This document shows positions 1 through 64,000 of a stretch of 64,000 bases of DNA, one piece after another. Each line of letters begins with the position of its first letter. The stretch's first letter is position 1. Below the pieces are notes generated by a model. That model was not told where the DNA came from. It searched no databases and saw nothing but the letters and a program-made list of their open reading frames with translations. The stretch is taken from positions 124,001 to 188,000 of the IMG/VR virus record IMGVR_UViG_3300043410_001471; one strand, written 5' to 3'. The position numbers and the translations under genes were made by a program.

Positions 1-498
1 ATATTTGAAGTAGTAACAACCGAAGAACAATACGAACCAACTGATATCGTAAATTCTCGTTTTACTATTGCAGAAAGTATTATAAATTCTTCTATTCAAA
101 ATAAAGAAGCAAAAGTTAAAGATGCAGTTTTAGAAGAATATAGAAAACAAGATGAAGATTTAAGAGCTATTTCTTACAAAATATTAGTAGAGAATTTTAA
201 TTCAAAATATAAAAATTTATCTAAAGAACAAAAGGGATTATTGAAAGAATATATCAATAATATCAATAATACAGGTAAATTAAATGAATATGTTTCAAAC
301 GAAGTAACTGATTTAGTAAATTCTTTAAAAGAAATCGGTTCTAAAATTTCAGATAAAGTTACTAAGATTAAATTGGCTGAAACTATATCTAACATACGAA
401 AAATAAAATCAGTTAAGAAAGTTAGAGAGCAACACTTATCAGCGATGATGATGAGTTATGAATTATTAAAGGAATTAAAAGATAGTTTAAATAAATAA
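1..498 (+). CDS. Hypothetical phage protein, 5'-partial (head module)
   Basis: Frame 1 is open from base 1 (IFEVVTTEEQYEP...) to TAA at 496-498; the track ORF 241..498 is only its C-terminal part. Confidence 0.75.
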   Translation: MFEVVTTEEQYEPTDIVNSRFTIAESIINSSIQNKEAKVKDAVLEEYRKQDEDLRAISYKILVENFNSKYKNLSKEQKGLLKEYINNINNTGKLNEYVSNEVTDLVNSLKEIGSKISDKVTKIKLAETISNIRKIKSVKKVREQHLSAMMMSYELLKELKDSLNK

Positions 499-501
499 AA
501 A

Positions 502-747
502 ATGGTAAATTATAGAGCATTTAATGCAAAATTGGTAACATCTGGTTCTACCGCATTAGTAGATAGAGCATGGGGTGTATTGCCTGTAAGTGGGGTAACT
601 GGTACAATTACATTGGAAGGGTTTGGAACAGGTAGTACTGTTCATCCAACTATTGCATTGGAACATTTAGTAGCAGGACAACCATTTCCTTGTCACCTTA
701 GAAATATATCAGTAACCAATGGTGGTTCTGTTTATGTATTAGCTTAA
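502..747 (+). CDS. Small hypothetical protein (81 aa)
   Basis: ATG 3 nt after the upstream stop, A-rich start context, tight packing. Confidence 0.7.
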   Translation: MVNYRAFNAKLVTSGSTALVDRAWGVLPVSGVTGTITLEGFGTGSTVHPTIALEHLVAGQPFPCHLRNISVTNGGSVYVLA

Positions 748-759
748 ATCATATAACAA

Positions 760-1302
760 ATGCCAGCAGTATCAAAAGCACAACAACGATTTATGGGCAT
801 GGTTCATGCAGCTGATAAAGGAGAAACTCCTGCATCACCTGAAGTAGCAAAAGTAGCAGCTTCTATGGATGATAAAGATGCTAAAGATTTTGCATCAACA
901 TCTCATAAAGGATTGCCTGATAAAATCAAAGAATTTATAGTAAGAGAAGCTAGAGGTGTTAAATCAATCCAAAATGATTATATGAAAACAGTTAATGCTA
1001 TTGCACAAACTTTGGAATCATATAAGCAGGCTAAAGGAACTTCAAATGAAAAGAAATTTGTTGAAAGATTGAAACAACTACAAACTTTAAAAAAGAAATT
1101 TGCTAAAGAATTGGATGATAAGGTTAGTGGATTGTATAAAGATGTTGAGTTAAAAGCCGATGTGGATGAAATGAACACAAGTGGTGCAGCTGGAGAATAC
1201 AATACTCCATTTGCATTTGGTAAAAAAGAAGATGAGAAATCCAAAGGTAAAAGACAAGCAGATTTGACTGGATATTCGGTAGTTAAGGAAATTAAAAAAT
1301 AA
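760..1302 (+). CDS. Hypothetical head-module protein with DUF3008-like N-terminus
   Basis: N-terminal MPAVSKAQQRFMGMVHA...KDAKDFASTSHKGLP resembles DUF3008; contains (I/L/V)xE putative maturation sites. Confidence 0.6.
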   Translation: MPAVSKAQQRFMGMVHAADKGETPASPEVAKVAASMDDKDAKDFASTSHKGLPDKIKEFIVREARGVKSIQNDYMKTVNAIAQTLESYKQAKGTSNEKKFVERLKQLQTLKKKFAKELDDKVSGLYKDVELKADVDEMNTSGAAGEYNTPFAFGKKEDEKSKGKRQADLTGYSVVKEIKK

Positions 1303-1305
1303 TCA

Positions 1306-1313
1306 TATTTATA
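1306..1313 (+). promoter_or_regulatory. Putative late promoter TATTTATA
   Basis: Intergenic, 20 nt before the ATG at 1334; one of 14 similarly placed perfect copies. Confidence 0.65.
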
Positions 1314-1333
1314 CAATATAAAGTATATTATAA

Positions 1334-1648
1334 ATGAAATTACATCAATTAAGAGAATTTGTTAAGCAAGTTGTAAAAGAAGAGCAAGATTATCAGCAAT
1401 TATTCAAACATATGTTGGATAAGACTGGTAAAGATATCAACTCTATGAGTGATGAAGATAAAAAGAAATTCTTCAGTGCCGTAGATACTGCTTACAAAGC
1501 AAAATCGGAGGGTAGATTAAGAGGGTATAACGAAGCTGAATTAACTGCTGGACAAAAGAAAATTGATGTGGATAATGATGGTGAGATTGAAGGTTCGGAT
1601 TTAGCAGCATTGAGAGCCAAAAATGAAGGGGCTCAAAAAAAAAAGTAA
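1334..1648 (+). CDS. Hypothetical head/internal protein; possible N-terminal half of a -1 frameshift fusion
   Basis: Preceded by TATTTATA; ends in GCT CAA AAA AAA AAG TAA; EF-hand-like DVDNDGEIEGSD segment. Confidence 0.7.
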   Translation: MKLHQLREFVKQVVKEEQDYQQLFKHMLDKTGKDINSMSDEDKKKFFSAVDTAYKAKSEGRLRGYNEAELTAGQKKIDVDNDGEIEGSDLAALRAKNEGAQKKK

Positions 1649-1692
1649 ATGAAAATTTAGCAATTGATATAGTAGCTACATTAGGTACTATT

Positions 1693-2061
1693 ATGGTTGC
1701 TAAAATTATATTTTATTATTTAGTGGATTTGGCAATTAAAGGAATGAAATATTTCCAAGGAAAGTCGGAACACAAAAAAGAAGTTAAAAAGATTTTAGAT
1801 TATATATCGGATGATACAAAAGTAATATCAGATATAGCTAAAATGGTAGACCCGAAAAAAGGAATTGATAACACAACGGCTGATAAAATTGTAAATTTAC
1901 CAAGAGTAAAAACTCAAATAATAAAAGTGAGTGATTCTACAAATGGTGAATTGAGTGAAACCGAATTAGAAAATGAATTAAAGACAATTATAATTAAGTC
2001 TTGGAACGATTCATCGATAATTGATAACGCAGTTGAAAAGGTAAAAAAAGATATAAAATAA
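1693..2061 (+). CDS. Hypothetical protein with hydrophobic N-terminal segment; frame is open upstream to 1627
   Basis: Frame 1 reads KKKVNENLAIDIVATLGTIMVAKIIFYYL..., so it is probably reached by frameshift from 1334..1648. Confidence 0.65.
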   Translation: MVAKIIFYYLVDLAIKGMKYFQGKSEHKKEVKKILDYISDDTKVISDIAKMVDPKKGIDNTTADKIVNLPRVKTQIIKVSDSTNGELSETELENELKTIIIKSWNDSSIIDNAVEKVKKDIK

Positions 2062-2062
2062 G

Positions 2063-2653
2063 ATGAGTAAAGGATTATTGATAGAAACCCATTTATTTGA
2101 AGCCAAACTTGTAGAACAAGATAATGGTACTTATTTAGTTAAGGGTATCCTACAAAGAGCAGGAGCTGCAAACCAAAATGGTAGAAGATATCCAAAAGAA
2201 ATCTTAATGAGAGAGTGTGAGAAATACCAACAACTTATTAAAGAAAGAAGAGCATTGGGTGAATTAGACCATCCGGATTCTCCAGTTATCAACTTAAAAA
2301 ATGTATCTCATAATATCAGAGAAATTTATTGGGAAGGTGATGATGTTTGTGGTGTAGTAGAAATTCTTTCAACTCCATCTGGTAATATCCTTAGAGAATT
2401 ATTAAAGAACAATATTCGTTTAGGTATCTCTTCAAGAGGTTTAGGTTCAGTAAAAGAATTGAGAGATGGAACTGTAATGGTTCAGGAAGATTTTGAATTG
2501 GTAGGTTGGGATTTTGTATCAAACCCATCAACGCATGGAGCATTTATGGCACCAATGAACGAATCTAAACAATGGGCAAAAATAGCAGAAGAATGTGGAA
2601 AGTTCTGCAAAGCACAAGATTTAATGAGAGAAATTATAATTGAATTAAACTAA
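2063..2653 (+). CDS. Prohead core protein protease (T4 gp21-like)
   Basis: Motifs NQNGRRYP, ALGELDHP, GISSRGLGS and DFVSNPS are characteristic of gp21-type prohead proteases. Confidence 0.92.
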   Translation: MSKGLLIETHLFEAKLVEQDNGTYLVKGILQRAGAANQNGRRYPKEILMRECEKYQQLIKERRALGELDHPDSPVINLKNVSHNIREIYWEGDDVCGVVEILSTPSGNILRELLKNNIRLGISSRGLGSVKELRDGTVMVQEDFELVGWDFVSNPSTHGAFMAPMNESKQWAKIAEECGKFCKAQDLMREIIIELN

Positions 2654-2658
2654 AACAT

Positions 2659-2913
2659 ATGGCAAAGTTAGTAAATCTAATACCAAAAAATAACATTGTA
2701 GTTAAAGAATCTTTAGATGATATGGATACAACATTACCATCTCAAGTAGAAAGATTTTTAGACAAAGCAGTAAATGCAATAAAAGGATATAATTTAACAA
2801 AGAAAAAAGAACAATTAGTAATTGCTAAGATTATAGATGCATTGAATTTAGATAAACAACAACTAATGACTGCTATTCAAAAAATTAAGAAAAACGATAT
2901 TTTAAAAAAATAA
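2659..2913 (+). CDS. Hypothetical head-module protein
   Basis: Tightly packed ORF; N-terminal leader ending VVKE. Confidence 0.65.
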   Translation: MAKLVNLIPKNNIVVKESLDDMDTTLPSQVERFLDKAVNAIKGYNLTKKKEQLVIAKIIDALNLDKQQLMTAIQKIKKNDILKK

Positions 2914-2914
2914 T

Positions 2915-3352
2915 ATGATACGTCTAAAAGATTTATTAAGTGAAGCTGAAGAACTTCAACAACTTCCAACGGAATTAAAAAGACATTTCTTAGAAATCAT
3001 TTCTACATATGGACAACATAGAGAGGGAATGGCTAGAAAATCGGATATCAGACAGGTTGCGGAAACTTTGGGTGGAATCGCAGATGCAGCGCAAGAATAT
3101 ACTTTAAGAGAAGGTGGTGATTGGTTTGACAGAGTTACGATTAAGCGTAATATGGGTGAACTTAAAAAATTACAAGCTGCATTTGAAAAAGAAGCAGTTG
3201 AAGCAAAAGCACAAGAACAAAGATTAGAATCATTATATGAAGATATGGGGCATGTGTTAGGAAGATATTTTGAAATAGCAGATGTATCTGAAGATGTAAT
3301 GAAGCAAAGATTAGGATTACAAGAATGTAAAACTTGCAAAAAATTAAAATAA
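2915..3352 (+). CDS. Hypothetical head-module protein (helical)
   Basis: Leader MIRLKDLLSE; coiled-coil-like; abuts both neighbours. Confidence 0.7.
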   Translation: MIRLKDLLSEAEELQQLPTELKRHFLEIISTYGQHREGMARKSDIRQVAETLGGIADAAQEYTLREGGDWFDRVTIKRNMGELKKLQAAFEKEAVEAKAQEQRLESLYEDMGHVLGRYFEIADVSEDVMKQRLGLQECKTCKKLK

Positions 3353-3724
3353 ATGGAAGAATTAGCATCGTTATTATTACAAAGTAGAACTCAATCACAT
3401 TCATTTCATTTAGGAGTTAGGGGAGTTGGAGCACACTCTGCTCATTTGGCATTAGGTGATTACTATAATTCCATTGGTGATTTAATTGATGGATTGGTTG
3501 AAACATATCAAGGTAAAGAAGGATTGATTCAAATTTCAGGTATTGGAACATTGGATAAAAATAATGATATTAAAAACATTATTAAATATTTCGAAACACT
3601 TTGTGGTATGGTAGCTAGACTAAGACAGAATCCAAAATTACAAGATAGTTGGATTCAAAATGATATCGATACAGTTGTATCTTTATTATATAGAACAAAA
3701 TATAAGTTGGTAAATCACCAATAA
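3353..3724 (+). CDS. Ferritin/Dps-like four-helix protein (DUF5856-like)
   Basis: H19-x11-H31-x14-D46-x3-E50 matches Dps ferroxidase-site spacing. Confidence 0.65.
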   Translation: MEELASLLLQSRTQSHSFHLGVRGVGAHSAHLALGDYYNSIGDLIDGLVETYQGKEGLIQISGIGTLDKNNDIKNIIKYFETLCGMVARLRQNPKLQDSWIQNDIDTVVSLLYRTKYKLVNHQ

Positions 3725-3739
3725 AATAAAAAAAAATTA

Positions 3740-3770
3740 AAAACCTCAAAGAAATTTGGGGTTTTTCTTT
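3740..3770 (+). terminator. Intrinsic terminator, GAAA tetraloop
   Basis: aaaacctcaaa-GAAA-tttggggtttt followed by T-rich tail. Confidence 0.75.
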
Positions 3771-3942
3771 AGTTTTCTAAAAAACTATATATTTATTCTC
3801 AAATATCCTTTCTCATAAAGGATTTAAAAACTAATAGTTGATTAATGAATACCCTTCTCTATAAGGTGTGACCGAACAATCAACATAATTCTATTGGAGT
3901 TTCCTACAAATAACTTCACAATCAAAACAAGGAGAAAACAAG

Positions 3943-5166
3943 ATGGCAAATTCAAAATTATTGAAAGAAGCAATCGCTGATGCCAAAGCCGTTAAAGAAA
4001 CTGCTTTAGCAAACGCAAAGTTAGCTCTTGAAGAAGCATTTACACCAAGACTTCAATCTATCTTATCTCAAAAGATGAGAGCAGAAGCTGAAGAGCAGGA
4101 AGATGATGTTGAACAAGTAGCTGAAGAGTTAGATTCAGATGGTATCGGTTCTAAAGTAGAAGCTGGATACGCTGAAACTCCTGGTGCAACTCCAACTTTA
4201 GATGCAGACACTGATTTATCAGTAGGTGTAGCTAAGGATGCAGGAAAGCCAGAACAAGCTGGTACTGACTACACTAAAGTAGCAGATATCAACGAAGAAG
4301 AAGAAAATCCTTTCGCTGACCAAGAAGGTGACAAAGATGCAGAAATTGCAGAATTGAAAGCTAGATTAGCAGAATTAGAAGGAGAAGATTCTGAAGAAAA
4401 CCCAATGGCTGGTATGGATATGGGAACTGAAGAAGAAGACCCATTTGCAGCAGCTGGTGATGATATGGGTTCTATGGACATGGGTTCTGATGAAGAATCA
4501 GAAGATGATATGGACTTAGAAGCAATCATCAGAGAATTAGAAGCATCAATCAATGGTGATGAAGAAGGCGCTGAAGAAGCTCCAGAAGAAGAAAATCCAT
4601 TCGCAGCTAACGAAAATTTAGCAGATGGTTCTGAAGCTGGTACTGATAAAGGCGAAGACCCTAAGGTTGTTGTAACTAACGAAGAAGAAGAAAAAGAAGA
4701 TGACAAAGTTATCGACTTAGAAGAAATTCTTCGTGAAATGCAAGATGATATGGGTGGTGAAGAAGCAGAAGATGATTCAGCTACAAAAGCAGAATTAAAT
4801 GAAGCTTACAAAACTATCAAATCATTACAAAAAACTATTAACGAAGTAAACTTATTAAACGCTAAGTTATTATTCGCTAATAAATTATTCAGAGCACACA
4901 ACATGACTAACGAACAAAAAGTGAAAGTGATTGAAACTTTGGATAGAACAAAATCAGTTAGAGAAGTTAAATTGGTTTACTCTACATTAGCAGAGAATTT
5001 CAAATATACGACATCTTCTAACAAAACAGCTAAGAAATCAATTTCTGAAGGTATTGCTTCTAAAGCAGTTAAATCAACTGCACCAAAAGCAGCAGCTAAG
5101 CAAGTAATTGCAGAATCTGCACAAATTTCTGACAGATTTAAGAAATTAGCAGGTATTATTAAATAA
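3943..5166 (+). CDS. Prohead scaffolding/core protein (gp22-like)
   Basis: Very acidic, coiled-coil C-terminus (LNEVNLLNAKLLF), located between the protease and the major capsid gene. Confidence 0.85.
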   Translation: MANSKLLKEAIADAKAVKETALANAKLALEEAFTPRLQSILSQKMRAEAEEQEDDVEQVAEELDSDGIGSKVEAGYAETPGATPTLDADTDLSVGVAKDAGKPEQAGTDYTKVADINEEEENPFADQEGDKDAEIAELKARLAELEGEDSEENPMAGMDMGTEEEDPFAAAGDDMGSMDMGSDEESEDDMDLEAIIRELEASINGDEEGAEEAPEEENPFAANENLADGSEAGTDKGEDPKVVVTNEEEEKEDDKVIDLEEILREMQDDMGGEEAEDDSATKAELNEAYKTIKSLQKTINEVNLLNAKLLFANKLFRAHNMTNEQKVKVIETLDRTKSVREVKLVYSTLAENFKYTTSSNKTAKKSISEGIASKAVKSTAPKAAAKQVIAESAQISDRFKKLAGIIK

Positions 5167-5197
5167 TTAACAAACAAAAAAAATAAATTCATTTAAA

Positions 5198-6808
5198 ATG
5201 GACTTAAAAAAATTAATGAACGGCGCTAACCCACAAAGCATTATGCTTGAGCAAACTAGAGGTTTGAAAGCAAAGTGGGAAAAAACTGGATTGTTAGAGA
5301 ACGCAGGTTCTGAAACATCTAAGCATGGTATGGCAGTAATGTTAGAAAACCAAGCTAAACAATTATTGGATGAGGCTACAAGAACAGGTACTTCTTCAGG
5401 TTCTGAAGAGTGGGCTGGTGTTGCGTTACCTTTAGTAAGAAGAATCTTCGGTTCTATCGCTTCTAAAGAGTTCGTTTCAGTACAACCTATGAACTTACCT
5501 TCAGGTCTTATTTTCTACATGGACTTCAAATATGGTTCAAACCCAGCTGGTAATCCAAACTTCACAGGTTCATCTTTATTTGGTGATGGTGGAACTTTTG
5601 GTAAAGATTCTCAATCTCCAGCAGGAAACAAATTAGGTTCTACTCAAGCTACAACAGGTGGTTTGTATGGAGCTGGTAGATTCGGATATACAATCAATAA
5701 CGCTACTGCTGCACAAGCTGCAACTGTTGCTTCAGCATCTTTAGCAGATATCGATTGGGATTTATCTGACGCTACTGTTTCTGCATCTTATGCAGCTAAC
5801 ACATTGAAGAAAGTAACTGTGGCTTTACCATCAGATGCTGACTTCCAAGGTGTAAGAGCATTCGAATTAACTTTATTATCAGGTTCTTCAACTTTCTTCC
5901 CTCAATACACTACTAAGAATGGTTCTAACGTGGAATTCGTTGCAACTGTGACTGGTACAGGTTCAGCAGGTGCAAATGGTTCATCTTTAGCATACCATGT
6001 ACAACCTACTGATATCTCTCGTGGAGATTTCGAAGATAGAGGAGCTGATTTAGCGATTCCTGAAATCGAATTAGAATTGAAATCTGAGCCTATCGTGGCT
6101 AAGACTCGTAAGTTGAAAGCAATCTGGACTCCAGAATTAGCGCAAGACTTAAATGCATACCACTCTGTTGATGCAGAAGCGGAATTAACACAAATGTTAA
6201 GTGAGTACATCTCTTTAGAAATCGACTTAGAAATCTTAGAAATGTTACAACAAAACGCTTTCACAACTGATTACTGGTCTGCAAAAGTTGGATACGATTG
6301 GAATGGTGCAGGTTTCTCTATTGATTCAGACGCTGCAGCAGCATCTGCTTACACTAAGAGCACTTGGTATCAAACTTTAGGTATCAAATTACAAAAGGTA
6401 TCTAACAAGATTCACCAATTAACAATGAGAGGTGGAGCTAACTTCTTAGTAGTTTCTCCAAATGTAGCAACTATCTTAGAATCTATGAATGGTTTCTCTG
6501 CAAATCCTGGTAAAGATGCTTTACAATTTGCTGCAGGTGTAACTAACATTGGTTCTATCTCAAATAGATACGATGTTTACAAAAACCCTTACATGACTGA
6601 GAATGTAATCTTATTAGGTTTCAAAGGTTCTAACTTCTTCGAAACAGGAGCAGTTTACGCACCATATGTACCATTGATTATGACTCCATTAGTTTATGAC
6701 CCAACTAACTTCACTCCAAGAAGAGGTGTTATGACTAGATACGCTAAGAAAATCGTAAGACCAGAATTTTACGGTAAGATTATCGTTGATGGTTTAAACA
6801 CTCTTTAA
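5198..6808 (+). CDS. Major capsid protein (T4 gp23-like)
   Basis: Motifs VSVQPMNLPSGLIFY, AKTRKLKAIWTPELAQDLNAYH, EIDLEIL, YAPYVPL and RRGVMTRYA. Confidence 0.96.
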   Translation: MDLKKLMNGANPQSIMLEQTRGLKAKWEKTGLLENAGSETSKHGMAVMLENQAKQLLDEATRTGTSSGSEEWAGVALPLVRRIFGSIASKEFVSVQPMNLPSGLIFYMDFKYGSNPAGNPNFTGSSLFGDGGTFGKDSQSPAGNKLGSTQATTGGLYGAGRFGYTINNATAAQAATVASASLADIDWDLSDATVSASYAANTLKKVTVALPSDADFQGVRAFELTLLSGSSTFFPQYTTKNGSNVEFVATVTGTGSAGANGSSLAYHVQPTDISRGDFEDRGADLAIPEIELELKSEPIVAKTRKLKAIWTPELAQDLNAYHSVDAEAELTQMLSEYISLEIDLEILEMLQQNAFTTDYWSAKVGYDWNGAGFSIDSDAAAASAYTKSTWYQTLGIKLQKVSNKIHQLTMRGGANFLVVSPNVATILESMNGFSANPGKDALQFAAGVTNIGSISNRYDVYKNPYMTENVILLGFKGSNFFETGAVYAPYVPLIMTPLVYDPTNFTPRRGVMTRYAKKIVRPEFYGKIIVDGLNTL

Positions 6809-6850
6809 TCTTTGAGTAGATTTTAGAATCTTAAACTAAAAAATAAAAAA

Positions 6851-6879
6851 AGGGGAAGTAGAAATACTTTCCCTTTTTT
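6851..6879 (+). terminator. Intrinsic terminator after the capsid gene
   Basis: ggggaagta-GAAA-tactttccc followed by T6. Confidence 0.88.
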
Positions 6880-6892
6880 ATTTATATTTATA
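6879..6892 (+). promoter_or_regulatory. Putative late promoter TATTTATA (two overlapping copies)
   Basis: Directly after the capsid terminator. Confidence 0.65.
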
Positions 6893-6922
6893 TGTAATTA
6901 ATCATCTAAAATTAAAAAATAA

Positions 6923-7159
6923 ATGGCATATCCAGAATCACAATATACAGTAAGTGGAACAGGTCCTACATTTTTGGCAACGGATAGTGAAGTATCTTCA
7001 TTAAGTGGAAGTATTGCAACTAAAATGGCAAATACATCATTCACATATATCACAGGTTCAGCATCAGCAGCTTGGAACGATGCATCTGCATCTGCAGCAG
7101 GAGTAGCAGTTGGTGGAATGTATCACTCACAAGGAATAGTTAAAGTTAGATTAGTATAA
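6923..7159 (+). CDS. Small virion-associated protein (possible head decoration)
   Basis: Follows TATTTATA; N-terminus MAYPESQY is paralogous to the next gene's MSYPQSQY. Confidence 0.6.
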   Translation: MAYPESQYTVSGTGPTFLATDSEVSSLSGSIATKMANTSFTYITGSASAAWNDASASAAGVAVGGMYHSQGIVKVRLV

Positions 7160-7800
7160 TGTCTTATCCACAATCTCAATACGATAATTATCAAAAAGCA
7201 AAAACATTATCTATATACACATTAGATAATGCAGACCATATTCTTACAAAACAAGAAGATGGTATGATGGGATATATTGCCGTATCTGATATAACATCTT
7301 ATATCAATTTAAGAACTGCACAAAAATTAGGTTGGGCACGATATGATGATACATTATACACAACATCATCGGCATTCACCGCAAGTTATACTAATGGTGA
7401 ATATACTTTACCAAACAATGCAGGAAATACAATAGAAACACACTTACATTCTACTATTTCATTTTACAATAGTGGTTCTCAAAAAATCCAAGTTGAAAAT
7501 GAAGGTGATGTTTATATGTGCACTGTCGTATTCAAAGCAAAAACTCCAAATGCAAATTCTTGCGTTTTAAGGTTACAAATGGATAGTACGGGTGACACTC
7601 CATATCAAAGAGTTGGTAAAGATTTATTTTTTGGAAAAGGAAATGATGAGTGGCATGATTTTCACGAAGTTTTTCAATGGTATGCCGATGCAGATTTTGT
7701 AACAAACGGAAATAGATGGAAAATCGAAGCAGTTGGTGCAAACGCATACATATCCAATGTAATATTCTTCATACAACGAACTCAAAACCATTCGGTATAA
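7159..7800 (+). CDS. Hypothetical virion protein (beta-rich C-terminal domain)
   Basis: TAATG-coupled to the previous ORF; followed by a terminator. Confidence 0.7.
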   Translation: MSYPQSQYDNYQKAKTLSIYTLDNADHILTKQEDGMMGYIAVSDITSYINLRTAQKLGWARYDDTLYTTSSAFTASYTNGEYTLPNNAGNTIETHLHSTISFYNSGSQKIQVENEGDVYMCTVVFKAKTPNANSCVLRLQMDSTGDTPYQRVGKDLFFGKGNDEWHDFHEVFQWYADADFVTNGNRWKIEAVGANAYISNVIFFIQRTQNHSV

Positions 7801-7803
7801 ATT

Positions 7804-7833
7804 AAAAAGAGTAGTTTTATCTACTCTTTTTTT
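7804..7833 (+). terminator. Intrinsic terminator
   Basis: aaaaagagtag-ttttat-ctactc followed by T7. Confidence 0.8.
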
Positions 7834-7840
7834 ATTTCTA

Positions 7841-7848
7841 TATTTATA
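7841..7848 (+). promoter_or_regulatory. Putative late promoter TATTTATA
   Basis: After the terminator, before the neck gene. Confidence 0.7.
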
Positions 7849-7872
7849 GTAGTAAAACTATAAATTTTAGAT

Positions 7873-9102
7873 ATGTCTGTAAACACATACTGGTCAGGTT
7901 CAACCGCAGCAGCATTTTCATCATCGGTAGCACTATCTGAAGCAACTCCATTTGGGTTGTATGATAGTGATTCTGATTTTAGAAATGATGCACCTAAAAC
8001 TGCAACTTGGGTTGCAAAAAGATTGGGATATCCTATTGTAAATATAGAATTGGATAATCAGCAAATTTGGGCTTGTTTCGAGGAAGCTACTTCGGAATAT
8101 TCAGCTCAAGTAAATCAATTCAATCTTCGTAATAACTTAGATATTTTAAGAGGACAACCTAAAGGTAAAGTTGCAAACTATTCTCAAACACTTGTGGATG
8201 GTTCATTCTTACCAACGGCAATTCGTATGGCACAGCAATATGGAACTCAAGCCGGAGTAGGGGGTTCTACATCAATTAAAAAGGCATATATTGATTTAAC
8301 ACCGGGTCAGCAGAAATATGATATAATGAAATCTGCAATAGATGTTGAAATGTATGAAGCTAGTGGAAGCGCTTCGGCATCATTTGCTACATTATTTACA
8401 GGAAGTTCTACAATAGATGTAACCAGAGTATTTCACGAAGCAACTCCTGCAATTGCAAGATTCTTTGACCCATATTCGGTTGGTGCACAAGGAACTCTAA
8501 ATTTAATGAGTGAGTTAGGATTTGGAAACTTTTCACCTGCTGCACAATTCTTAATGATGCCTTTATATGAAGATGTATTGAGAATGCAACAAATTGAATT
8601 CAATGACCACATTCGTAAATCAGCGCATACATTTAATATTGTAGATAATAAATTAGAAATATTCCCAATACCAACTACTGGAACTGTTAGTAGAGTTTAT
8701 TTTGAATATATGAGTAGAGATGAATTTGAACATGATTCTCAAACTATTCAATCTGATTCACTTTCGGATTATTCTGATATTCCATACGATTTTATTCAGT
8801 ATTCCGATATTAACGATGTTGGTAAACAATGGATTAGAAAATATACATTAGCTCTTTCAAAAGAACTATTAGGTGCGATTAGAGAAAAATATAGTTCAGT
8901 ACCTATTCCAGATGGGGAAGTATCTTTGGATGGTGCGGCATTAAGAGCAGAAGCTCAAGTCGAAAAAGATATGTTGATGACTCAGTTGAGAGAAAATTTG
9001 GAAGAAATGAGTAGAAAAAATGTATTTGAAAAGCAAGCACACGAATCGACTCATCACCAAGAAATGTTGAGAAAAGTTCCTTTAAAAATATATGTAGGAT
9101 AA
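7873..9102 (+). CDS. Neck/head-completion protein (gp13-like)
   Basis: KRLGYPIVNIELDNQQIWACFEEA and WIRKYTLALSKELLG...VSLDG motifs; located after the capsid gene. Confidence 0.8.
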   Translation: MSVNTYWSGSTAAAFSSSVALSEATPFGLYDSDSDFRNDAPKTATWVAKRLGYPIVNIELDNQQIWACFEEATSEYSAQVNQFNLRNNLDILRGQPKGKVANYSQTLVDGSFLPTAIRMAQQYGTQAGVGGSTSIKKAYIDLTPGQQKYDIMKSAIDVEMYEASGSASASFATLFTGSSTIDVTRVFHEATPAIARFFDPYSVGAQGTLNLMSELGFGNFSPAAQFLMMPLYEDVLRMQQIEFNDHIRKSAHTFNIVDNKLEIFPIPTTGTVSRVYFEYMSRDEFEHDSQTIQSDSLSDYSDIPYDFIQYSDINDVGKQWIRKYTLALSKELLGAIREKYSSVPIPDGEVSLDGAALRAEAQVEKDMLMTQLRENLEEMSRKNVFEKQAHESTHHQEMLRKVPLKIYVG

Positions 9103-9103
9103 T

Positions 9104-9559
9104 ATGCCAAAATTTGTATTAGGTAGAGATATCGACTTTTTTAGAAGTATTAGTAGAGAATTGGTTGATACAGTCATCCAAACTGCTATTGTATTGTTTA
9201 AAATAAATACTTACGAAAGTAAAGTAAACATATATGGAGAATCAATTAATAAAACTTGGTATCCTGGGGTTGAAATGTATTGCATGATTGATAAGGAGCC
9301 GGAAAATGTGGTTTATGAAGGATTCGGCCCAGATAATTCACAAACAATTACTTTCAAATTGGATAAATTAACTTGTGAAGAGAAAGGAATATATCCTGAA
9401 ATTGGTGATATGATTTTCTTTGACCAATCTTATTATGAAATTGATAATACAAATGAAGTGCAATTCTTAGGAGGTCAGCCAGCAAATAATTATAGTATAG
9501 TTTGTACGGCATTTATGACTAGAAAATCCGATTTAAATATAGAAGAACGAGTAAAATAA
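9104..9559 (+). CDS. Neck/head-closure protein (gp14-like)
   Basis: NIYGES and PEIGDMIFFDQSYYEID motifs; synteny. Confidence 0.7.
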   Translation: MPKFVLGRDIDFFRSISRELVDTVIQTAIVLFKINTYESKVNIYGESINKTWYPGVEMYCMIDKEPENVVYEGFGPDNSQTITFKLDKLTCEEKGIYPEIGDMIFFDQSYYEIDNTNEVQFLGGQPANNYSIVCTAFMTRKSDLNIEERVK

Positions 9560-9565
9560 TAGATT

Positions 9566-10684
9566 ATGCCAGCATCGAATCCAATTAGACCGGAACTAAA
9601 TAGAGCCAATCAAATAAAATCAGAAAAAAACGAAGTAAGACATTCTGTATCTTTATTTGATATAGATTATGCTATGATGTCTTATTTAGAAGATGTTGCA
9701 TTACCCACTTTGGAAGAGGGAGATGGTAATGTTGTAAAAATACCTGTAATATATGGTAATTCCGAAAGATGGAATGGTGCAAGAAGAGAAGGTATTTTTA
9801 GAGATATAAAGGGAAAAATTCAACTACCTTTGATGATGATTAGAAGAACATCGATAGCAAAGGATGAATCTATGCCAATGTTAAATAATCACCTATCTTA
9901 TCAAACTATTACAAAATGGAATAAAAATAATAGATACGATAGGTTCACATTATTAGGAAACACAAAACCATCATATGAATTGTATAATGTAACTATGCCA
10001 GAATATGTAGAAATTAACTACGATTGTATGGCTTGGACATCATTTACAGAACATTTGAATAAAATAATTGAAAATCTTACATTTACTACCGATTATTGGG
10101 GTGATAAGAAGAAATATAAATTCAGAGCAACTATTGCGGATTATAATATTGTAAATGAAGTTGGTGAAGGGACTGAAAGAATCAATAGAGTTGAATTCAC
10201 ATTAAATGTAAAGGCTTATTTATTGCCAGAAAAATTCGATGGAGAAAATACAACTAAAAAATCATTTAGTGTAAAAAAAGTAGTTGTATCAACTGAAACC
10301 GATGTAACCGCTAATGGTAGGTTAGAAGGATTACTAACAACCCCATCTCCATATTATGATAATAAAGATTTAGTAGACTTTTTATCTTTAAATAACAGCG
10401 CAACTCAAAACCCAATAACAACAAATACTATAACATTTAGTAATATAAAATTAATAAAAACTCCTGACCAATTGGCTTCCGTAGTAACAAGTGGACTTAC
10501 AATTGCTGGAGTAAGTTATGATGTTAAAGTTTTTATAAATGGACAGAGAGTTTTACAAACCGATAATTTTACCGTATCAATTACATCAAATTCTATACAA
10601 ATAACATTTTTACCAGCAGGAATTGGATATAATGTTGATATTAACGATGAAGTAATAATAACAGGTAAATTTGTTGATTTATAA
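9566..10684 (+). CDS. Tail terminator / sheath-stabiliser (gp15-like)
   Basis: KIPVIYGNSERW...IQLPLMMIRRT motif; synteny after the neck genes. Confidence 0.65.
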   Translation: MPASNPIRPELNRANQIKSEKNEVRHSVSLFDIDYAMMSYLEDVALPTLEEGDGNVVKIPVIYGNSERWNGARREGIFRDIKGKIQLPLMMIRRTSIAKDESMPMLNNHLSYQTITKWNKNNRYDRFTLLGNTKPSYELYNVTMPEYVEINYDCMAWTSFTEHLNKIIENLTFTTDYWGDKKKYKFRATIADYNIVNEVGEGTERINRVEFTLNVKAYLLPEKFDGENTTKKSFSVKKVVVSTETDVTANGRLEGLLTTPSPYYDNKDLVDFLSLNNSATQNPITTNTITFSNIKLIKTPDQLASVVTSGLTIAGVSYDVKVFINGQRVLQTDNFTVSITSNSIQITFLPAGIGYNVDINDEVIITGKFVDL

Positions 10685-11013
10685 TGAAAAGAAGCTTATT
10701 AGATATAACAAAAAAAATAAATAGAACTCCAATCAAAGTACAATTAATTCCAAAAAATTTGGATGATTCTACTTATTGGATTTTTGAAGCAACTGGCTAT
10801 AAATTTGTTGATATCTTACGAGAAATTGAAATTAGAAATACACAAGATAGGGTAATCACATATATAAATACTCAAAATATATCAGCAAGAGATTATATAA
10901 TTGAACAAGGAGAAAAAGGATTATTAATTAAATTTATTAAAAATAATTTCGAATATCAATTGGATGATGAAGATTATATTGAAATTATAGGAGATATAGA
11001 ACAATATGCTTAA
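10684..11013 (+). CDS. Hypothetical virion protein
   Basis: Coupled ORF within the structural operon. Confidence 0.65.
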   Translation: MKRSLLDITKKINRTPIKVQLIPKNLDDSTYWIFEATGYKFVDILREIEIRNTQDRVITYINTQNISARDYIIEQGEKGLLIKFIKNNFEYQLDDEDYIEIIGDIEQYA

Positions 11014-11674
11014 CCAATTTTCATCAAATACACGAAAATTGAATAGAGTGATTTCAAAAATCAATCCAAATAATCTTGTCAACGCAGATTTAACAGCTAG
11101 TTTATTAAATATACAAATACCATCTACCACCAAATTTCAATCTAAAACTAGAAGTAGTGTAGTTAGTTCAATTGTAAATCCTAATAGTTTAAATATCCAA
11201 TCATATTTAACTGCAAGTTTGTTAAATATAGAATTACCATCATCTGCATCGGTTGTTTCTAATACTAAAACAAATCCAAATACTATATCAATTGTAAACA
11301 ATAAAAATAAAATTGAAGATTTCCAAAATGAAATTTTACAATATAGTGCAAGAAGTGTACAAAGAACAATTGATGCATTTGATAATGCAAATAATTCATT
11401 AATTATATACAATGCAAAATTAGGATATGGTACAGAAGAACCATCTCCATATAATTTTGAAATATTTTTATTTGGATTAAAAATTCCATCGGATTATACT
11501 ATAAAAGAAATAGATAATAATGTGGTTATAAAATTATTAGATGAATATATTGATTTTGAAAATACTCAAGCAAGCGATATTTATGTTATAGGTAAATTGG
11601 TAAATATTCAAATTACAACTGAAGAATTGGGTAATTTGATAACCGAAGATGATAACTTTGATATAATACTATAA
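11006..11674 (+). CDS. Hypothetical virion protein with internal duplication
   Basis: NPNxL...LTASLLNIxxPS occurs twice; acidic ITTEE..LITEDD C-terminus. Confidence 0.65.
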   Translation: MLNQFSSNTRKLNRVISKINPNNLVNADLTASLLNIQIPSTTKFQSKTRSSVVSSIVNPNSLNIQSYLTASLLNIELPSSASVVSNTKTNPNTISIVNNKNKIEDFQNEILQYSARSVQRTIDAFDNANNSLIIYNAKLGYGTEEPSPYNFEIFLFGLKIPSDYTIKEIDNNVVIKLLDEYIDFENTQASDIYVIGKLVNIQITTEELGNLITEDDNFDIIL

Positions 11675-11675
11675 A

Positions 11676-14582
11676 ATGGCAATAAGACAAACTAAAAAAA
11701 TATCCGAATTAAATACGCTAACATCTGCTTCTTTAAACACTTATGTTTTGGGAGTAGATAATGGTTCTACTTACAAAATTACATTGGATGTTTTGGAAGA
11801 TGCCGTTGTAAATATGGTATCTCGTTCTACGGATTTGAGATTGGATGCATTGGAAAGTTATACATCATCTGCAAATGCTGCAAGTGATATATCTGCATTA
11901 AATTCATACACATCTTCGCAAACCACATTAAATACTGCGTTTACAAATGGTATAAATGCAAGATTACAAACATCTTCATTTAATGAGTTTTCGGCATCGG
12001 TACATAATGAAATATTAGCAGCAACTAACGAACAAGATTTAACTCCATATGTTACCGAATTGGTATATAATGTATTGAGTAGTAGTGTTGATGATAGGAT
12101 AGATAATTTGGAAGCAAATAGTGGTTCTTATTTAACATCCTTAAATGGTGCAATAAGTTCTTCATCTCAATTAACATCATCATACGATAGTAGATATGTA
12201 ATTAGCGGAAGTATTACACAAACGACTTGGGATAATATAGCAAACAAGCCATCTGGTATAGTTTCACAATCTACGGATTTAAGTTCTTTAAATACATTTA
12301 CTCAATCAATCGATAATAGAGTTGATAGTTTAGAAAGTTGGAGTTCATCATTGGATTCTACATTTGCTACGGATTTACAAGTTTCAATTGTAAGTAGTTC
12401 GGTAGCAGCAACAATTGGTGTAATATCACAAAACACAGGTTTAGTTTCTACTTCATCATTTAATGAATACACTGCATCACAATCAACTGGTAGTTTAGTA
12501 AATAGATTAAATGCAATTGAAAATGTAAGTGGTAGTTGGATTACCGAAAGTGAAACTGGTTCATTTTTGACAAATTTGAATGGTGCAATTAGTAGTTCAT
12601 CTCAATTGACATCATCGTTTGATGCAAGATATACAATAAGTGGTAGTGTGGGGGCAACTCCATTAGGAACTATTAGTGGTTCTGCTCAAATAACTGCATT
12701 TGGATTTATAAGTTCTTCGGACAGCACAACTGCATTAAATTCATATACTGCATCATTAAAAAATGCAATTGAATTAACAGGTTCAACTGTTTCGTTTTTA
12801 GGTAATATTGTTATCTACGGAACTCAATCTGTAATCAATTCACAAAATGTAGAAATTAGTGATAATATATTATATCTGTCTCCAACGGCATCTACGGATA
12901 ACGATTTGGGTATCGTAGGTCACTATAACGATGGAACTTACAGACACGCCGGTATCTTTATGGATGCAAGTGATGAACACAGTTGGAAGGTATTTAATGG
13001 ATTACAAACAGAAACCACTGCAACAGTTGATACAAATGGTACTGGATTTGCTCTTGCACCATTTAAAGCAGGAGTGATTACAGCTACATCATTTAATGGA
13101 ATAATAAATGCAACAAATGGTGTAATTAGTGGGTCATCTCAATTGCCAGCAGGATTAGTTAGTGGTAGTTCTCAAATATTAGGAGGTAGTGGTGTTGTTA
13201 GTGGTTCATATGAAACAACAGGTAGAGGAATTATATCTTCATCTGCAAATTTAGTAACTACATCATCTTTCAATTCTTATACTGCAAGTATTTCTACGGC
13301 AAGTTTAGTAACATCTATAAATAACTTAAATACTTACACTGCTTCGGTTTCGACTGCTAGTTTGGTTACCTCCATAGCACAATTGAATACATTTACAGCA
13401 AGTGTAAGTACCGCAAGTTTGGTTACTTCTATAATACAATTAAATACTTACACTGCGTCGGTTTCGACTGCAAGTTTAGTTACTTCAATTAATAATTTAA
13501 ATACATTTACTGCTTCACAATCTACGGCAAGTTTAGTAACATCAATTACAAACTTAAATACAGAAACGGCAAGTTTAGAAAGTAGATTGGCAACTATTGG
13601 AACTCAATCGGGTTCTTGGGGAGGTGCAGCATCTTTAACATCATTAAATACATTTAGTGCAAGTATTAATTCATACACCACATCTGCTGAAAGTAAATTT
13701 ACATCAATAGCAACTATAACCGGTTCATTGATACTTTCAGCATCAGCAGATGCTAGTAAATTTACTACATTAGGAACATATACATCTTCATTAAATACTT
13801 GGACAAGTTCCATAGCAACTACGGGTTCAAATTCATTTAATGGAGCACAAAATATTACGGGTTCATTGACCGTAAGTTCAATAGCAACTATAAGTTCATC
13901 GTTTACAGCAAATAGTTCGTCTTTGACTTTGAATAGTGGAAGTAATTTATATGTTCAAAATAATGGTATAGTAGAAATTACAGGTTCATTAAAAGTTAGT
14001 GGTTCAACAAATTTAATTGTTAATAATTTATTAATAGGAACAGGAAGTGGAGATGAAGGTGGTGAAATAAATTTAGCAAAAGCAGTAACAAACACAACTT
14101 TAACCGGCAGTGGTATTACAATAGATTCATATAGAGATAGATTACGAATTTTTGAACAAGGTGGTGATGCGAGGGGTGTTTATATTGATTTGGCAAAAAC
14201 ACCAGGTGGAGTTGCCGGTGAATTGATGTGGAAAGCAAGTGGAATAGTAAATGCAGGAACATTTGTAACTTTGGATAATATCAAAGCACAAGTTCCAGCA
14301 AGTGGTAATAAGGGATTAAGTTTAGCAACTGTGAGTGGAACTGTGACAGGATATATATCAGGTCATTATCAAGGTATATTGAGTTCTTCATCAGGAACTT
14401 CCAGTACTACGAGTTTATCAACAACTGCAACTTCTTCAATGTTTAGTTGGAACTTTGGTCAACAAGGTGATATGTCTACTTATATTTTAAGAGATGATAC
14501 AAATAATAGAGTATATAGAATTATTTTGATAATCGGTGCAGCTTATAACAACAACTTTATTTCAATAGAAAGATTATATTAA
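11676..14582 (+). CDS. Long Ser/Thr-rich fibre protein
   Basis: KKISEL N-terminus, many TGS/SGS repeats, five 19-aa tandem repeats, and a module shared with 22684..24378. Confidence 0.75.
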   Translation: MAIRQTKKISELNTLTSASLNTYVLGVDNGSTYKITLDVLEDAVVNMVSRSTDLRLDALESYTSSANAASDISALNSYTSSQTTLNTAFTNGINARLQTSSFNEFSASVHNEILAATNEQDLTPYVTELVYNVLSSSVDDRIDNLEANSGSYLTSLNGAISSSSQLTSSYDSRYVISGSITQTTWDNIANKPSGIVSQSTDLSSLNTFTQSIDNRVDSLESWSSSLDSTFATDLQVSIVSSSVAATIGVISQNTGLVSTSSFNEYTASQSTGSLVNRLNAIENVSGSWITESETGSFLTNLNGAISSSSQLTSSFDARYTISGSVGATPLGTISGSAQITAFGFISSSDSTTALNSYTASLKNAIELTGSTVSFLGNIVIYGTQSVINSQNVEISDNILYLSPTASTDNDLGIVGHYNDGTYRHAGIFMDASDEHSWKVFNGLQTETTATVDTNGTGFALAPFKAGVITATSFNGIINATNGVISGSSQLPAGLVSGSSQILGGSGVVSGSYETTGRGIISSSANLVTTSSFNSYTASISTASLVTSINNLNTYTASVSTASLVTSIAQLNTFTASVSTASLVTSIIQLNTYTASVSTASLVTSINNLNTFTASQSTASLVTSITNLNTETASLESRLATIGTQSGSWGGAASLTSLNTFSASINSYTTSAESKFTSIATITGSLILSASADASKFTTLGTYTSSLNTWTSSIATTGSNSFNGAQNITGSLTVSSIATISSSFTANSSSLTLNSGSNLYVQNNGIVEITGSLKVSGSTNLIVNNLLIGTGSGDEGGEINLAKAVTNTTLTGSGITIDSYRDRLRIFEQGGDARGVYIDLAKTPGGVAGELMWKASGIVNAGTFVTLDNIKAQVPASGNKGLSLATVSGTVTGYISGHYQGILSSSSGTSSTTSLSTTATSSMFSWNFGQQGDMSTYILRDDTNNRVYRIILIIGAAYNNNFISIERLY
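13293..13577 (+). repeat. Five tandem 57-nt (19-aa) repeats STASLVTSIxxLNTxTASx
   Basis: Repeat starts at 13293, 13350, 13407, 13464 and 13521; copies diverge at synonymous positions. Confidence 0.9.
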
Positions 14583-14587
14583 AAGTT

Positions 14588-15691
14588 ATGGCAATAATAT
14601 TTCAAAATGGATTTACAATTGGGTCTTTAGCACTATATCCATTTACATCGTTTACATTTACAAGTGCAAGAGTAAGTGGTTCAACGGGCCCATTGGGAAC
14701 TACATTATTAGCTGCATATACCGGTTCATCCTCTGGAAGTTATTTTTCAAATCCATCATATTTCACAACGGGTTCATTTCAAGGTTATCAAATATGGACA
14801 GTCCCTGAAACTGCAACTTATGAAATTGAAACAGCAGGTGCGAGAGGTGGAACATCTACTGCATATTCTGGTTCTTTAAAATGGGGTAATGGTGCAATTA
14901 TTAAAGCAAGAGTCCCTTTAACACAAGGACAAAAACTAATGATGGTTGTTGGACAATATTCCGATGGTAATGGTGCACAAGCAAATAGTTGGGCAACTTA
15001 TCACGGATATGGTGGTGGAGGAGGTTCATTTGTAACACTTTCAGGTTCAGTTCCTACTCCATTGGTTGTTGCCGGAGGTGGTGGTGGAAGTGGACATTAT
15101 TCTTCATATTCGGGTGGTGCATATTTTACAGGTTCAAATGGTAAAACTACAACTAACGGAGGTGCTTCTATACAAGGTGCACCGGGTGGAACTGGAAGTT
15201 TAGGAGGTCGTTCTCATATCAATTCAGCATCAGTAGTATCAAACAATAACTACGATGGTGGTGGTGGAGGTGGTTTTAATGGCAATGGTGAAAATGGAAA
15301 TGGAACTTTAACAAAACCATACACCGGTAATCTAAATGCAGAAGGTGGTTATGCTTTCATAAGTGGAGCAATGGGTGGAAGGATGGCAACAACCTACACT
15401 ACAACATTATATGCAGGTTCTACCGGTGGATTTGGTGGAGGTGGAGGAGGTAATGGTATCATATGTGGTGGTGGTGGAGGAGGATACTCCGGTGGTGGTG
15501 GAACTTATACGCCATCTACACCGGGAGCCGATGCCGGCGGTGGTGGTGGTTCTTATATTATATCAACCGCAACATCGGTAGCAACATCTGATGGAAATTA
15601 TGATGGTTCATCATCATTTAGTGGAAGTGCAATTACAAATCTTTCTTCGTATAATAGTGGAAGTGGATATATACGAATAACTAAAATATAA
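14588..15691 (+). CDS. Glycine-rich putative receptor-binding protein (ALK/LTK-type glycine-rich domain)
   Basis: QIWTVPETATYEIETAGARGG, MVVGQ, GGGGGSFV and PLVVAGGGGG followed by many polyglycine runs. Confidence 0.7.
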   Translation: MAIIFQNGFTIGSLALYPFTSFTFTSARVSGSTGPLGTTLLAAYTGSSSGSYFSNPSYFTTGSFQGYQIWTVPETATYEIETAGARGGTSTAYSGSLKWGNGAIIKARVPLTQGQKLMMVVGQYSDGNGAQANSWATYHGYGGGGGSFVTLSGSVPTPLVVAGGGGGSGHYSSYSGGAYFTGSNGKTTTNGGASIQGAPGGTGSLGGRSHINSASVVSNNNYDGGGGGGFNGNGENGNGTLTKPYTGNLNAEGGYAFISGAMGGRMATTYTTTLYAGSTGGFGGGGGGNGIICGGGGGGYSGGGGTYTPSTPGADAGGGGGSYIISTATSVATSDGNYDGSSSFSGSAITNLSSYNSGSGYIRITKI

Positions 15692-15704
15692 GATATTTAT
15701 CAAT

Positions 15705-16151
15705 ATGGCAACATTTATAAGATTAAAACAAATAGAAAGTGGTTCAGCATTACAACAATCTGCAGCAGCAGGTACTGATTTTTCAGCATCTGTAACTTCC
15801 ATCGTTAGTCAATCATTGGAAACATCATTATCCCAATCGATAGTAAATATAATTGTAAATAATGTTCAAGCGGCATTGCCAGATGGAATTATATCATCAT
15901 CCGCACAAATAAATTTATCATTAGCATCGGGTAACATATCATCATCGCAAATAGTTGGAGAAATACTCGCAGATTCAATTGATTTTGCAGATATTATTAA
16001 CAAACCAACATTGGTATCAGGTTCACAACAAATTATAGGAATATTGGATTCGTTAAATACCTTTACTGCATCATTGGATAGTACATTTGCTACCGATGTT
16101 GAGTTAGCGGTTACTACTTCGAATTTGAATATCGATATGGGAGAATTTTAA
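15705..16151 (+). CDS. Short fibre-family protein
   Basis: IISSSAQI and LVSGSQQI repeats shared with the fibres; C-terminal IDMGEF. Confidence 0.65.
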   Translation: MATFIRLKQIESGSALQQSAAAGTDFSASVTSIVSQSLETSLSQSIVNIIVNNVQAALPDGIISSSAQINLSLASGNISSSQIVGEILADSIDFADIINKPTLVSGSQQIIGILDSLNTFTASLDSTFATDVELAVTTSNLNIDMGEF

Positions 16152-16198
16152 AAAATGAGATATATCATTTAATGTAATACGATTAGAAAAAAAAGTTA

Positions 16199-16206
16199 TA
16201 TTTATA
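16199..16206 (+). promoter_or_regulatory. Putative late promoter TATTTATA
   Basis: Intergenic before fibre gene 16250. Confidence 0.65.
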
Positions 16207-16249
16207 AGAAGTAAAAAGAGAAATTTCTTAAAAAGAGAATAACAAAAAT

Positions 16250-18295
16250 ATGGCACAAATCATTAAACACAGACGTGGTAGTTTAGAATCCCTATCAGCT
16301 GTAACCGGCTCATTACAAAAAGGTGAAATAGTAATAGCATCGGGTTCATCAAACCTAACCACAACCAATGGTTCATCTATTGTATTTACAGTACCATCCG
16401 ATGGACAGGTTCAAGCGGTAAATAGATTTCTTATTGGTAGTTCTGCACCTGCGACATTTGCGGCTAGTACTTACAATGGAATGGTTAATGGTGTTCCTTT
16501 CTACGATAGTGGAAGTGGTACATTATACTTATTAGGTAGTGGTGGAAATACTGCTATTAATTTAGTAGGTAACATTCAACCATTTAGTTCATCAGTTGCA
16601 ACATCAATAAATGCATTGAGTGCTTCTATTGGAAGTGGAACTATTGGTACATCTGTTACATTATTAAATGATTTTACAGGTTCTCAATTAACTCAAAATA
16701 GTACATTAGCAACTTATACAGGTTCAGTAGAAACAAGATTTACTGAAATCGGTGTTGTTAGTGGAAGTTTAATCGCTTCGGCATCAGCTGCAGCAATTGC
16801 AAACGCAAATCAAAATACATTTACTGCATCGGTAGCAACTAGATTAACGGAAGTTGGTGTAGTAACTGGCTCATTAATCAGTTCAGCATCAAATGCAGAA
16901 AGTAGATTAACTAATATTGAAGGATTTAGTTCATCATTTGATACCGCATTTAACATTAGTGGTTCTGATGTAACTATTGCTGGTAATTTGACTGTACAAG
17001 GTACTCAAACTATTGTAGATTCTACGACTGTTCAAATTGGCGATAATATACTTGAATTAAATGGAACAGGCGCAGCGAATGGTGGATTGTGGATTAAAGA
17101 CCCAACCGCACCAAATACGGCAACAGGTTCAATTGTTTGGGATTCTACTAACGATTATTGGAAAGCAGGTGTTAAAGGTTCTGAAATTAAAGTTCTTTTA
17201 GCAGGTGGTGATTCAATAGTTAGTGGTTCATCTCAAATTACTTTACAATCAACAACGGGATTCACAGCATACGATTCAGCATTAGCAACTATTACAGGTT
17301 CGTTAATCGCTTCAGCATCGGCTGCAAAAACAACCAATGATTCTCAAGCAGTTTCGATTAGTAATTTAAATAGTACATCTGCAAGTGTAAATGATTCAAT
17401 TGCAGCTTTAAATTCGTACACATCTTCTAACACATCAACAACTGCATTAAATAACTTTACTGCATCTGCTGAAACAAGATTTACTGAAATCGGTGTTGTT
17501 AGTGGTTCATTGATAGCATCAGCATCGACTGCAAAATCAACTAATGATTCACAAGGGGTTTCAATCACTAATTTAAATTCATTTAGTGGTTCTCAATTAA
17601 CTCAAAATAGTACATTAGCAACTTACACTTCTTCAGTAGAAACAAGATTGATAGAAGTTGGAGTAGTAAGTGGCTCATTAATAGCATCAGCATCAGCTGC
17701 AAAAACTAAAAATGACTCACAAGATGTAAGTATTTCAAACTTAAATTCTACAACTGCAAGTTTAAACACTTCAGTTTCAAATATTAATACATTCACCGCA
17801 TCTGCTGATAGTAGATTAGATACTTTAGAAGGAACTGGTACAATACAAGGTGTTGGTACATCTAACAATGTAACTTTCGCTAAGGTAACAACTTCAGGTG
17901 ATGTAGTAGTTGGTGGTGATTTGGTAGTGCAGGGTAATACTGTAACATTAAATACCGCACAATTAGTAGTAGAAGATAAATTAATAACATTAGCAAGTGG
18001 TTCAACATCATCAGCAACCGCAGATGGCGCAGGATTTGAAGTAGCAGGTGCTAGTGCAAATTTAGTTTATCAACATTCTACAACCGCATTCACATCATCA
18101 GTTCCATTAATCGCACCGGCTGTAACATCTTCTATCAATTTAGGTACGACAGCTGGAAGTTCTAAGAGAATCGCATTTAGAAACACAAATGGTAATTTGG
18201 ATTTAGTTCCTACTGCTAGTGTTGCGGGTGATTTACTACAATGGGATGGTTCTGATTTCGTAATGAGTAATGTAATCGATGGTGGTTCATTCTAA
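16250..18295 (+). CDS. Fibre protein with Mtd-N-like anchor domain
   Basis: MAQIIKHRRGS...GEI N-terminus, TGS repeats, C-terminal IDGGSF. Confidence 0.75.
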   Translation: MAQIIKHRRGSLESLSAVTGSLQKGEIVIASGSSNLTTTNGSSIVFTVPSDGQVQAVNRFLIGSSAPATFAASTYNGMVNGVPFYDSGSGTLYLLGSGGNTAINLVGNIQPFSSSVATSINALSASIGSGTIGTSVTLLNDFTGSQLTQNSTLATYTGSVETRFTEIGVVSGSLIASASAAAIANANQNTFTASVATRLTEVGVVTGSLISSASNAESRLTNIEGFSSSFDTAFNISGSDVTIAGNLTVQGTQTIVDSTTVQIGDNILELNGTGAANGGLWIKDPTAPNTATGSIVWDSTNDYWKAGVKGSEIKVLLAGGDSIVSGSSQITLQSTTGFTAYDSALATITGSLIASASAAKTTNDSQAVSISNLNSTSASVNDSIAALNSYTSSNTSTTALNNFTASAETRFTEIGVVSGSLIASASTAKSTNDSQGVSITNLNSFSGSQLTQNSTLATYTSSVETRLIEVGVVSGSLIASASAAKTKNDSQDVSISNLNSTTASLNTSVSNINTFTASADSRLDTLEGTGTIQGVGTSNNVTFAKVTTSGDVVVGGDLVVQGNTVTLNTAQLVVEDKLITLASGSTSSATADGAGFEVAGASANLVYQHSTTAFTSSVPLIAPAVTSSINLGTTAGSSKRIAFRNTNGNLDLVPTASVAGDLLQWDGSDFVMSNVIDGGSF

Positions 18296-18304
18296 AATAT
18301 TAAC

Positions 18305-18329
18305 TCCCCCCTAATCGGGGGGATTTTTT
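18305..18329 (+). terminator. Intrinsic terminator
   Basis: tcccccc-taatc-gggggga followed by T6. Confidence 0.85.
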
Positions 18330-18362
18330 AAATTATTAATGAATCAAAAAATACCAACTTAA

Positions 18363-19010
18363 ATGGCTCAAAAAATATTACAAAAAAGGTCACTAACATC
18401 GGGAAAAGTTCCTGATACCGGCTCTTTATTGGTTGGTGAATTGGGTATAAATGTTTACGATGGTAAAGTTTATATACATAAATCCGGTTCATCGCAATCC
18501 ATTGAAACATTAGTTAGTACAAATTCAACTACAACTGGTTCTATTGTATTAACTGGCACAGGTTCATTTGGGGAAGTAAATGTAACAAATGATGCCAATA
18601 TTGGTGGTGGTGTTTATGTAACGGGTGATATTGTTGGAAATGGTGATATTGATATAGCCGGAGCAGTTTCAGCATCAATAGTATCCGCATCTTTATTTGT
18701 AGGTAATGGTAGTGGTTTAACAAACATTACTGCTTCAATGAGACCGGATGATTTTGATTTCAATTCAGAACCATTTGCAGGAACAATTGGATACATACAA
18801 GGTAGTGGTTCTCTTTATAAAGTAGCAACTACAAATGATGCAGTTGAATTCAGATACAATGAACAAATAAAAGGAACTTTTACTAATACTAATGGGTTTA
18901 GTGGTTCTCTTTATGGTATTGGTGATGTATTATCATTTAGTGGTTCGGTAGCAACAAGATTAGCAAATTTAGAAATATCAGCATCATTAATCGATGCAGG
19001 TCAATTTTAA
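18363..19010 (+). CDS. Short fibre-family protein (Mtd-N-like anchor)
   Basis: KRSLTSGKVP...GELGINVYDGKVY; paralog of 19100..19900; C-terminal IDAGQF. Confidence 0.7.
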   Translation: MAQKILQKRSLTSGKVPDTGSLLVGELGINVYDGKVYIHKSGSSQSIETLVSTNSTTTGSIVLTGTGSFGEVNVTNDANIGGGVYVTGDIVGNGDIDIAGAVSASIVSASLFVGNGSGLTNITASMRPDDFDFNSEPFAGTIGYIQGSGSLYKVATTNDAVEFRYNEQIKGTFTNTNGFSGSLYGIGDVLSFSGSVATRLANLEISASLIDAGQF

Positions 19011-19032
19011 TTACTATTATAAAAATATTCTA

Positions 19033-19040
19033 TATTTATA
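19033..19040 (+). promoter_or_regulatory. Putative late promoter TATTTATA
   Basis: Intergenic before 19100, abutting the terminator hairpin. Confidence 0.65.
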
Positions 19041-19066
19041 AAGGTACTACATAGTACCTTTTTTTT
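19040..19066 (+). terminator. Intrinsic terminator overlapping the late promoter start region
   Basis: aaggtact-acat-agtacctt followed by T-run; begins immediately after TATTTATA at 19033-19040. Confidence 0.8.
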
Positions 19067-19099
19067 GTTATATAACTCTAAAACATTTAGTCCATACAT

Positions 19100-19900
19100 A
19101 TGGCACAAAGTATTATACTAAAGCGTTCCTCGCTTCCTGGCAAAGTACCAGATACGGGCTCATTGAATGTCGGTGAAATTGCAATAAATACCTACGATGG
19201 TAAATTATTTATCAAGCGTTCTGGTAATATAGATTCAATTGAAGGAATTGTAGCAACGAATTCAACTACAACCGGCTCAATAACTTTAACAAAAACAGGT
19301 TCTTTTGGGGAATTGGTAGTAATACAAGATGCTAATGTTGGTAGAGATTTATATGTAACAAATCATATTATAGGTGCTGGGGATATTGATATAAGTGGAG
19401 ATATCACAGGTAGTTCTGCATTATTAAGTGGTAGTTTAATTCTAAGTGGTTCTCAAACCATTACAAATAACTTAGTTGTTTTAGGTGAAGTTAATGCTAG
19501 ACAATTTAATATTTCGGTAATTTCATCATCCGTATTATTTCAAAGTGGTTCAACAAAATTTGGAGATACATTAGATGATATACATTCATTCACAGGCTCA
19601 GTATCGGTAACAGGTTCGTTTTTGGTTAATGGAACTGAAGTCGGTGTAGCAGCAGGACCAAATACATTTGATTTTAATTTAGACCCGGATGCTGCTGGAA
19701 CTGTAAATTTTGTAGAAGATTCTACCGGAAATACTCAAGCCGTAGCAAGAACGGGTTCATTTGATGTTCTAATTGCTGGAAATACCCATTTATCGATTAG
19801 TGCATCTTCTATGAATGTAACGACCGGAAGTATAACGGCAAACTACATGCATTTGGCAAAATACATAACAACAGCAGGAGATTTGGATTTTAATATTTAA
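19100..19900 (+). CDS. Short fibre-family protein (Mtd-N-like anchor)
   Basis: KRSSLPGKVP...GEIAINTYDGKLF; FGDTLDDIHSFTGS motif; C-terminal LDFNI. Confidence 0.7.
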   Translation: MAQSIILKRSSLPGKVPDTGSLNVGEIAINTYDGKLFIKRSGNIDSIEGIVATNSTTTGSITLTKTGSFGELVVIQDANVGRDLYVTNHIIGAGDIDISGDITGSSALLSGSLILSGSQTITNNLVVLGEVNARQFNISVISSSVLFQSGSTKFGDTLDDIHSFTGSVSVTGSFLVNGTEVGVAAGPNTFDFNLDPDAAGTVNFVEDSTGNTQAVARTGSFDVLIAGNTHLSISASSMNVTTGSITANYMHLAKYITTAGDLDFNI

Positions 19901-19903
19901 ACA

Positions 19904-19911
19904 TATTTATA
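19904..19911 (+). promoter_or_regulatory. Putative late promoter TATTTATA
   Basis: In the 30-nt gap before 19931. Confidence 0.65.
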
Positions 19912-19930
19912 AGAAACATAAAAGTATTAG

Positions 19931-22615
19931 ATGGCAGCAATATTTCAATTAAGAAGAGGTTCGGGTTCGGTATCTTTATCAGATGGCGAATTATATTTAC
20001 ATAAAACTTCGGGTTCACTTCAAGTTTCATTAGGAGATGCAAATCCGATAACTTTAGCTAGATTAGACCAACCAAACTCTGGCTCACTACATATAGCGGG
20101 CAATATTACCGCATCTAATGCATATTTTAGTGGAGATGTTGCAATTTCCGGTAATTTATTTTTAGGAAATACATCAGGAGATAACATTAGTGTTCCAGGT
20201 GTGTTTACAACTAATTTAGTTCCAGGTACAAACGGAACTTTGGATTTAGGAACAAGTGGTGCAAAATGGAGAACATTATGGGCAAATAGTGTTACGGCAT
20301 CTTTATCAGGTAGTGTAAATGGTATTGATGTTACATCTTTGAATCAAAGAGTAGGTTCTTTAGAAAGTGAAAGTAGTAGTTTAGAAACAAGAGCAGCTTC
20401 TTTAGCAATAATTTCTGGCTCATTGATATCAACCGCATCATCTCACGAAGAAAGAAATGCAAGTTTAGCAACAATAACTGGTTCTTTAATTTCAACTGCA
20501 TCATCCCATGAAACGAGAAATGCAAGTTTAGCAACGATAACAGGTTCGTTGATTCTAACCGCATCATCACATGAAGAAAGAAATGCAAGTTTAGCAACAA
20601 TTAGTGGTTCTTTAATTTCAACTGCTTCTAATCACGAACAAAGATTAACTAATTTTGAAATCGAAAGTGGTTCATATGCTAGAATAAATACAGCAAACTC
20701 ATTTGTAGGAAATCAAACTATCACAGGTTCATTAATAGTAAGTGGTTCAAATGTTGAATTAAATATTATATGGCCTGATTCTGGAAGTGAAAAGCATATA
20801 ATTAAAACAGATGGATTTACAGTTGATAATAGAGAATATGCTTATTCGGCAGTTGCGTTAGAACATTATGAAGATGGGCAAGGCGCTTTACATAACGCAT
20901 TGGCTATGTATATGTTTGACCCAACGGATACATATGGTTCATTGTTATCAGTTGGACCATACAGAGCACAAATGCAAATGTATCCATCCGGTTCTGGTGG
21001 AAATGTTGCAAATATATCGGTACAAGATTTAAAAGATGGAACGACTCAAGCATTAGTATATGCTGATTTTGTACAAATTGGAGCATTTCATGCTGAATCT
21101 ATTATTATAGGTAATAGTGGTTCGGTAATTGAAATATCCGGAAGTATTAAAAATTCACAATTAAATGCAATTGGTGTTATAACCGGTTCATTAATTAGTT
21201 CCGCATCATCACATGATGTACGATTTGCAAGTTTGGCAATCACTACCGGCTCATTAATTGAAACTGCTTCTAATCACGAACAAAGAATTGGAAGTATAGA
21301 ATCATACACATCATCTTTAAAAACAGCAATTGAATTAACTGGTTCATCTGTAACCATTTTAGGTAATTTAGTTGTTAAAGGTACACAAACTACAATCGAT
21401 TCAACAACTATTCAAATTGGTGATAATGTAATTGAATTGAATGGTTCAGCAAATACAAATGGTGGATTAATAGTTAAAGACCCTACGGGTGGTTCGATTG
21501 TATCTGGTTCATTACTATGGGATGCAACCAATGATTATTGGAAAGGTGGAATTAAAGATGGTGAATCAAAAATATTATTAGCAGGTGGAGATGATGTGGT
21601 TTCGGGTTCATCCCAAATTACATTGGAATCCATAAGTGGATTTGATACATATAATTCAGCATTAAGAGCTATCACAGGCTCATTAATTAGTTCTGCTAGT
21701 TCATTTGAAGATAGAAATTCAAATTTAGCAACTATTACGGGTTCATTAATTAATTCAGCATCTTCTTTTGAAAGTAGAAATGCAAATTTAGCAAATATTA
21801 GTGGTTCATTAATATTAACTGCATCTGCAAATACAATCTCTATATCAAATTTAAATGTAGAAACAGCAAGTTTAGAAGATAGAGCAATAGCATTAGCAAC
21901 AATTAGTGGTTCATTAATATCAACTGCTTCTTTAAATACAATCGCTATTTCAAACTTAAATAGTGAAACGGCTAGTTTAGAAGATAGAGCAGTTGCATTG
22001 GCAACAATTAGTGGTTCATTGATATTAACTGCATCTGCGAATGTAATTTCAATAACTAATTTAAATTCACTATCGGCATCGATTCTTACTCAATTACAAA
22101 CATTAGCAACTGAAACGGCTAGTTTAGAAACAAGAGCAATAGAGATTGGTATAGTAACGGCTAGTTTAATTAGTTCAGCTAGTTCATTTGAAAATAGATT
22201 TACTAATTTAGCAACTGAAACGGCTAGTTTAGAAACAAGAGCAACTCAAATAGGAATTGTATCAGCATCATTGATAGGTTCGGCATCTTCATTTGAAAAT
22301 AGATTTGCCGATTTAGCAATTGAAACTGGAAGTTTAGAAACAAGAGCAACTACTTTAGCACAAGTAACCTCATCTTTAATAAACGCTACGGCTAGTTTAT
22401 TTTGGACAGGTTCAGACCACGAGAGTAGAATTGATTTATTAGAATATACAGCATCTATTTCAGTAGGAGCTGGATTAGCAGCTGAATTTACTAAGATAAA
22501 TCAATGGACTGCATCGACTGATACGAGAATAGATGCATTGGAAGCATATTCAGCATCATACGCACAATACTTTACTTATAGTGGAAGTGAATTCCATATA
22601 GATTTTAATGTGTAA
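19931..22615 (+). CDS. Long fibre protein with coiled-coil repeats
   Basis: FQLRRGS N-terminus, DLGTSGAKWRTLWA motif, 21-aa repeats, C-terminal IDFNV. Confidence 0.75.
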   Translation: MAAIFQLRRGSGSVSLSDGELYLHKTSGSLQVSLGDANPITLARLDQPNSGSLHIAGNITASNAYFSGDVAISGNLFLGNTSGDNISVPGVFTTNLVPGTNGTLDLGTSGAKWRTLWANSVTASLSGSVNGIDVTSLNQRVGSLESESSSLETRAASLAIISGSLISTASSHEERNASLATITGSLISTASSHETRNASLATITGSLILTASSHEERNASLATISGSLISTASNHEQRLTNFEIESGSYARINTANSFVGNQTITGSLIVSGSNVELNIIWPDSGSEKHIIKTDGFTVDNREYAYSAVALEHYEDGQGALHNALAMYMFDPTDTYGSLLSVGPYRAQMQMYPSGSGGNVANISVQDLKDGTTQALVYADFVQIGAFHAESIIIGNSGSVIEISGSIKNSQLNAIGVITGSLISSASSHDVRFASLAITTGSLIETASNHEQRIGSIESYTSSLKTAIELTGSSVTILGNLVVKGTQTTIDSTTIQIGDNVIELNGSANTNGGLIVKDPTGGSIVSGSLLWDATNDYWKGGIKDGESKILLAGGDDVVSGSSQITLESISGFDTYNSALRAITGSLISSASSFEDRNSNLATITGSLINSASSFESRNANLANISGSLILTASANTISISNLNVETASLEDRAIALATISGSLISTASLNTIAISNLNSETASLEDRAVALATISGSLILTASANVISITNLNSLSASILTQLQTLATETASLETRAIEIGIVTASLISSASSFENRFTNLATETASLETRATQIGIVSASLIGSASSFENRFADLAIETGSLETRATTLAQVTSSLINATASLFWTGSDHESRIDLLEYTASISVGAGLAAEFTKINQWTASTDTRIDALEAYSASYAQYFTYSGSEFHIDFNV
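20399..20650 (+). repeat. Four tandem 63-nt (21-aa, three-heptad) repeats SLATITGSLISTASSHEERNA
   Basis: Copies start at 20399 and 20462 and continue with a 63-nt period; related degenerate copies occur at about 21.65-22.4 kb. Confidence 0.85.
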
Positions 22616-22633
22616 TTTTCATAAAAAAATAGA

Positions 22634-22641
22634 TATTTATA
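22634..22641 (+). promoter_or_regulatory. Putative late promoter TATTTATA
   Basis: Intergenic before the S74 fibre gene. Confidence 0.65.
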
Positions 22642-22683
22642 AACATATAATTAATTAATCGTACTAAAAAAAAGGTAAACTAG

Positions 22684-24378
22684 ATGGCACTTAAATTTAG
22701 ACGTGGGACAACCGCACAAAAATCAGGTTCGTTAGCATTCGGAGAACCATATGTGAACACCACATTGGGGACATTACAAATCGGACTTGATACCGGAGAT
22801 GTAACACTTGCATCTTCAAATGGTTTAATTTCCGGCTCATCTCAATTGACAAGTTCTTATGATGAAAGATACGAAACACAGGGTAGAGGTATCATCTCAT
22901 CATCTGCGCAAATCGATTTATTGTTCGATATAGATGGTTTAGTTAGTGGTTCATCTCAAATCACTTTACAATCTACCACTGGATTTACTACATACGATTC
23001 AGCATTATCTACTATTACAGGTTCATTGATTAGTTCAGCTTCCGCTAATACTATATCAATAAATAATTTAAATTCATTTAGTGGGTCACAATTAACTCAA
23101 AATGCAAGTTTAGCAACGATTAGTGGTTCATTGATTAGTTCAGCATCAACTGCAAAAACTACAAATGATTCTCAAGATACTTCGATAGCAAATCTAAATT
23201 CATATACCTCTTCTTTACAAGCGGGTATTCAAATGACAGGTTCGACAGTTTCTTTCTTAGGAAATATCATAGTATATGGTACACAATCTGTAATCAATTC
23301 ACAAAATGTTTCGATTTCGGATAATATTCTTTATCTATCACCAACTGCATCTATTGATAATGATTTGGGTATTGTAGGACATTACAATGATGGAACATAT
23401 AGACACGCTGGTATCTTTATGGATGCTAGTGATGGTCATACTTGGAAAGTGTTTAATGGTTTAACTGATGAGACATCTGCGCAAGTAGATGTTAATGGTA
23501 ATGGATTTACATTAGCAGATTTCAAAGCAGGTGCAATTACAGGTACTTCATTCAATGGTACAATAAACGCAACAAATGGTGTAGTTTCCGGCTCATCTCA
23601 ATTAATTGGAATATTAGGTTCATTGAACACATATACAGGTTCAAATGATACTACTAATACGACACAAAATACAAGATTAACGGCATTAGAAGCATCAGCA
23701 TCTACTGCATTATCTACAAATAATACACAAGATACTTCAATTACAAATATAAATTCATTCACTTCTTCAATCAATACAACGATTAAGAATAAATTGAATA
23801 CCGAAACTGTAATTAGTGGTTCTTCGCAAGTTCAATTGGGTTCAGCAAGTGGTAATATCGCTTTAGCAACTCAAACAACAGGTGATTATGTTGCAAGTTT
23901 AGTAGCTGGTACGGGTGTAACAATTACAAATAATAGTGGAGAAAATGCAACTCCGACAATTGCAATTGGACAAGCGGTAGCAACTACATCAACACCAACA
24001 TTTGGTAATTTAACAATTAACGGAACTATCACGGCAACGGGTGATATTACCGCATACTATACTTCAGATAAAAGACATAAGAATAACATTCAAACTATAC
24101 CAAACGCTTTAGAGAAAGTATCTAAATTAAACGGTGTAACTTGGGAATGGAATGAAGATGTAAATGAAGTAACTAAATCAACACCTAAGACTGGTTTAAT
24201 CGCACAAGAAGTTCAGGAAGTTTTACCTGAAGTAGTTGTTGAAAGAGAAAATGGTTTCTTAGGATTAGACTATTCAAAAATGATGGGTCTAATGGTTGAG
24301 GCAATTAAAGAACAACAAACGCAAATACACAATTTAACTTTACAAATAGAAGAGTTAAAGAAGCAAAAAGGGTTATAA
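22684..24378 (+). CDS. Tail fibre with C-terminal intramolecular chaperone (peptidase S74)
   Basis: ITATGDITAYYTSDKRHKNNIQTIPNALEKVSKLNGVTWEW...GLIAQEVQEVLPEVV...LMVEAIKEQQ. Confidence 0.88.
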   Translation: MALKFRRGTTAQKSGSLAFGEPYVNTTLGTLQIGLDTGDVTLASSNGLISGSSQLTSSYDERYETQGRGIISSSAQIDLLFDIDGLVSGSSQITLQSTTGFTTYDSALSTITGSLISSASANTISINNLNSFSGSQLTQNASLATISGSLISSASTAKTTNDSQDTSIANLNSYTSSLQAGIQMTGSTVSFLGNIIVYGTQSVINSQNVSISDNILYLSPTASIDNDLGIVGHYNDGTYRHAGIFMDASDGHTWKVFNGLTDETSAQVDVNGNGFTLADFKAGAITGTSFNGTINATNGVVSGSSQLIGILGSLNTYTGSNDTTNTTQNTRLTALEASASTALSTNNTQDTSITNINSFTSSINTTIKNKLNTETVISGSSQVQLGSASGNIALATQTTGDYVASLVAGTGVTITNNSGENATPTIAIGQAVATTSTPTFGNLTINGTITATGDITAYYTSDKRHKNNIQTIPNALEKVSKLNGVTWEWNEDVNEVTKSTPKTGLIAQEVQEVLPEVVVERENGFLGLDYSKMMGLMVEAIKEQQTQIHNLTLQIEELKKQKGL

Positions 24379-24381
24379 TTA

Positions 24382-25380
24382 ATGTATGATGTTTACTACA
24401 CCACCGCTGGAGGACCTTGGTTCAACAGCGGTGCTGATATATGGGTAACTAATTGGATAAAAGAAGTGGCACCTCATTTAGAAGTGAAGCCACTTCTTCT
24501 TTTCCATAGACATAAACCCCAAAACTACGAAGAATTTCCAATCGATATTGACCATATTTGGGAAACATCGGAAGATGAAATAATAAAAATATTAGATAGT
24601 GCTAGAAGGATACACATACTACATGGTCATTATACTCCAACCAGAGCTATTCATCAAAATTTGGAAAAGATTGATTCAATCGTTTTTCACAATTTAACAA
24701 AAGTGTCTTTGATGGCACAAATACAAAAAGATGAATACCTACATTGGTATGGTAATTGGGAATATGAATCTGAATTAATAGATAAGATTAAACATAAAGT
24801 TTGGGTAGGATTATATCATTTTCCATATAAAACGGAAAACTTACATCACATTCCAAATAACTACGAATTTATACAAAACAACGAACTTTCGAAATCCACA
24901 CAAATTGGATATGCGGCAAGAGTTGAAGGTAGAAAAAATGTAGAATATATGGATGGGTTAGGTGGATATATTTCAACTAATTCAGAAACATTTAACAAAT
25001 ACTACAAAAAGAAGTATGGTTTCAAATTCGAAAAAGCCAAAGTTTACAAATTTGATTACAAATTTAAAGAAAGGTTCTATGGACTTGATTGGGGAATCTC
25101 TCATTCTTGCTTTCAGCACGAACCCTTCGGATACGGAATATTTGAGGCAGTTGATTTCGGAAAGCTTCCCATACTACATGAGAATTGGCATGTTCCACTT
25201 GACTACAAATACAAAGCTAGTGATGCGGAATCATTTAAAAAGACCTACCAAACGATTTGTGAGGATGATTACGAAACCCGTAAAAAGGAATTCGAAAAAC
25301 TTAAAAATTGGATGATAGACCACTTCGGAAATAAAGATGTGTGGAAAGAAAAACTTTTAGATATTTATAACGGAGAATAA
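24382..25380 (+). CDS. Glycosyltransferase (GT-B fold, GT4-like)
   Basis: GYAARVEGRKN and the E-x7-E motif EPFGYGIFEAVDFGKLPIL. Confidence 0.75.
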   Translation: MYDVYYTTAGGPWFNSGADIWVTNWIKEVAPHLEVKPLLLFHRHKPQNYEEFPIDIDHIWETSEDEIIKILDSARRIHILHGHYTPTRAIHQNLEKIDSIVFHNLTKVSLMAQIQKDEYLHWYGNWEYESELIDKIKHKVWVGLYHFPYKTENLHHIPNNYEFIQNNELSKSTQIGYAARVEGRKNVEYMDGLGGYISTNSETFNKYYKKKYGFKFEKAKVYKFDYKFKERFYGLDWGISHSCFQHEPFGYGIFEAVDFGKLPILHENWHVPLDYKYKASDAESFKKTYQTICEDDYETRKKEFEKLKNWMIDHFGNKDVWKEKLLDIYNGE

Positions 25381-25390
25381 TACTTAACAA

Positions 25391-27118
25391 ATGGCAAGAA
25401 CAAATTTATCATTAGGTAACTTATATAGAGCAGTAAGTGGTTCAGTTAGAGCTGGGGCAGTTTCATTGGGTGGTTTATCCGGTGGAACATCAAATAGTTC
25501 TATGATTGGATTCGCAACTGATGCAATTAGTATAAGTTTACCAACATATACATACATCGTAGAAAGTACTACGGAAAATGCACAATTTTCATTTTCAACA
25601 ACAGGCTCATTGTTCTATTCTAAAGTACAAGGTGTAGCAAACAATTTTACTTGTTCATTTAATAATGCAAACTTTTCAGTAGGTTCACAAACTAAAACTT
25701 CTGGACCATCGGTATTTCCAATCACACCGGCAGCAATTAACGCTTCAAACTATTCCGAAGCATCCGCTACTTTAACTATGGCATACGCTGATGGGTATAA
25801 CACTGCGGCAACAAATTACAATACACCATCTACAAAAGTATTATATGCAGTAGATGTTTATAATACAATTAACCAACCTGATTTTTGTTTATTATTTGGT
25901 ACACAAATTCAATTAGAAGATGGTACATCGGTAAATGTTGAAGATTTGAATGTGGGTGATGTGATTAAGGCGTGGGTGCCAGCAGGATTGCCTGATGAAA
26001 CTCAAGACCCTGAATCGGACCAAGTTGATTGGAGATTCTATCATACATCTATTTTATCAGGTTCTGCACAAACTGTAACTGTAAAAGATGTTACATTTAA
26101 TTTTGCCGAAGGATATTTCTCTATTAATAATGGATTGATTAAAGCAACCGAAACCCATCCTCTGTATGTTTGGGATAATGAGATTGAAAAATACAAATTC
26201 AAAAATATAGGAGATATATTGCCTGGTGATAGATTGGTAATGGAAGATGAAACTGAAATAGATGTAACGAATATAGAAGTTGTCATTGAAGATGTTGAAA
26301 TTGTAACTGTGAATGTTGAAAATGCCGATGTGTATATTTCAAATGGTTTAATTTCTCATAATAAGGGAACAACGGCACAACCATTTATCCCATCTTCGGG
26401 TTTGAGAATGTACTTAGACCCATCGAAGGCAGCATCTACATCAGGAACCGATACAGCAGACTGGTTAGATTTGGGTGGATATGGAACAGGTGTTAGACCT
26501 GCAGCCGTAAGTAACGCAGCCGGAATTAGTGGTGGAAATCCAACTTATAATAATGGTGCAACTAGAATTGATAAATATTGGTCTTTATCTACTAATAAGT
26601 TTTGGTACAAAGATGGTACAACCAACATTAATGGTGGATATACACAATTTAATACATCAGCATATTCGGTGATAGCTTGGGTAAGATTTACATCGCATCC
26701 TTCAAATGGATATTATCAAATATTTAATAAACAAACTACATCTGGAACTGCAAATAGAATCATATCACTTTATTTAAATTCAAATGGTAGTGGTACTTAT
26801 TTTATACATGATGGAACAAATGTTCAATATAGTAGTAGTACATTTACATTGAGTTTGAACACTTGGTATATGATTTCGTATACTGCGGCATTAAATGGTA
26901 CGAATGTAGGATATACCGATAAAACATCGAGAGGAACTATATCAAATGGTTCACAAGATTATACTACATCGGCATTGATTCAAGTTGGTGGTAACTTTGC
27001 AGAAAATGGTTATTACTTTAATGGACAAATGGGGCCTGTATTATTCTACAATAGACAATTAAGTGGAACTGAAATAGGACAAGTATATGATTATTTCCAA
27101 CCAACATATCGACCTTAA
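25391..27118 (+). CDS. Virion protein: N-terminal domain + Hint (intein-like) domain + LamG/ConA-like lectin
   Basis: CLLFGTQI...ATETHP...VYISNGLISHN, then YLDP...SVIAWVR...WYMISYT...FNGQMGPVLFYNRQLS. Confidence 0.85.
   Translation: MARTNLSLGNLYRAVSGSVRAGAVSLGGLSGGTSNSSMIGFATDAISISLPTYTYIVESTTENAQFSFSTTGSLFYSKVQGVANNFTCSFNNANFSVGSQTKTSGPSVFPITPAAINASNYSEASATLTMAYADGYNTAATNYNTPSTKVLYAVDVYNTINQPDFCLLFGTQIQLEDGTSVNVEDLNVGDVIKAWVPAGLPDETQDPESDQVDWRFYHTSILSGSAQTVTVKDVTFNFAEGYFSINNGLIKATETHPLYVWDNEIEKYKFKNIGDILPGDRLVMEDETEIDVTNIEVVIEDVEIVTVNVENADVYISNGLISHNKGTTAQPFIPSSGLRMYLDPSKAASTSGTDTADWLDLGGYGTGVRPAAVSNAAGISGGNPTYNNGATRIDKYWSLSTNKFWYKDGTTNINGGYTQFNTSAYSVIAWVRFTSHPSNGYYQIFNKQTTSGTANRIISLYLNSNGSGTYFIHDGTNVQYSSSTFTLSLNTWYMISYTAALNGTNVGYTDKTSRGTISNGSQDYTTSALIQVGGNFAENGYYFNGQMGPVLFYNRQLSGTEIGQVYDYFQPTYRP
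25886..26362 (+). other. Hint domain (bacterial intein-like), 159 aa, no homing endonuclease
   Basis: Cys166 at position 1 (TGT 25886), block B TETH, terminal His-Asn (26357-26362); the next residue is Lys. Confidence 0.85.
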
Positions 27119-27142
27119 TTGATGTTTTGGAAATAAATTTTA

Positions 27143-27150
27143 TATTTATA
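27143..27150 (+). promoter_or_regulatory. Putative late promoter TATTTATA
   Basis: Intergenic before the sheath gene. Confidence 0.7.
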
Positions 27151-27186
27151 TTGAGATAATAAAAATTTTTAAAATAAGCATATAAA

Positions 27187-29418
27187 ATGGCAGAAAAAAT
27201 AGTATCACCGGGAGTTTTTACAAAAGAAAACGACCTTTCATTTTTACAGCAAGGTGTAGCTGAAATCGGTGCAGCATTTATTGGTCCTTTTAAAGAAGGT
27301 CCGTTAGTTCCAACAATTGTTAATTCTCAAGCAGAATTCGAAACATTGTTTGGTTCGGTTGATGACACTTATTATACTCCTTTAGCAGTACAATCATATT
27401 TAAGAGAAGCAGGAACTGCAACAATTTGTAGAGTAGCAGGTATTGGTGGTTATACCGAAACCGCTCCTTTATTATTAACTGCAACTTCTGGTTCAGTAAG
27501 TGCATCTTTAGGTATTTTATTTAATACTTCAGGAAGTGCAAATGGTGGGTTTGCAACTGCATCTGTAACATCTTCAGCAGCAGGTGATTTCGTAATACAT
27601 GATGGATATGGTTCGCATATTTCAGCATCATTGGATGTAGCTGATACAAACGATATTGAAGCAGTATTTGGAACATCGGCATTTGGAGCTAAGAAAGCAT
27701 ATTCATATGGATTCTTTAAAAATTCATCTATAACTTTTGATTCAGCAGTTTCAGCATCTGTAACTGTATTAGGAAATCAATTGTTCACATTTGATGCACA
27801 AGAAGCATTGACACCAATGATTAAATCACAAACGATTAGTGGTGATAGATACGATTTATTCCAATTAGAAACTTTAGGAGCAGGTAATGCAGCAAATACT
27901 AAAGTTAAAATTGGTATTACAAATATTAAAGCAGCAGGTAGTGTAAATGGTACTGATTATGGTACATTCACTATTGTTGTAAGAGATTACGCTGATACAA
28001 ACAAAAAGAAAGCAGTATTAGAAACTTGGTCAAATGTTAATTTAGACCCTAACTCTCCTAACTTTATTAGTAGAGTAATCGGTGATAGAAAATTAACAAT
28101 TGATTCTGAAGGTAAAATAAGTGAAACAGGTGATTGGGTAAATAACTCAAAATATGTTAGAGTTGCAAACTTAAATGTAGCAGCTCCGGTACAAGCAGTT
28201 CCATTCGGACACGCAGCTTATACATTGCCAGTATCTGCATCAGCAGGTGTTGGGGCATTAATTCCATCTGTAACATTTGTAACTTCATCAGCAACACAAT
28301 ATGGTGGTATTGATTTAGATAACAATACTGACAACGCAATTTACTTAAAGCCAATTCCGACTGGAGCTGGTGTGGGTTCTAACTCCGTATTTGGATTAGA
28401 TGCATCAAATGGTGGTTCGTTATCAGTAGGTTCTACTTTAGCACAATTTGTTGTAGCATTCCAAGAAGGTTTTGATGGTGTAAATCCAGCAACTCCAATC
28501 TACAAAGGAAGTGATATATCAGCTGGAAACTCACAAGGTTTCAACTTATCTTCTTCAACTGCAAGTGGTTCAGTTGCATACGCTAAACATATCGCAGCAT
28601 TATCAAACGCAGATGAGTGGGATATTAATATGGTTGTAACTCCAGGTGTTATCAGAAGATTACACTCTTCAGTAGCAACTTCAGTATTGGATATGGTTGA
28701 AGCAAGAAATGATTGTTTCTACATTATGGACCAAACAGCGGCTGGTGATTCAATCTCACAAGCTACTACTCAATCTGACGCTGTAGATTCAAATATGGCA
28801 GCAACTTATTATCCTTGGATTAAGACTGTTGATACAAATACTAACAAATTAATTTCAGTTCCACCATCAGTATTATTACCTGGCGTATTCGCTTCTAACG
28901 ATAGAGTAGCAGCAGAATGGTTCGCACCAGCCGGTTTAAATAGAGGTGGTTTGACAGGAGCAGTTAGTGTATTGAATAGATTAACTCAATCTGAAAAAGA
29001 TACATTATATGAAGGAAAGGTAAACCCAATCGTTCAGTTCCCAGGACAAGGTATCGTAGTGTTCGGACAAAAAACATTACAAGATAAACCATCGGCATTG
29101 GATAGAATCAATGTAAGAAGATTATTATTAACTGTTAGAAAATACATCGCATCTACTTCGAGATATTTAGTGTTCGAACAAAACACATCAACTACTAGAA
29201 ATAGATTCTTAAATATTGTAAACCCTTATTTGGAATCAATCCAACAAAGACAAGGTTTATACGCATTTAGAGTTGTGATGGATGATTCAAACAACACACC
29301 GGATGTAATTGATAGAAACATTATGAAAGGGGCTATCTACTTACAACCAACTAAGACAGCTGAATTCATTCAAATCGATTTCAACATCTTACCAACTGGT
29401 GCAAGTTTTAACGGATAA
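27187..29418 (+). CDS. Tail sheath protein (gp18-like)
   Basis: IVSPGVFTKEND, ATYYPW, WFAPAGLNRG, GQKTLQ and DRINVRRLL motifs. Confidence 0.96.
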   Translation: MAEKIVSPGVFTKENDLSFLQQGVAEIGAAFIGPFKEGPLVPTIVNSQAEFETLFGSVDDTYYTPLAVQSYLREAGTATICRVAGIGGYTETAPLLLTATSGSVSASLGILFNTSGSANGGFATASVTSSAAGDFVIHDGYGSHISASLDVADTNDIEAVFGTSAFGAKKAYSYGFFKNSSITFDSAVSASVTVLGNQLFTFDAQEALTPMIKSQTISGDRYDLFQLETLGAGNAANTKVKIGITNIKAAGSVNGTDYGTFTIVVRDYADTNKKKAVLETWSNVNLDPNSPNFISRVIGDRKLTIDSEGKISETGDWVNNSKYVRVANLNVAAPVQAVPFGHAAYTLPVSASAGVGALIPSVTFVTSSATQYGGIDLDNNTDNAIYLKPIPTGAGVGSNSVFGLDASNGGSLSVGSTLAQFVVAFQEGFDGVNPATPIYKGSDISAGNSQGFNLSSSTASGSVAYAKHIAALSNADEWDINMVVTPGVIRRLHSSVATSVLDMVEARNDCFYIMDQTAAGDSISQATTQSDAVDSNMAATYYPWIKTVDTNTNKLISVPPSVLLPGVFASNDRVAAEWFAPAGLNRGGLTGAVSVLNRLTQSEKDTLYEGKVNPIVQFPGQGIVVFGQKTLQDKPSALDRINVRRLLLTVRKYIASTSRYLVFEQNTSTTRNRFLNIVNPYLESIQQRQGLYAFRVVMDDSNNTPDVIDRNIMKGAIYLQPTKTAEFIQIDFNILPTGASFNG

Positions 29419-29431
29419 TTTGAAAAACAAA

Positions 29432-29439
29432 TATTTATA
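29432..29439 (+). promoter_or_regulatory. Putative late promoter TATTTATA
   Basis: Intergenic before the tube gene. Confidence 0.7.
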
Positions 29440-29465
29440 ATAGAAACAACTAAATAGAGAATAAA

Positions 29466-29954
29466 ATGCCAGAAGTATTAGAATTCGACAAAATGTTTTA
29501 TACAAACTTCGAACCAAAGTTGGGAAACCGCTTTATTATGGAAATCGATGGTATAGAATCATATATGATAAAAACAGCTAATAGACCAACTTTCACATCA
29601 GAAATTGTTGAATTAGACCATATTAATGTAAAGAGAAAGATTAAAGGAAAATCCAATTGGGATGATTTAGAAATCACTCTTTATGACCCAATCGTTCCAT
29701 CGGGAGCACAGCAAGTGATGGAGTGGGTAAGACAATCACACGAATCTATCACAGGTAGAGATGGATACGCTTCTTTCTATAAGAAGGATATCACATTCTA
29801 TTTGTTAGGACCAGTAGGTGATAAAGTTGAACAATGGACTCTTAAAGGAGCATTCATTTCTTCAGCAAACTTTGGTGAATTGGATTGGGCTTCAAATGAC
29901 CCACTTTCAATATCTTTAACTTTAACATTTGATTACGCAATTCTTGAGTACTAA
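29466..29954 (+). CDS. Tail tube protein (gp19-like)
   Basis: FEPKLGNRFIMEIDGI...ITLYDPIVPSGAQQVMEW...WTLKGAF; directly after the sheath gene. Confidence 0.92.
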   Translation: MPEVLEFDKMFYTNFEPKLGNRFIMEIDGIESYMIKTANRPTFTSEIVELDHINVKRKIKGKSNWDDLEITLYDPIVPSGAQQVMEWVRQSHESITGRDGYASFYKKDITFYLLGPVGDKVEQWTLKGAFISSANFGELDWASNDPLSISLTLTFDYAILEY

Positions 29955-29983
29955 TCTTTAATTGTAAAACTTAAAATAATTAA

Positions 29984-30010
29984 GGGGTGTAGAAATACAT
30001 CCCTTTTTTT
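29984..30010 (+). terminator. Intrinsic terminator after the tube gene
   Basis: ggggtgta-GAAA-tacatccc followed by T7; same GTA-GAAA-TAC apex as the capsid terminator. Confidence 0.88.
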
Positions 30011-30058
30011 ATGTCTTATTTAGAATGATTCCAAATTTTAAAAATATTTTAAAAAAGA

Positions 30059-30100
30059 CTTGACTTTTGTCGTGAAATGTGTTACCTTTACTATGTAATA
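30059..30100 (+). promoter_or_regulatory. Host-RNAP (early) promoter, copy 1
   Basis: CTTG-N20-TACCTTTA, equivalently TTGACT-N17-TACCTT; shares TACCTTTACTATGTAATA with copy 2. Confidence 0.75.
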
Positions 30101-30127
30101 AGAGTTAAACATAAATCAATAATCATT

Positions 30128-30424
30128 ATGAACATTTCAGAATTAAATTTGACCGAATTAGAATCTAAAACCTTAACTGCTTTCACCGATTGTTTATACG
30201 CTGAACCTGGTTTCTCCGATGTGGATGTAAGTGATATTAGTGAGTGTACTGGTATTTCTACTAAAAGTATCAGAGGTGCTTTGGGTTCTTTGGTTAAAAA
30301 GGGAGTAGTTACCATTAACAAAAACGATGGTGGTTACGATATTATTGACCTTAATGTTCGTTACTGGCATTTAGTGAACGAAAGTTGGGCAGAAGAAGCT
30401 GAATATATTTTGAAAAATAATTAA
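30128..30424 (+). CDS. Small winged-HTH-like protein
   Basis: VDVSDISECTGISTKSIRGALGSLVKKGVV; the ATG at 30128 is preferred over the track start because it lies downstream of the promoter. Confidence 0.65.
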   Translation: MNISELNLTELESKTLTAFTDCLYAEPGFSDVDVSDISECTGISTKSIRGALGSLVKKGVVTINKNDGGYDIIDLNVRYWHLVNESWAEEAEYILKNN

Positions 30425-30431
30425 GAAAAAG

Positions 30432-30473
30432 CTTGACTTTTTGCTTCGAATTGTGTACCTTTACTATGTAATA
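30432..30473 (+). promoter_or_regulatory. Host-RNAP (early) promoter, copy 2
   Basis: CTTG-N20-TACCTTTA followed by CTATGTAATA, 4 nt before the ATG at 30478. Confidence 0.75.
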
Positions 30474-30477
30474 AAAA

Positions 30478-30696
30478 ATGAGAGATATGAATGACTTAAT
30501 CGATGTTAGAGGAATGAGTGTTAATGAGTATTGTAACTTTTTGGAGAGTAGAGCTCTTCATTTGGGAATTCCTCCCCATGAGTTGAATATGGATATTTTC
30601 TTTGAGAGAATGTTGATTTCCGATGAGATGTATGAGAGAGCAAAGTGGGAGTTGGTACAGCGTAAGCAGTATATGGAAGAAGAATGTGAGTTTTAA
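30478..30696 (+). CDS. Small acidic hypothetical (early) protein
   Basis: ORF directly behind promoter copy 2. Confidence 0.6.
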   Translation: MRDMNDLIDVRGMSVNEYCNFLESRALHLGIPPHELNMDIFFERMLISDEMYERAKWELVQRKQYMEEECEF

Positions 30697-30715
30697 ACCT
30701 TAAAATATAAAAGTT

Positions 30716-30961
30716 ATGTCAAATTTTGAATTTACATTTAAAACAAATGCTGAATATATTGCAGCAAAAATTACGGGGTACATTGATGAATACAAATGTG
30801 TTAGAGTAGATACCATTTCATCGGAAGGTTGGAATATAGATTTTCCACTACATACCGAAGAGGAGTATAATGATTACTTATCAAATCATTCAAAAAATGG
30901 GGATAGAATTCTTAAAACCTATCCATCTACTACCTTTTACGAATCAAAGTGGAATTATTAA
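30716..30961 (+). CDS. Small hypothetical (early) protein
   Basis: A-rich start; ends just before the terminator. Confidence 0.6.
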   Translation: MSNFEFTFKTNAEYIAAKITGYIDEYKCVRVDTISSEGWNIDFPLHTEEEYNDYLSNHSKNGDRILKTYPSTTFYESKWNY

Positions 30962-30983
30962 AATTTTCATAATGTTTAAAAAT

Positions 30984-31015
30984 AAAGCAGTGGGGATATT
31001 CCTCACTGCTTTTTT
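30984..31015 (+). terminator. Intrinsic terminator closing the early island
   Basis: aaagcagtgggga-tat-tcctcactgcttt followed by T-run. Confidence 0.85.
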
Positions 31016-31055
31016 GTTTTATATATACTTATATATAAACATTAAGTTATTATTT

Positions 31056-31865
31056 ATGGAAGAAAATATCGAACAACAAGTTACAAGAGGATTGGGTTCT
31101 CAAAATTCACAAAGAACTTTCCCATTTCCAACAGAGGTTATTAGTTTACCATCAAAAGGTTTATGTTACCCAGAATCATCCCCACTATCTAAAGGAGAAA
31201 TTACAATCAAATTAATGACAGCTAAAGAAGAAGATATTCTTACTTCAGCAAATTTAATTAAAAAGGGTATCCATTTGGATAAATTATTGGAATCGGTAGT
31301 AGTTGAACCTGGTGTTAATATTAATGATTTATTAATTGGTGATAAAAACGCCATTTTAATAACATCTAGAATATTGGCATTTGGACCTGAATATACAGTA
31401 ACAGTATCAGACCCTGAAAGTGGACAACCAACCGAAGTTAATGTCGATTTATCTAAAATAAAAATAAAAGAAGTAGATGAATCATTGTTAAATAGACAAA
31501 ACGAATATAGTTTTGTACTACCTATTTCAAAAACGCCTATTAAGTTTAAGTTATTAACTCATAATGATGAAATCATAATCAATAAAGATATTGAAGCATC
31601 TGAAAAAGCATTAAAGCAAAGTAATGAGATAACTACAAGATATAGACGTATAATTATTGAAGTAGATGGTAATAGAGAAGTAGGTACTATTAGTAATTTC
31701 GTAGCAAATCGTTTATTAGCAGGTGATTCAAAAGCATTGAGAAAATACATAGCTTCAATTACACCTGATTTGGATTTAAAGTTTGATTATGAATCCCCAT
31801 TGACCGGTGAGAAGGAGGCTCTCCGAATCCCATTTGGGGTAGACTTTTTTTACCCTGCCGAATAA
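31056..31865 (+). CDS. Tail/baseplate-hub assembly chaperone (gp26/gp51-like; gpG equivalent)
   Basis: EVISLPSKG...MTAKEEDILTS...LLIGDKNAILI...RIPFGVDFFYP; the real start is the ATG at 31056, after the terminator and the TACTTATA motif. Confidence 0.8.
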   Translation: MEENIEQQVTRGLGSQNSQRTFPFPTEVISLPSKGLCYPESSPLSKGEITIKLMTAKEEDILTSANLIKKGIHLDKLLESVVVEPGVNINDLLIGDKNAILITSRILAFGPEYTVTVSDPESGQPTEVNVDLSKIKIKEVDESLLNRQNEYSFVLPISKTPIKFKLLTHNDEIIINKDIEASEKALKQSNEITTRYRRIIIEVDGNREVGTISNFVANRLLAGDSKALRKYIASITPDLDLKFDYESPLTGEKEALRIPFGVDFFYPAE

Positions 31866-32070
31866 CTACTCTGTAATATTACATCAGAAAATTTTTCAGA
31901 TGATTTACTTTGCTAATGGTGGATTTAATTGGCATGATTTATATTATATGCCTATTAAATTACGAGATTTTTATTGGAGAGAACTTCTTAAAACAAAAGA
32001 AGAAGAAAACGAAACAATTGAAGCTGCAAAATCTAAATCAAATAATTCTTCTAAAACGAGAAGAAGATGA
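31846..32070 (+). CDS. Overlapping +1-frame extension of the tail chaperone (gpT equivalent)
   Basis: FFTLPNNYSVILHQKIFQMIYFANGGFNWHDLYYMPIKLRDFYWRELLKTKEEENE...RRR*; 74 codons, absent from the ORF track. Confidence 0.75.
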   Translation, partial: FFTLPNNYSVILHQKIFQMIYFANGGFNWHDLYYMPIKLRDFYWRELLKTKEEENETIEAAKSKSNNSSKTRRR

Positions 32071-32102
32071 TATTTATAATAGTATTATAATATAAAAAAA
32101 TT

Positions 32103-32357
32103 ATGTCTAAACGAATATTAGTAAAAGAAGCCGGTTTAATGAATTTTTTCAAAAGCTTTTTTAAAGCAAAAGCTGATGGAAATGAAAGTGAATGGCTTCA
32201 AAAATTAAGAAAAGCTGACCCTAAGTTAGCAGATATATGGCATGATTATGATAAATCATTATCTAATGATATGAAGGTACAAAAAGCAGCTATGGATAGA
32301 TTGGGGTTAGATTCCAGTCATATAGATGATTTTACTAAACAATATGGTATAAAGTAA
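32103..32357 (+). CDS. Small hypothetical protein with head-protein-like leader
   Basis: Own TATTTATA at 32071; leader MSKRILVKE. Confidence 0.65.
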   Translation: MSKRILVKEAGLMNFFKSFFKAKADGNESEWLQKLRKADPKLADIWHDYDKSLSNDMKVQKAAMDRLGLDSSHIDDFTKQYGIK

Positions 32358-32369
32358 TCATTTTCTTAG

Positions 32370-35255
32370 ATGGCTAAACAAACACCCAAAGGTAAAGCAG
32401 GAGTTCCTAGACAGATAAGAGGTCTTGCACAAGATTCTGCAGCAGACTATAATTCATTAAGTCAGCAAGCCGATATATGGGATAAAATAAACAAAGCAAA
32501 AAAAGAAGGGCAAAAATACGATGAACGCGCATTAAAATATTTTGAAGAACAATATGGTTCTTTAAAAAATTTAAAAGATAAAGCGGATGATGTATTTAAA
32601 AAGTGGGAAAAATTTACCGATAAAATTGAAGATTCAAACGATACTATTAAAAAAGTATTAAATAATTTCGATGATATCGATGATACCATAGCAAGTATTG
32701 GAAATCAAATTGGTAAAAACAATAAATTATACGATACTTTTGCCACTCAATTAAAATCTACAAAAACATCAATGCAAAGTGTTTCCAACATTTTGCAAAA
32801 TTCATCAGATTTAACGGAAGGACAGGTAGAATCCGCTACAAATGCTGCTAAATCTTATAAAGATATGGGCATTTCCATTGCCAATGCTAGTAAAGAATTG
32901 CAAAATGGAAAAATAACTCAATCGGAATTTAATGATATTGTAAAAAAATCATATGAAAATTTTGAAGAATTATCTTCAAAAATTGATGATTCTACTGAAT
33001 CGGGTAAAGCATTATTAGAAATATTTGCAAGTGGTAAAGCAAAAGTAGATGCATTTAATGAATCGGCTAAAAAAAGTGCAGAATATTTAGATTCTATAAA
33101 TCAAACATTAGATACATTTGGAGGTTCGGGGATACCATTAGCTGGTCAAATGTCTGATGTGTTTAAGAAGATGGCAAATAAGGATGTGCCAGGACTTAAA
33201 GCAGGATTAGTTGCATTAGGGGCAGCAGCTGGTGCATTAGCAGCAAGTTATTTTGGCGCACCTATGCAAGTTGCAATTGAAACCTATTATGATAAACAAC
33301 AAAACATAATAGATGGAGCAAAAGAACTTGTAAAAATAAATAATGAGAGAGGATTCATACCACAAAAAATTGGATTAGAACTTTCTCAATCTCAAATTGA
33401 TAATCAGAACGAATTAAATAGATTAGGAGTAGAAAGAGAATTTGCAGCACAAAAAGCAGCAAATCAATTCAGTGCTACTATGAAATCTAATACGGCTGAA
33501 TTCCAAGCAGCATCAAAAACTGCATTATTTGGCAATTCTATTGGAAGTGTTTCATATGCAGCAGGTCAATTACAATTGGCAGGAGTTGGCGCAGAGCAAA
33601 TCGCAAGTTCTATGACAGCAGCTGCCGATGCTACTGGTAGAATGCCAACGGCTAAAATTGGGTCTGATATGGCTGTTTTACAAAGTAGAACAGGCGCTTC
33701 GGCTGAAAGTATAGCATCAATCAATGAGGCATACATGCGTATGGATGGGTTGAGTGCAGGAACGGCACTCAATATGCAAGAAGGATTGAGAGCAATGTCT
33801 GACCAAGCTAAAGTTAATTTAGGTGGGGTAATGGAGGAAATGGCAACCGCATCTAAAGATATGCTTGGATATCAAATCAAAAGCGCATCTGCATTATCAA
33901 AGCAAGTTATTTTTGCTAAATCAATGGGAGTTAGTTTTAATGATATAGCAAAGGCTGGGCAAGGTATGGTATTGAACTACAAAGATAGTATCAAATCAGA
34001 AATGCAGTTATCAGCTATGTTGGGTAAAAATGTAGACCTTTCAGAAGTAAGAGCTAAATTTGCAAGTGGTGATACATCCGGAGCAATAAGTGCATTAAAA
34101 GCGCAAGGTTTAGACCCTGCTAATATGGACATGTTCCAACAACAAATGTTGCAACAAGCGACTGGTATGGATTTAACTACTTTATCAAAGATAAATCAAA
34201 ATACAGGTAAATCGGTTAGTGCAGTAAGTGGAAATGTAAAAGCTGGTAATCAATCATTTTTAAGTAGAACTCAATCCGCTCAACAAACATTAGCTTCTCA
34301 ACAAGCTATAATATCAGCCGACCAAGCTATTGTAGATGCTAAATTATCTCAAAAAATTACCGAAGCATATTTAAAATCACCTGGATACCTTGCATATCAA
34401 AATTCATTGGCAGACCAACAAGCTAAGCAGGCTCAATTAAATACTCTTATTGAAGAAGCATTACTTAACAGTCCTCAAATGCAGGCTTTAAAAGCTCAAG
34501 AAAAGCAATTGAGTACTCAAAGAACTATTGGTGAAAATGTATTACCAACTGTAGGTGGAATTGCTGGTGGATTACTTACAAATAAACTTTTACCAAAAGC
34601 CGCTGGGGCAGGTGGAGGTCTTTTAAGTAAAGCCGGTGGATTTTTAGGAAAAGCTGGTGGTGGTATATTGGGAAAAGCTGGTGGATTATTGGGCAAAGTT
34701 GCAGCACCATTGATGATTGCAAAAGGACTTTATGATGGTTTTCAAGGATTTACAGCAGATAAAGATGCATCAACTGGTGATAAATTTCTTAATGCCGGTA
34801 GTAGTATATTAAGTGGATTGACATTTGGTTTACTTGGAAAGGATTCGGATACAATAAAAGCAGAAGCTGAAGCTAGAAAGAAAGGTAGTACTCCAGGAAC
34901 ATCTCCTGCTCCAACTGCTACTCAAGTAGCAGCTGCGACACCCGCTAATACTTCGGTTGCCGTTACGGATAAGTGGATGCAAGATAAACTTACCAAAATG
35001 AGTGGTAATTTGGAAAGAGTGGTTGATAGGACTCATAAAACTATGATGAATACTGCTCAATCTACCAAAGAATTACAAACTTTGAATGCAAATACAAAAG
35101 CAATGCTTACATTAACGAAAACAATCGAAGCATTGACTGTTGCAACCTATACAGGTACTGATAAAGCAGTTGTATTATCATTAGATGGTAAGCATATTGC
35201 AGCATCTTATACTAAGTACAAAGGAAATACTGAAGGTACTACACCTAAGAAATAA
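32370..35255 (+). CDS. Tape measure protein
   Basis: Long helical Ala/Gln/Lys-rich protein with GGxLGKAGG repeats, downstream of tube and chaperone genes. Confidence 0.8.
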   Translation: MAKQTPKGKAGVPRQIRGLAQDSAADYNSLSQQADIWDKINKAKKEGQKYDERALKYFEEQYGSLKNLKDKADDVFKKWEKFTDKIEDSNDTIKKVLNNFDDIDDTIASIGNQIGKNNKLYDTFATQLKSTKTSMQSVSNILQNSSDLTEGQVESATNAAKSYKDMGISIANASKELQNGKITQSEFNDIVKKSYENFEELSSKIDDSTESGKALLEIFASGKAKVDAFNESAKKSAEYLDSINQTLDTFGGSGIPLAGQMSDVFKKMANKDVPGLKAGLVALGAAAGALAASYFGAPMQVAIETYYDKQQNIIDGAKELVKINNERGFIPQKIGLELSQSQIDNQNELNRLGVEREFAAQKAANQFSATMKSNTAEFQAASKTALFGNSIGSVSYAAGQLQLAGVGAEQIASSMTAAADATGRMPTAKIGSDMAVLQSRTGASAESIASINEAYMRMDGLSAGTALNMQEGLRAMSDQAKVNLGGVMEEMATASKDMLGYQIKSASALSKQVIFAKSMGVSFNDIAKAGQGMVLNYKDSIKSEMQLSAMLGKNVDLSEVRAKFASGDTSGAISALKAQGLDPANMDMFQQQMLQQATGMDLTTLSKINQNTGKSVSAVSGNVKAGNQSFLSRTQSAQQTLASQQAIISADQAIVDAKLSQKITEAYLKSPGYLAYQNSLADQQAKQAQLNTLIEEALLNSPQMQALKAQEKQLSTQRTIGENVLPTVGGIAGGLLTNKLLPKAAGAGGGLLSKAGGFLGKAGGGILGKAGGLLGKVAAPLMIAKGLYDGFQGFTADKDASTGDKFLNAGSSILSGLTFGLLGKDSDTIKAEAEARKKGSTPGTSPAPTATQVAAATPANTSVAVTDKWMQDKLTKMSGNLERVVDRTHKTMMNTAQSTKELQTLNANTKAMLTLTKTIEALTVATYTGTDKAVVLSLDGKHIAASYTKYKGNTEGTTPKK

Positions 35256-35277
35256 TTCAATAAATTTTCTTAAAGGA

Positions 35278-35285
35278 TATTTATA
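35278..35285 (+). promoter_or_regulatory. Putative late promoter TATTTATA
   Basis: Intergenic before 35306; further copies at 25362, 32071, 39946 and 42062. Confidence 0.65.
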
Positions 35286-35305
35286 GTAAATAGAATATAC
35301 TATCA

Positions 35306-36895
35306 ATGCCAACAATCTTAGATTTATTTAAAAACGCAAATGGTAATAAAGATGTTACCACTTGGAATGGAGGACATAAAGATAAAGGAATAATCGGTGG
35401 TGCGATGGATTTTGTTCAAGCTGAATTGAATCCAAACGGACCAAGAATTACTTTTTATAAAAAATTGGTAACTCCTCCATTATTGTATGGTACTGAAACA
35501 CCTAGAATATCTCTTAAAGGTACAGTAGACCCTCCAAGAAGTTTAGCAACTACATCGGCCAGATATAACGAAGACCCGACAAAAAAACCACCTTTATTAA
35601 ATTTAGGTTCTTTATTGGGTGGTTCTGCTAATAGACCTTCTGATACAATTTTTGAAACAAAAACAGGAGCACCTGTTACAAAGGGAACATTACCAGCATC
35701 TGTTGGTGACCATTCTGCTGAAAGATATGCAATTGAAGGTGGTAAAACGGAATATTTTATAAGTAAAGCTCCAATAGGAACTAATGCACTTTCTGGTGTA
35801 TTAAAAGGTGATATGAATCAAATGGCTGGTAAAGCTATTGGCGCAGGTATTGGTGCAGCTAAAAAAGCAATTGGTAAAGCGGTTACGGGATTAGTAACTA
35901 AAAAAAGAAAAAAGGGACAAAAGCCACAACCGGAAAATAATAATAAAAATTTAGCCGGTAAACTATATAATAATAAACAAACAAATTCAGATTATTTTAC
36001 AAATTATACAGGAAAAACTCCTACTAAATTAGTTGAAAGAAAATCGGATGAATATATTAGTTTAGATAAATTTAATAAAATTTTATTGAGTAATGGTGAT
36101 TTTGATACTGATTCCCAATTCGATGATGCGATAAAAGCTAATAAAAAATTAGGACAGACTTATATTAAAATAAAACCATATGGTAAACAATATTCATTGG
36201 TATTTCCAGCATCAATTAGTGGATTAAGTGAAGATATTACACCTGAATGGAGTGATTTTAAATACTTGGGTTCTCCATATAAAATAAAAAAATATGGTGG
36301 AGTTGAAAGAAGCTTGAAGTTTGAATTTAAATTATATTATTTAGATGAGATAACAAAATATAGAATGATATCGAATTTAAATTCTTTGAAAGAATTGGTA
36401 TTTCCATATAATGAGATATCTCATATAAAATATTCGGATAGAGATACCGCATTATCTTACTCTCCAAATTTAATAGAACTTACACTTGGTAATTTGTATA
36501 AAAATGTTTTAGGAGTGATAGATTCATTATCATTTTCAATAGATGATAATGTATCTTGGGCAACTACTGACCCAAATCAAGCAAGCTCCGCTGAATTTAA
36601 TAGTAGAATATACCCAACAGTTATAAATGTTAGTTTTGGTATGAAAATTATAGAACGACATGTAGTTGATGATAGTGCAACTAATACGGGTACTAAAGTT
36701 ATAAGATATAGATTTGATGGATATGATAATTACACAATATCTGAAAGAGCTGAAGTTGAACGTGATATGGACAAACTAGCCAAAGATATACAAAGTAGTA
36801 TTATACAAAAGCAAACTAAAAATGCTGAAGATGAAATGGAGAATGGATTACAAACTCCTCCAGATGAAAACCCTTCAGCCGTAGAACCTAAATAA
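35306..36895 (+). CDS. Baseplate/tube-initiator-like protein
   Basis: C-terminal FPASISGLSEDITPEW...YLG...GGVERSLKFEF motif; synteny after the tape measure gene. Confidence 0.6.
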   Translation: MPTILDLFKNANGNKDVTTWNGGHKDKGIIGGAMDFVQAELNPNGPRITFYKKLVTPPLLYGTETPRISLKGTVDPPRSLATTSARYNEDPTKKPPLLNLGSLLGGSANRPSDTIFETKTGAPVTKGTLPASVGDHSAERYAIEGGKTEYFISKAPIGTNALSGVLKGDMNQMAGKAIGAGIGAAKKAIGKAVTGLVTKKRKKGQKPQPENNNKNLAGKLYNNKQTNSDYFTNYTGKTPTKLVERKSDEYISLDKFNKILLSNGDFDTDSQFDDAIKANKKLGQTYIKIKPYGKQYSLVFPASISGLSEDITPEWSDFKYLGSPYKIKKYGGVERSLKFEFKLYYLDEITKYRMISNLNSLKELVFPYNEISHIKYSDRDTALSYSPNLIELTLGNLYKNVLGVIDSLSFSIDDNVSWATTDPNQASSAEFNSRIYPTVINVSFGMKIIERHVVDDSATNTGTKVIRYRFDGYDNYTISERAEVERDMDKLAKDIQSSIIQKQTKNAEDEMENGLQTPPDENPSAVEPK

Positions 36896-36904
36896 ACTTA
36901 AATT

Positions 36905-37207
36905 ATGGCGAGTAGATATACATACAGTGAAGTTTTAAAAACAAAAGAAACCAAAAAAGAATATTTGGAATCTACTCTATATCCCATCGTTAAACCAAAT
37001 GATAAGGATATGTATATTATTTCTGAAGCTGGTGATAGATTGGATTTATTGGCACATAAATACTATGGTGATACATCTATGTGGTGGATTATAGCAACTG
37101 CTAACAATATAAATGATGCAACATTTTATGTAGAAGCTGGTAGACAATTGAGAATACCATTTGATACAAATACTATATTGAATGATTTAAGAAAAATAAA
37201 TAAATAA
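36905..37207 (+). CDS. LysM-like baseplate protein (tail X/gp53-like)
   Basis: GDRLDLLAHKYYGDTSMWWIIATAN...GRQLRIP. Confidence 0.85.
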   Translation: MASRYTYSEVLKTKETKKEYLESTLYPIVKPNDKDMYIISEAGDRLDLLAHKYYGDTSMWWIIATANNINDATFYVEAGRQLRIPFDTNTILNDLRKINK

Positions 37208-37210
37208 GTT

Positions 37211-39520
37211 ATGGGATTTCCGTATTTAGCGCCTCTTAAAGGTTGGGTGGTGGATGTACTAAAAGATAGAGAAGCATCTTATTCGGTTGGTGGTGATACC
37301 AATCCAATCAATAATCACTTAAAAATGCCTTGGGCAACATTAGTATCTGCTGCAAAAGTAACGCAAGTTAATGGTTTGAAGAAATTAGATGCAAAGGCTA
37401 GAGGTGAGGAATTGCAAAAAATAGTTTCTAGTAATTCATCCAATAGTAAAGATTTTTTTGGATGTATAATTAGAAATGATATAAATTCTACCGATTTATC
37501 ATATCAACAAACTGAAACAATAGTTGGTATAGATTTCAAAGGTGACCCAATCAAAGTAGTTGGAGAAAAAAATAAAAGAGTATCTACACCAATAATAGAA
37601 TCAATCGAAGTTGATACTGATGGTGCAAATAATACATTAAAAACAGCCAGAGTAAATGTTAAATGTTTTTCATTAAAACAATTTGAAATGTTTGAATTGT
37701 TTTTTTGTAAACCTGGCATGAATGTGTTGGTAGAATATGGTGATAATACTTTGGATGTGTATAGAGGTAATAAAAAGCCAAAAGATGCATATTCCAATTC
37801 AGCATATGTTTCGGGTCAATTATTTGATAAAACGAATTACAACGATTTTATAGAAAAATTTTCGGATTATTATAGATTTAATACCGCATCATTAAAAGTA
37901 TTTCAAAAGCATGTTGAAAAAGCATTGGGTTCATACGATTTGGTTGCTGGAAAAGTGACAGATTACTCATTTTCAATTGCGGAAGATGGTACATATAATG
38001 TTATGGTAGAAGTATCTCAAGGTAATCAAATGTCTTTAGCTATACCAATCAATATAGGTAATGAAAAATCAAAATTAGCTACTCAATCCGAAAAATCTAC
38101 ATTACAATGGGAACAATGGGTATCCCAATTGGTAGCAGATTTAAATATGGAAGCTGATAAATTCAAATCGAATGTTTCCAAAGAAGAAATAGAAAAGGAA
38201 TTTTTTAACTGGGGTAAGGTAAATGTTAAAAAGGAAGATGAAGTAGCATCAAATAATTCATATGTTAGTTTACGATTTATTTTAAAAAAATTAATGAATT
38301 ATTCATTGGATGAAAAGACGGGTGCATATAACCCTGATGATTTTCATTTTAGTATTCCAAAATATGATGTGGATGGTTCTCCCAAAGAATACATACCAAT
38401 TCGTTCTCATAAAAATATTATATCCACAAGTGAAGATGTAATTTTTCCAAACAAAGAAATGGTTAAATTCAGAGCACCGATAAAAGGGGATAAAGAGCAA
38501 GATAGTATTCAGATATCAAAAGATACCATAGATGGTTCTATAAATGGATATTCTATCAATGAAGGTAAAAGTGTAAAAAGTCCATTTGGTGGAATAATAA
38601 ATCCTAAATCCGATAAAGGGGATGTATGTGGAAATGCTTTGAATATTTTTGTAAATTATAAAATAATAGTACAAGCTTGGAAAGCATCATACAGTAGGAA
38701 AGATTTTTTATTGGCAATATTGAATACCATAAATGGCACATCTTTGGGTAAATTTAGACTTACATTGAATTCATATGTGGAAGGTTCAACTGCCACTGTT
38801 ATGGATTACACATCTATGCATGATACTAAAATAGAGCAGGAGAAAATATATAAATTTAAAATTAATACATTGGAATCGAATGTAAGAAATTTTAGTTTTA
38901 ATTTTGAAATGAGTAATTTAGTAGCAGGTAGAACTGTATTCAATTCTCAAAGGTTTTTAGTAAATGCATTAAAAAAATTGGATAAAAATAAAGAAGTATC
39001 CAATATATCACTACCACCCGAAGTTTATCAGGAATTTGATAATTCATTAATGAGTAATGCAGATGGATTCTTTTCAGTAAATATGATTGAATTAAAAGCA
39101 TTAGAAAAAAATTATAAAGAAGCTGTTGAAAAAAAGAGAGCACCTGGGGAAGATAAAAAGGATGAAGAATCAAATGAAGCTAAAAACTATACCGAAATAG
39201 TTGAACAAAAATCGATTAAATTTAAAAAAACGAAAAATGGTGATATTAAACCATTAATATTTACGGATGTAGATTTAATTAAAAAATATGTTGCTTCACC
39301 GGAAGAGGATAAAAAAAGTATATTGACTCCAATTGATATTACAATTACTATCGATGGTATGAGTGGATTTAGTTGTGGTGAGTATTTTTGTGTGAATGGT
39401 GTGCCTGAAATATACAATCAAATAGGTGTGTTTCAAATTACAAATGTTAAACATAATGTTTCAAACGATGGGTGGACAACCACAATTGAAGCTGGATTTA
39501 GAATAACTCCATTAAATTAA
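37211..39520 (+). CDS. Baseplate hub-like protein
   Basis: PGMNVLVEYG and ITITIDGMSGFSCGEYF...FQITNVKHNVSNDGWTTTIEA motifs, similar to gpD/gp27-type hubs. Confidence 0.6.
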   Translation: MGFPYLAPLKGWVVDVLKDREASYSVGGDTNPINNHLKMPWATLVSAAKVTQVNGLKKLDAKARGEELQKIVSSNSSNSKDFFGCIIRNDINSTDLSYQQTETIVGIDFKGDPIKVVGEKNKRVSTPIIESIEVDTDGANNTLKTARVNVKCFSLKQFEMFELFFCKPGMNVLVEYGDNTLDVYRGNKKPKDAYSNSAYVSGQLFDKTNYNDFIEKFSDYYRFNTASLKVFQKHVEKALGSYDLVAGKVTDYSFSIAEDGTYNVMVEVSQGNQMSLAIPINIGNEKSKLATQSEKSTLQWEQWVSQLVADLNMEADKFKSNVSKEEIEKEFFNWGKVNVKKEDEVASNNSYVSLRFILKKLMNYSLDEKTGAYNPDDFHFSIPKYDVDGSPKEYIPIRSHKNIISTSEDVIFPNKEMVKFRAPIKGDKEQDSIQISKDTIDGSINGYSINEGKSVKSPFGGIINPKSDKGDVCGNALNIFVNYKIIVQAWKASYSRKDFLLAILNTINGTSLGKFRLTLNSYVEGSTATVMDYTSMHDTKIEQEKIYKFKINTLESNVRNFSFNFEMSNLVAGRTVFNSQRFLVNALKKLDKNKEVSNISLPPEVYQEFDNSLMSNADGFFSVNMIELKALEKNYKEAVEKKRAPGEDKKDEESNEAKNYTEIVEQKSIKFKKTKNGDIKPLIFTDVDLIKKYVASPEEDKKSILTPIDITITIDGMSGFSCGEYFCVNGVPEIYNQIGVFQITNVKHNVSNDGWTTTIEAGFRITPLN

Positions 39521-39524
39521 TTTT

Positions 39525-39899
39525 ATGTATAAAGATGTAGCAAATAATTTGAATTTATTTAAAATAGAAATTCCAAAAACAATAGTACCATCACCATCAT
39601 CCGATGATTATGAATTAGGATTTATAAGAAGGTACTTTGCACAAAAAGCAAATGATATTTACGGACACATATATGAAATAGATGAGGAAGTTTATTCGGA
39701 ACTATCCGAATCACCATTTTGGAAAGTAGCTGATATGAAATGGAGAATATCAGGTCCATTGAATGTAGTATACAATGATGATGGTGGATTATATGATATA
39801 GGAGTTAGTTCTTCTAATAACGCATCGATACGATTAGTTGGTAAACAATTGAATAATATAGGATTATATTTACCCAATCTTTTACAATTTTATAAATGA
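39525..39899 (+). CDS. Hypothetical tail-module protein
   Basis: PSPSSDDYELGFIRRYF motif; coupled to the upstream gene. Confidence 0.65.
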   Translation: MYKDVANNLNLFKIEIPKTIVPSPSSDDYELGFIRRYFAQKANDIYGHIYEIDEEVYSELSESPFWKVADMKWRISGPLNVVYNDDGGLYDIGVSSSNNASIRLVGKQLNNIGLYLPNLLQFYK

Positions 39900-39970
39900 T
39901 AAGAATCATTTAAGATTTCTTTCTTTTGGTAAAAAATCTTATATATATTTATATATAAATTAATTAAGTT

Positions 39971-40747
39971 ATGGCACAATACAAACATCTTACAACAGAA
40001 GAACTTCAACAAATGTCATTTGATTGGAGATACAGAGGATTCACTGTTTTGGAATTATTAACCGAAACTGAAGTGGATGAAATCAACGCAGAATTAGATA
40101 GATTACGATTGGAACGCAATGAAAGAGAGCCGGGAAAATGGCAAGAATTCGAACCAATTATGTATCCACATAGAGAATCTGCTTTAATTGAAAAATTATT
40201 CGCACATCCAAAAATTATGGAAGCATGTGAATTCCTAATGGAAGGAAATGTTGTTGGATTACAAACTTGGGGTTATTATAAACCAAAAGGTGAATTAGGA
40301 AGAGACCAACATCAAAATGCATTCTATACTGGTTGTGGACATAACGAAATCATCAACACTGCATTGGCATTGGATAATCACGACCCTGAAAACGGAGCAG
40401 TGTGGAATTATGAAGGTTCACATAGATTACCGGTTTTACCAATTGAAGATAACGAAGAAAGAAAAGCAACAAATACTGATAACTGGAGAAGTGAAAGAGG
40501 TAAAAGTTGTGTAATGCCAGAAGGACATGATTTCCGTAAAGTAGAAGGTTATTTGAAAAAAGGACAAGTTGCATTATTACACTCCCATGTTGTACATGGT
40601 TCAGAACCAAATAGAGACCCAAATAGAATGAGAAGAAATTTCTTAGGTGGGTATTTAAAAGAAGGTGCATATTTTAATCCAGGTAACCAAATGAAACGTG
40701 AACCAATTAATATGTACGAACTTCGTGCAAAACATTGGGGAGAGTAA
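39971..40747 (+). CDS. 2-oxoglutarate/Fe(II) dioxygenase, PhyH family
   Basis: HQN...LALDNHDPENGAVW..GSH...VVHGSEPN...RR; late motif upstream. Confidence 0.85.
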   Translation: MAQYKHLTTEELQQMSFDWRYRGFTVLELLTETEVDEINAELDRLRLERNEREPGKWQEFEPIMYPHRESALIEKLFAHPKIMEACEFLMEGNVVGLQTWGYYKPKGELGRDQHQNAFYTGCGHNEIINTALALDNHDPENGAVWNYEGSHRLPVLPIEDNEERKATNTDNWRSERGKSCVMPEGHDFRKVEGYLKKGQVALLHSHVVHGSEPNRDPNRMRRNFLGGYLKEGAYFNPGNQMKREPINMYELRAKHWGE

Positions 40748-40779
40748 TTTGGATAATTAAAATATTTTTCGTATATTTG
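40748..40779 (+). promoter_or_regulatory. Bacteroidota-type sigmaA promoter
   Basis: TTTG-N20-TATATTTG. Confidence 0.85.
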
Positions 40780-40785
40780 TAGGGT

Positions 40786-42054
40786 ATGAATTTAATAGAA
40801 ACTAAATCTGCCCTACATTTTTTTGTCAAATCAAATCCAACAATCGATTTGATAGTACCAGTATGGAGTTCTCACAAAGCACATCCATTTATGAATCGTA
40901 TATCGTTTATCTATTATAGATTGAACGATAATAGTGATGGTATAATAAACATCAATCACATCGATGCAAAGAAGATTGAAAAGTTTCCAATAGATGGACT
41001 GGTTGGTGAAAATACAATCGTATATGGAAGTAGATATGTAGCAACAAAAGGACTTGATTATGAGTGGGTATACTTTGAACAATATGGTAAACCCTTCATA
41101 TTCAGCGAGTTCGCTGAATCGGTTTATAAGGGGTATAGAATCGATTATAAAGAGTTGAATGATTGTATTCCTCTAATGAAGTGGTATGAGGTGTTAAAAG
41201 CAATGCCTGTACCAAATACGATTACTCAATCATCAATCACATATTCTTCAGCTATCCGAACACTTGGGAGGCTGGAGGGGGCTGGGGTGAAAGTCGAAGA
41301 AGAAAAATTTATTGATAGTTTTAGCCTTTCTAAAGATTACATCAAAAGAGGATTGGTGTTCACACAATACAATCCATATACAACAACGGGTAGACCTTCC
41401 AATAGACACTTAAACATTAACTACTCTGCCTTAAACAAATCGGATGGGAGTAGGGGGTGCTTCGTTAGTAGGAATCCAAAGGGAACTCTCTTACAATTTG
41501 ATTACGAATCTTATCACATACGATTGATTGCCAAATTGGTTGGATATGAATTTCCTAAAGGGGTTACCGCTCACCAACACCTTGCCGACTTATATGGATG
41601 TGATTACGAAACTGCGAAGAAGGTAACCTTTACATATTTGTATGGGGGGTTAGATGATAACGCTCGAAGAATTCCGTTCTTTCAAAAGGTAGAGGGGTAC
41701 ATTAGGGAACTATACCAAAAGTTCGTAATTTCGGGTCGTTTAACGACTCCTCTCTATAAGAGGGAAATCCATTTCTCAAAAATTGAAGGAGCGACTGAAC
41801 AAAAGGTATTCAACTATTTGTTACAGGCGTTAGAAACTGAAGTGAACTATATGAAGATTGAGAAGGTGTTGGATTTACTGAATGGTAAAATGAGTAAAAT
41901 GATTTTGTACACCTACGATGCGTTTCTTATAGATGTTCATCCTGTTGAAAGGGATTGGGTTTTGAGTGAAGTGAAAAGGATTATGGAGGTAGGTGGATTC
42001 CCTGTCAAAGTTGAAGAGGGAAGTAATTATGATAATTTAGTTGGAATAGAATAA
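40786..42054 (+). CDS. Divergent, compact family A DNA polymerase-like protein
   Basis: TTTGRPS, motif A FDYESYHIRLI, motif B AKKVTFTYLYG, NYLLQ, motif C YTYDAFL. Confidence 0.8.
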   Translation: MNLIETKSALHFFVKSNPTIDLIVPVWSSHKAHPFMNRISFIYYRLNDNSDGIININHIDAKKIEKFPIDGLVGENTIVYGSRYVATKGLDYEWVYFEQYGKPFIFSEFAESVYKGYRIDYKELNDCIPLMKWYEVLKAMPVPNTITQSSITYSSAIRTLGRLEGAGVKVEEEKFIDSFSLSKDYIKRGLVFTQYNPYTTTGRPSNRHLNINYSALNKSDGSRGCFVSRNPKGTLLQFDYESYHIRLIAKLVGYEFPKGVTAHQHLADLYGCDYETAKKVTFTYLYGGLDDNARRIPFFQKVEGYIRELYQKFVISGRLTTPLYKREIHFSKIEGATEQKVFNYLLQALETEVNYMKIEKVLDLLNGKMSKMILYTYDAFLIDVHPVERDWVLSEVKRIMEVGGFPVKVEEGSNYDNLVGIE

Positions 42055-42106
42055 AAAATTATATTTATATCATATAATTATATAGGAATAAACACGCAAA
42101 AAAATA

Positions 42107-44170
42107 ATGATTCCAAATTTTAAAGAAATCTTATTAGAATTAAGTTACAGAGTAGAGGGTGGAATACCCGATTTAAACAAAGAATCTCATGTTAATCATT
42201 TAATCGATATTTTAAGAGAGAATGGCATATCAGATGCTGCACAACTTGCACAAAAAGCAAGAGTGTATTTTAGTTTTCTTAATGAAGATGAGGTAGTTAA
42301 AAATAAAAAATCTGGCAATGTATATGTTGTTAAGAAGTTAGACCCGACATATCATACTAAACCAACTCCAGCTGAAATTGCTAAAGCAAAGCAAAAGAAT
42401 GGTGGGGTAATACCAAAGGAAACTCCATCACAACAAAAAGTAGGGAAGCAAAAAGTTGCACCAAAAGCTGATATTGGAGTAAGTAGTGCTGAAAAACGAA
42501 ATGATAAAAAACAACAACCTACATCCAAAGAAGTAGATGTTAATAAAGGAGTAGTTGTTGCCGCTCCAAAGCAAAAATATGGTACTAAGGGTTCTAAAAC
42601 AGTTGACCAAAAAAGAGCAGCAAATAGATTAAAAGCATTACCACCTTCAGGCATTTCAACTGAAAAGGCTATTTCTAACTTTAAAAAAACATATCCGCAA
42701 GGTATTACTACAAAATACGAATACCCAAAAGAATCGGATGCAATGTTAAGGAGTAAATTACCTCCAGCTGGATATGATGCTTTAAAAAGTATTTTAAAAA
42801 TGTCTAAGCAAGGTGATTTCGAACCACCTATTAGTATGATTACCGACCAATATGGCGCAGGTAAAATTTCGGCACAAGCTAATGAATTGGCATTGCAAGC
42901 TGTATATTCATTTCCAAATACACCAAAGGGTATTCAATTAAGAAATCAATTTATCGATTCATTAGTGCAAAACGCTGATGCAATTGAAAAAGCTGGTGGA
43001 ACACCTATTTTAGATAAAACTTGGATTAAAGAATTTTCAGGTGCACATGATGCGTTCATTAAAAATATGAACAGACAATATGGTAACGGAAATTGGGAAG
43101 TTACAGGTATGACTTGGGATGTTAGACAGCAACAAGAGGCATTAGGTGCAAACTATGATGATAAAGGTGATTCAACCGATATCAATGCTCAAGTTAAAAT
43201 AAAAGGACAAATTGAAAATATTGAAATCAGTTGTAAAAAGAATTGGGAGATATTTTTATTAAATGCAGGTTTAGGTGAAGCTAAAAACTGGTTCTATACA
43301 TTGGGGCCTGAAAAAGAGAGTAGAGCTAATGATTTGCAAAATATGAAAGATGCAAAAGACCCTCGTTTTGGTAAAAATGAAGATGCGGAATTAAGAGAGT
43401 ATTCAAAAGCTGCATTATCAAAAGCACCTATTAAAAATAAAGAATTACAAGATGCACAATTACAAAGTGCACAAAGAGGATTTGAATTAATTAGAGAAAT
43501 ACCTAACAAAGATTTCAATAAAGTAATTACCGATTGTACAAGTCGTAAGAAAAACGACCCATTAGCTATGGATAAAAATGAAGCTCAATTAGCTATGAGA
43601 GTTCAGAAGTATTTAAATAGCGTTAAGCAAATGGATATGGAAGATTTTGCAAAAAATATTGGTGGAGGTGCAAAAGATTTCAAAAAAGCAGTAATGGTTT
43701 ATCATAAAATGTTGGGCGTATATTCTGGTAAAACTGATTGGTTAGAATCTCACAAAGAAATAACATATGGATTTATGCAAGAAGCCGCTAAAAAGATGGC
43801 AACTAATAAGGAATTCCAAGGTATGTTATTGAGAAAGTTACAAGAGGCAATTCCTGTAAAAACAATGGTTGAAGGAGTTGAAACAATGCAAATTGATAGT
43901 ATGTATATCACACAAAAACATATGCAAGAAATGTTTGGAACTGATAAGTGGGATAATATCAAAGAATTTTTAAGTATTAAAGTTACAAATGGTGTAGCAT
44001 CATTAACATATTCAGCAAAGGGTAATAATGTAAAACCATTGAAAATAGCTAATATTCAAATGAGAGAAAAAGGAGTTGGATATAATGGGGCTGTTTCTTT
44101 AGAATGTTTACCATCAAAAGAATTTCAGATGGCTTGTAAGGAAATAGACAATAAAATAAATCAAGCATAA
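42107..44170 (+). CDS. Large late protein, probable internal virion protein with PD-(D/E)xK-like core
   Basis: Late motif at 42062; leader MIPNFKEILLE; DSTD...EISCKK. Confidence 0.55.
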   Translation: MIPNFKEILLELSYRVEGGIPDLNKESHVNHLIDILRENGISDAAQLAQKARVYFSFLNEDEVVKNKKSGNVYVVKKLDPTYHTKPTPAEIAKAKQKNGGVIPKETPSQQKVGKQKVAPKADIGVSSAEKRNDKKQQPTSKEVDVNKGVVVAAPKQKYGTKGSKTVDQKRAANRLKALPPSGISTEKAISNFKKTYPQGITTKYEYPKESDAMLRSKLPPAGYDALKSILKMSKQGDFEPPISMITDQYGAGKISAQANELALQAVYSFPNTPKGIQLRNQFIDSLVQNADAIEKAGGTPILDKTWIKEFSGAHDAFIKNMNRQYGNGNWEVTGMTWDVRQQQEALGANYDDKGDSTDINAQVKIKGQIENIEISCKKNWEIFLLNAGLGEAKNWFYTLGPEKESRANDLQNMKDAKDPRFGKNEDAELREYSKAALSKAPIKNKELQDAQLQSAQRGFELIREIPNKDFNKVITDCTSRKKNDPLAMDKNEAQLAMRVQKYLNSVKQMDMEDFAKNIGGGAKDFKKAVMVYHKMLGVYSGKTDWLESHKEITYGFMQEAAKKMATNKEFQGMLLRKLQEAIPVKTMVEGVETMQIDSMYITQKHMQEMFGTDKWDNIKEFLSIKVTNGVASLTYSAKGNNVKPLKIANIQMREKGVGYNGAVSLECLPSKEFQMACKEIDNKINQA

Positions 44171-44577
44171 TGAATACACAATTACTTTGCCTATTTACGA
44201 CAAAGGAAGAGTTAGATAAATCAGTTAGTTTCATACTAACAAACTATACTTTAACAAATCCAAATGTTTTCATTTTGGAAAGCAAAATGAAACCAGAAGA
44301 AGCATTTATCACATTTAATGTTGGTAAAGGTTCTTCAGCGATTACATCCGAATGGAAAACTATATTAGTTCATAGAAAGAAACAATCAAATACAATATAT
44401 ACAATTAACGCTTTGAATGAGGTAGTTAAATCTAAAACAGGTGGTATGTTGGATAATTCCTATATGATTGAATGGGACGAATTCAAAAATTGTATAATTA
44501 CTACATCAAGTATAGGATACAAAAAAATACCTACAAAAGTTTTCAAAAGTTTTAATACGAATGATTTGGAATTCTAA
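44170..44577 (+). CDS. Conserved-type hypothetical phage protein
   Basis: MNTQLLCLFT...TILVHRKKQSNTIYTINALN; coupled start. Confidence 0.7.
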   Translation: MNTQLLCLFTTKEELDKSVSFILTNYTLTNPNVFILESKMKPEEAFITFNVGKGSSAITSEWKTILVHRKKQSNTIYTINALNEVVKSKTGGMLDNSYMIEWDEFKNCIITTSSIGYKKIPTKVFKSFNTNDLEF

Positions 44578-44596
44578 TTTATTTTTCATATATTTG
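44565..44596 (+). promoter_or_regulatory. Bacteroidota-type sigmaA promoter
   Basis: TTTG-N20-TATATTTG. Confidence 0.85.
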
Positions 44597-44600
44597 TAAT

Positions 44601-44942
44601 ATGAAAAAAAATAGATTCAAACCTATCGAAATACAAGCCAACGACCCTTCTGATATTTTCGAAACACATCGAATGGAAATATCGAAATCGATTATTAATG
44701 GTATAGAGTTTGGATTAAGGAATAAGAAGAGAAAGGTAGATTTTGCCCGAGTTATTGTAAAAGGGCTTATTGTAATTACACTATCAATCGATAGTAAGGA
44801 ATTCTTAGATTTATTAGATGAAAATGTACAAATCCTTGTTGATTATGAGGAGTATGAAACATGCGCACTTGCTATGAAACTTAAAAACAAAATAAATAAA
44901 TCAAATGAAAAAGTTACTAAAAAAAATCGAATTTTGGATTGA
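44601..44942 (+). CDS. Hypothetical protein (C-terminal EEYETCA helix)
   Basis: ORF right behind the promoter. Confidence 0.65.
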   Translation: MKKNRFKPIEIQANDPSDIFETHRMEISKSIINGIEFGLRNKKRKVDFARVIVKGLIVITLSIDSKEFLDLLDENVQILVDYEEYETCALAMKLKNKINKSNEKVTKKNRILD

Positions 44943-45030
44943 TATCCATTTAGTGTACTTTCTTTACAATGGTAGGAAGCACAAAGAGTATTATGATTAT
45001 TTAAATAAAAAATGGAATATAAAAAAGTAG
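44905..45030 (+). CDS. Unannotated 41-aa ORF
   Basis: MKKLLKKIEFWIDIHLVYFLYNGRKHKEYYDYLNKKWNIKK*; bridges the gap and overlaps both neighbours. Confidence 0.5.
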   Translation: MKKLLKKIEFWIDIHLVYFLYNGRKHKEYYDYLNKKWNIKK

Positions 45031-45386
45031 TTATGCCAGAAATCAAAGAAGAAACAGCAAGAGAACATTGCGAAAGGGTGTACCCAGAAATGATGGAAGA
45101 ATTCAAAAAGATTCAAGCCGAAATGTATGAAACCTTTTGTAAGAAACAAAGGAATTACGGACCAGGTAACATTTCAGTAGGAACATCATTACAATCCAAA
45201 GAAGATATCAAATTATCACTCACAGGTCTTTGGTTCAGAATCAATGATAAGATTCAAAGATTGAAGCAATTGGTGGTTTTGGGACAGCCTGATGAGGTTG
45301 GTGAATCCATTCAAGATACATATGAAGATTTATCTGTATATGGTATTATTGCTCAATTGGTTCAAAGAGGAAAATGGGCAAAATAA
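45012..45386 (+). CDS. Nucleotide-modification-associated domain 1 (DUF1599) protein
   Basis: FCKKQRNYGPGNI...RINDKIQRL...ESIQDTYEDLSVYGII. Confidence 0.8.
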   Translation: MEYKKVVMPEIKEETAREHCERVYPEMMEEFKKIQAEMYETFCKKQRNYGPGNISVGTSLQSKEDIKLSLTGLWFRINDKIQRLKQLVVLGQPDEVGESIQDTYEDLSVYGIIAQLVQRGKWAK

Positions 45387-45418
45387 TTTGGAAAATTCAA
45401 AAAAACTTCGTATATTTG
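45387..45418 (+). promoter_or_regulatory. Bacteroidota-type sigmaA promoter
   Basis: TTTG-N20-TATATTTG. Confidence 0.85.
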
Positions 45419-45519
45419 TGTAACAAAAGACGAAAAGGTTATATTTAGATATAGGTAAGTATCGATATAAAACCTTAAAACTTAAAACAATTTAATAACT
45501 TTTAAAACTTAAAAAAGCA

Positions 45520-46374
45520 ATGGACATTTCATTAGCACTAAAGAGATTTAGCTCTCTTCAAAACAACACAAAGAAGTCGGATTCAATCTGGAAACCGGCA
45601 AACGGAAAATCTCAAATCCGTTTAGTACCTTACAAATTCAACAAAGACAATCCTTTTATTGAATTGTATTTTCACTACAACATCAATAACAAAACTTATT
45701 TATCTCCAATGTCATTTGGTAGACCTGACCCTATCGTAGAGTTTGCAGAAAAACTTAAACGAACAGGCGATACAGATGATTGGAAAGCAGGTAAGAAAAT
45801 GGAGCCAAAATTAAGAACTTTCGCACCAGTTATCGTAAGAGGTAAAGAAAACGAAGGTGTTAAATTTTGGGGATTTGGTAAGACTGTTTATCAGGACATT
45901 TTAGGTTACATCGCTGACCCGGATTACGGAGATATTACTGACCCAATTACAGGTAGAGATATCGTATTGGAAGTAGTATCAGCTGAAGAATCAAATGCAG
46001 CTTATCCAACAACTACAATTAGAGTTAAACCAGCAACATCAAAAATCTTAGATGATGCAGCTCAGGTTCAACAATTATTAGATTCTCAAAAAGAAATTAC
46101 GGAATTATATTCTGAATTATCTTATGATGAATTAAAAGGTGTATTAGAAAATTGGTTAAATCCAACAGCAAATGCAAACGGCGCAGGTAATCCTGTAAAC
46201 GAAGCATTAGAAGCTCCTAAAGCAGCACCAACACAACCATCGGCTGATATGGGTGGTACACAAGAATTTGGTGATTTACCTTGGGAAACTCCGGCTCCAA
46301 AAGCTGAAGCACCAAAGGTAGCAGCACCAAAAGATGATGTAGCATCAGCATTCGATGATTTATTCAACAACTAA
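45520..46374 (+). CDS. Single-stranded DNA-binding protein (T4 gp32-like)
   Basis: IWKP...QIRLVP...PFIELYFHY...VKFWGFGK...DPITGRD; acidic tail AFDDLFNN. Confidence 0.88.
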   Translation: MDISLALKRFSSLQNNTKKSDSIWKPANGKSQIRLVPYKFNKDNPFIELYFHYNINNKTYLSPMSFGRPDPIVEFAEKLKRTGDTDDWKAGKKMEPKLRTFAPVIVRGKENEGVKFWGFGKTVYQDILGYIADPDYGDITDPITGRDIVLEVVSAEESNAAYPTTTIRVKPATSKILDDAAQVQQLLDSQKEITELYSELSYDELKGVLENWLNPTANANGAGNPVNEALEAPKAAPTQPSADMGGTQEFGDLPWETPAPKAEAPKVAAPKDDVASAFDDLFNN

Positions 46375-46389
46375 AATTAAAAAGTTACA

Positions 46390-47493
46390 ATGGCAAAAAG
46401 AGAAGAAGATTTAGCAGGTGTACTTGCCGATTCTCTAAACAAACAAAATAAGGATGGTAAGATTGCATACTTCCTGACAGATGAAGGAGGCGATGCCCCT
46501 ACAAATGTTAAAGATTGGTTATCTACTGGTAACGCAATGTTGGATGTAGCAATATCAAACCGACCTTATGGTGGATTGCCAGTAGGACGTATTAGTGAGA
46601 TTACGGGTTTAGAGCAGAGTGGAAAATCTCTGCTCTCCGCCCATCTCCTTGCTGAAACACAACGCAAAGGTGGTGTCGCAGTATTGATTGATACGGAAAC
46701 CGCAGTTAGTAGAGAATTCTTAGAAGCAATTGGAGTAGATATCTCAAAACTCCTATATGTTTCAGTTGATACTGTTGAAGGTATCTTTGAAGCATGTGAA
46801 ACAATTATTGAGCAAGTTCGTAAAGGTGATAAGGATAGATTGGTTACAATCGTAGTCGATTCAGTAGCAGCCGCTTCAACTAAAAAAGAGTTAGAAGCTG
46901 ATTATGATAAAGATGGTTACGCAACTGATAAAGCAATCATTATCTCCAAAGCAATGAGAAAGATTACCAATATGATTGGTAGACAATCAATTGCTTTAGT
47001 ATTCACAAACCAATTAAGACAAAAGATGAACGCAATGTTTGGTGACCCTTGGACAACATCGGGTGGTAAAGCACTTGCATTCCATGCTTCTGTTAGAGTT
47101 CGTTTAAAGAATATGGGACAGCTAAAAGCAGGTGATAGAATCGTAGGTATTAAGGTTCGTTGCCAGGTTATTAAGAATAGAATGGGACCACCATTAAGAC
47201 ACGCAGATTTCGATATCTTCTTTGATAGAGGTATTGATAACTACGGAGGTTGGTTATCGGTTATGAAGGATGGTAAATTAGTAAAGCAAGCAGGTGCTTG
47301 GTACGAATATACTGATATCGATACCGGTGAGATTATGAAGTTTCAATCCAAAGATTTTCCAAAAATGTTGGAGAATGAAGAATTGAAAGACCAAATCTAT
47401 CGTAGGATTTGTGAAGCAACTATATTACAATACAAAACATCAGCATCAGAGGAAGTTGAAATAACAACGGATGAAGGCAATGAGTCAGATTAA
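46390..47493 (+). CDS. uvsX: RecA/UvsX recombinase
   Basis: Walker A GLEQSGKS, IVVDSVAA, VFTNQLRQK, TTSGGKALAFHAS. Confidence 0.95.
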   Translation: MAKREEDLAGVLADSLNKQNKDGKIAYFLTDEGGDAPTNVKDWLSTGNAMLDVAISNRPYGGLPVGRISEITGLEQSGKSLLSAHLLAETQRKGGVAVLIDTETAVSREFLEAIGVDISKLLYVSVDTVEGIFEACETIIEQVRKGDKDRLVTIVVDSVAAASTKKELEADYDKDGYATDKAIIISKAMRKITNMIGRQSIALVFTNQLRQKMNAMFGDPWTTSGGKALAFHASVRVRLKNMGQLKAGDRIVGIKVRCQVIKNRMGPPLRHADFDIFFDRGIDNYGGWLSVMKDGKLVKQAGAWYEYTDIDTGEIMKFQSKDFPKMLENEELKDQIYRRICEATILQYKTSASEEVEITTDEGNESD

Positions 47494-48538
47494 CAAAAAG
47501 TATTTAGATATACTAAAACAAATAGATGAGGAACATAAGGGATTCGGTGATTTACAACGCAATTCCAAAACTTTAGTAATAGATGGATTAAATACATTTA
47601 TTCGTTCCTGGTCAACCGCACCAAATCTTAATGATAATGGTGACCATATTGGAGGAATAGTCGGTACTTTAAAAAGTATCGGCTACGCCATCCGTACATT
47701 AAACCCTACAAGAGTAATCGTAGTATTCGATGGTAAAGGGGGTTCACAAAGCAGAAAGGATATATATTCGGGTTACAAATCTGAAAGAGGTAAGAATAAA
47801 ATCAAAATGAGATTGAATCGTGCCGCTTCGGTTGAGATGAACCCTGAAGAGGAAAGCGCATCTATGAAACGCCAAATGGCTGGATTAGGTGAGTTACTTT
47901 CAGCTCTACCCGTTTCCATTATGATTTACGATGGAATTGAAGCCGATGATGTTATCGCATACATCGCTACTCAATTAAAGCAGGAAAATGAGAAGGTTAT
48001 TATAATGAGTACCGATAAAGACTTCTTACAATTGGTAAACAAAGATGTGAGTGTATATTCACCATCTAAAAAGAAAGTTTACAATATTGATGAGGTTGTA
48101 GAAGAATTCGGAATCCATCCACATAATTTTATCAATTTCAGAATGATTGATGGTGATAAATCCGATAATGTAGAAGGTATTACGGGATTAGGATTGAAAA
48201 CGATTATTAAATCATTTCCTATATTAGCAAATGAAGAAGTGCAAACTACGGAATCTTTATTGGAATATATTAAAGAGCAACCAAAGAAAACAAAAGCACA
48301 TGATTTATTTGAGAATAATTTAGAAATATTAAAGAGAAATCGTAAATTAATGCAATTATCCGAACCGACATTTAGTGGCAATCTTCGTATGAAAATTATG
48401 GATAGATACAATGAACCAACGGATAAATTCAGTAAGCAAGAATTTTTAAAAATCGGATTGAAAACGCGTGTATTGGATTCATTTCCAAATGTTACGGACT
48501 GGTTGCAATCCACATTTTCTCACATAGCAAAATTTTAA
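47471..48538 (+). CDS. 5'-3' exonuclease / T4 RNase H-like flap nuclease
   Basis: VIDGLN, VVFDGKG, EADD, STDKDFLQL and GDKSDN motifs; alternative start at 47480. Confidence 0.92.
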   Translation: MKAMSQINKKYLDILKQIDEEHKGFGDLQRNSKTLVIDGLNTFIRSWSTAPNLNDNGDHIGGIVGTLKSIGYAIRTLNPTRVIVVFDGKGGSQSRKDIYSGYKSERGKNKIKMRLNRAASVEMNPEEESASMKRQMAGLGELLSALPVSIMIYDGIEADDVIAYIATQLKQENEKVIIMSTDKDFLQLVNKDVSVYSPSKKKVYNIDEVVEEFGIHPHNFINFRMIDGDKSDNVEGITGLGLKTIIKSFPILANEEVQTTESLLEYIKEQPKKTKAHDLFENNLEILKRNRKLMQLSEPTFSGNLRMKIMDRYNEPTDKFSKQEFLKIGLKTRVLDSFPNVTDWLQSTFSHIAKF

Positions 48539-48543
48539 TAAAA

Positions 48544-49368
48544 TTGAAAACTAATCAAAAATTATGGATTTTTGGCGATAGTTTTGCAACTATAAGACAT
48601 GGTGATGTGTCTTGGCAACTTTTATTAAAAAATAAATTTGTAGGAAAAGAATTAATTGTAAGTGGTAGAGGTGGTAGAGATATACAAACTATTGTTGATA
48701 TTTTTTTAAAATGTTTGCATTTAATAAACGATGATGATTTGGTTATTATAGTATTGCCAACATCATCAAGAGTTAGATATCCAATTAAAGAATCTCAACT
48801 TAATTTGGAAATAAATGATAGAACATTTGATAATACTTTAAAAGAATATATTTCAGATGGATTTATCGCATATCATCCTAATTCTACTTTTCATACAAAT
48901 ATCAAATCTAAATTGATATTCCCATTTGATGTGATTGATGATAGTATGATTGAAGATATTTCTGAAAATTTAGAAAATCAAAATAGAGAAAGGTATTATA
49001 ATATTGTAGAAACTAATAAGATTATAAATAAAAAAGAAAGATTAAGTTATACGCAAATATCTACATTTATAAACACATCTGAACCAGTTATACAAAATTA
49101 TAATGACCAATTTTATTCCTTCTCAAAGGCATTTAAATTTAAAACAATGTTTTTAAGTTGGTGTAATGAATTTAATGTTTTTGATAAAAGTGTTGTATTT
49201 ACAAATTCTAAAATTGAAAATGAAATAGGTAAATTGGAAACTGAAAATGATTTATACATTAAAACAAATGGTAAATTTGGTAAATATGGCGATTGGCATT
49301 GGAGTGAAGAAAGTGATGCAAAAATTAGTGAGTATATTATAAAAAAGAATTCAGAATATTTTAATTAA
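48544..49368 (+). CDS. SGNH-hydrolase-like protein
   Basis: N-terminal WIFGDSF and C-terminal DWHWS; TTG start. Confidence 0.55.
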   Translation: MKTNQKLWIFGDSFATIRHGDVSWQLLLKNKFVGKELIVSGRGGRDIQTIVDIFLKCLHLINDDDLVIIVLPTSSRVRYPIKESQLNLEINDRTFDNTLKEYISDGFIAYHPNSTFHTNIKSKLIFPFDVIDDSMIEDISENLENQNRERYYNIVETNKIINKKERLSYTQISTFINTSEPVIQNYNDQFYSFSKAFKFKTMFLSWCNEFNVFDKSVVFTNSKIENEIGKLETENDLYIKTNGKFGKYGDWHWSEESDAKISEYIIKKNSEYFN

Positions 49369-49400
49369 TTTGTTAAATAATAAAATATTTCGTATATTTG
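49369..49400 (+). promoter_or_regulatory. Bacteroidota-type sigmaA promoter
   Basis: TTTG-N20-TATATTTG. Confidence 0.85.
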
Positions 49401-49419
49401 TAAAACAAAAAAATAAATT

Positions 49420-49725
49420 ATGGCAGAAAGATTAGCAAAACCATTAGGAGATAGAGTACTCCTAACAGAATTAGAACCAGAGGTTACACAAACCGCAGGT
49501 GGAATTATTATTCCAGACTCGGTTAGAAATGAAGATGTAAAAAGAGCAATTGTAGAATCGGTAGGACCTGGTATTTACACACAAAGTGGAACATTGATTC
49601 CAATGAATGTTGAACCAGGAGATGAAGTGATTCTCCCACCATATCATCAGGGTGTAGAAATTAAAATTGGTGGTAACAAATACATCCTATTAAGAGAATC
49701 GGAAATCTTAATGATAGTAAAATAA
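49420..49725 (+). CDS. groES: Co-chaperonin GroES
   Basis: KPLGDRVLL...TAGGIIIPD...VGPG...GDEV...LRESEIL. Confidence 0.95.
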   Translation: MAERLAKPLGDRVLLTELEPEVTQTAGGIIIPDSVRNEDVKRAIVESVGPGIYTQSGTLIPMNVEPGDEVILPPYHQGVEIKIGGNKYILLRESEILMIVK

Positions 49726-49753
49726 TTTTTAAATTAAAACATGGACAAAAAGT

Positions 49754-49990
49754 ATGAAGTGTATTAAAGTAGTAAAAGAAACAAAGGATAATAAAATCGG
49801 TACAATCCGTAGAGTAGCTGATACTGAAGCGGATGTAAAAGTAAGTACCGGTGTGTGGGCATTTTGCCCGAAATCGGAATGGAAATTGGCAACTCGTAAA
49901 CCAAAGAACGACCAACCTACCGACCAAGCTACCGACCAAGTAAAGGTTAAATCAAAAAAACAATTAAAGAAAGAAAAAGCTGAAGCATAA
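49754..49990 (+). CDS. Small basic hypothetical protein
   Basis: TAATG-coupled to the helicase gene. Confidence 0.65.
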   Translation: MKCIKVVKETKDNKIGTIRRVADTEADVKVSTGVWAFCPKSEWKLATRKPKNDQPTDQATDQVKVKSKKQLKKEKAEA

Positions 49991-51345
49991 TGGAAGCAGT
50001 AGATACATTGGTTAAATATGGACAATCGTATCAATCTAAAGTTGTTGCTTCACTTATAACGGATGTTAAGTTTCTTGAGCAGGTAACTGAAATCACCAAA
50101 CCGGCATTTTTTGAATCACAAGCAAATCAATGGATTGTAGATGAAGTACAAAATTACTTCTCCGAATTCCGTGCAGTTCCTACAATGGAAGTGTTCAAAA
50201 TTAAAGTTGGAACGATTGAAGATAAAGCATTAAAGCAGACCGTAGTTGACCAATTAAAAAATGTTTACCTACAAATTGATGCAAATGATATACCTTATGT
50301 TAAGAAAGAATATCTAACATTCGCTAAAAATCAGAAAGTTAAAGATGCCCTTCTAAAATCCGTAGACCTTCTTAAAGCAGGTAACTATGATAAGATTATA
50401 GATACAATGATGGCAGCATCCAAAGTCGGTGTAGAAAACGATTTAGGATTGGATTACATCGATGAATTTGAATTGATTATGGAAGATGTCAAACGAAATT
50501 CAGTATCAACAGGATGGGAGGTTATCGATGAATTGATGGATGGTGGTTTAGGACCAGGTGAATTGGGAGTTGTAATGGCACCATCGGGTATTGGTAAGAG
50601 TTGGTTCTTATCAAAGATAGCTTGTTCGGCATTACAAAAAGGTAAGAATGTTTTACACTACTCTTTGGAGTTGTCCGAAAGTTATGTAGGACAAAGATAT
50701 ACTACAATTTTGACTGGAATTCAAACATCGGAACATAAAGAACGAAAGGATGAGATTATCAGAAAGATTAAAGGTACTCCAGGCAGAGTTCGTATTAAAT
50801 ACTATCCACCACAGTTTGCAACTTCTAAAACTCTTTCAGCTCATATTGAAAAGTTAAAACAAATTGGATTCGCACCGGATTTAATCATTATTGACTACGC
50901 CGATTTATTAAAGAGTGGTAGTGGTAGAGATGGTTTATACGCTGAGTTAGGAGGAATCTATGAGGAATTGAGGGGATTAAGTGGTGAAACAGGTATTCCA
51001 ATTTGGACAGCAACTCAAACAAATAGAGCAGCTATTGAACATGAAGTTATCCAAGCCGATTCGGTTGGTGATTCATATAAGAAAGTTCAAACGGCAGATT
51101 TTATTATGAGTGTGAGTAGAAAAACAAAGGATAAGTTATCAAACACAGGTCGTATTCACATCGTTAAAAATCGATTTGGACCAGATGGAATGACTTTTCC
51201 AGCAAAGATTGATACCTTTCATGGTATTATGGATGTGTTCGCAGCAACATCGCAAGATGGTATGAACGCAACCAAAGACTCTAAAAACGGAGAGAATTTA
51301 GAGAAAAAATTATTACACAAAAAGTATGTTGAAAATATGGGATAA
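49990..51345 (+). CDS. Replicative DNA helicase (DnaB/gp41-like)
   Basis: Walker A APSGIGKS, IIIDYADLL, TATQTNR, KNRFG. Confidence 0.94.
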   Translation: MEAVDTLVKYGQSYQSKVVASLITDVKFLEQVTEITKPAFFESQANQWIVDEVQNYFSEFRAVPTMEVFKIKVGTIEDKALKQTVVDQLKNVYLQIDANDIPYVKKEYLTFAKNQKVKDALLKSVDLLKAGNYDKIIDTMMAASKVGVENDLGLDYIDEFELIMEDVKRNSVSTGWEVIDELMDGGLGPGELGVVMAPSGIGKSWFLSKIACSALQKGKNVLHYSLELSESYVGQRYTTILTGIQTSEHKERKDEIIRKIKGTPGRVRIKYYPPQFATSKTLSAHIEKLKQIGFAPDLIIIDYADLLKSGSGRDGLYAELGGIYEELRGLSGETGIPIWTATQTNRAAIEHEVIQADSVGDSYKKVQTADFIMSVSRKTKDKLSNTGRIHIVKNRFGPDGMTFPAKIDTFHGIMDVFAATSQDGMNATKDSKNGENLEKKLLHKKYVENMG

Positions 51346-51432
51346 TTGTATAAAATTTTCTAAAGAAAAAAGAAAATTTATAAATTCGGAAGATAGTTAT
51401 ACCTACACTTCAAACATAAACAAATTAAAAAT

Positions 51433-52446
51433 ATGAGCAAATTATTTACGGAACGAGTTCCTTTTAAACCCTTTGAATATCCGGATTATTACAATGAGGG
51501 TTGGTTGAAACAAATGCAAGCATTCTGGTTACATACGGAGATACCAATGCAGGGTGATGTTAAGGATTGGAATGAGAATTTAAGTGAATCAGAAAAGCAT
51601 TTGGTTGGTAATATTTTATTAGGATTTGCTCAAACCGAATGTGCCGTAAGTGATTATTGGACAGGTATGGTCACTAAGTGGTTTCCAAAGCATGAAATCA
51701 GACAGATGGCAATGGCATTTGGTTCACAAGAAACAATTCACTCTATTGCATATTCATATCTAAATGAAACATTGGGATTAGATGACTTCGAAGGATTCTT
51801 ACACGATGAAGCAATGAAAGAAAGATTTGAATTATTAACAAACACAACCGCCGATTGGACTCCAAAAGATTTGGATACTAATCCAAAAGCTAGAGTTGAA
51901 GTTGCTCGTTCACTTGCTATCTTTTCGGCATTCGCTGAGGGGGTAGCATTATATTCCTCATTCGCTGTATTGTATTCATTCCAAATGAGAAACCTTCTAA
52001 AAGGTATTGGACAACAAATGAAGTGGAGTGTTAGAGATGAATCTTTACATTCTAAAATGGGTTGTCAATTATTCAGACATATGTGTGAAGAATTCCCAGA
52101 ATTATTAGAAGAAGCAAAAGAAGATATTTACAAAGCAGCCAAAATCATTATTGATTTAGAACATAAATTCATTGATAAGATTTTTGAGATGGGTGATTTG
52201 GAGAATCTTAAAAAAGATGACCTAAAAGAATTCATTACAAAAAGAGTTAATGAAAAATTAGGCGAATTGGGATACAATCCAATTCCAGGCGGCGATGATT
52301 ACTTTGAATTTGATGAAGTAAAAGCATCAGAATTAGATTGGTTTTATCATTTAACAGGAGGAGTAACTCACACCGATTTCTTCGCAATGAGACCAACGGA
52401 TTATTCAAAAGCGGGTGAGGGTGAAAATTGGGATGATATATTTTAA
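51433..52446 (+). CDS. nrdB: Ribonucleotide reductase class I beta subunit
   Basis: FWLHTEI, ETIHSIAY, EGVALYSSF and RDESLH diiron motifs. Confidence 0.95.
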   Translation: MSKLFTERVPFKPFEYPDYYNEGWLKQMQAFWLHTEIPMQGDVKDWNENLSESEKHLVGNILLGFAQTECAVSDYWTGMVTKWFPKHEIRQMAMAFGSQETIHSIAYSYLNETLGLDDFEGFLHDEAMKERFELLTNTTADWTPKDLDTNPKARVEVARSLAIFSAFAEGVALYSSFAVLYSFQMRNLLKGIGQQMKWSVRDESLHSKMGCQLFRHMCEEFPELLEEAKEDIYKAAKIIIDLEHKFIDKIFEMGDLENLKKDDLKEFITKRVNEKLGELGYNPIPGGDDYFEFDEVKASELDWFYHLTGGVTHTDFFAMRPTDYSKAGEGENWDDIF

Positions 52447-52456
52447 ATTATAAGTT

Positions 52457-54238
52457 ATGAAAAATTACGGAGAAGAATACGGATGGGAAGTAGATGTAGA
52501 TTTCCCACATTGGGGAAATAATGAGATATATGTAAAAACTATATCCAAAACATATCTACAAGCTGGCGAAAAGCCAAAGGATGCATATTGGAGAGTTGCT
52601 ACGGCAGTTGCTAAAAGATTGGAAAAACCACAATTAGCAACAAAATTCTTTGATTACATTTGGAAAGGTTGGTTGTGTTTAGCAACACCTGTATTATCAA
52701 ACACAGGTACCGATAGAGGTTTACCAATCAGTTGTTTTGGTATTGATGTTGGTGATAGCGTATATGAGATTGGTTCTAAGAACTTAGAATTGATGTTGTT
52801 AGCAAAACATGGTGGTGGTGTTGGTATTGGAATCAATATGATACGACCTGCAGGTTCGAAAATCACCGGCAACGGAACAAGTGATGGTATTGTACCATTT
52901 GCTAAAATCTACGATTCTACGATACTTGCAACGAATCAGGGAAGTGTTCGTAGAGGAGCAGCATCGGTAAACATTAAAATCGAACATAAGGATTTTGAAG
53001 ATTTCTTAGAGATTAGAGAACCAAAAGGTGATGTTAATCGTCAATCACTTAACTTACATCAATGTGTTGTAGTTAGTGATAGATTTATGAAGAAGGTTGA
53101 AGAAGGTGATAGTGAAGCAAGAAGAAAGTGGGGTAAGTTACTTCAGAAGCGTAAAGCAACGGGTGAACCATACATTATGTATAAGGGTAATGTGAACAAA
53201 CAAAACCCTGAAATGTACAAAAAGAATGGATTGAAAGTTCATATGACTAATATTTGTTCTGAAATTGTGTTACATACTGATGAACAACACTCTTTTGTTT
53301 GTTGTTTGAGTTCTTTAAACTTAGCAAAATATGATGAATGGAAAGATACGGATTTAGTTTATACATCAACAATCTTTTTAGATGGGGTGTTAGAAGAATT
53401 TATCCAAAGAGCCAAAAATATGAAAGGGTTCGAAAATTCAGTTCGTTCAGCAGAAAGAGGTAGAGCATTGGGATTGGGTGTATTAGGATGGCACACATAT
53501 TTACAACAAAAAGGATTACCATTTGAAGGTTTACAAGCTCAATTTGAAACTCGTAAGATTTTCTCTCAAATGAAGATTGAATCTGAAAGAGCAAGTAGAG
53601 ATTTGGCATCTGAATATGGTGAACCATTATGGTGTAAAGAAAGTGGTATGAGAAATACCCACCTAAGAGCAGTAGCACCAACTGTTTCAAACTCTAAATT
53701 GAGTGGAAATGTGAGTAGTGGTATCGAACCTTGGGCAGCTAATGTATTTACGGAACAAACGGCTAAAGGAACATTCATTAGAAAGAATCCAGAATTAGAA
53801 AGAGTGTTTAAGAAAATTGGTAAAAACACAAAAGAAGTTTGGGATAAGATTTTAGCAGATGGTGGTTCAGTACAAGATTTGGCATTCTTAGATGATTGGT
53901 GTTTTTTAGATGGTAAATTAGTTGAATGTAATGAAGTAACTGAAGAATCGCACAAAGGTAGATGTTATTCAGTTAAAGATGTATTCAAAACATTTAAAGA
54001 AATCAATCAGTTAGATTTAGTAAGACAAGCCGGTGTAAGACAACAATATATTGACCAAGCAGTTTCTCTAAACTTAGCATTCCCTGCAACTGCAGAACCA
54101 AAGTGGATTAATCAAATTCATATGGAAGCTTGGAAGCAAGGTGTTAAAACTCTTTATTATATGAGAACCGAATCAGTATTGAGAGGTGATATAGCAGCAA
54201 GAGCAATGGATGAGACTTGTGTAAGTTGTGAAGGTTAA
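52457..54238 (+). CDS. nrdA: Ribonucleotide reductase class I alpha subunit (short form, no ATP cone)
   Basis: ATPVLSN, PISCF, GGGVG, TNICSEI, APTVSNS, C-terminal CVSCEG. Confidence 0.95.
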   Translation: MKNYGEEYGWEVDVDFPHWGNNEIYVKTISKTYLQAGEKPKDAYWRVATAVAKRLEKPQLATKFFDYIWKGWLCLATPVLSNTGTDRGLPISCFGIDVGDSVYEIGSKNLELMLLAKHGGGVGIGINMIRPAGSKITGNGTSDGIVPFAKIYDSTILATNQGSVRRGAASVNIKIEHKDFEDFLEIREPKGDVNRQSLNLHQCVVVSDRFMKKVEEGDSEARRKWGKLLQKRKATGEPYIMYKGNVNKQNPEMYKKNGLKVHMTNICSEIVLHTDEQHSFVCCLSSLNLAKYDEWKDTDLVYTSTIFLDGVLEEFIQRAKNMKGFENSVRSAERGRALGLGVLGWHTYLQQKGLPFEGLQAQFETRKIFSQMKIESERASRDLASEYGEPLWCKESGMRNTHLRAVAPTVSNSKLSGNVSSGIEPWAANVFTEQTAKGTFIRKNPELERVFKKIGKNTKEVWDKILADGGSVQDLAFLDDWCFLDGKLVECNEVTEESHKGRCYSVKDVFKTFKEINQLDLVRQAGVRQQYIDQAVSLNLAFPATAEPKWINQIHMEAWKQGVKTLYYMRTESVLRGDIAARAMDETCVSCEG

Positions 54239-54248
54239 TTTTAAATAA

Positions 54249-55289
54249 ATGGATAATTTTAAAGAATATATTGTAATAGATGATTCGGCTAAAGCTTTAT
54301 TAATAAATCGACCAATTCTTGTATTTTTTTCAAATGAAGAAATTGATGAATTATTAAAGTTTTATGAACAAAATTATAGAGAGTATAAGTTGATTTATTG
54401 TGAACGCGGTGAACCACTTACACACTCATCTATATTGCATTTGTATAGAATACATGAATTCTTTTTAGAAAACAAAATCAATACTAAAAAGTTTCATATT
54501 CTATATGAAAATAGAAGTAAAGAATATGAAAGTTTATTGGGATTTTTTCAATTTAATTTTTATTATTATCCATTTCATTTAAATTTTGTAACGCCGCCTA
54601 CATATTTTAATTCCGGTGAATATCCATTTCCATTGGATAGAAATTTTGAAAAACATTTTTTAATGTTAAATAGAACCGGAAAAGAACATAAGTTAAAATT
54701 TAAAACATTTTTTGATTCTAATAATTTAAAAGATGTATCGTATTATTCATTTTTATGGTTGAATGAACGCAATTTTGAAGAAAATTATATCCAATCTACA
54801 CACGCTAATCATGATGAATTGATTGACATATATAAAAATACGGCAATTAATGTACTGAATGAATCAAAATATTCATCGGAATTATTATCAATACCATATA
54901 CATTTATATCAGAAAAGACTTTTAGAGCATTGGCATTTCCTAGACCATTTATTGTAATAGGACAAAGACATACTTTAAAAAATTTACAAAAAATGGGATT
55001 TAGAACATTTTCTGATATAATAGATGAAAGTTATGATGAAATGAATGATTCGGAAAGAATGGATAAAATACAGGAAATAATTTTAGATTTATCGAAAAAA
55101 TCAAAAGAAGAAATTTATACAATGTGGGAGAAATGTATAGATAATTACGAACATAATAGAAAATCAATATTCTATCATGCAAGGCAAATGAATGAAAATT
55201 TTAAAACAATATTCCCAAATGAATATAAGATGATGAATATGCATTATTTATCATCAATTGAAAGAACTAAAAATTTAAAAGAATGGTAA
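54249..55289 (+). CDS. Putative glycosyltransferase (GT10/fucosyltransferase-like motif)
   Basis: KHFLMLNR...FISEKTFRALAFPRPFIVIG...GFRTFSDIIDESYD. Confidence 0.5.
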   Translation: MDNFKEYIVIDDSAKALLINRPILVFFSNEEIDELLKFYEQNYREYKLIYCERGEPLTHSSILHLYRIHEFFLENKINTKKFHILYENRSKEYESLLGFFQFNFYYYPFHLNFVTPPTYFNSGEYPFPLDRNFEKHFLMLNRTGKEHKLKFKTFFDSNNLKDVSYYSFLWLNERNFEENYIQSTHANHDELIDIYKNTAINVLNESKYSSELLSIPYTFISEKTFRALAFPRPFIVIGQRHTLKNLQKMGFRTFSDIIDESYDEMNDSERMDKIQEIILDLSKKSKEEIYTMWEKCIDNYEHNRKSIFYHARQMNENFKTIFPNEYKMMNMHYLSSIERTKNLKEW

Positions 55290-55546
55290 CAGTAAAGAAA
55301 TTTTCCGCAGCATGGTGTGGTCCATGTAGAGCATTAGCTCCAGTTATGAATGAAGTAAAATCTCAATTTTCAAATGTAGTATTTGAAGATTACGATGTAG
55401 ATGTTGCATATGATGAAGCAACAAAATACGGCATCCGTTCAGTACCAACAGTTGTTATTGAAAAAGATGGTAAAGAAGTTGAAAGATTTGCGGGAGCAGC
55501 AGCAAAGATGACTTATGTAAATGCATTGAATGAACATTTAAAGTAA
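55283..55546 (+). CDS. Thioredoxin
   Basis: FSAAWCGPC active site, GIRSVPT. Confidence 0.95.
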   Translation: MVTVKKFSAAWCGPCRALAPVMNEVKSQFSNVVFEDYDVDVAYDEATKYGIRSVPTVVIEKDGKEVERFAGAAAKMTYVNALNEHLK

Positions 55547-55588
55547 AATAAATTTGTGATTATCAAAAAAATTGGTTATATTAGACAT

Positions 55589-55789
55589 ATGTTAAGAGGA
55601 GAATCGCATCCAATGCATAAATTGACTGAAGAGCAGATAATGCAAATCAGAGAATTATACAAAGTGGGTCATAGAAATATCAAAGTTATTGCTAGGAACT
55701 ACAAAGTATCTCCTGCTAACATTAAGAAAATAGTTACAAACCAAACGTGGACACACATGATAAAGTGGCCGTATGAAAGAACTAAATAA
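55589..55789 (+). CDS. Small HTH DNA-binding protein (homing-endonuclease-type DNA-binding module)
   Basis: RGESHPMHKLTEEQIMQIRELY...IARNYKVSPANIKKIV...W; ATG at 55589. Confidence 0.7.
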   Translation: MLRGESHPMHKLTEEQIMQIRELYKVGHRNIKVIARNYKVSPANIKKIVTNQTWTHMIKWPYERTK

Positions 55790-56537
55790 GTTATATTGTG
55801 ATACATCGAAATTAATCGTAAGAGTAGTAAACAAAAATGTAGCAAAGGATATCATCGTTAATAACCATTATAGTGGGATATGGACGAAGGTATCCTATGC
55901 TATTGGATTGTTTTATGTTTCCAATGATGAACACAAATTCTTTGGTGGAGTAAACGAACAACTTATTGGAGTAGCGTGTTATGGTGACCCGGTGGGTAGA
56001 CACTCCGGCGCATCTATATCCGGAAATTTGGATAGAACGGAAGTTTTAGAACTTACCCGTTTATTTGTATTTGATGGTTATGGTAGTAATATTGAAAGTT
56101 GGTTCGTTGGACAAACTTTTGAGTGGTTAAGAAAAAACGCACCACACATCAAAGCATTGGTATCGTATTCAGACCCAAAAGCAGGACATTTAGGAACTGT
56201 ATATCAAGCAACTAATTGGATTTATCAGGGTAATAAGATTCGACCTAACGATAGTTGGTCTTTTAAATGGAGTGAAATAGATGAATGGCATCATAGTAGA
56301 ACTTCATATGTAAAGTATGGTACTAATGACCCAAAGATAATTCAAACAATGGTAGCATCGCCATTTTGGATTAAAAAAGAACCCCGAAAACATCGATATG
56401 TTTATATACTTTTGAATGGTAGAGAACGAAAAAAATTATTGAAATCGTTAAAGTATCCATCATTACCATATCCAAAAGCAAACGAAGAATTTATTGAAGA
56501 AATACATAAATTAGAACCAATTGAAAGTAGAAAATAA
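55773..56537 (+). CDS. Mom-family (GNAT-fold) DNA adenine modification protein, copy 1
   Basis: IIVNNHYS, IGVACYG, LELTRL, LVSYSDP..GHLGTVYQATNWIYQG, KHRYVY. Confidence 0.85.
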   Translation: MKELNKLYCDTSKLIVRVVNKNVAKDIIVNNHYSGIWTKVSYAIGLFYVSNDEHKFFGGVNEQLIGVACYGDPVGRHSGASISGNLDRTEVLELTRLFVFDGYGSNIESWFVGQTFEWLRKNAPHIKALVSYSDPKAGHLGTVYQATNWIYQGNKIRPNDSWSFKWSEIDEWHHSRTSYVKYGTNDPKIIQTMVASPFWIKKEPRKHRYVYILLNGRERKKLLKSLKYPSLPYPKANEEFIEEIHKLEPIESRK

Positions 56538-57324
56538 GTTATATTGTGATACCAGTAGAGTATCCATTAGAGAAATCAATAGTAATGTAGCCAAAGAGAT
56601 TATTGTTAAAAAGCACTACACTCACGCTTGGACTGCTTGTAGATATGCGTTAGGTATATTCTATAAAACTGATAATGAAAATGTAATCGGTGATGATGAA
56701 ATTCTAATCGGTTGTATGGTTTATGGATTTCCCGTAGGAGCAAGAGCATCCACATCCGTTTGTGAGGGATTAACCAAAGATAACATTTTGGAATTGACTC
56801 GTTTATATTGCGATGATGGGTATGGTTCGAATATTGAATCATACGCATTGGGACAATCGTTTAAATGGTTCAGAGAAAATGATAAAGATATCAAAGTACT
56901 CATTTCTTATGCAGATAACGGACAAGAACATTTAGGTGGTATTTACCAAGCAACTAATTGGATTTATCAGGGATTAAATACAGATATCGCCCTAATGCCA
57001 AACTATGGTATTTCATTATCAAATGACCCATTTAAATGGATTCATAGTAGGACTGTATTTACAAAATGGGGTAGTGGTAATCTGGAACATCTTCGTAGAG
57101 AAATTGGTAAGGATGGTTACAAAGAATTTTGGAGAAGGGAAGAACCACCAAAGCATAGATACATACAAATCATAGGAGCAGATAAAAAGGAGAAAAAGGA
57201 TTTAATTAAGAGATTAAAACATGAGGTTAGACCTTATCCTAAAAATGCTAGAGAATACAATAAAGGTGTTCAGCACCACACTACAATTGAACCAGATACC
57301 GAAATTTCGGTTAAATTCTGGTAA
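56521..57324 (+). CDS. Mom-family (GNAT-fold) DNA adenine modification protein, copy 2
   Basis: IIVKKHYT, IGCMVYG, LELTRL, LISYADN..EHLGGIYQATNWIYQG, KHRYI; TTG start. Confidence 0.85.
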   Translation: MKVENKLYCDTSRVSIREINSNVAKEIIVKKHYTHAWTACRYALGIFYKTDNENVIGDDEILIGCMVYGFPVGARASTSVCEGLTKDNILELTRLYCDDGYGSNIESYALGQSFKWFRENDKDIKVLISYADNGQEHLGGIYQATNWIYQGLNTDIALMPNYGISLSNDPFKWIHSRTVFTKWGSGNLEHLRREIGKDGYKEFWRREEPPKHRYIQIIGADKKEKKDLIKRLKHEVRPYPKNAREYNKGVQHHTTIEPDTEISVKFW

Positions 57325-57339
57325 ATATACCCCAAAATA

Positions 57340-57371
57340 TTTGGTAATATCAAATAATATTCGTATATTTG
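57340..57371 (+). promoter_or_regulatory. Bacteroidota-type sigmaA promoter
   Basis: TTTG-N20-TATATTTG. Confidence 0.85.
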
Positions 57372-57408
57372 AGTATATCAAAAGAGTTAAAATTTAAAAT
57401 TTAAAGTT

Positions 57409-59163
57409 ATGGCATTAAAACTTAGTTATGATGATTTTATTAAAGAAGTTGCTTATTTAAGAGCTGAGAAACTTCCGTATTGTGTATCAACAATGAACAC
57501 ATATTTTACAGCATATGTTATCAAATGGTCTGATTTAAAGTTCTATCCTAAAAATTATAAAGGCGAACTTCAACCACATGATATTCAAAATTCTCAATCA
57601 AATAGAAATCCATCAATTAATGTTAATTCGAAAAAGTTACCTAAGAAATTAGCATATGGAATTCGTATTATGGGAGGTAATTCATCTTTTAATTATTTAC
57701 CATTGGGTATTTTAGATGATACAATTGCACTTCAAGCTGAAGATAGAGGACATGAGGGTGGTGTATTATTCTTTAATTATGATACTAAATGGCCTATTAA
57801 AATTTGGAAAAGAGCTTTACAAATTTTAGAAACGGAAGTTATGGAATCCGAACAAACTTCCAATACAAAATTAATTATAAAATCTTTGAAATCATTGATG
57901 AATGATAAGAAAGTAAAGGAATTATCATTTGCGGAAATTGTTCCATTAGATATAAAGAAAGAAAAAGATAACGCTTATATTCCAATAGAATTGAAAGTAT
58001 ATCCTAATAGAACATTTCATAGAAGAGAAATTTTAGGAATTAATAATAATGAAGATACTTGGCAAACTCACCAAAAAGCAGTAGCTGAAGCTGAAATTGT
58101 TTTAGATGCAATTTATGGTGTGGGTAACGATTATTTTGATAAAATATATACACCAGTTGAAGGTAAAGCACTTTTTCAAGGTGAATTAACTATGTTAGCA
58201 AAACATGCAGCAGCTGGTCACAAAATGGAAAGATATGAAGAAGAACCAATTATGCTATGGTTAAGTTCTAGACAATATAGAAAAGATTCTTTGGACATTT
58301 ATAGAGGATTTGATTGTTCAACATTAAATACTCGCATTGCTCAATATAAAAAATTAGTTGAATCCATTTCTAAAGATAAAAAATTAGATGAATTAGTTAA
58401 AACGGAAGTAGATTTTTTAACTTACATATCAGAATGTGTTAATATAGACTCATTTGAAACAACGATTGATAATGTTGTTGCTAAATATAAAGGAAAATCT
58501 ACAACCAACATCAATGACCTTTCTATGACAAAAATGGATTCGGCTCTTATGATGGCTCAAATTATTAGAGATTATTTAGATACACGAACTGCTAGATTAA
58601 CAAAAGATGTTGTAATTACAGTTGGTAATAAAGTATTGAAAATGGCTTCTGAATTATTGGAGAATGAAAATGTTCAATCCGAATTAATTTCATCATCTAC
58701 CGGTGCTAATGGAAGATATAAGCAATTTTATATGAACTTAGAGGAGGAATTAAATGAATTACCATATGAAGAGGTTAGTGATGTTAAAGAAACATTGATT
58801 TCAAAAGCTAAACAGCAAATGGATTCATCTTTAAATCCAAATGGAGATATTCCAATGATTGATAGAGATGAAAATGCAAAATCGGTTTTTAAAATTGTTA
58901 TTGTAAATATTAACAAAGGTATCGGATTTGAAAAAGGGCATAAGAATGCTGGAATAGATAGTAAAGATATCGATAACTTTTTCTTACAATTTACAGGAGA
59001 TAATGGATTCTGGTCTAATAAAAGAGATTTTGAACCAAACACATATTCAGCTGAATATTTAAATTCAATAAAAGAATTTATGAAAACTAATGAGTTGAAT
59101 GATAATGATGAGTGGCAAGATGCATATCAAAATACTCGTAAATTTGTAACATCTGTTTGGTAA
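57409..59163 (+). CDS. Degenerate GmrSD-like protein (DUF262/ParB-like N-terminus + HNH-like C-terminus)
   Basis: Order of elements resembles DUF262 with EDRGHE in place of DGQQR; C-terminal FEKGH...DNFFLQ...DN..WSNK is HNH-like. Confidence 0.45.
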   Translation: MALKLSYDDFIKEVAYLRAEKLPYCVSTMNTYFTAYVIKWSDLKFYPKNYKGELQPHDIQNSQSNRNPSINVNSKKLPKKLAYGIRIMGGNSSFNYLPLGILDDTIALQAEDRGHEGGVLFFNYDTKWPIKIWKRALQILETEVMESEQTSNTKLIIKSLKSLMNDKKVKELSFAEIVPLDIKKEKDNAYIPIELKVYPNRTFHRREILGINNNEDTWQTHQKAVAEAEIVLDAIYGVGNDYFDKIYTPVEGKALFQGELTMLAKHAAAGHKMERYEEEPIMLWLSSRQYRKDSLDIYRGFDCSTLNTRIAQYKKLVESISKDKKLDELVKTEVDFLTYISECVNIDSFETTIDNVVAKYKGKSTTNINDLSMTKMDSALMMAQIIRDYLDTRTARLTKDVVITVGNKVLKMASELLENENVQSELISSSTGANGRYKQFYMNLEEELNELPYEEVSDVKETLISKAKQQMDSSLNPNGDIPMIDRDENAKSVFKIVIVNINKGIGFEKGHKNAGIDSKDIDNFFLQFTGDNGFWSNKRDFEPNTYSAEYLNSIKEFMKTNELNDNDEWQDAYQNTRKFVTSVW

Positions 59164-59181
59164 TATAATAGTAAAATTAAT

Positions 59182-60285
59182 ATGAATAAATTTTGGGATT
59201 CCGAAATAGGTAATTTTGATAAGAAGGTATTAGTAGTACCCAATTATACTCACTTTGGTGAAGGTAAAAATATAAACGCAGATTCGTTTGTGTTAGTTAT
59301 GAAATCATTTTTAGATAACACTAATTATGATAATTTACAATTTATAATTCCATATCCAAATGGATATATGCCAACGGATTTTATGAAGTATAAAAATGTA
59401 AAACTTATTAATATGGGGAATGTTTCTACATTTCCCCCATTAATGAGAATTCAATTCCCCGATTCTGCATTTAAAAAGATATTTTCTGAAGAAGGAATTG
59501 ATATCATTTGGTCACATTTGCCGGAATGGACTAATCAATTATTAATCGTTCGTAGATACAACACAGTAACTCAACCTGTTTTGGGTTATTGCCATTGGTG
59601 GGAGATTCCTGAAAATGGTGCATATAATCATAATTCCTTTTGGGCAAATGTGCAAGGTATGTTGAAAATGAGTGTATGTGGGGTAAACTCACAATGGGTT
59701 AAGAATTTAGTATTAAAAAGAGCAAGTGGGTTTTTGAATAAAGAACAATTAGAAAAATTAGATACAATCATTCAGCCTTGGTATTTAGGATGCGATGAGT
59801 GGCAAGAAGGAATTGTAAAACCAAAAACTATTTTATTCAATCATAGAGCAGATGGGTATACCGGTGCTGATTGGTTTTTTGAAGAGATGGATAAGTTGTG
59901 GGAACAAAGACAAGATTTTAAAGTTCTTACATCCATAGCTAGTGTTTCAAAACCATATACGGAATCAATCCGACATCCTAATAGAGAACATTATAAACAA
60001 AATGTAGGAAGCGCTGATATTGGTGTTGGATGTTTTACAAAATATTCAGCATGGAGTATGAGTACAACTGATGGGTTGAGTATGAATGTACCATATATTT
60101 TACCAAAAGGATTGTGCTATGAAGAAATGGTTGGAGAAGATTATCCATTACTTTATAATGGTAAAAAGGAATTTGTAAAAATGTTAGTAGATTACTTAGA
60201 TGGTAAAATAGAAAGACCTAACACAAAAAAAATGGCTGAGAAGTTATATTGGAAACATAGTTTAGAAAATTGGAAAATTATATAA
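59182..60285 (+). CDS. Glycosyltransferase (GT-B), candidate DNA-modifying enzyme
   Basis: IDIIWSHLPE, GYCHW, ILFNHR, WSMSTTDGLSMNVPYILP; located in the replication operon. Confidence 0.7.
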   Translation: MNKFWDSEIGNFDKKVLVVPNYTHFGEGKNINADSFVLVMKSFLDNTNYDNLQFIIPYPNGYMPTDFMKYKNVKLINMGNVSTFPPLMRIQFPDSAFKKIFSEEGIDIIWSHLPEWTNQLLIVRRYNTVTQPVLGYCHWWEIPENGAYNHNSFWANVQGMLKMSVCGVNSQWVKNLVLKRASGFLNKEQLEKLDTIIQPWYLGCDEWQEGIVKPKTILFNHRADGYTGADWFFEEMDKLWEQRQDFKVLTSIASVSKPYTESIRHPNREHYKQNVGSADIGVGCFTKYSAWSMSTTDGLSMNVPYILPKGLCYEEMVGEDYPLLYNGKKEFVKMLVDYLDGKIERPNTKKMAEKLYWKHSLENWKII

Positions 60286-60286
60286 T

Positions 60287-61513
60287 ATGAAATTTTGGGA
60301 TACAGGTGAACAAACCAACACAGAAGTATTTGACTACGATGAGATGAAAAAGAAGTTCATTGAGAACTTGGATTATCTTAAAGAAATGTCAGTAGAAGAG
60401 CAAACTCTATACAAAAAATGGATGGAGTGGAATGAAGATTTAATTGGTAATATGCGAAAATTACCTGCTTTACAACAACATTATGATTCGTTGTGGAAAC
60501 CGACTGATATTATGGATAAGGAATTAACGATAAAAGAAATCGAAGGATTGCAACCATATATTGAAGTTGTAGAAGATAATCCAAAAGAATCTACTCGTTG
60601 GACTGAAATCCGTAGATTAATTCATACTATGGAGTTTCAGGCAAATCCAGGTCGTAATGTAAAGTGCTATGTTAAAGATAGAACAAGCGGAAAGATATTA
60701 GGACAAGTTTGTTTAGGTTCAGACATTACATCATTGGGTGTGAGAGATGCATACATTGGTTGGCAGAAAGAAGATAAGTTTCAAAATGGTAAATTGAATT
60801 GTACTACTATTGCAACTACAATCGTATCAACCCAACCATTTGGATATAATTTCTTAGGTGGTAAGTTAATTGCAGCATTGGCAACTGCACCTGAAGTTAG
60901 AGATTACTGGCAAAAGAAATACAACAATCCATTGATTGGAGTAGGTACAACATCATTGTATGGTATTCACTCACAATACAATGGTATTCCTCATTTCAAA
61001 ACATTGGGAGAATCTAAAGGTAAGATTTCTACAAAGCCAGATGATAAGGTATACGACCCATGGCATCAATGGTTGAAAGAAAATCGTTCTGAATGGTATA
61101 AGCAACACATTATGGATGAGAGAGAACGAAATGGTGCTAATATGGGATACGATAGAAACGGACCTGTAAGTGGAATCAAACAAAAGATTATTCAGGCAAT
61201 TTTTAAAGAGTTGGGAATCAAAGGAAACGCTTATGACCACGGATTCCAAAGAGGTGTGTATTTCGCACAAATGTATGAGAATGGTAATGAGTTCCTTTGT
61301 TCTAAAATCGAAGAGAAGGATTTAGTTCTTAAAAAGAAATTCGCTGATGGTAATGATTATACTATCAAATGGTGGAAAGATAAAGCAATTAAGAGATATA
61401 CTAAATTGCATGAAGAAGGTAAAATTAAACCCGAAGTTTTATTCTATATTGATGCAATTGGAATGACTTGGGAACAAATGAAAGAACATTACTTAAAAGA
61501 AGTGGGAAGATAA
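60287..61513 (+). CDS. DUF4338 (DruA-like) protein
   Basis: PGRNVKCYVKDRTSGKILG, RDAYIGW, QPFGYNFLGGKLIAAL, TTSLYG..SQYN, LGESKG. Confidence 0.8.
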   Translation: MKFWDTGEQTNTEVFDYDEMKKKFIENLDYLKEMSVEEQTLYKKWMEWNEDLIGNMRKLPALQQHYDSLWKPTDIMDKELTIKEIEGLQPYIEVVEDNPKESTRWTEIRRLIHTMEFQANPGRNVKCYVKDRTSGKILGQVCLGSDITSLGVRDAYIGWQKEDKFQNGKLNCTTIATTIVSTQPFGYNFLGGKLIAALATAPEVRDYWQKKYNNPLIGVGTTSLYGIHSQYNGIPHFKTLGESKGKISTKPDDKVYDPWHQWLKENRSEWYKQHIMDERERNGANMGYDRNGPVSGIKQKIIQAIFKELGIKGNAYDHGFQRGVYFAQMYENGNEFLCSKIEEKDLVLKKKFADGNDYTIKWWKDKAIKRYTKLHEEGKIKPEVLFYIDAIGMTWEQMKEHYLKEVGR

Positions 61514-61516
61514 AAT

Positions 61517-64000
61517 ATGTATCAAAATATATACTACGAAAGAAGCAAGAATTTAATTCATCTATGGGATGATACCAATGGATACCAAACATTTCCATAC
61601 CGAAAATATGCCTACAAAAAAGACCCATATGGACAGCATCGTTCAATGTATGGGGATAAGTTATCTCGTATTTCAAAGTGGGAAAAGGATGAGGCCGAAG
61701 ATTTATTCGAATCGGATGTACCAGAAACAACGAGAGTATTGGTAGATATCTATGATAATGATTTACCATCAAAAGGACATACAGTATTAACATTTGACAT
61801 TGAGGTAGAAATGATATCAGGTCTACCAAACACACGAGAAGCTCAAAACGAAATCACAGCAATCGCAGCACACGATTCTATTACAAAAGAATATGAAGTG
61901 TTCGTATTAGATAAAGAAAGAAAAGTTAAAAACAATGCTACTAATTTTAGTAAAAACGGCAGAGAGGTTAAAGTACACATATTTGACAACGAAAGGAATT
62001 TATTATTTGCATTTCTTAATTATTACCAACAAGTTGACCCGACTATTCTAACGGGTTGGAACATTGATTTTTTCGATATTCCATATCTTTACAATCGTAT
62101 TAAGAATGTTTGTGGAGAGGGACATGCTAAGAGATTATCTCGTATCGGAGAAGCATTCTGGTCACCATATAGAGAGAAGTTTAGTTTTGGTGGTGTGAGT
62201 GTATTGGATTACATCAATTTGTATAAAACATACACATATACATTGGAAGCATCTTATACATTGAACTACATCGCTACCAAAGAATTGGGTAGAGGTAAGG
62301 TGGAGTATGAGGGAAGTTTGGATGATTTATTTGTAAACGATTTGGAGAAATTCATTGAGTATAACATTGTCGATGTGGAGTTGGTTGTAGCAATGGATGC
62401 CAAATTACAATTCATTGAATTATGTAGAGCCGTTTGTCACGCTGGATTTGTTCCATATGAAGATTACATATTTTCATCAAAGTGGTTAGAAGGAGCTTGT
62501 TTAGGATATCTTAAAAAGAAAGGATTGGTAGCAACCAATAAACCAAAAGATAGAAAGGAAAGAATGCAAGCTCTTAGAGATAATAACGAAGAGAAATTCA
62601 TTGGAGCATATGTAAAAGAACCTATCGTTGGTAAGTATGATTGGATTTATGATTTGGACTTAACATCTCTATATCCATCAATCATTATGACTTTGAATAT
62701 CAGTCCCGAAACAAAGATTGGTAAGATTCAGAATTGGGATGCTGAAGCAAATATCAGAGGGTTAGATACTACATACAAAGTAGTTGGTAAAGATGGTGAT
62801 ACTTATGAATATACGACTCAGGAACTAAAGGAAGTTATTAAGGATAGTAATTTAGGTGTTGCGGCAAATGGAGTTCTCTATTCACAAGATTCACCGGGTT
62901 TGATTGCCGATATCTTAAATGATTGGTTTCAAAAGCGTGTTGAGTTCCGTAAATTAGAAAAGAAATATGGTACGGAAGGTGATACTGAAAAGTATGAATT
63001 CTATGCTAAAAGACAGCTAGTACAAAAGATTCTTTTGAACTCAATGTATGGTGTATTGGGTTTACCAGCATTTCGATTCTATGATGTGGATAACGCTGAA
63101 GCAGTAACCCTAACAGGTCAAACTGTTATTAAGAAAACAGCAGAGATGGCAAACATCAAATATTGGAAAGAACTCGGAACTAAAGAGGATTATAATGTGT
63201 ACATCGATACTGATTCCATTTATATGATGGCAGAACCTTTGGTAAAACATAGATACCCTGAATATAAAACATTTGACCAAAATCGAATGGCTGAAGAGGT
63301 AAATACTATTGCCGAAGAAACTCAAACATTTTTGAACACATTCTATGATATGTTGGCTGAAAAGTTCTTCTTTATTCCAAAAGAGAAACATAGATTTGAG
63401 ATTAAGAAAGAATACATTAGTAAAGCAGGATTTTGGGTAGCAAAGAAGAGATATGCACAATGGATGATTCTAAAAAATGGTGTACCTTGTGATAAGTTGG
63501 ATGTTAAAGGATTGGATGTGGTTCGTTCATCATTTCCTAAAGCATTTCAGGACTTTATGGCTAAAATGTTGAAAGATATTTTAATGGGTAAGGATAACGC
63601 ATTTATGGATGAATCTTTATTGGATTTCAAAAAGAATATGATTAATCTACCTGTAAACAAAATAGCAAAGGGTGGAGCAATTAAGGAGTTAAGTAAGTAT
63701 GATAATGGTAGTTGGAGAAAAGATGGTGGAGAAGCTATCGCATCATTTGAAAAGGGAACACCTGCACACGTTAAAGCTGGAATCACTTACAATCGATTAT
63801 TAAAATTCTTCAATTGTCCATTTAAGCATGAACCAATTAGAGATGGTGATAAAGTAAAGTGGGTATATCTTAAAACAAATCCATTGGGATTAGATACTGT
63901 TGCATTTAAGGATTATAATGACCCAAAAGAGATTATGGATTTCGTAGAACAATATGTTGATAGAGATATGATTTATAAAGCAGAGTTGGAAAACAAAGTA
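61517..64000 (+). CDS. DNA polymerase family B (gp43-like), 3'-partial
   Basis: Not in the track because no stop occurs before the window end. Exo motifs FDIEV, GWNIDFFDIPY and YNIVDV; polymerase motifs DLTSLYPS (about 62657), KILLNSMYG (about 63025) and YIDTDS (about 63200). Confidence 0.97.
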   Translation, partial: MYQNIYYERSKNLIHLWDDTNGYQTFPYRKYAYKKDPYGQHRSMYGDKLSRISKWEKDEAEDLFESDVPETTRVLVDIYDNDLPSKGHTVLTFDIEVEMISGLPNTREAQNEITAIAAHDSITKEYEVFVLDKERKVKNNATNFSKNGREVKVHIFDNERNLLFAFLNYYQQVDPTILTGWNIDFFDIPYLYNRIKNVCGEGHAKRLSRIGEAFWSPYREKFSFGGVSVLDYINLYKTYTYTLEASYTLNYIATKELGRGKVEYEGSLDDLFVNDLEKFIEYNIVDVELVVAMDAKLQFIELCRAVCHAGFVPYEDYIFSSKWLEGACLGYLKKKGLVATNKPKDRKERMQALRDNNEEKFIGAYVKEPIVGKYDWIYDLDLTSLYPSIIMTLNISPETKIGKIQNWDAEANIRGLDTTYKVVGKDGDTYEYTTQELKEVIKDSNLGVAANGVLYSQDSPGLIADILNDWFQKRVEFRKLEKKYGTEGDTEKYEFYAKRQLVQKILLNSMYGVLGLPAFRFYDVDNAEAVTLTGQTVIKKTAEMANIKYWKELGTKEDYNVYIDTDSIYMMAEPLVKHRYPEYKTFDQNRMAEEVNTIAEETQTFLNTFYDMLAEKFFFIPKEKHRFEIKKEYISKAGFWVAKKRYAQWMILKNGVPCDKLDVKGLDVVRSSFPKAFQDFMAKMLKDILMGKDNAFMDESLLDFKKNMINLPVNKIAKGGAIKELSKYDNGSWRKDGGEAIASFEKGTPAHVKAGITYNRLLKFFNCPFKHEPIRDGDKVKWVYLKTNPLGLDTVAFKDYNDPKEIMDFVEQYVDRDMIYKAELENKV

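What the first reader, a model, noticed from the sequence alone, without database searches (positions are those of the whole stretch)
57313..60301. Shared terminal KFW(D) peptide on three enzymes of the modification locus: possible replisome-docking motif
Seen: Mom2 ends ...EISVKFW* (57313-57321), the GT starts MNKFWDS (59188-59199) and DUF4338 starts MKFWDT (60290-60301). The Mom N-termini (NKLYCDTS) and the RNase H C-terminus (HIAKF*) are looser echoes. Three unrelated folds share the same tripeptide at free termini. Known: sliding-clamp ligands are short terminal peptides with paired aromatic or hydrophobic residues, and T4 enzymes dock on gp45 this way. Inference: a common docking peptide recruits the modifiers to the clamp or polymerase so DNA is modified as it is made.
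Basis: partly seen in the sequence, partly recalled or inferred. Interest (0 to 1): 0.68.

Follow-up and report, generated by a model that had tools for sequence, protein, structure and literature searches.

The report
Shared FW end-tag on phage DNA modifiers
Four different DNA-modifying enzymes of an uncultured T4-like phage carry the same short, floppy Phe-Trp tag at a free protein end, kept across hundreds of related phages. It looks like a common docking handle, possibly for the replication clamp, but no binding partner has been shown.

Summary
Mom2 ends in KFW, and the GT-like and DUF4338/DruA-like proteins start MNKFWD and MKFWD. A fourth carrier lies 80 bases past the window, just after PolB (MKGLKFWKP).

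Inside this one genome the coincidence is only moderately unlikely (about 2%). Relatives decide it. Across 141 related viral contigs the conserved core is FW, not KFW. It is found in 89 Mom2-type C-termini, in 125 of 130 DruA-like N-termini, in 58 of 108 GT N-termini and in 11 of 13 copies of the fourth protein. PolB, clamp, clamp loader, RNR and the other families never carry it.

The tags sit on add-on extensions that homologues outside the clade lack. AlphaFold2 predicts them to be disordered. That fits a shared short docking motif.

The partner is not established. The sliding clamp is the best candidate, for four reasons:
- the genes are interleaved with PolB, clamp and clamp loader;
- PolB ends in [KQ]FFxF;
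- the clamp loader starts MSFF;
- T4 offers precedents.

However, FW and FF never interchange, and the single complex prediction gave no verdict.

"Three unrelated folds" is wrong: the DruA-like core is Mom/GNAT-like.

The parts
56521..57324 (+). Mom2-type Mom paralogue, 267 aa, TTG start that overlaps the end of Mom1
   Evidence: Pfam PF25680 Mom, E 6.7e-44, residues 15-241. PHROG 1384, Mom-like.
57244..57321 (+). C-terminal appendage of Mom2 (residues 242-267), ending in the FW-COOH tag (FW = 57316-57321)
   Evidence: It lies beyond the Pfam Mom domain. All 89 Mom2-type orthologues end in [FY]W. Over 31 distinct 14-mers W is 100% and F 97%, while the columns before carry 4-9 residue types. 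Mom proteins of Polaribacter, Listeria and Microbacterium phages lack the appendage.
59182..60285 (+). GT-B fold glycosyltransferase-like protein, 367 aa
   Evidence: No Pfam, PHROG or NCBIfam match. AlphaFold2 mean pLDDT 90.9. Foldseek against PDB finds GT4-type GT-B enzymes: MshA 3c4q TM 0.72-0.74, PimB', and phage HY126 GT 9iqz, E about 1e-10 to 1e-11. Atlas feature score 0.98 for GT4/GT1.
59182..59220 (+). N-terminal 13-residue extension of the GT carrying the tag MNKFWD (FW = 59191-59196)
   Evidence: Residues 1-10 have mean pLDDT 47. 58 of 108 family members in related loci carry M-x-FW-[DE]; the others start directly at MKVLVIPNYT. In the large protein database, 25 of the 29 homologues whose first beta-strand could be located 14-22 residues from the start carry [FYW]W in that extension, and 61 of 120 have no extension.
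60287..61513 (+). DruA/DUF4338-like protein with a Mom-like GNAT core, 408 aa
   Evidence: Pfam PF14236 DruA, E 4e-20. AlphaFold2 mean pLDDT 77. Best VIA-align match is phage Mu Mom 8bv8_B, Z 9.2, 167 residues aligned, followed by GNATs. Foldseek gives weak GNAT hits. DUF4338 is called a GNAT in PMC10853773.
60287..60334 (+). N-terminal tail of the DruA-like protein carrying the tag MKFWDT (FW = 60293-60298) and a second conserved aromatic, F15
   Evidence: Residues 1-12 have pLDDT below 50. F3, W4 and F15 are the only invariant columns in the first 26 residues across 17 orthologues of 62-85% identity. 125 of 130 members carry the tag. Pelagiphage and cyanophage homologues lack it.
61517..64000 (+). 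Family B DNA polymerase. It runs to window position 64078, outside the window, and ends ...TAKKFFSF
   Evidence: Pfam DNA_pol_B and its exonuclease domain. The C-terminus [KQ]FF[SAGD]F is conserved in nearly all of 119 orthologues.
55773..56537 (+). Mom1-type Mom paralogue, 254 aa, without the FW tag (comparator)
   Evidence: Pfam Mom, E 9e-44. 70 orthologues end in a different conserved tail..EEIxKLEPI...
57409..59163 (+). 584-aa protein of unknown function between Mom2 and the GT; no conserved tag
   Evidence: No Pfam, PHROG or NCBIfam match. This slot is variable: other large proteins (families 26, 22, 74) occupy it in relatives.
55556..55789 (+). Small HTH_7 protein that heads the module and overlaps the Mom1 start
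   Evidence: Pfam HTH_7, E 4.3e-5. It precedes the Mom genes in most relatives. Its C-terminus is W-rich..KWPYE.. or ..EFWSGSL.

Best explanation
The Phe-Trp dipeptide at a free protein end is a short linear docking motif. It hangs on flexible add-on extensions of four DNA-modification enzymes of this T4-like phage clade. Three carry it at the N-terminus: the GT-B glycosyltransferase, the DruA-like GNAT, and a probable SGNH-like hydrolase encoded after PolB. The Mom2-type Mom carries it at the very C-terminus.

The four tags most likely bind one shared receptor. The best candidate is the phage's PCNA-like sliding clamp, or another core replisome part, through a hydrophobic pocket with a basic rim. 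This would resemble how T4 gp43, RNase H, ligase, gp33 and gp55 dock on gp45. The enzymes would then ride behind the fork and modify DNA as it is made.

Shown here: the motif, its conservation, its restriction to these families, its modularity and its predicted disorder. Inferred: that it docks at all, and onto what. The confidence of 0.4 is for the whole statement including the clamp as receptor; that the tag is a functional shared docking motif of some kind I put at about 0.75.
For: 1. Conservation with variable flanks. FW is invariant in 49 distinct DruA-like N-termini. W is 100% and F 96-97% in the GT and Mom2 tags, while neighbouring columns carry 4-11 residue types. The only replacement seen is F to Y. 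Flanking codons vary, including synonymously.

2. Specificity. Among 2180 ORFs in 297 families from 141 related contigs plus this genome, a terminal [FYW]W is conserved only in Mom2, DruA-like, GT and the 252-aa family 29. A subset of the small HTH protein of the same module has FW near its C-terminus, and two members of family 23 end in YW. The count is zero in PolB (119), clamp (119), gp44 (108), gp62 (97), NrdA/B and Trx. Whole-genome scans of this phage and of five complete relatives add no credible further carrier.

3. Modularity. The GT extension is present or absent among orthologues. The Mom2 tail is absent from Mom proteins of unrelated phages. The DruA tag is absent from pelagiphage and cyanophage homologues.

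4. The tails are predicted to be disordered, while the domains are confident.

5. Link to the clamp. Gene orders such as PolB-clamp-DruA-GT-gp44-gp62 recur. Cyanophage DruA-like genes sit between gp44 and gp62. A census of any terminal aromatic pair across 49 families picks out PolB (C-terminal [KQ]FFxF), gp44 (optional N-terminal M[SA]FF[AE]), the modifiers, and two small families (45 and 48) encoded in the same PolB-clamp-GT region. The 237-aa ORF after family 29 is a PCNA-like clamp (NF002222 E 8.8e-8, PCNA_C, atlas 0.94-0.97).

6. Precedents. T4 has PIP-type peptides at the gp43 C-terminus and the RNase H N-terminus, and the clamp pocket is hydrophobic with two basic residues that meet acidic groups (PMC3012046). 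The T4 ligase loop EPEGLDFLFD binds gp45 (PMC6212786). T4 alpha-GT co-purifies with gp45 (PMC13216743).
Against: - No binding was shown. The single complex prediction (clamp trimer plus DruA residues 1-36) gave ipSAE 0.05, 0.57 and 0.16, which is 'no verdict'.
- FW on the modifiers and FF on PolB and gp44 are kept strictly apart over hundreds of sequences. That is unexpected if both use the same pocket with the same requirements.
- The motif lacks the Q and h positions of a PIP box and the LDFLF pattern of T4.
- The role of the gp44 and gp62 N-termini as clamp contacts is my inference.
- Mom1, which has no tag, is present in every complete relative, so a hub inside the module cannot be excluded.
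- The F codon is TTT in 92 of 97 contexts against 67% background. This leaves some room for a nucleotide-level constraint.
Confidence: 0.4

Rival explanations
1. The FW tags assemble the modification enzymes with one another. They would dock onto a hub inside the module, for example the tag-less Mom1 paralogue or the small HTH protein, to form a multi-enzyme hypermodification complex that is independent of the clamp.
For: Mom1, Mom2, DruA-like and GT co-occur in every complete relative examined. Mom1 is universal, lacks FW and has its own conserved tail. The strict FW versus FF separation fits a receptor other than the polymerase's pocket.
Against: In some genomes the Mom genes lie about 20 kb away from DruA and GT, which sit inside the clamp and clamp-loader cluster. 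The HTH protein is absent next to several DruA/GT pairs.
Confidence: 0.2
2. The tags dock onto some other shared partner. Candidates are another replisome protein (SSB, helicase, primase, or the polymerase body) or a host protein. The model would be acidic, aromatic-ended tails such as the SSB C-terminus or the T7 gp2.5 and gp4 tails (own knowledge).
For: The tags combine an aromatic end with acidic neighbours: PE..E before the FW-COOH of Mom2, and D/E-rich sequence after the N-terminal FW. The Mom2 tag always sits at the very carboxyl end.
Against: The N-terminal versions have no free carboxylate. Nothing in the data points to a specific alternative partner. Synteny is with the clamp and clamp-loader genes specifically.
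Confidence: 0.2
3. There is no docking. The tag would reflect a signal at the nucleotide or translation level around gene starts and ends, a stability signal (degron), or a recombination scar copied between neighbouring gene starts.
For: The GT and DruA starts in this genome share 12 identical bases, AAATTTTGGGAT. The F codon is TTT in 92 of 97 contexts. The GT carries the tag mostly when its gene is adjacent to the DruA-like gene.
Against: The distance from the ATG varies (F at residue 2, 3, 4, 6 or 7). The same dipeptide occurs at a C-terminus. Flanking codons change, including synonymously. The only substitution is the conservative F to Y. The 12-mer is not enriched in the window. Met-Lys and Met-Ser starts would not expose F as an N-degron (established N-end-rule knowledge).
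Confidence: 0.1
4. The tag is a capsid-targeting sequence that packs the enzymes into the head for injection, as for the T4 internal proteins (own knowledge).
For: The N-terminal M-K-aromatic-acidic pattern loosely recalls the T4 capsid-targeting sequence.
Against: One carrier has the tag at its C-terminus. No conserved [LI]xE protease site follows the N-terminal tags. The genes sit among early and middle replication genes.
Confidence: 0.04

Closest known systems
T4-type sliding-clamp-binding motifs / PIP boxes: gp43 C-terminus EKASLDFLFG, RNase H N-terminal peptide, ligase loop EPEGLDFLFD, gp33 and gp55 tails
   Same: These are short hydrophobic or aromatic peptides with acidic neighbours. 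They sit at either terminus or on a flexible linker, they are dispensable for catalysis, and several unrelated enzymes share them (PMC3012046, PMC6212786, PMC7892883). This phage's own PolB ends in [KQ]FFxF.
   Different: The core is only FW. There are no Q and h positions and no LDFLF pattern. W is never used by the clade's PolB or gp44, and F-F is almost never used by the modifiers. Binding was not shown.
T4 alpha-glucosyltransferase bound to the gp45 clamp
   Same: It is a phage DNA-modifying glycosyltransferase tethered to the replication clamp. Co-purification was confirmed in PMC13216743 (citing Sommer et al. 2004).
   Different: That is one enzyme. Here four enzyme families of two to three folds share one tag, the modification chemistry is different (Mom/GNAT-type plus GT-B), and the partner is unproven.
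DNMT1 PIP box binding PCNA (own knowledge)
   Same: The concept is the same: a DNA modifier is recruited to newly made DNA by a short clamp-binding peptide near its N-terminus.
   Different: It is eukaryotic, uses a canonical PIP box, and involves a single enzyme.
Acidic aromatic-ended tails of SSB proteins: E. coli SSB C-terminus, T7 gp2.5 (own knowledge)
   Same: These are acidic stretches ending in a terminal aromatic residue that serve as a hub-binding handle. The Mom2 tail ..PETEI..KFW-COOH has this character.
   Different: There the tail belongs to the hub and many clients read it. Here many clients carry the tag. The N-terminal versions have no free carboxylate.
Phage Mu Mom and Druantia DruA (DUF4338)
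   Same: The carrier domains belong to these families: PF25680 at E about 1e-44, PF14236 at E 4e-20, and structural Z 9.2 to Mu Mom.
   Different: Neither Mom proteins of unrelated phages nor DruA-like proteins of pelagiphages and cyanophages carry the FW appendage.

Membership tests
PIP-box / T4-type sliding-clamp-binding motif | A short peptide outside the folded domain, at a terminus or on a flexible linker, that is dispensable for the fold | tested here: met
   Tails have pLDDT below 50 beside confident domains. Extensions are present or absent among homologues.
PIP-box / T4-type sliding-clamp-binding motif | Sequence pattern Qxxhxxaa (PIP), or the LDFLF-type hydrophobic cluster with acidic residues (T4) | tested here: inconclusive
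   An aromatic pair plus acidic flanks is present. The Q and h positions are absent. The clade's own PolB tail is [KQ]FFxF and never contains W.
PIP-box / T4-type sliding-clamp-binding motif | Physical binding to the hydrophobic pocket of the clamp | tested here: inconclusive
   The complex prediction of clamp trimer plus DruA 1-36 gave ipSAE 0.05, 0.57 and 0.16, which is no verdict. This needs a biochemical test.
Sliding clamp (PCNA/gp45 type), for the 237-aa ORF at genome 188882-189595 | Match to clamp profiles and position next to the polymerase and clamp loader | tested here: met
   NCBIfam NF002222 'DNA polymerase sliding clamp', E 8.8e-8, over 45-227, below the curated cut-off. PCNA_C E 0.0024. 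Atlas feature score 0.94-0.97. It lies between PolB and gp44/gp62. The ring structure was not modelled.
Mom family (PF25680), for the protein at 56521-57324 | Full-length match to the Mom profile above the gathering score | tested here: met
   E 6.7e-44, 150 bits, profile positions 3-202 of 202.
DruA / DUF4338 (PF14236), for the protein at 60287-61513 | Match to the DruA profile above the gathering score, with a GNAT-like core | tested here: met
   E 4e-20, 72.6 bits against a cut-off of 27. Best structural match is Mu Mom, Z 9.2, followed by GNATs. Membership of a Druantia defence system was not tested and is not implied.
GT-B glycosyltransferase (GT4-like), for the protein at 59182-60285 | Two-Rossmann-domain GT-B fold | tested here: met
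   Foldseek E 3e-11 to 1e-9, TM 0.6-0.74 to MshA, PimB', BshA and phage HY126 GT. Donor sugar, acceptor and catalytic residues were not tested.
SGNH/GDSL hydrolase, for the 252-aa ORF after PolB | Conserved blocks I (GxSxT), III (GxND) and V (DxxH), and a profile match | tested here: inconclusive
   Invariant blocks resembling GCSHTEG, GRSNDY and D..H are seen in 8 orthologues. 4 of 8 match PF13472 weakly, best E 0.0025. There was no PDB profile hit.
T4 capsid-targeting sequence | An N-terminal decapeptide followed by a prohead-protease site, found on virion-packaged proteins | tested here: not met
   One carrier has the tag at its C-terminus. No conserved [LI]xE follows the N-terminal tags.

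The most novel reading that the evidence does not exclude
The clade uses two separate terminal 'codes' on its replisome. FF tails (PolB, clamp loader) would serve DNA synthesis. FW tails would serve a tool-belt of four or five hypermodification enzymes: two GNAT/Mom-type, a GT-B, an SGNH-like hydrolase, and Mom3 with WFG. The FW tails would be read by a distinct site on the PCNA-like clamp or by a dedicated adaptor. In that case a multi-step DNA hypermodification would be carried out in order on the moving fork without competing with the polymerase.
Probability: 0.2. Interest if true: 0.8.

Novelty: new variant of a known kind. Interest (0 to 1): 0.6.

Why it matters
Phage DNA hypermodification must keep pace with replication, or the new DNA is exposed to host nucleases. 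How multi-enzyme pathways are kept at the fork is largely unknown beyond T4 alpha-GT and gp45.

A single two-residue tag shared by four enzyme families is easy to test. It can be mutated, and it can be used as bait to pull down its receptor. It also marks which unannotated genes in this uncultured clade belong to the modification pathway; it already flags the 252-aa SGNH-like ORF. Finally, it could serve as a search handle for similar systems in other phages. If the receptor is the clamp, this would be the first case of a whole modification pathway recruited by one shared clamp tag.

Tried and rejected
- The complex prediction of the clamp trimer with DruA residues 1-36 gave no verdict (ipSAE 0.05, 0.57, 0.16). 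It is evidence neither for nor against binding.
- Profile-profile comparison of the Mom and DruA-like alignments found no similarity (probability 0.7%). The fold relation appeared only through structure.
- The PDB profile search with the clamp alignment was near-blank (E 0.62), and the one with family 29 was blank.
- BLAST of pelagiphage and cyanophage gp55, gp46, gp47, RegA, gp45 and gp62 against this genome found nothing. So no second known clamp client (gp55 or gp33) could be used to define the clade's clamp motif.
- The 12-base DNA word shared by the two gene starts is not enriched in the window: 4 matches with at most 1 mismatch against 1.85 expected, reached by 8 of 100 shuffles.
- The promoter and terminator scan was uninformative and at or below shuffle levels.
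- The rare YW variants do not co-occur between proteins of one genome, so they give no co-variation signal.
- A pattern scan of five complete relatives for further M-x-FW-[DE] gene starts found only DruA, GT and one 82-aa membrane-like ORF, probably by chance.
- The capsid-targeting and N-degron readings were considered and set aside; see the rival explanations.
- The second and third large protein searches, the representative search and the reads tools were not used because they were not needed. No alternative genetic code was applied.
Full report
**Context.** The window is positions 124001-188000 of a single 245,436-bp viral contig with 31.7% G+C. Nearly all genes are on one strand. The region of the finding reads as follows:
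- NrdB, NrdA, a 346-aa unknown protein, thioredoxin, and a small HTH_7 protein;
- Mom1 (55773-56537) and Mom2 (56521-57324);
- a 584-aa unknown protein;
- a 367-aa protein (59182-60285);
- a DruA/DUF4338 protein (60287-61513);
- family B DNA polymerase (61517 to beyond the window end).

Past the window end come, in order (genome coordinates):
- a 252-aa ORF (188080-188838);
- a 237-aa PCNA-like sliding clamp (188882-189595; NF002222 E 8.8e-8, PCNA_C E 0.0024);
- MazG;
- the clamp-loader large subunit (191096-192043);
- the clamp-loader A subunit (192282-192734; PF16790).

No cultured phage is close. The best single-gene matches are Pelagibacter myophages (DruA-like, 31-34%), Polaribacter phage P12002L (Mom, 43%) and Microcystis phage Mel-JY01 (clamp, 30%).

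**The observation.** A simple proteome of this genome (307 ORFs) holds eight KFW tripeptides against 4.1 expected. Four lie within seven residues of a terminus, and all four lie within 8 kb. The fourth is the 252-aa ORF after PolB, which starts MKGLKFWKP. On its own this is only moderately unusual. In shuffled proteomes, some W-containing tripeptide is shared by at least three termini about 30% of the time and by at least four about 2% of the time.

**Conservation decides the matter.** Two scans of the IMG/VR viral contigs returned 80 loci for the DruA-like protein and 61 for the 367-aa protein, at 100% down to about 29% identity. I called 2180 ORFs in these loci and in 40 kb of this genome, and clustered them into 297 families. 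A terminal [FYW]W pair is conserved in the following families:
- 89 of 170 Mom members. These are all of the Mom2 type, and every one ends exactly in [FY]W.
- 125 of 130 DruA-like N-termini, as M-[KSQR or none]-F-W-[DE]-T.
- 58 of 108 N-termini of the 367-aa family.
- 11 of 13 N-termini of the 252-aa family, as ..LKFW..

Two lesser cases occur. A subset of the small HTH family has FW near, but not at, its C-terminus, and two members of family 23 end in YW. The pair occurs in no member of PolB (119), clamp (119), gp44 (108), gp62 (97), NrdA/B, thioredoxin or the other families.

Around the invariant FW the sequence drifts:
- In 17 DruA-like orthologues of 62-85% identity, F3, W4 and F15 are the only invariant columns among the first 26.
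- In 31 distinct Mom2 tails, W is 100% and F 97%, while the ten preceding columns carry 4-9 residue types.
- The residue before FW is K, N, S, T, A, Q, R, E or I, with synonymous codon changes.
- The only replacement of F is Y.

**The tags are add-ons.** The GT-family extension of 13-14 residues is either present with FW, or absent altogether, in which case the protein starts at the first beta-strand (MKVLVIPNYT). Among the 120 best of 626 database homologues, 61 lack the extension. Of the 29 in which the first beta-strand could be located 14-22 residues from the start, 25 carry the pair in that extension. The rest have SW, FF or FL, as in MEDNKLNFFEED.

Mom proteins of Polaribacter, Listeria and Microbacterium phages stop shortly after the PYPK motif and have no such tail. 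DruA-like proteins of pelagiphages and cyanomyophages have other N-termini. AlphaFold2 places neither N-terminal tag. For the GT, mean pLDDT is 90.9 but 47 over residues 1-10. For the DruA-like protein it is 77.3, with residues 1-12 below 50.

**What the carriers are.**
- The 367-aa protein has no family match, but it folds as a GT-B glycosyltransferase of the GT4 kind (atlas lead).
- The DruA-like protein has a GNAT core. Its best structural match among 48,161 PDB representatives is phage Mu Mom itself: Z 9.2, 167 residues aligned, rmsd 4.2. The Foldseek rows are weaker. PMC10853773 also calls DUF4338 a GNAT. Sequence profiles do not detect the relation.
- The 252-aa protein shows invariant blocks resembling SGNH/GDSL hydrolases. 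Half of its orthologues match PF13472 weakly.

All five complete related genomes examined hold two or three Mom genes as well as the DruA-like and GT genes. This looks like one conserved multi-enzyme modification system.

**What the tag may bind.**

For the clamp:
1. Synteny. The modifier genes are interleaved with the replisome core, for example PolB-clamp-DruA-GT-gp44-gp62, GT-PolB-clamp-DruA-gp44, and clamp-GT-DruA. In cyanomyophages the tag-less DruA-like gene sits between the two clamp-loader genes.
2. A census of any terminal aromatic pair over 49 families picks out PolB, gp44, the modifiers, and two small families (45 and 48) that are also encoded in the PolB-clamp-GT region. PolB ends in [KQ]FF[SAGD]F. 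gp44 carries an optional N-terminal extension M-[SA]-F-F-[AE], built like the FW extensions. gp62 starts MAxKxLFDH, and T4 gp62 starts MSLFKDD.
3. Precedent. T4 has PIP-type peptides at the gp43 C-terminus and the RNase H N-terminus. The RB69 clamp pocket is hydrophobic, with two basic residues that meet acidic groups of the peptide (PMC3012046). The T4 ligase loop EPEGLDFLFD binds gp45 with a Kd of about 11 uM (PMC6212786). gp33 and gp55 use linker-attached clamp motifs (PMC7892883). T4 alpha-glucosyltransferase co-purifies with gp45 (PMC13216743).

Against the clamp:
- FW and FF are never exchanged between the modifiers and PolB or gp44.
- The PIP Q and h positions are missing.
- That the gp44 and gp62 N-termini contact the clamp is my inference.
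- Mom1 is universal and tag-less, so an intra-module hub remains possible.

**Other readings.**
- A nucleotide-level signal is unlikely. The spacing from the ATG varies, the same dipeptide is used at a C-terminus, the flanks change synonymously, and the shared 12-mer is not enriched. The excess of TTT for F (92 of 97 contexts against 67% background) is unexplained, however, and the sequences are not independent.
- The capsid-targeting and degron readings fit poorly; see the rival explanations.

**Verdict.** It is a terminal FW tag on flexible add-on extensions, and it is specific to the DNA-modification enzymes of an uncultured T4-like phage clade. That it is a docking motif is a strong inference. 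That the receptor is the sliding clamp is the leading hypothesis, but it is unproven (about 0.4). No reads tools were used, no sequence was taken for human, and no alternative genetic code was applied.

Noticed in passing
genome 188080-188838 (L143:2081-2839), 80 bases past the window end: The 252-aa ORF between PolB and the clamp carries the FW tag (MKGLKFWKP). It shows invariant blocks like an SGNH/GDSL hydrolase (GCSHTEG, GRSNDY, D..H). 4 of 8 orthologues match PF13472 weakly.
   Followed up: partly
window 55773-56537 and orthologues: Mom1-type paralogues (70 members) have their own conserved C-terminal tail, ..EEIxKLEPI... A third Mom type (9 members, encoded between PolB and the clamp in L068 and L070) ends in ..QWFG.
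   Followed up: partly
genome 191096-192043 (L143:5097-6044) and orthologues: The clamp-loader large subunit has an optional N-terminal extension M[SA]FF[AE].. ahead of the conserved SLWVEKYRP start. Some orthologues lack it. The small subunit starts MAxKxLFDH, and T4 gp62 starts MSLFKDD.
   Followed up: partly
L144:3806-4864, L145:3716-4858, L146:3707-4828: In cyanomyophages S-SM2, S-SSM7 and S-SCSM2R the DruA-like gene ('putative cytoplasmic protein', T4-like gene cluster 1216) lies between the clamp-loader genes gp44 and gp62.
   Followed up: partly
genome 188882-189595 (L143:2883-3596): By profile, the phage clamp resembles archaeal/PCNA clamps (NF002222 E 8.8e-8) rather than the T4 gp45 Pfam families.
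   Followed up: partly
L094 and L095, around their PolB genes: In two related contigs PolB is split into two ORFs (571+284 aa and 528+312 aa) with several small ORFs between them. This suggests an inserted element or a split polymerase.
   Followed up: no
window 57316-57318, 59191-59193, 60293-60295 and orthologues: The Phe of the tag is encoded by TTT in 92 of 97 distinct sequence contexts, against 67% TTT in the background. This genome's Mom2 is one of the rare TTC cases.
   Followed up: partly
window 56521-56537: Mom2 appears to start at TTG and overlaps the last 17 bases of Mom1. Orthologues of the same length start with ATG.
   Followed up: no
window 55556-55789: A small HTH_7 protein overlaps the Mom1 start and heads the module in most relatives. 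Its C-terminus is W-rich (..KWPYE.. or ..EFWSGSL).
   Followed up: no
genome 192734-193969 (L143:6735-7970): A radical SAM/SPASM protein (411 aa) is encoded directly after the clamp-loader A subunit.
   Followed up: no
L110:10846-12450, L106:11755-13317, L099:6982-7281: Further small families near PolB and the clamp end in FF pairs: ..KFFNI and ..DFFTFN in a 520-534-aa protein between PolB and the clamp, and ..NPFFKY in a 99-aa protein upstream of the GT.
   Followed up: no
window 57409-59163 and the same slot in relatives: The slot between Mom2 and the GT holds different large unknown proteins in different relatives (families 21, 26, 22 and 74, of 500-660 aa). None has a family match.
   Followed up: no
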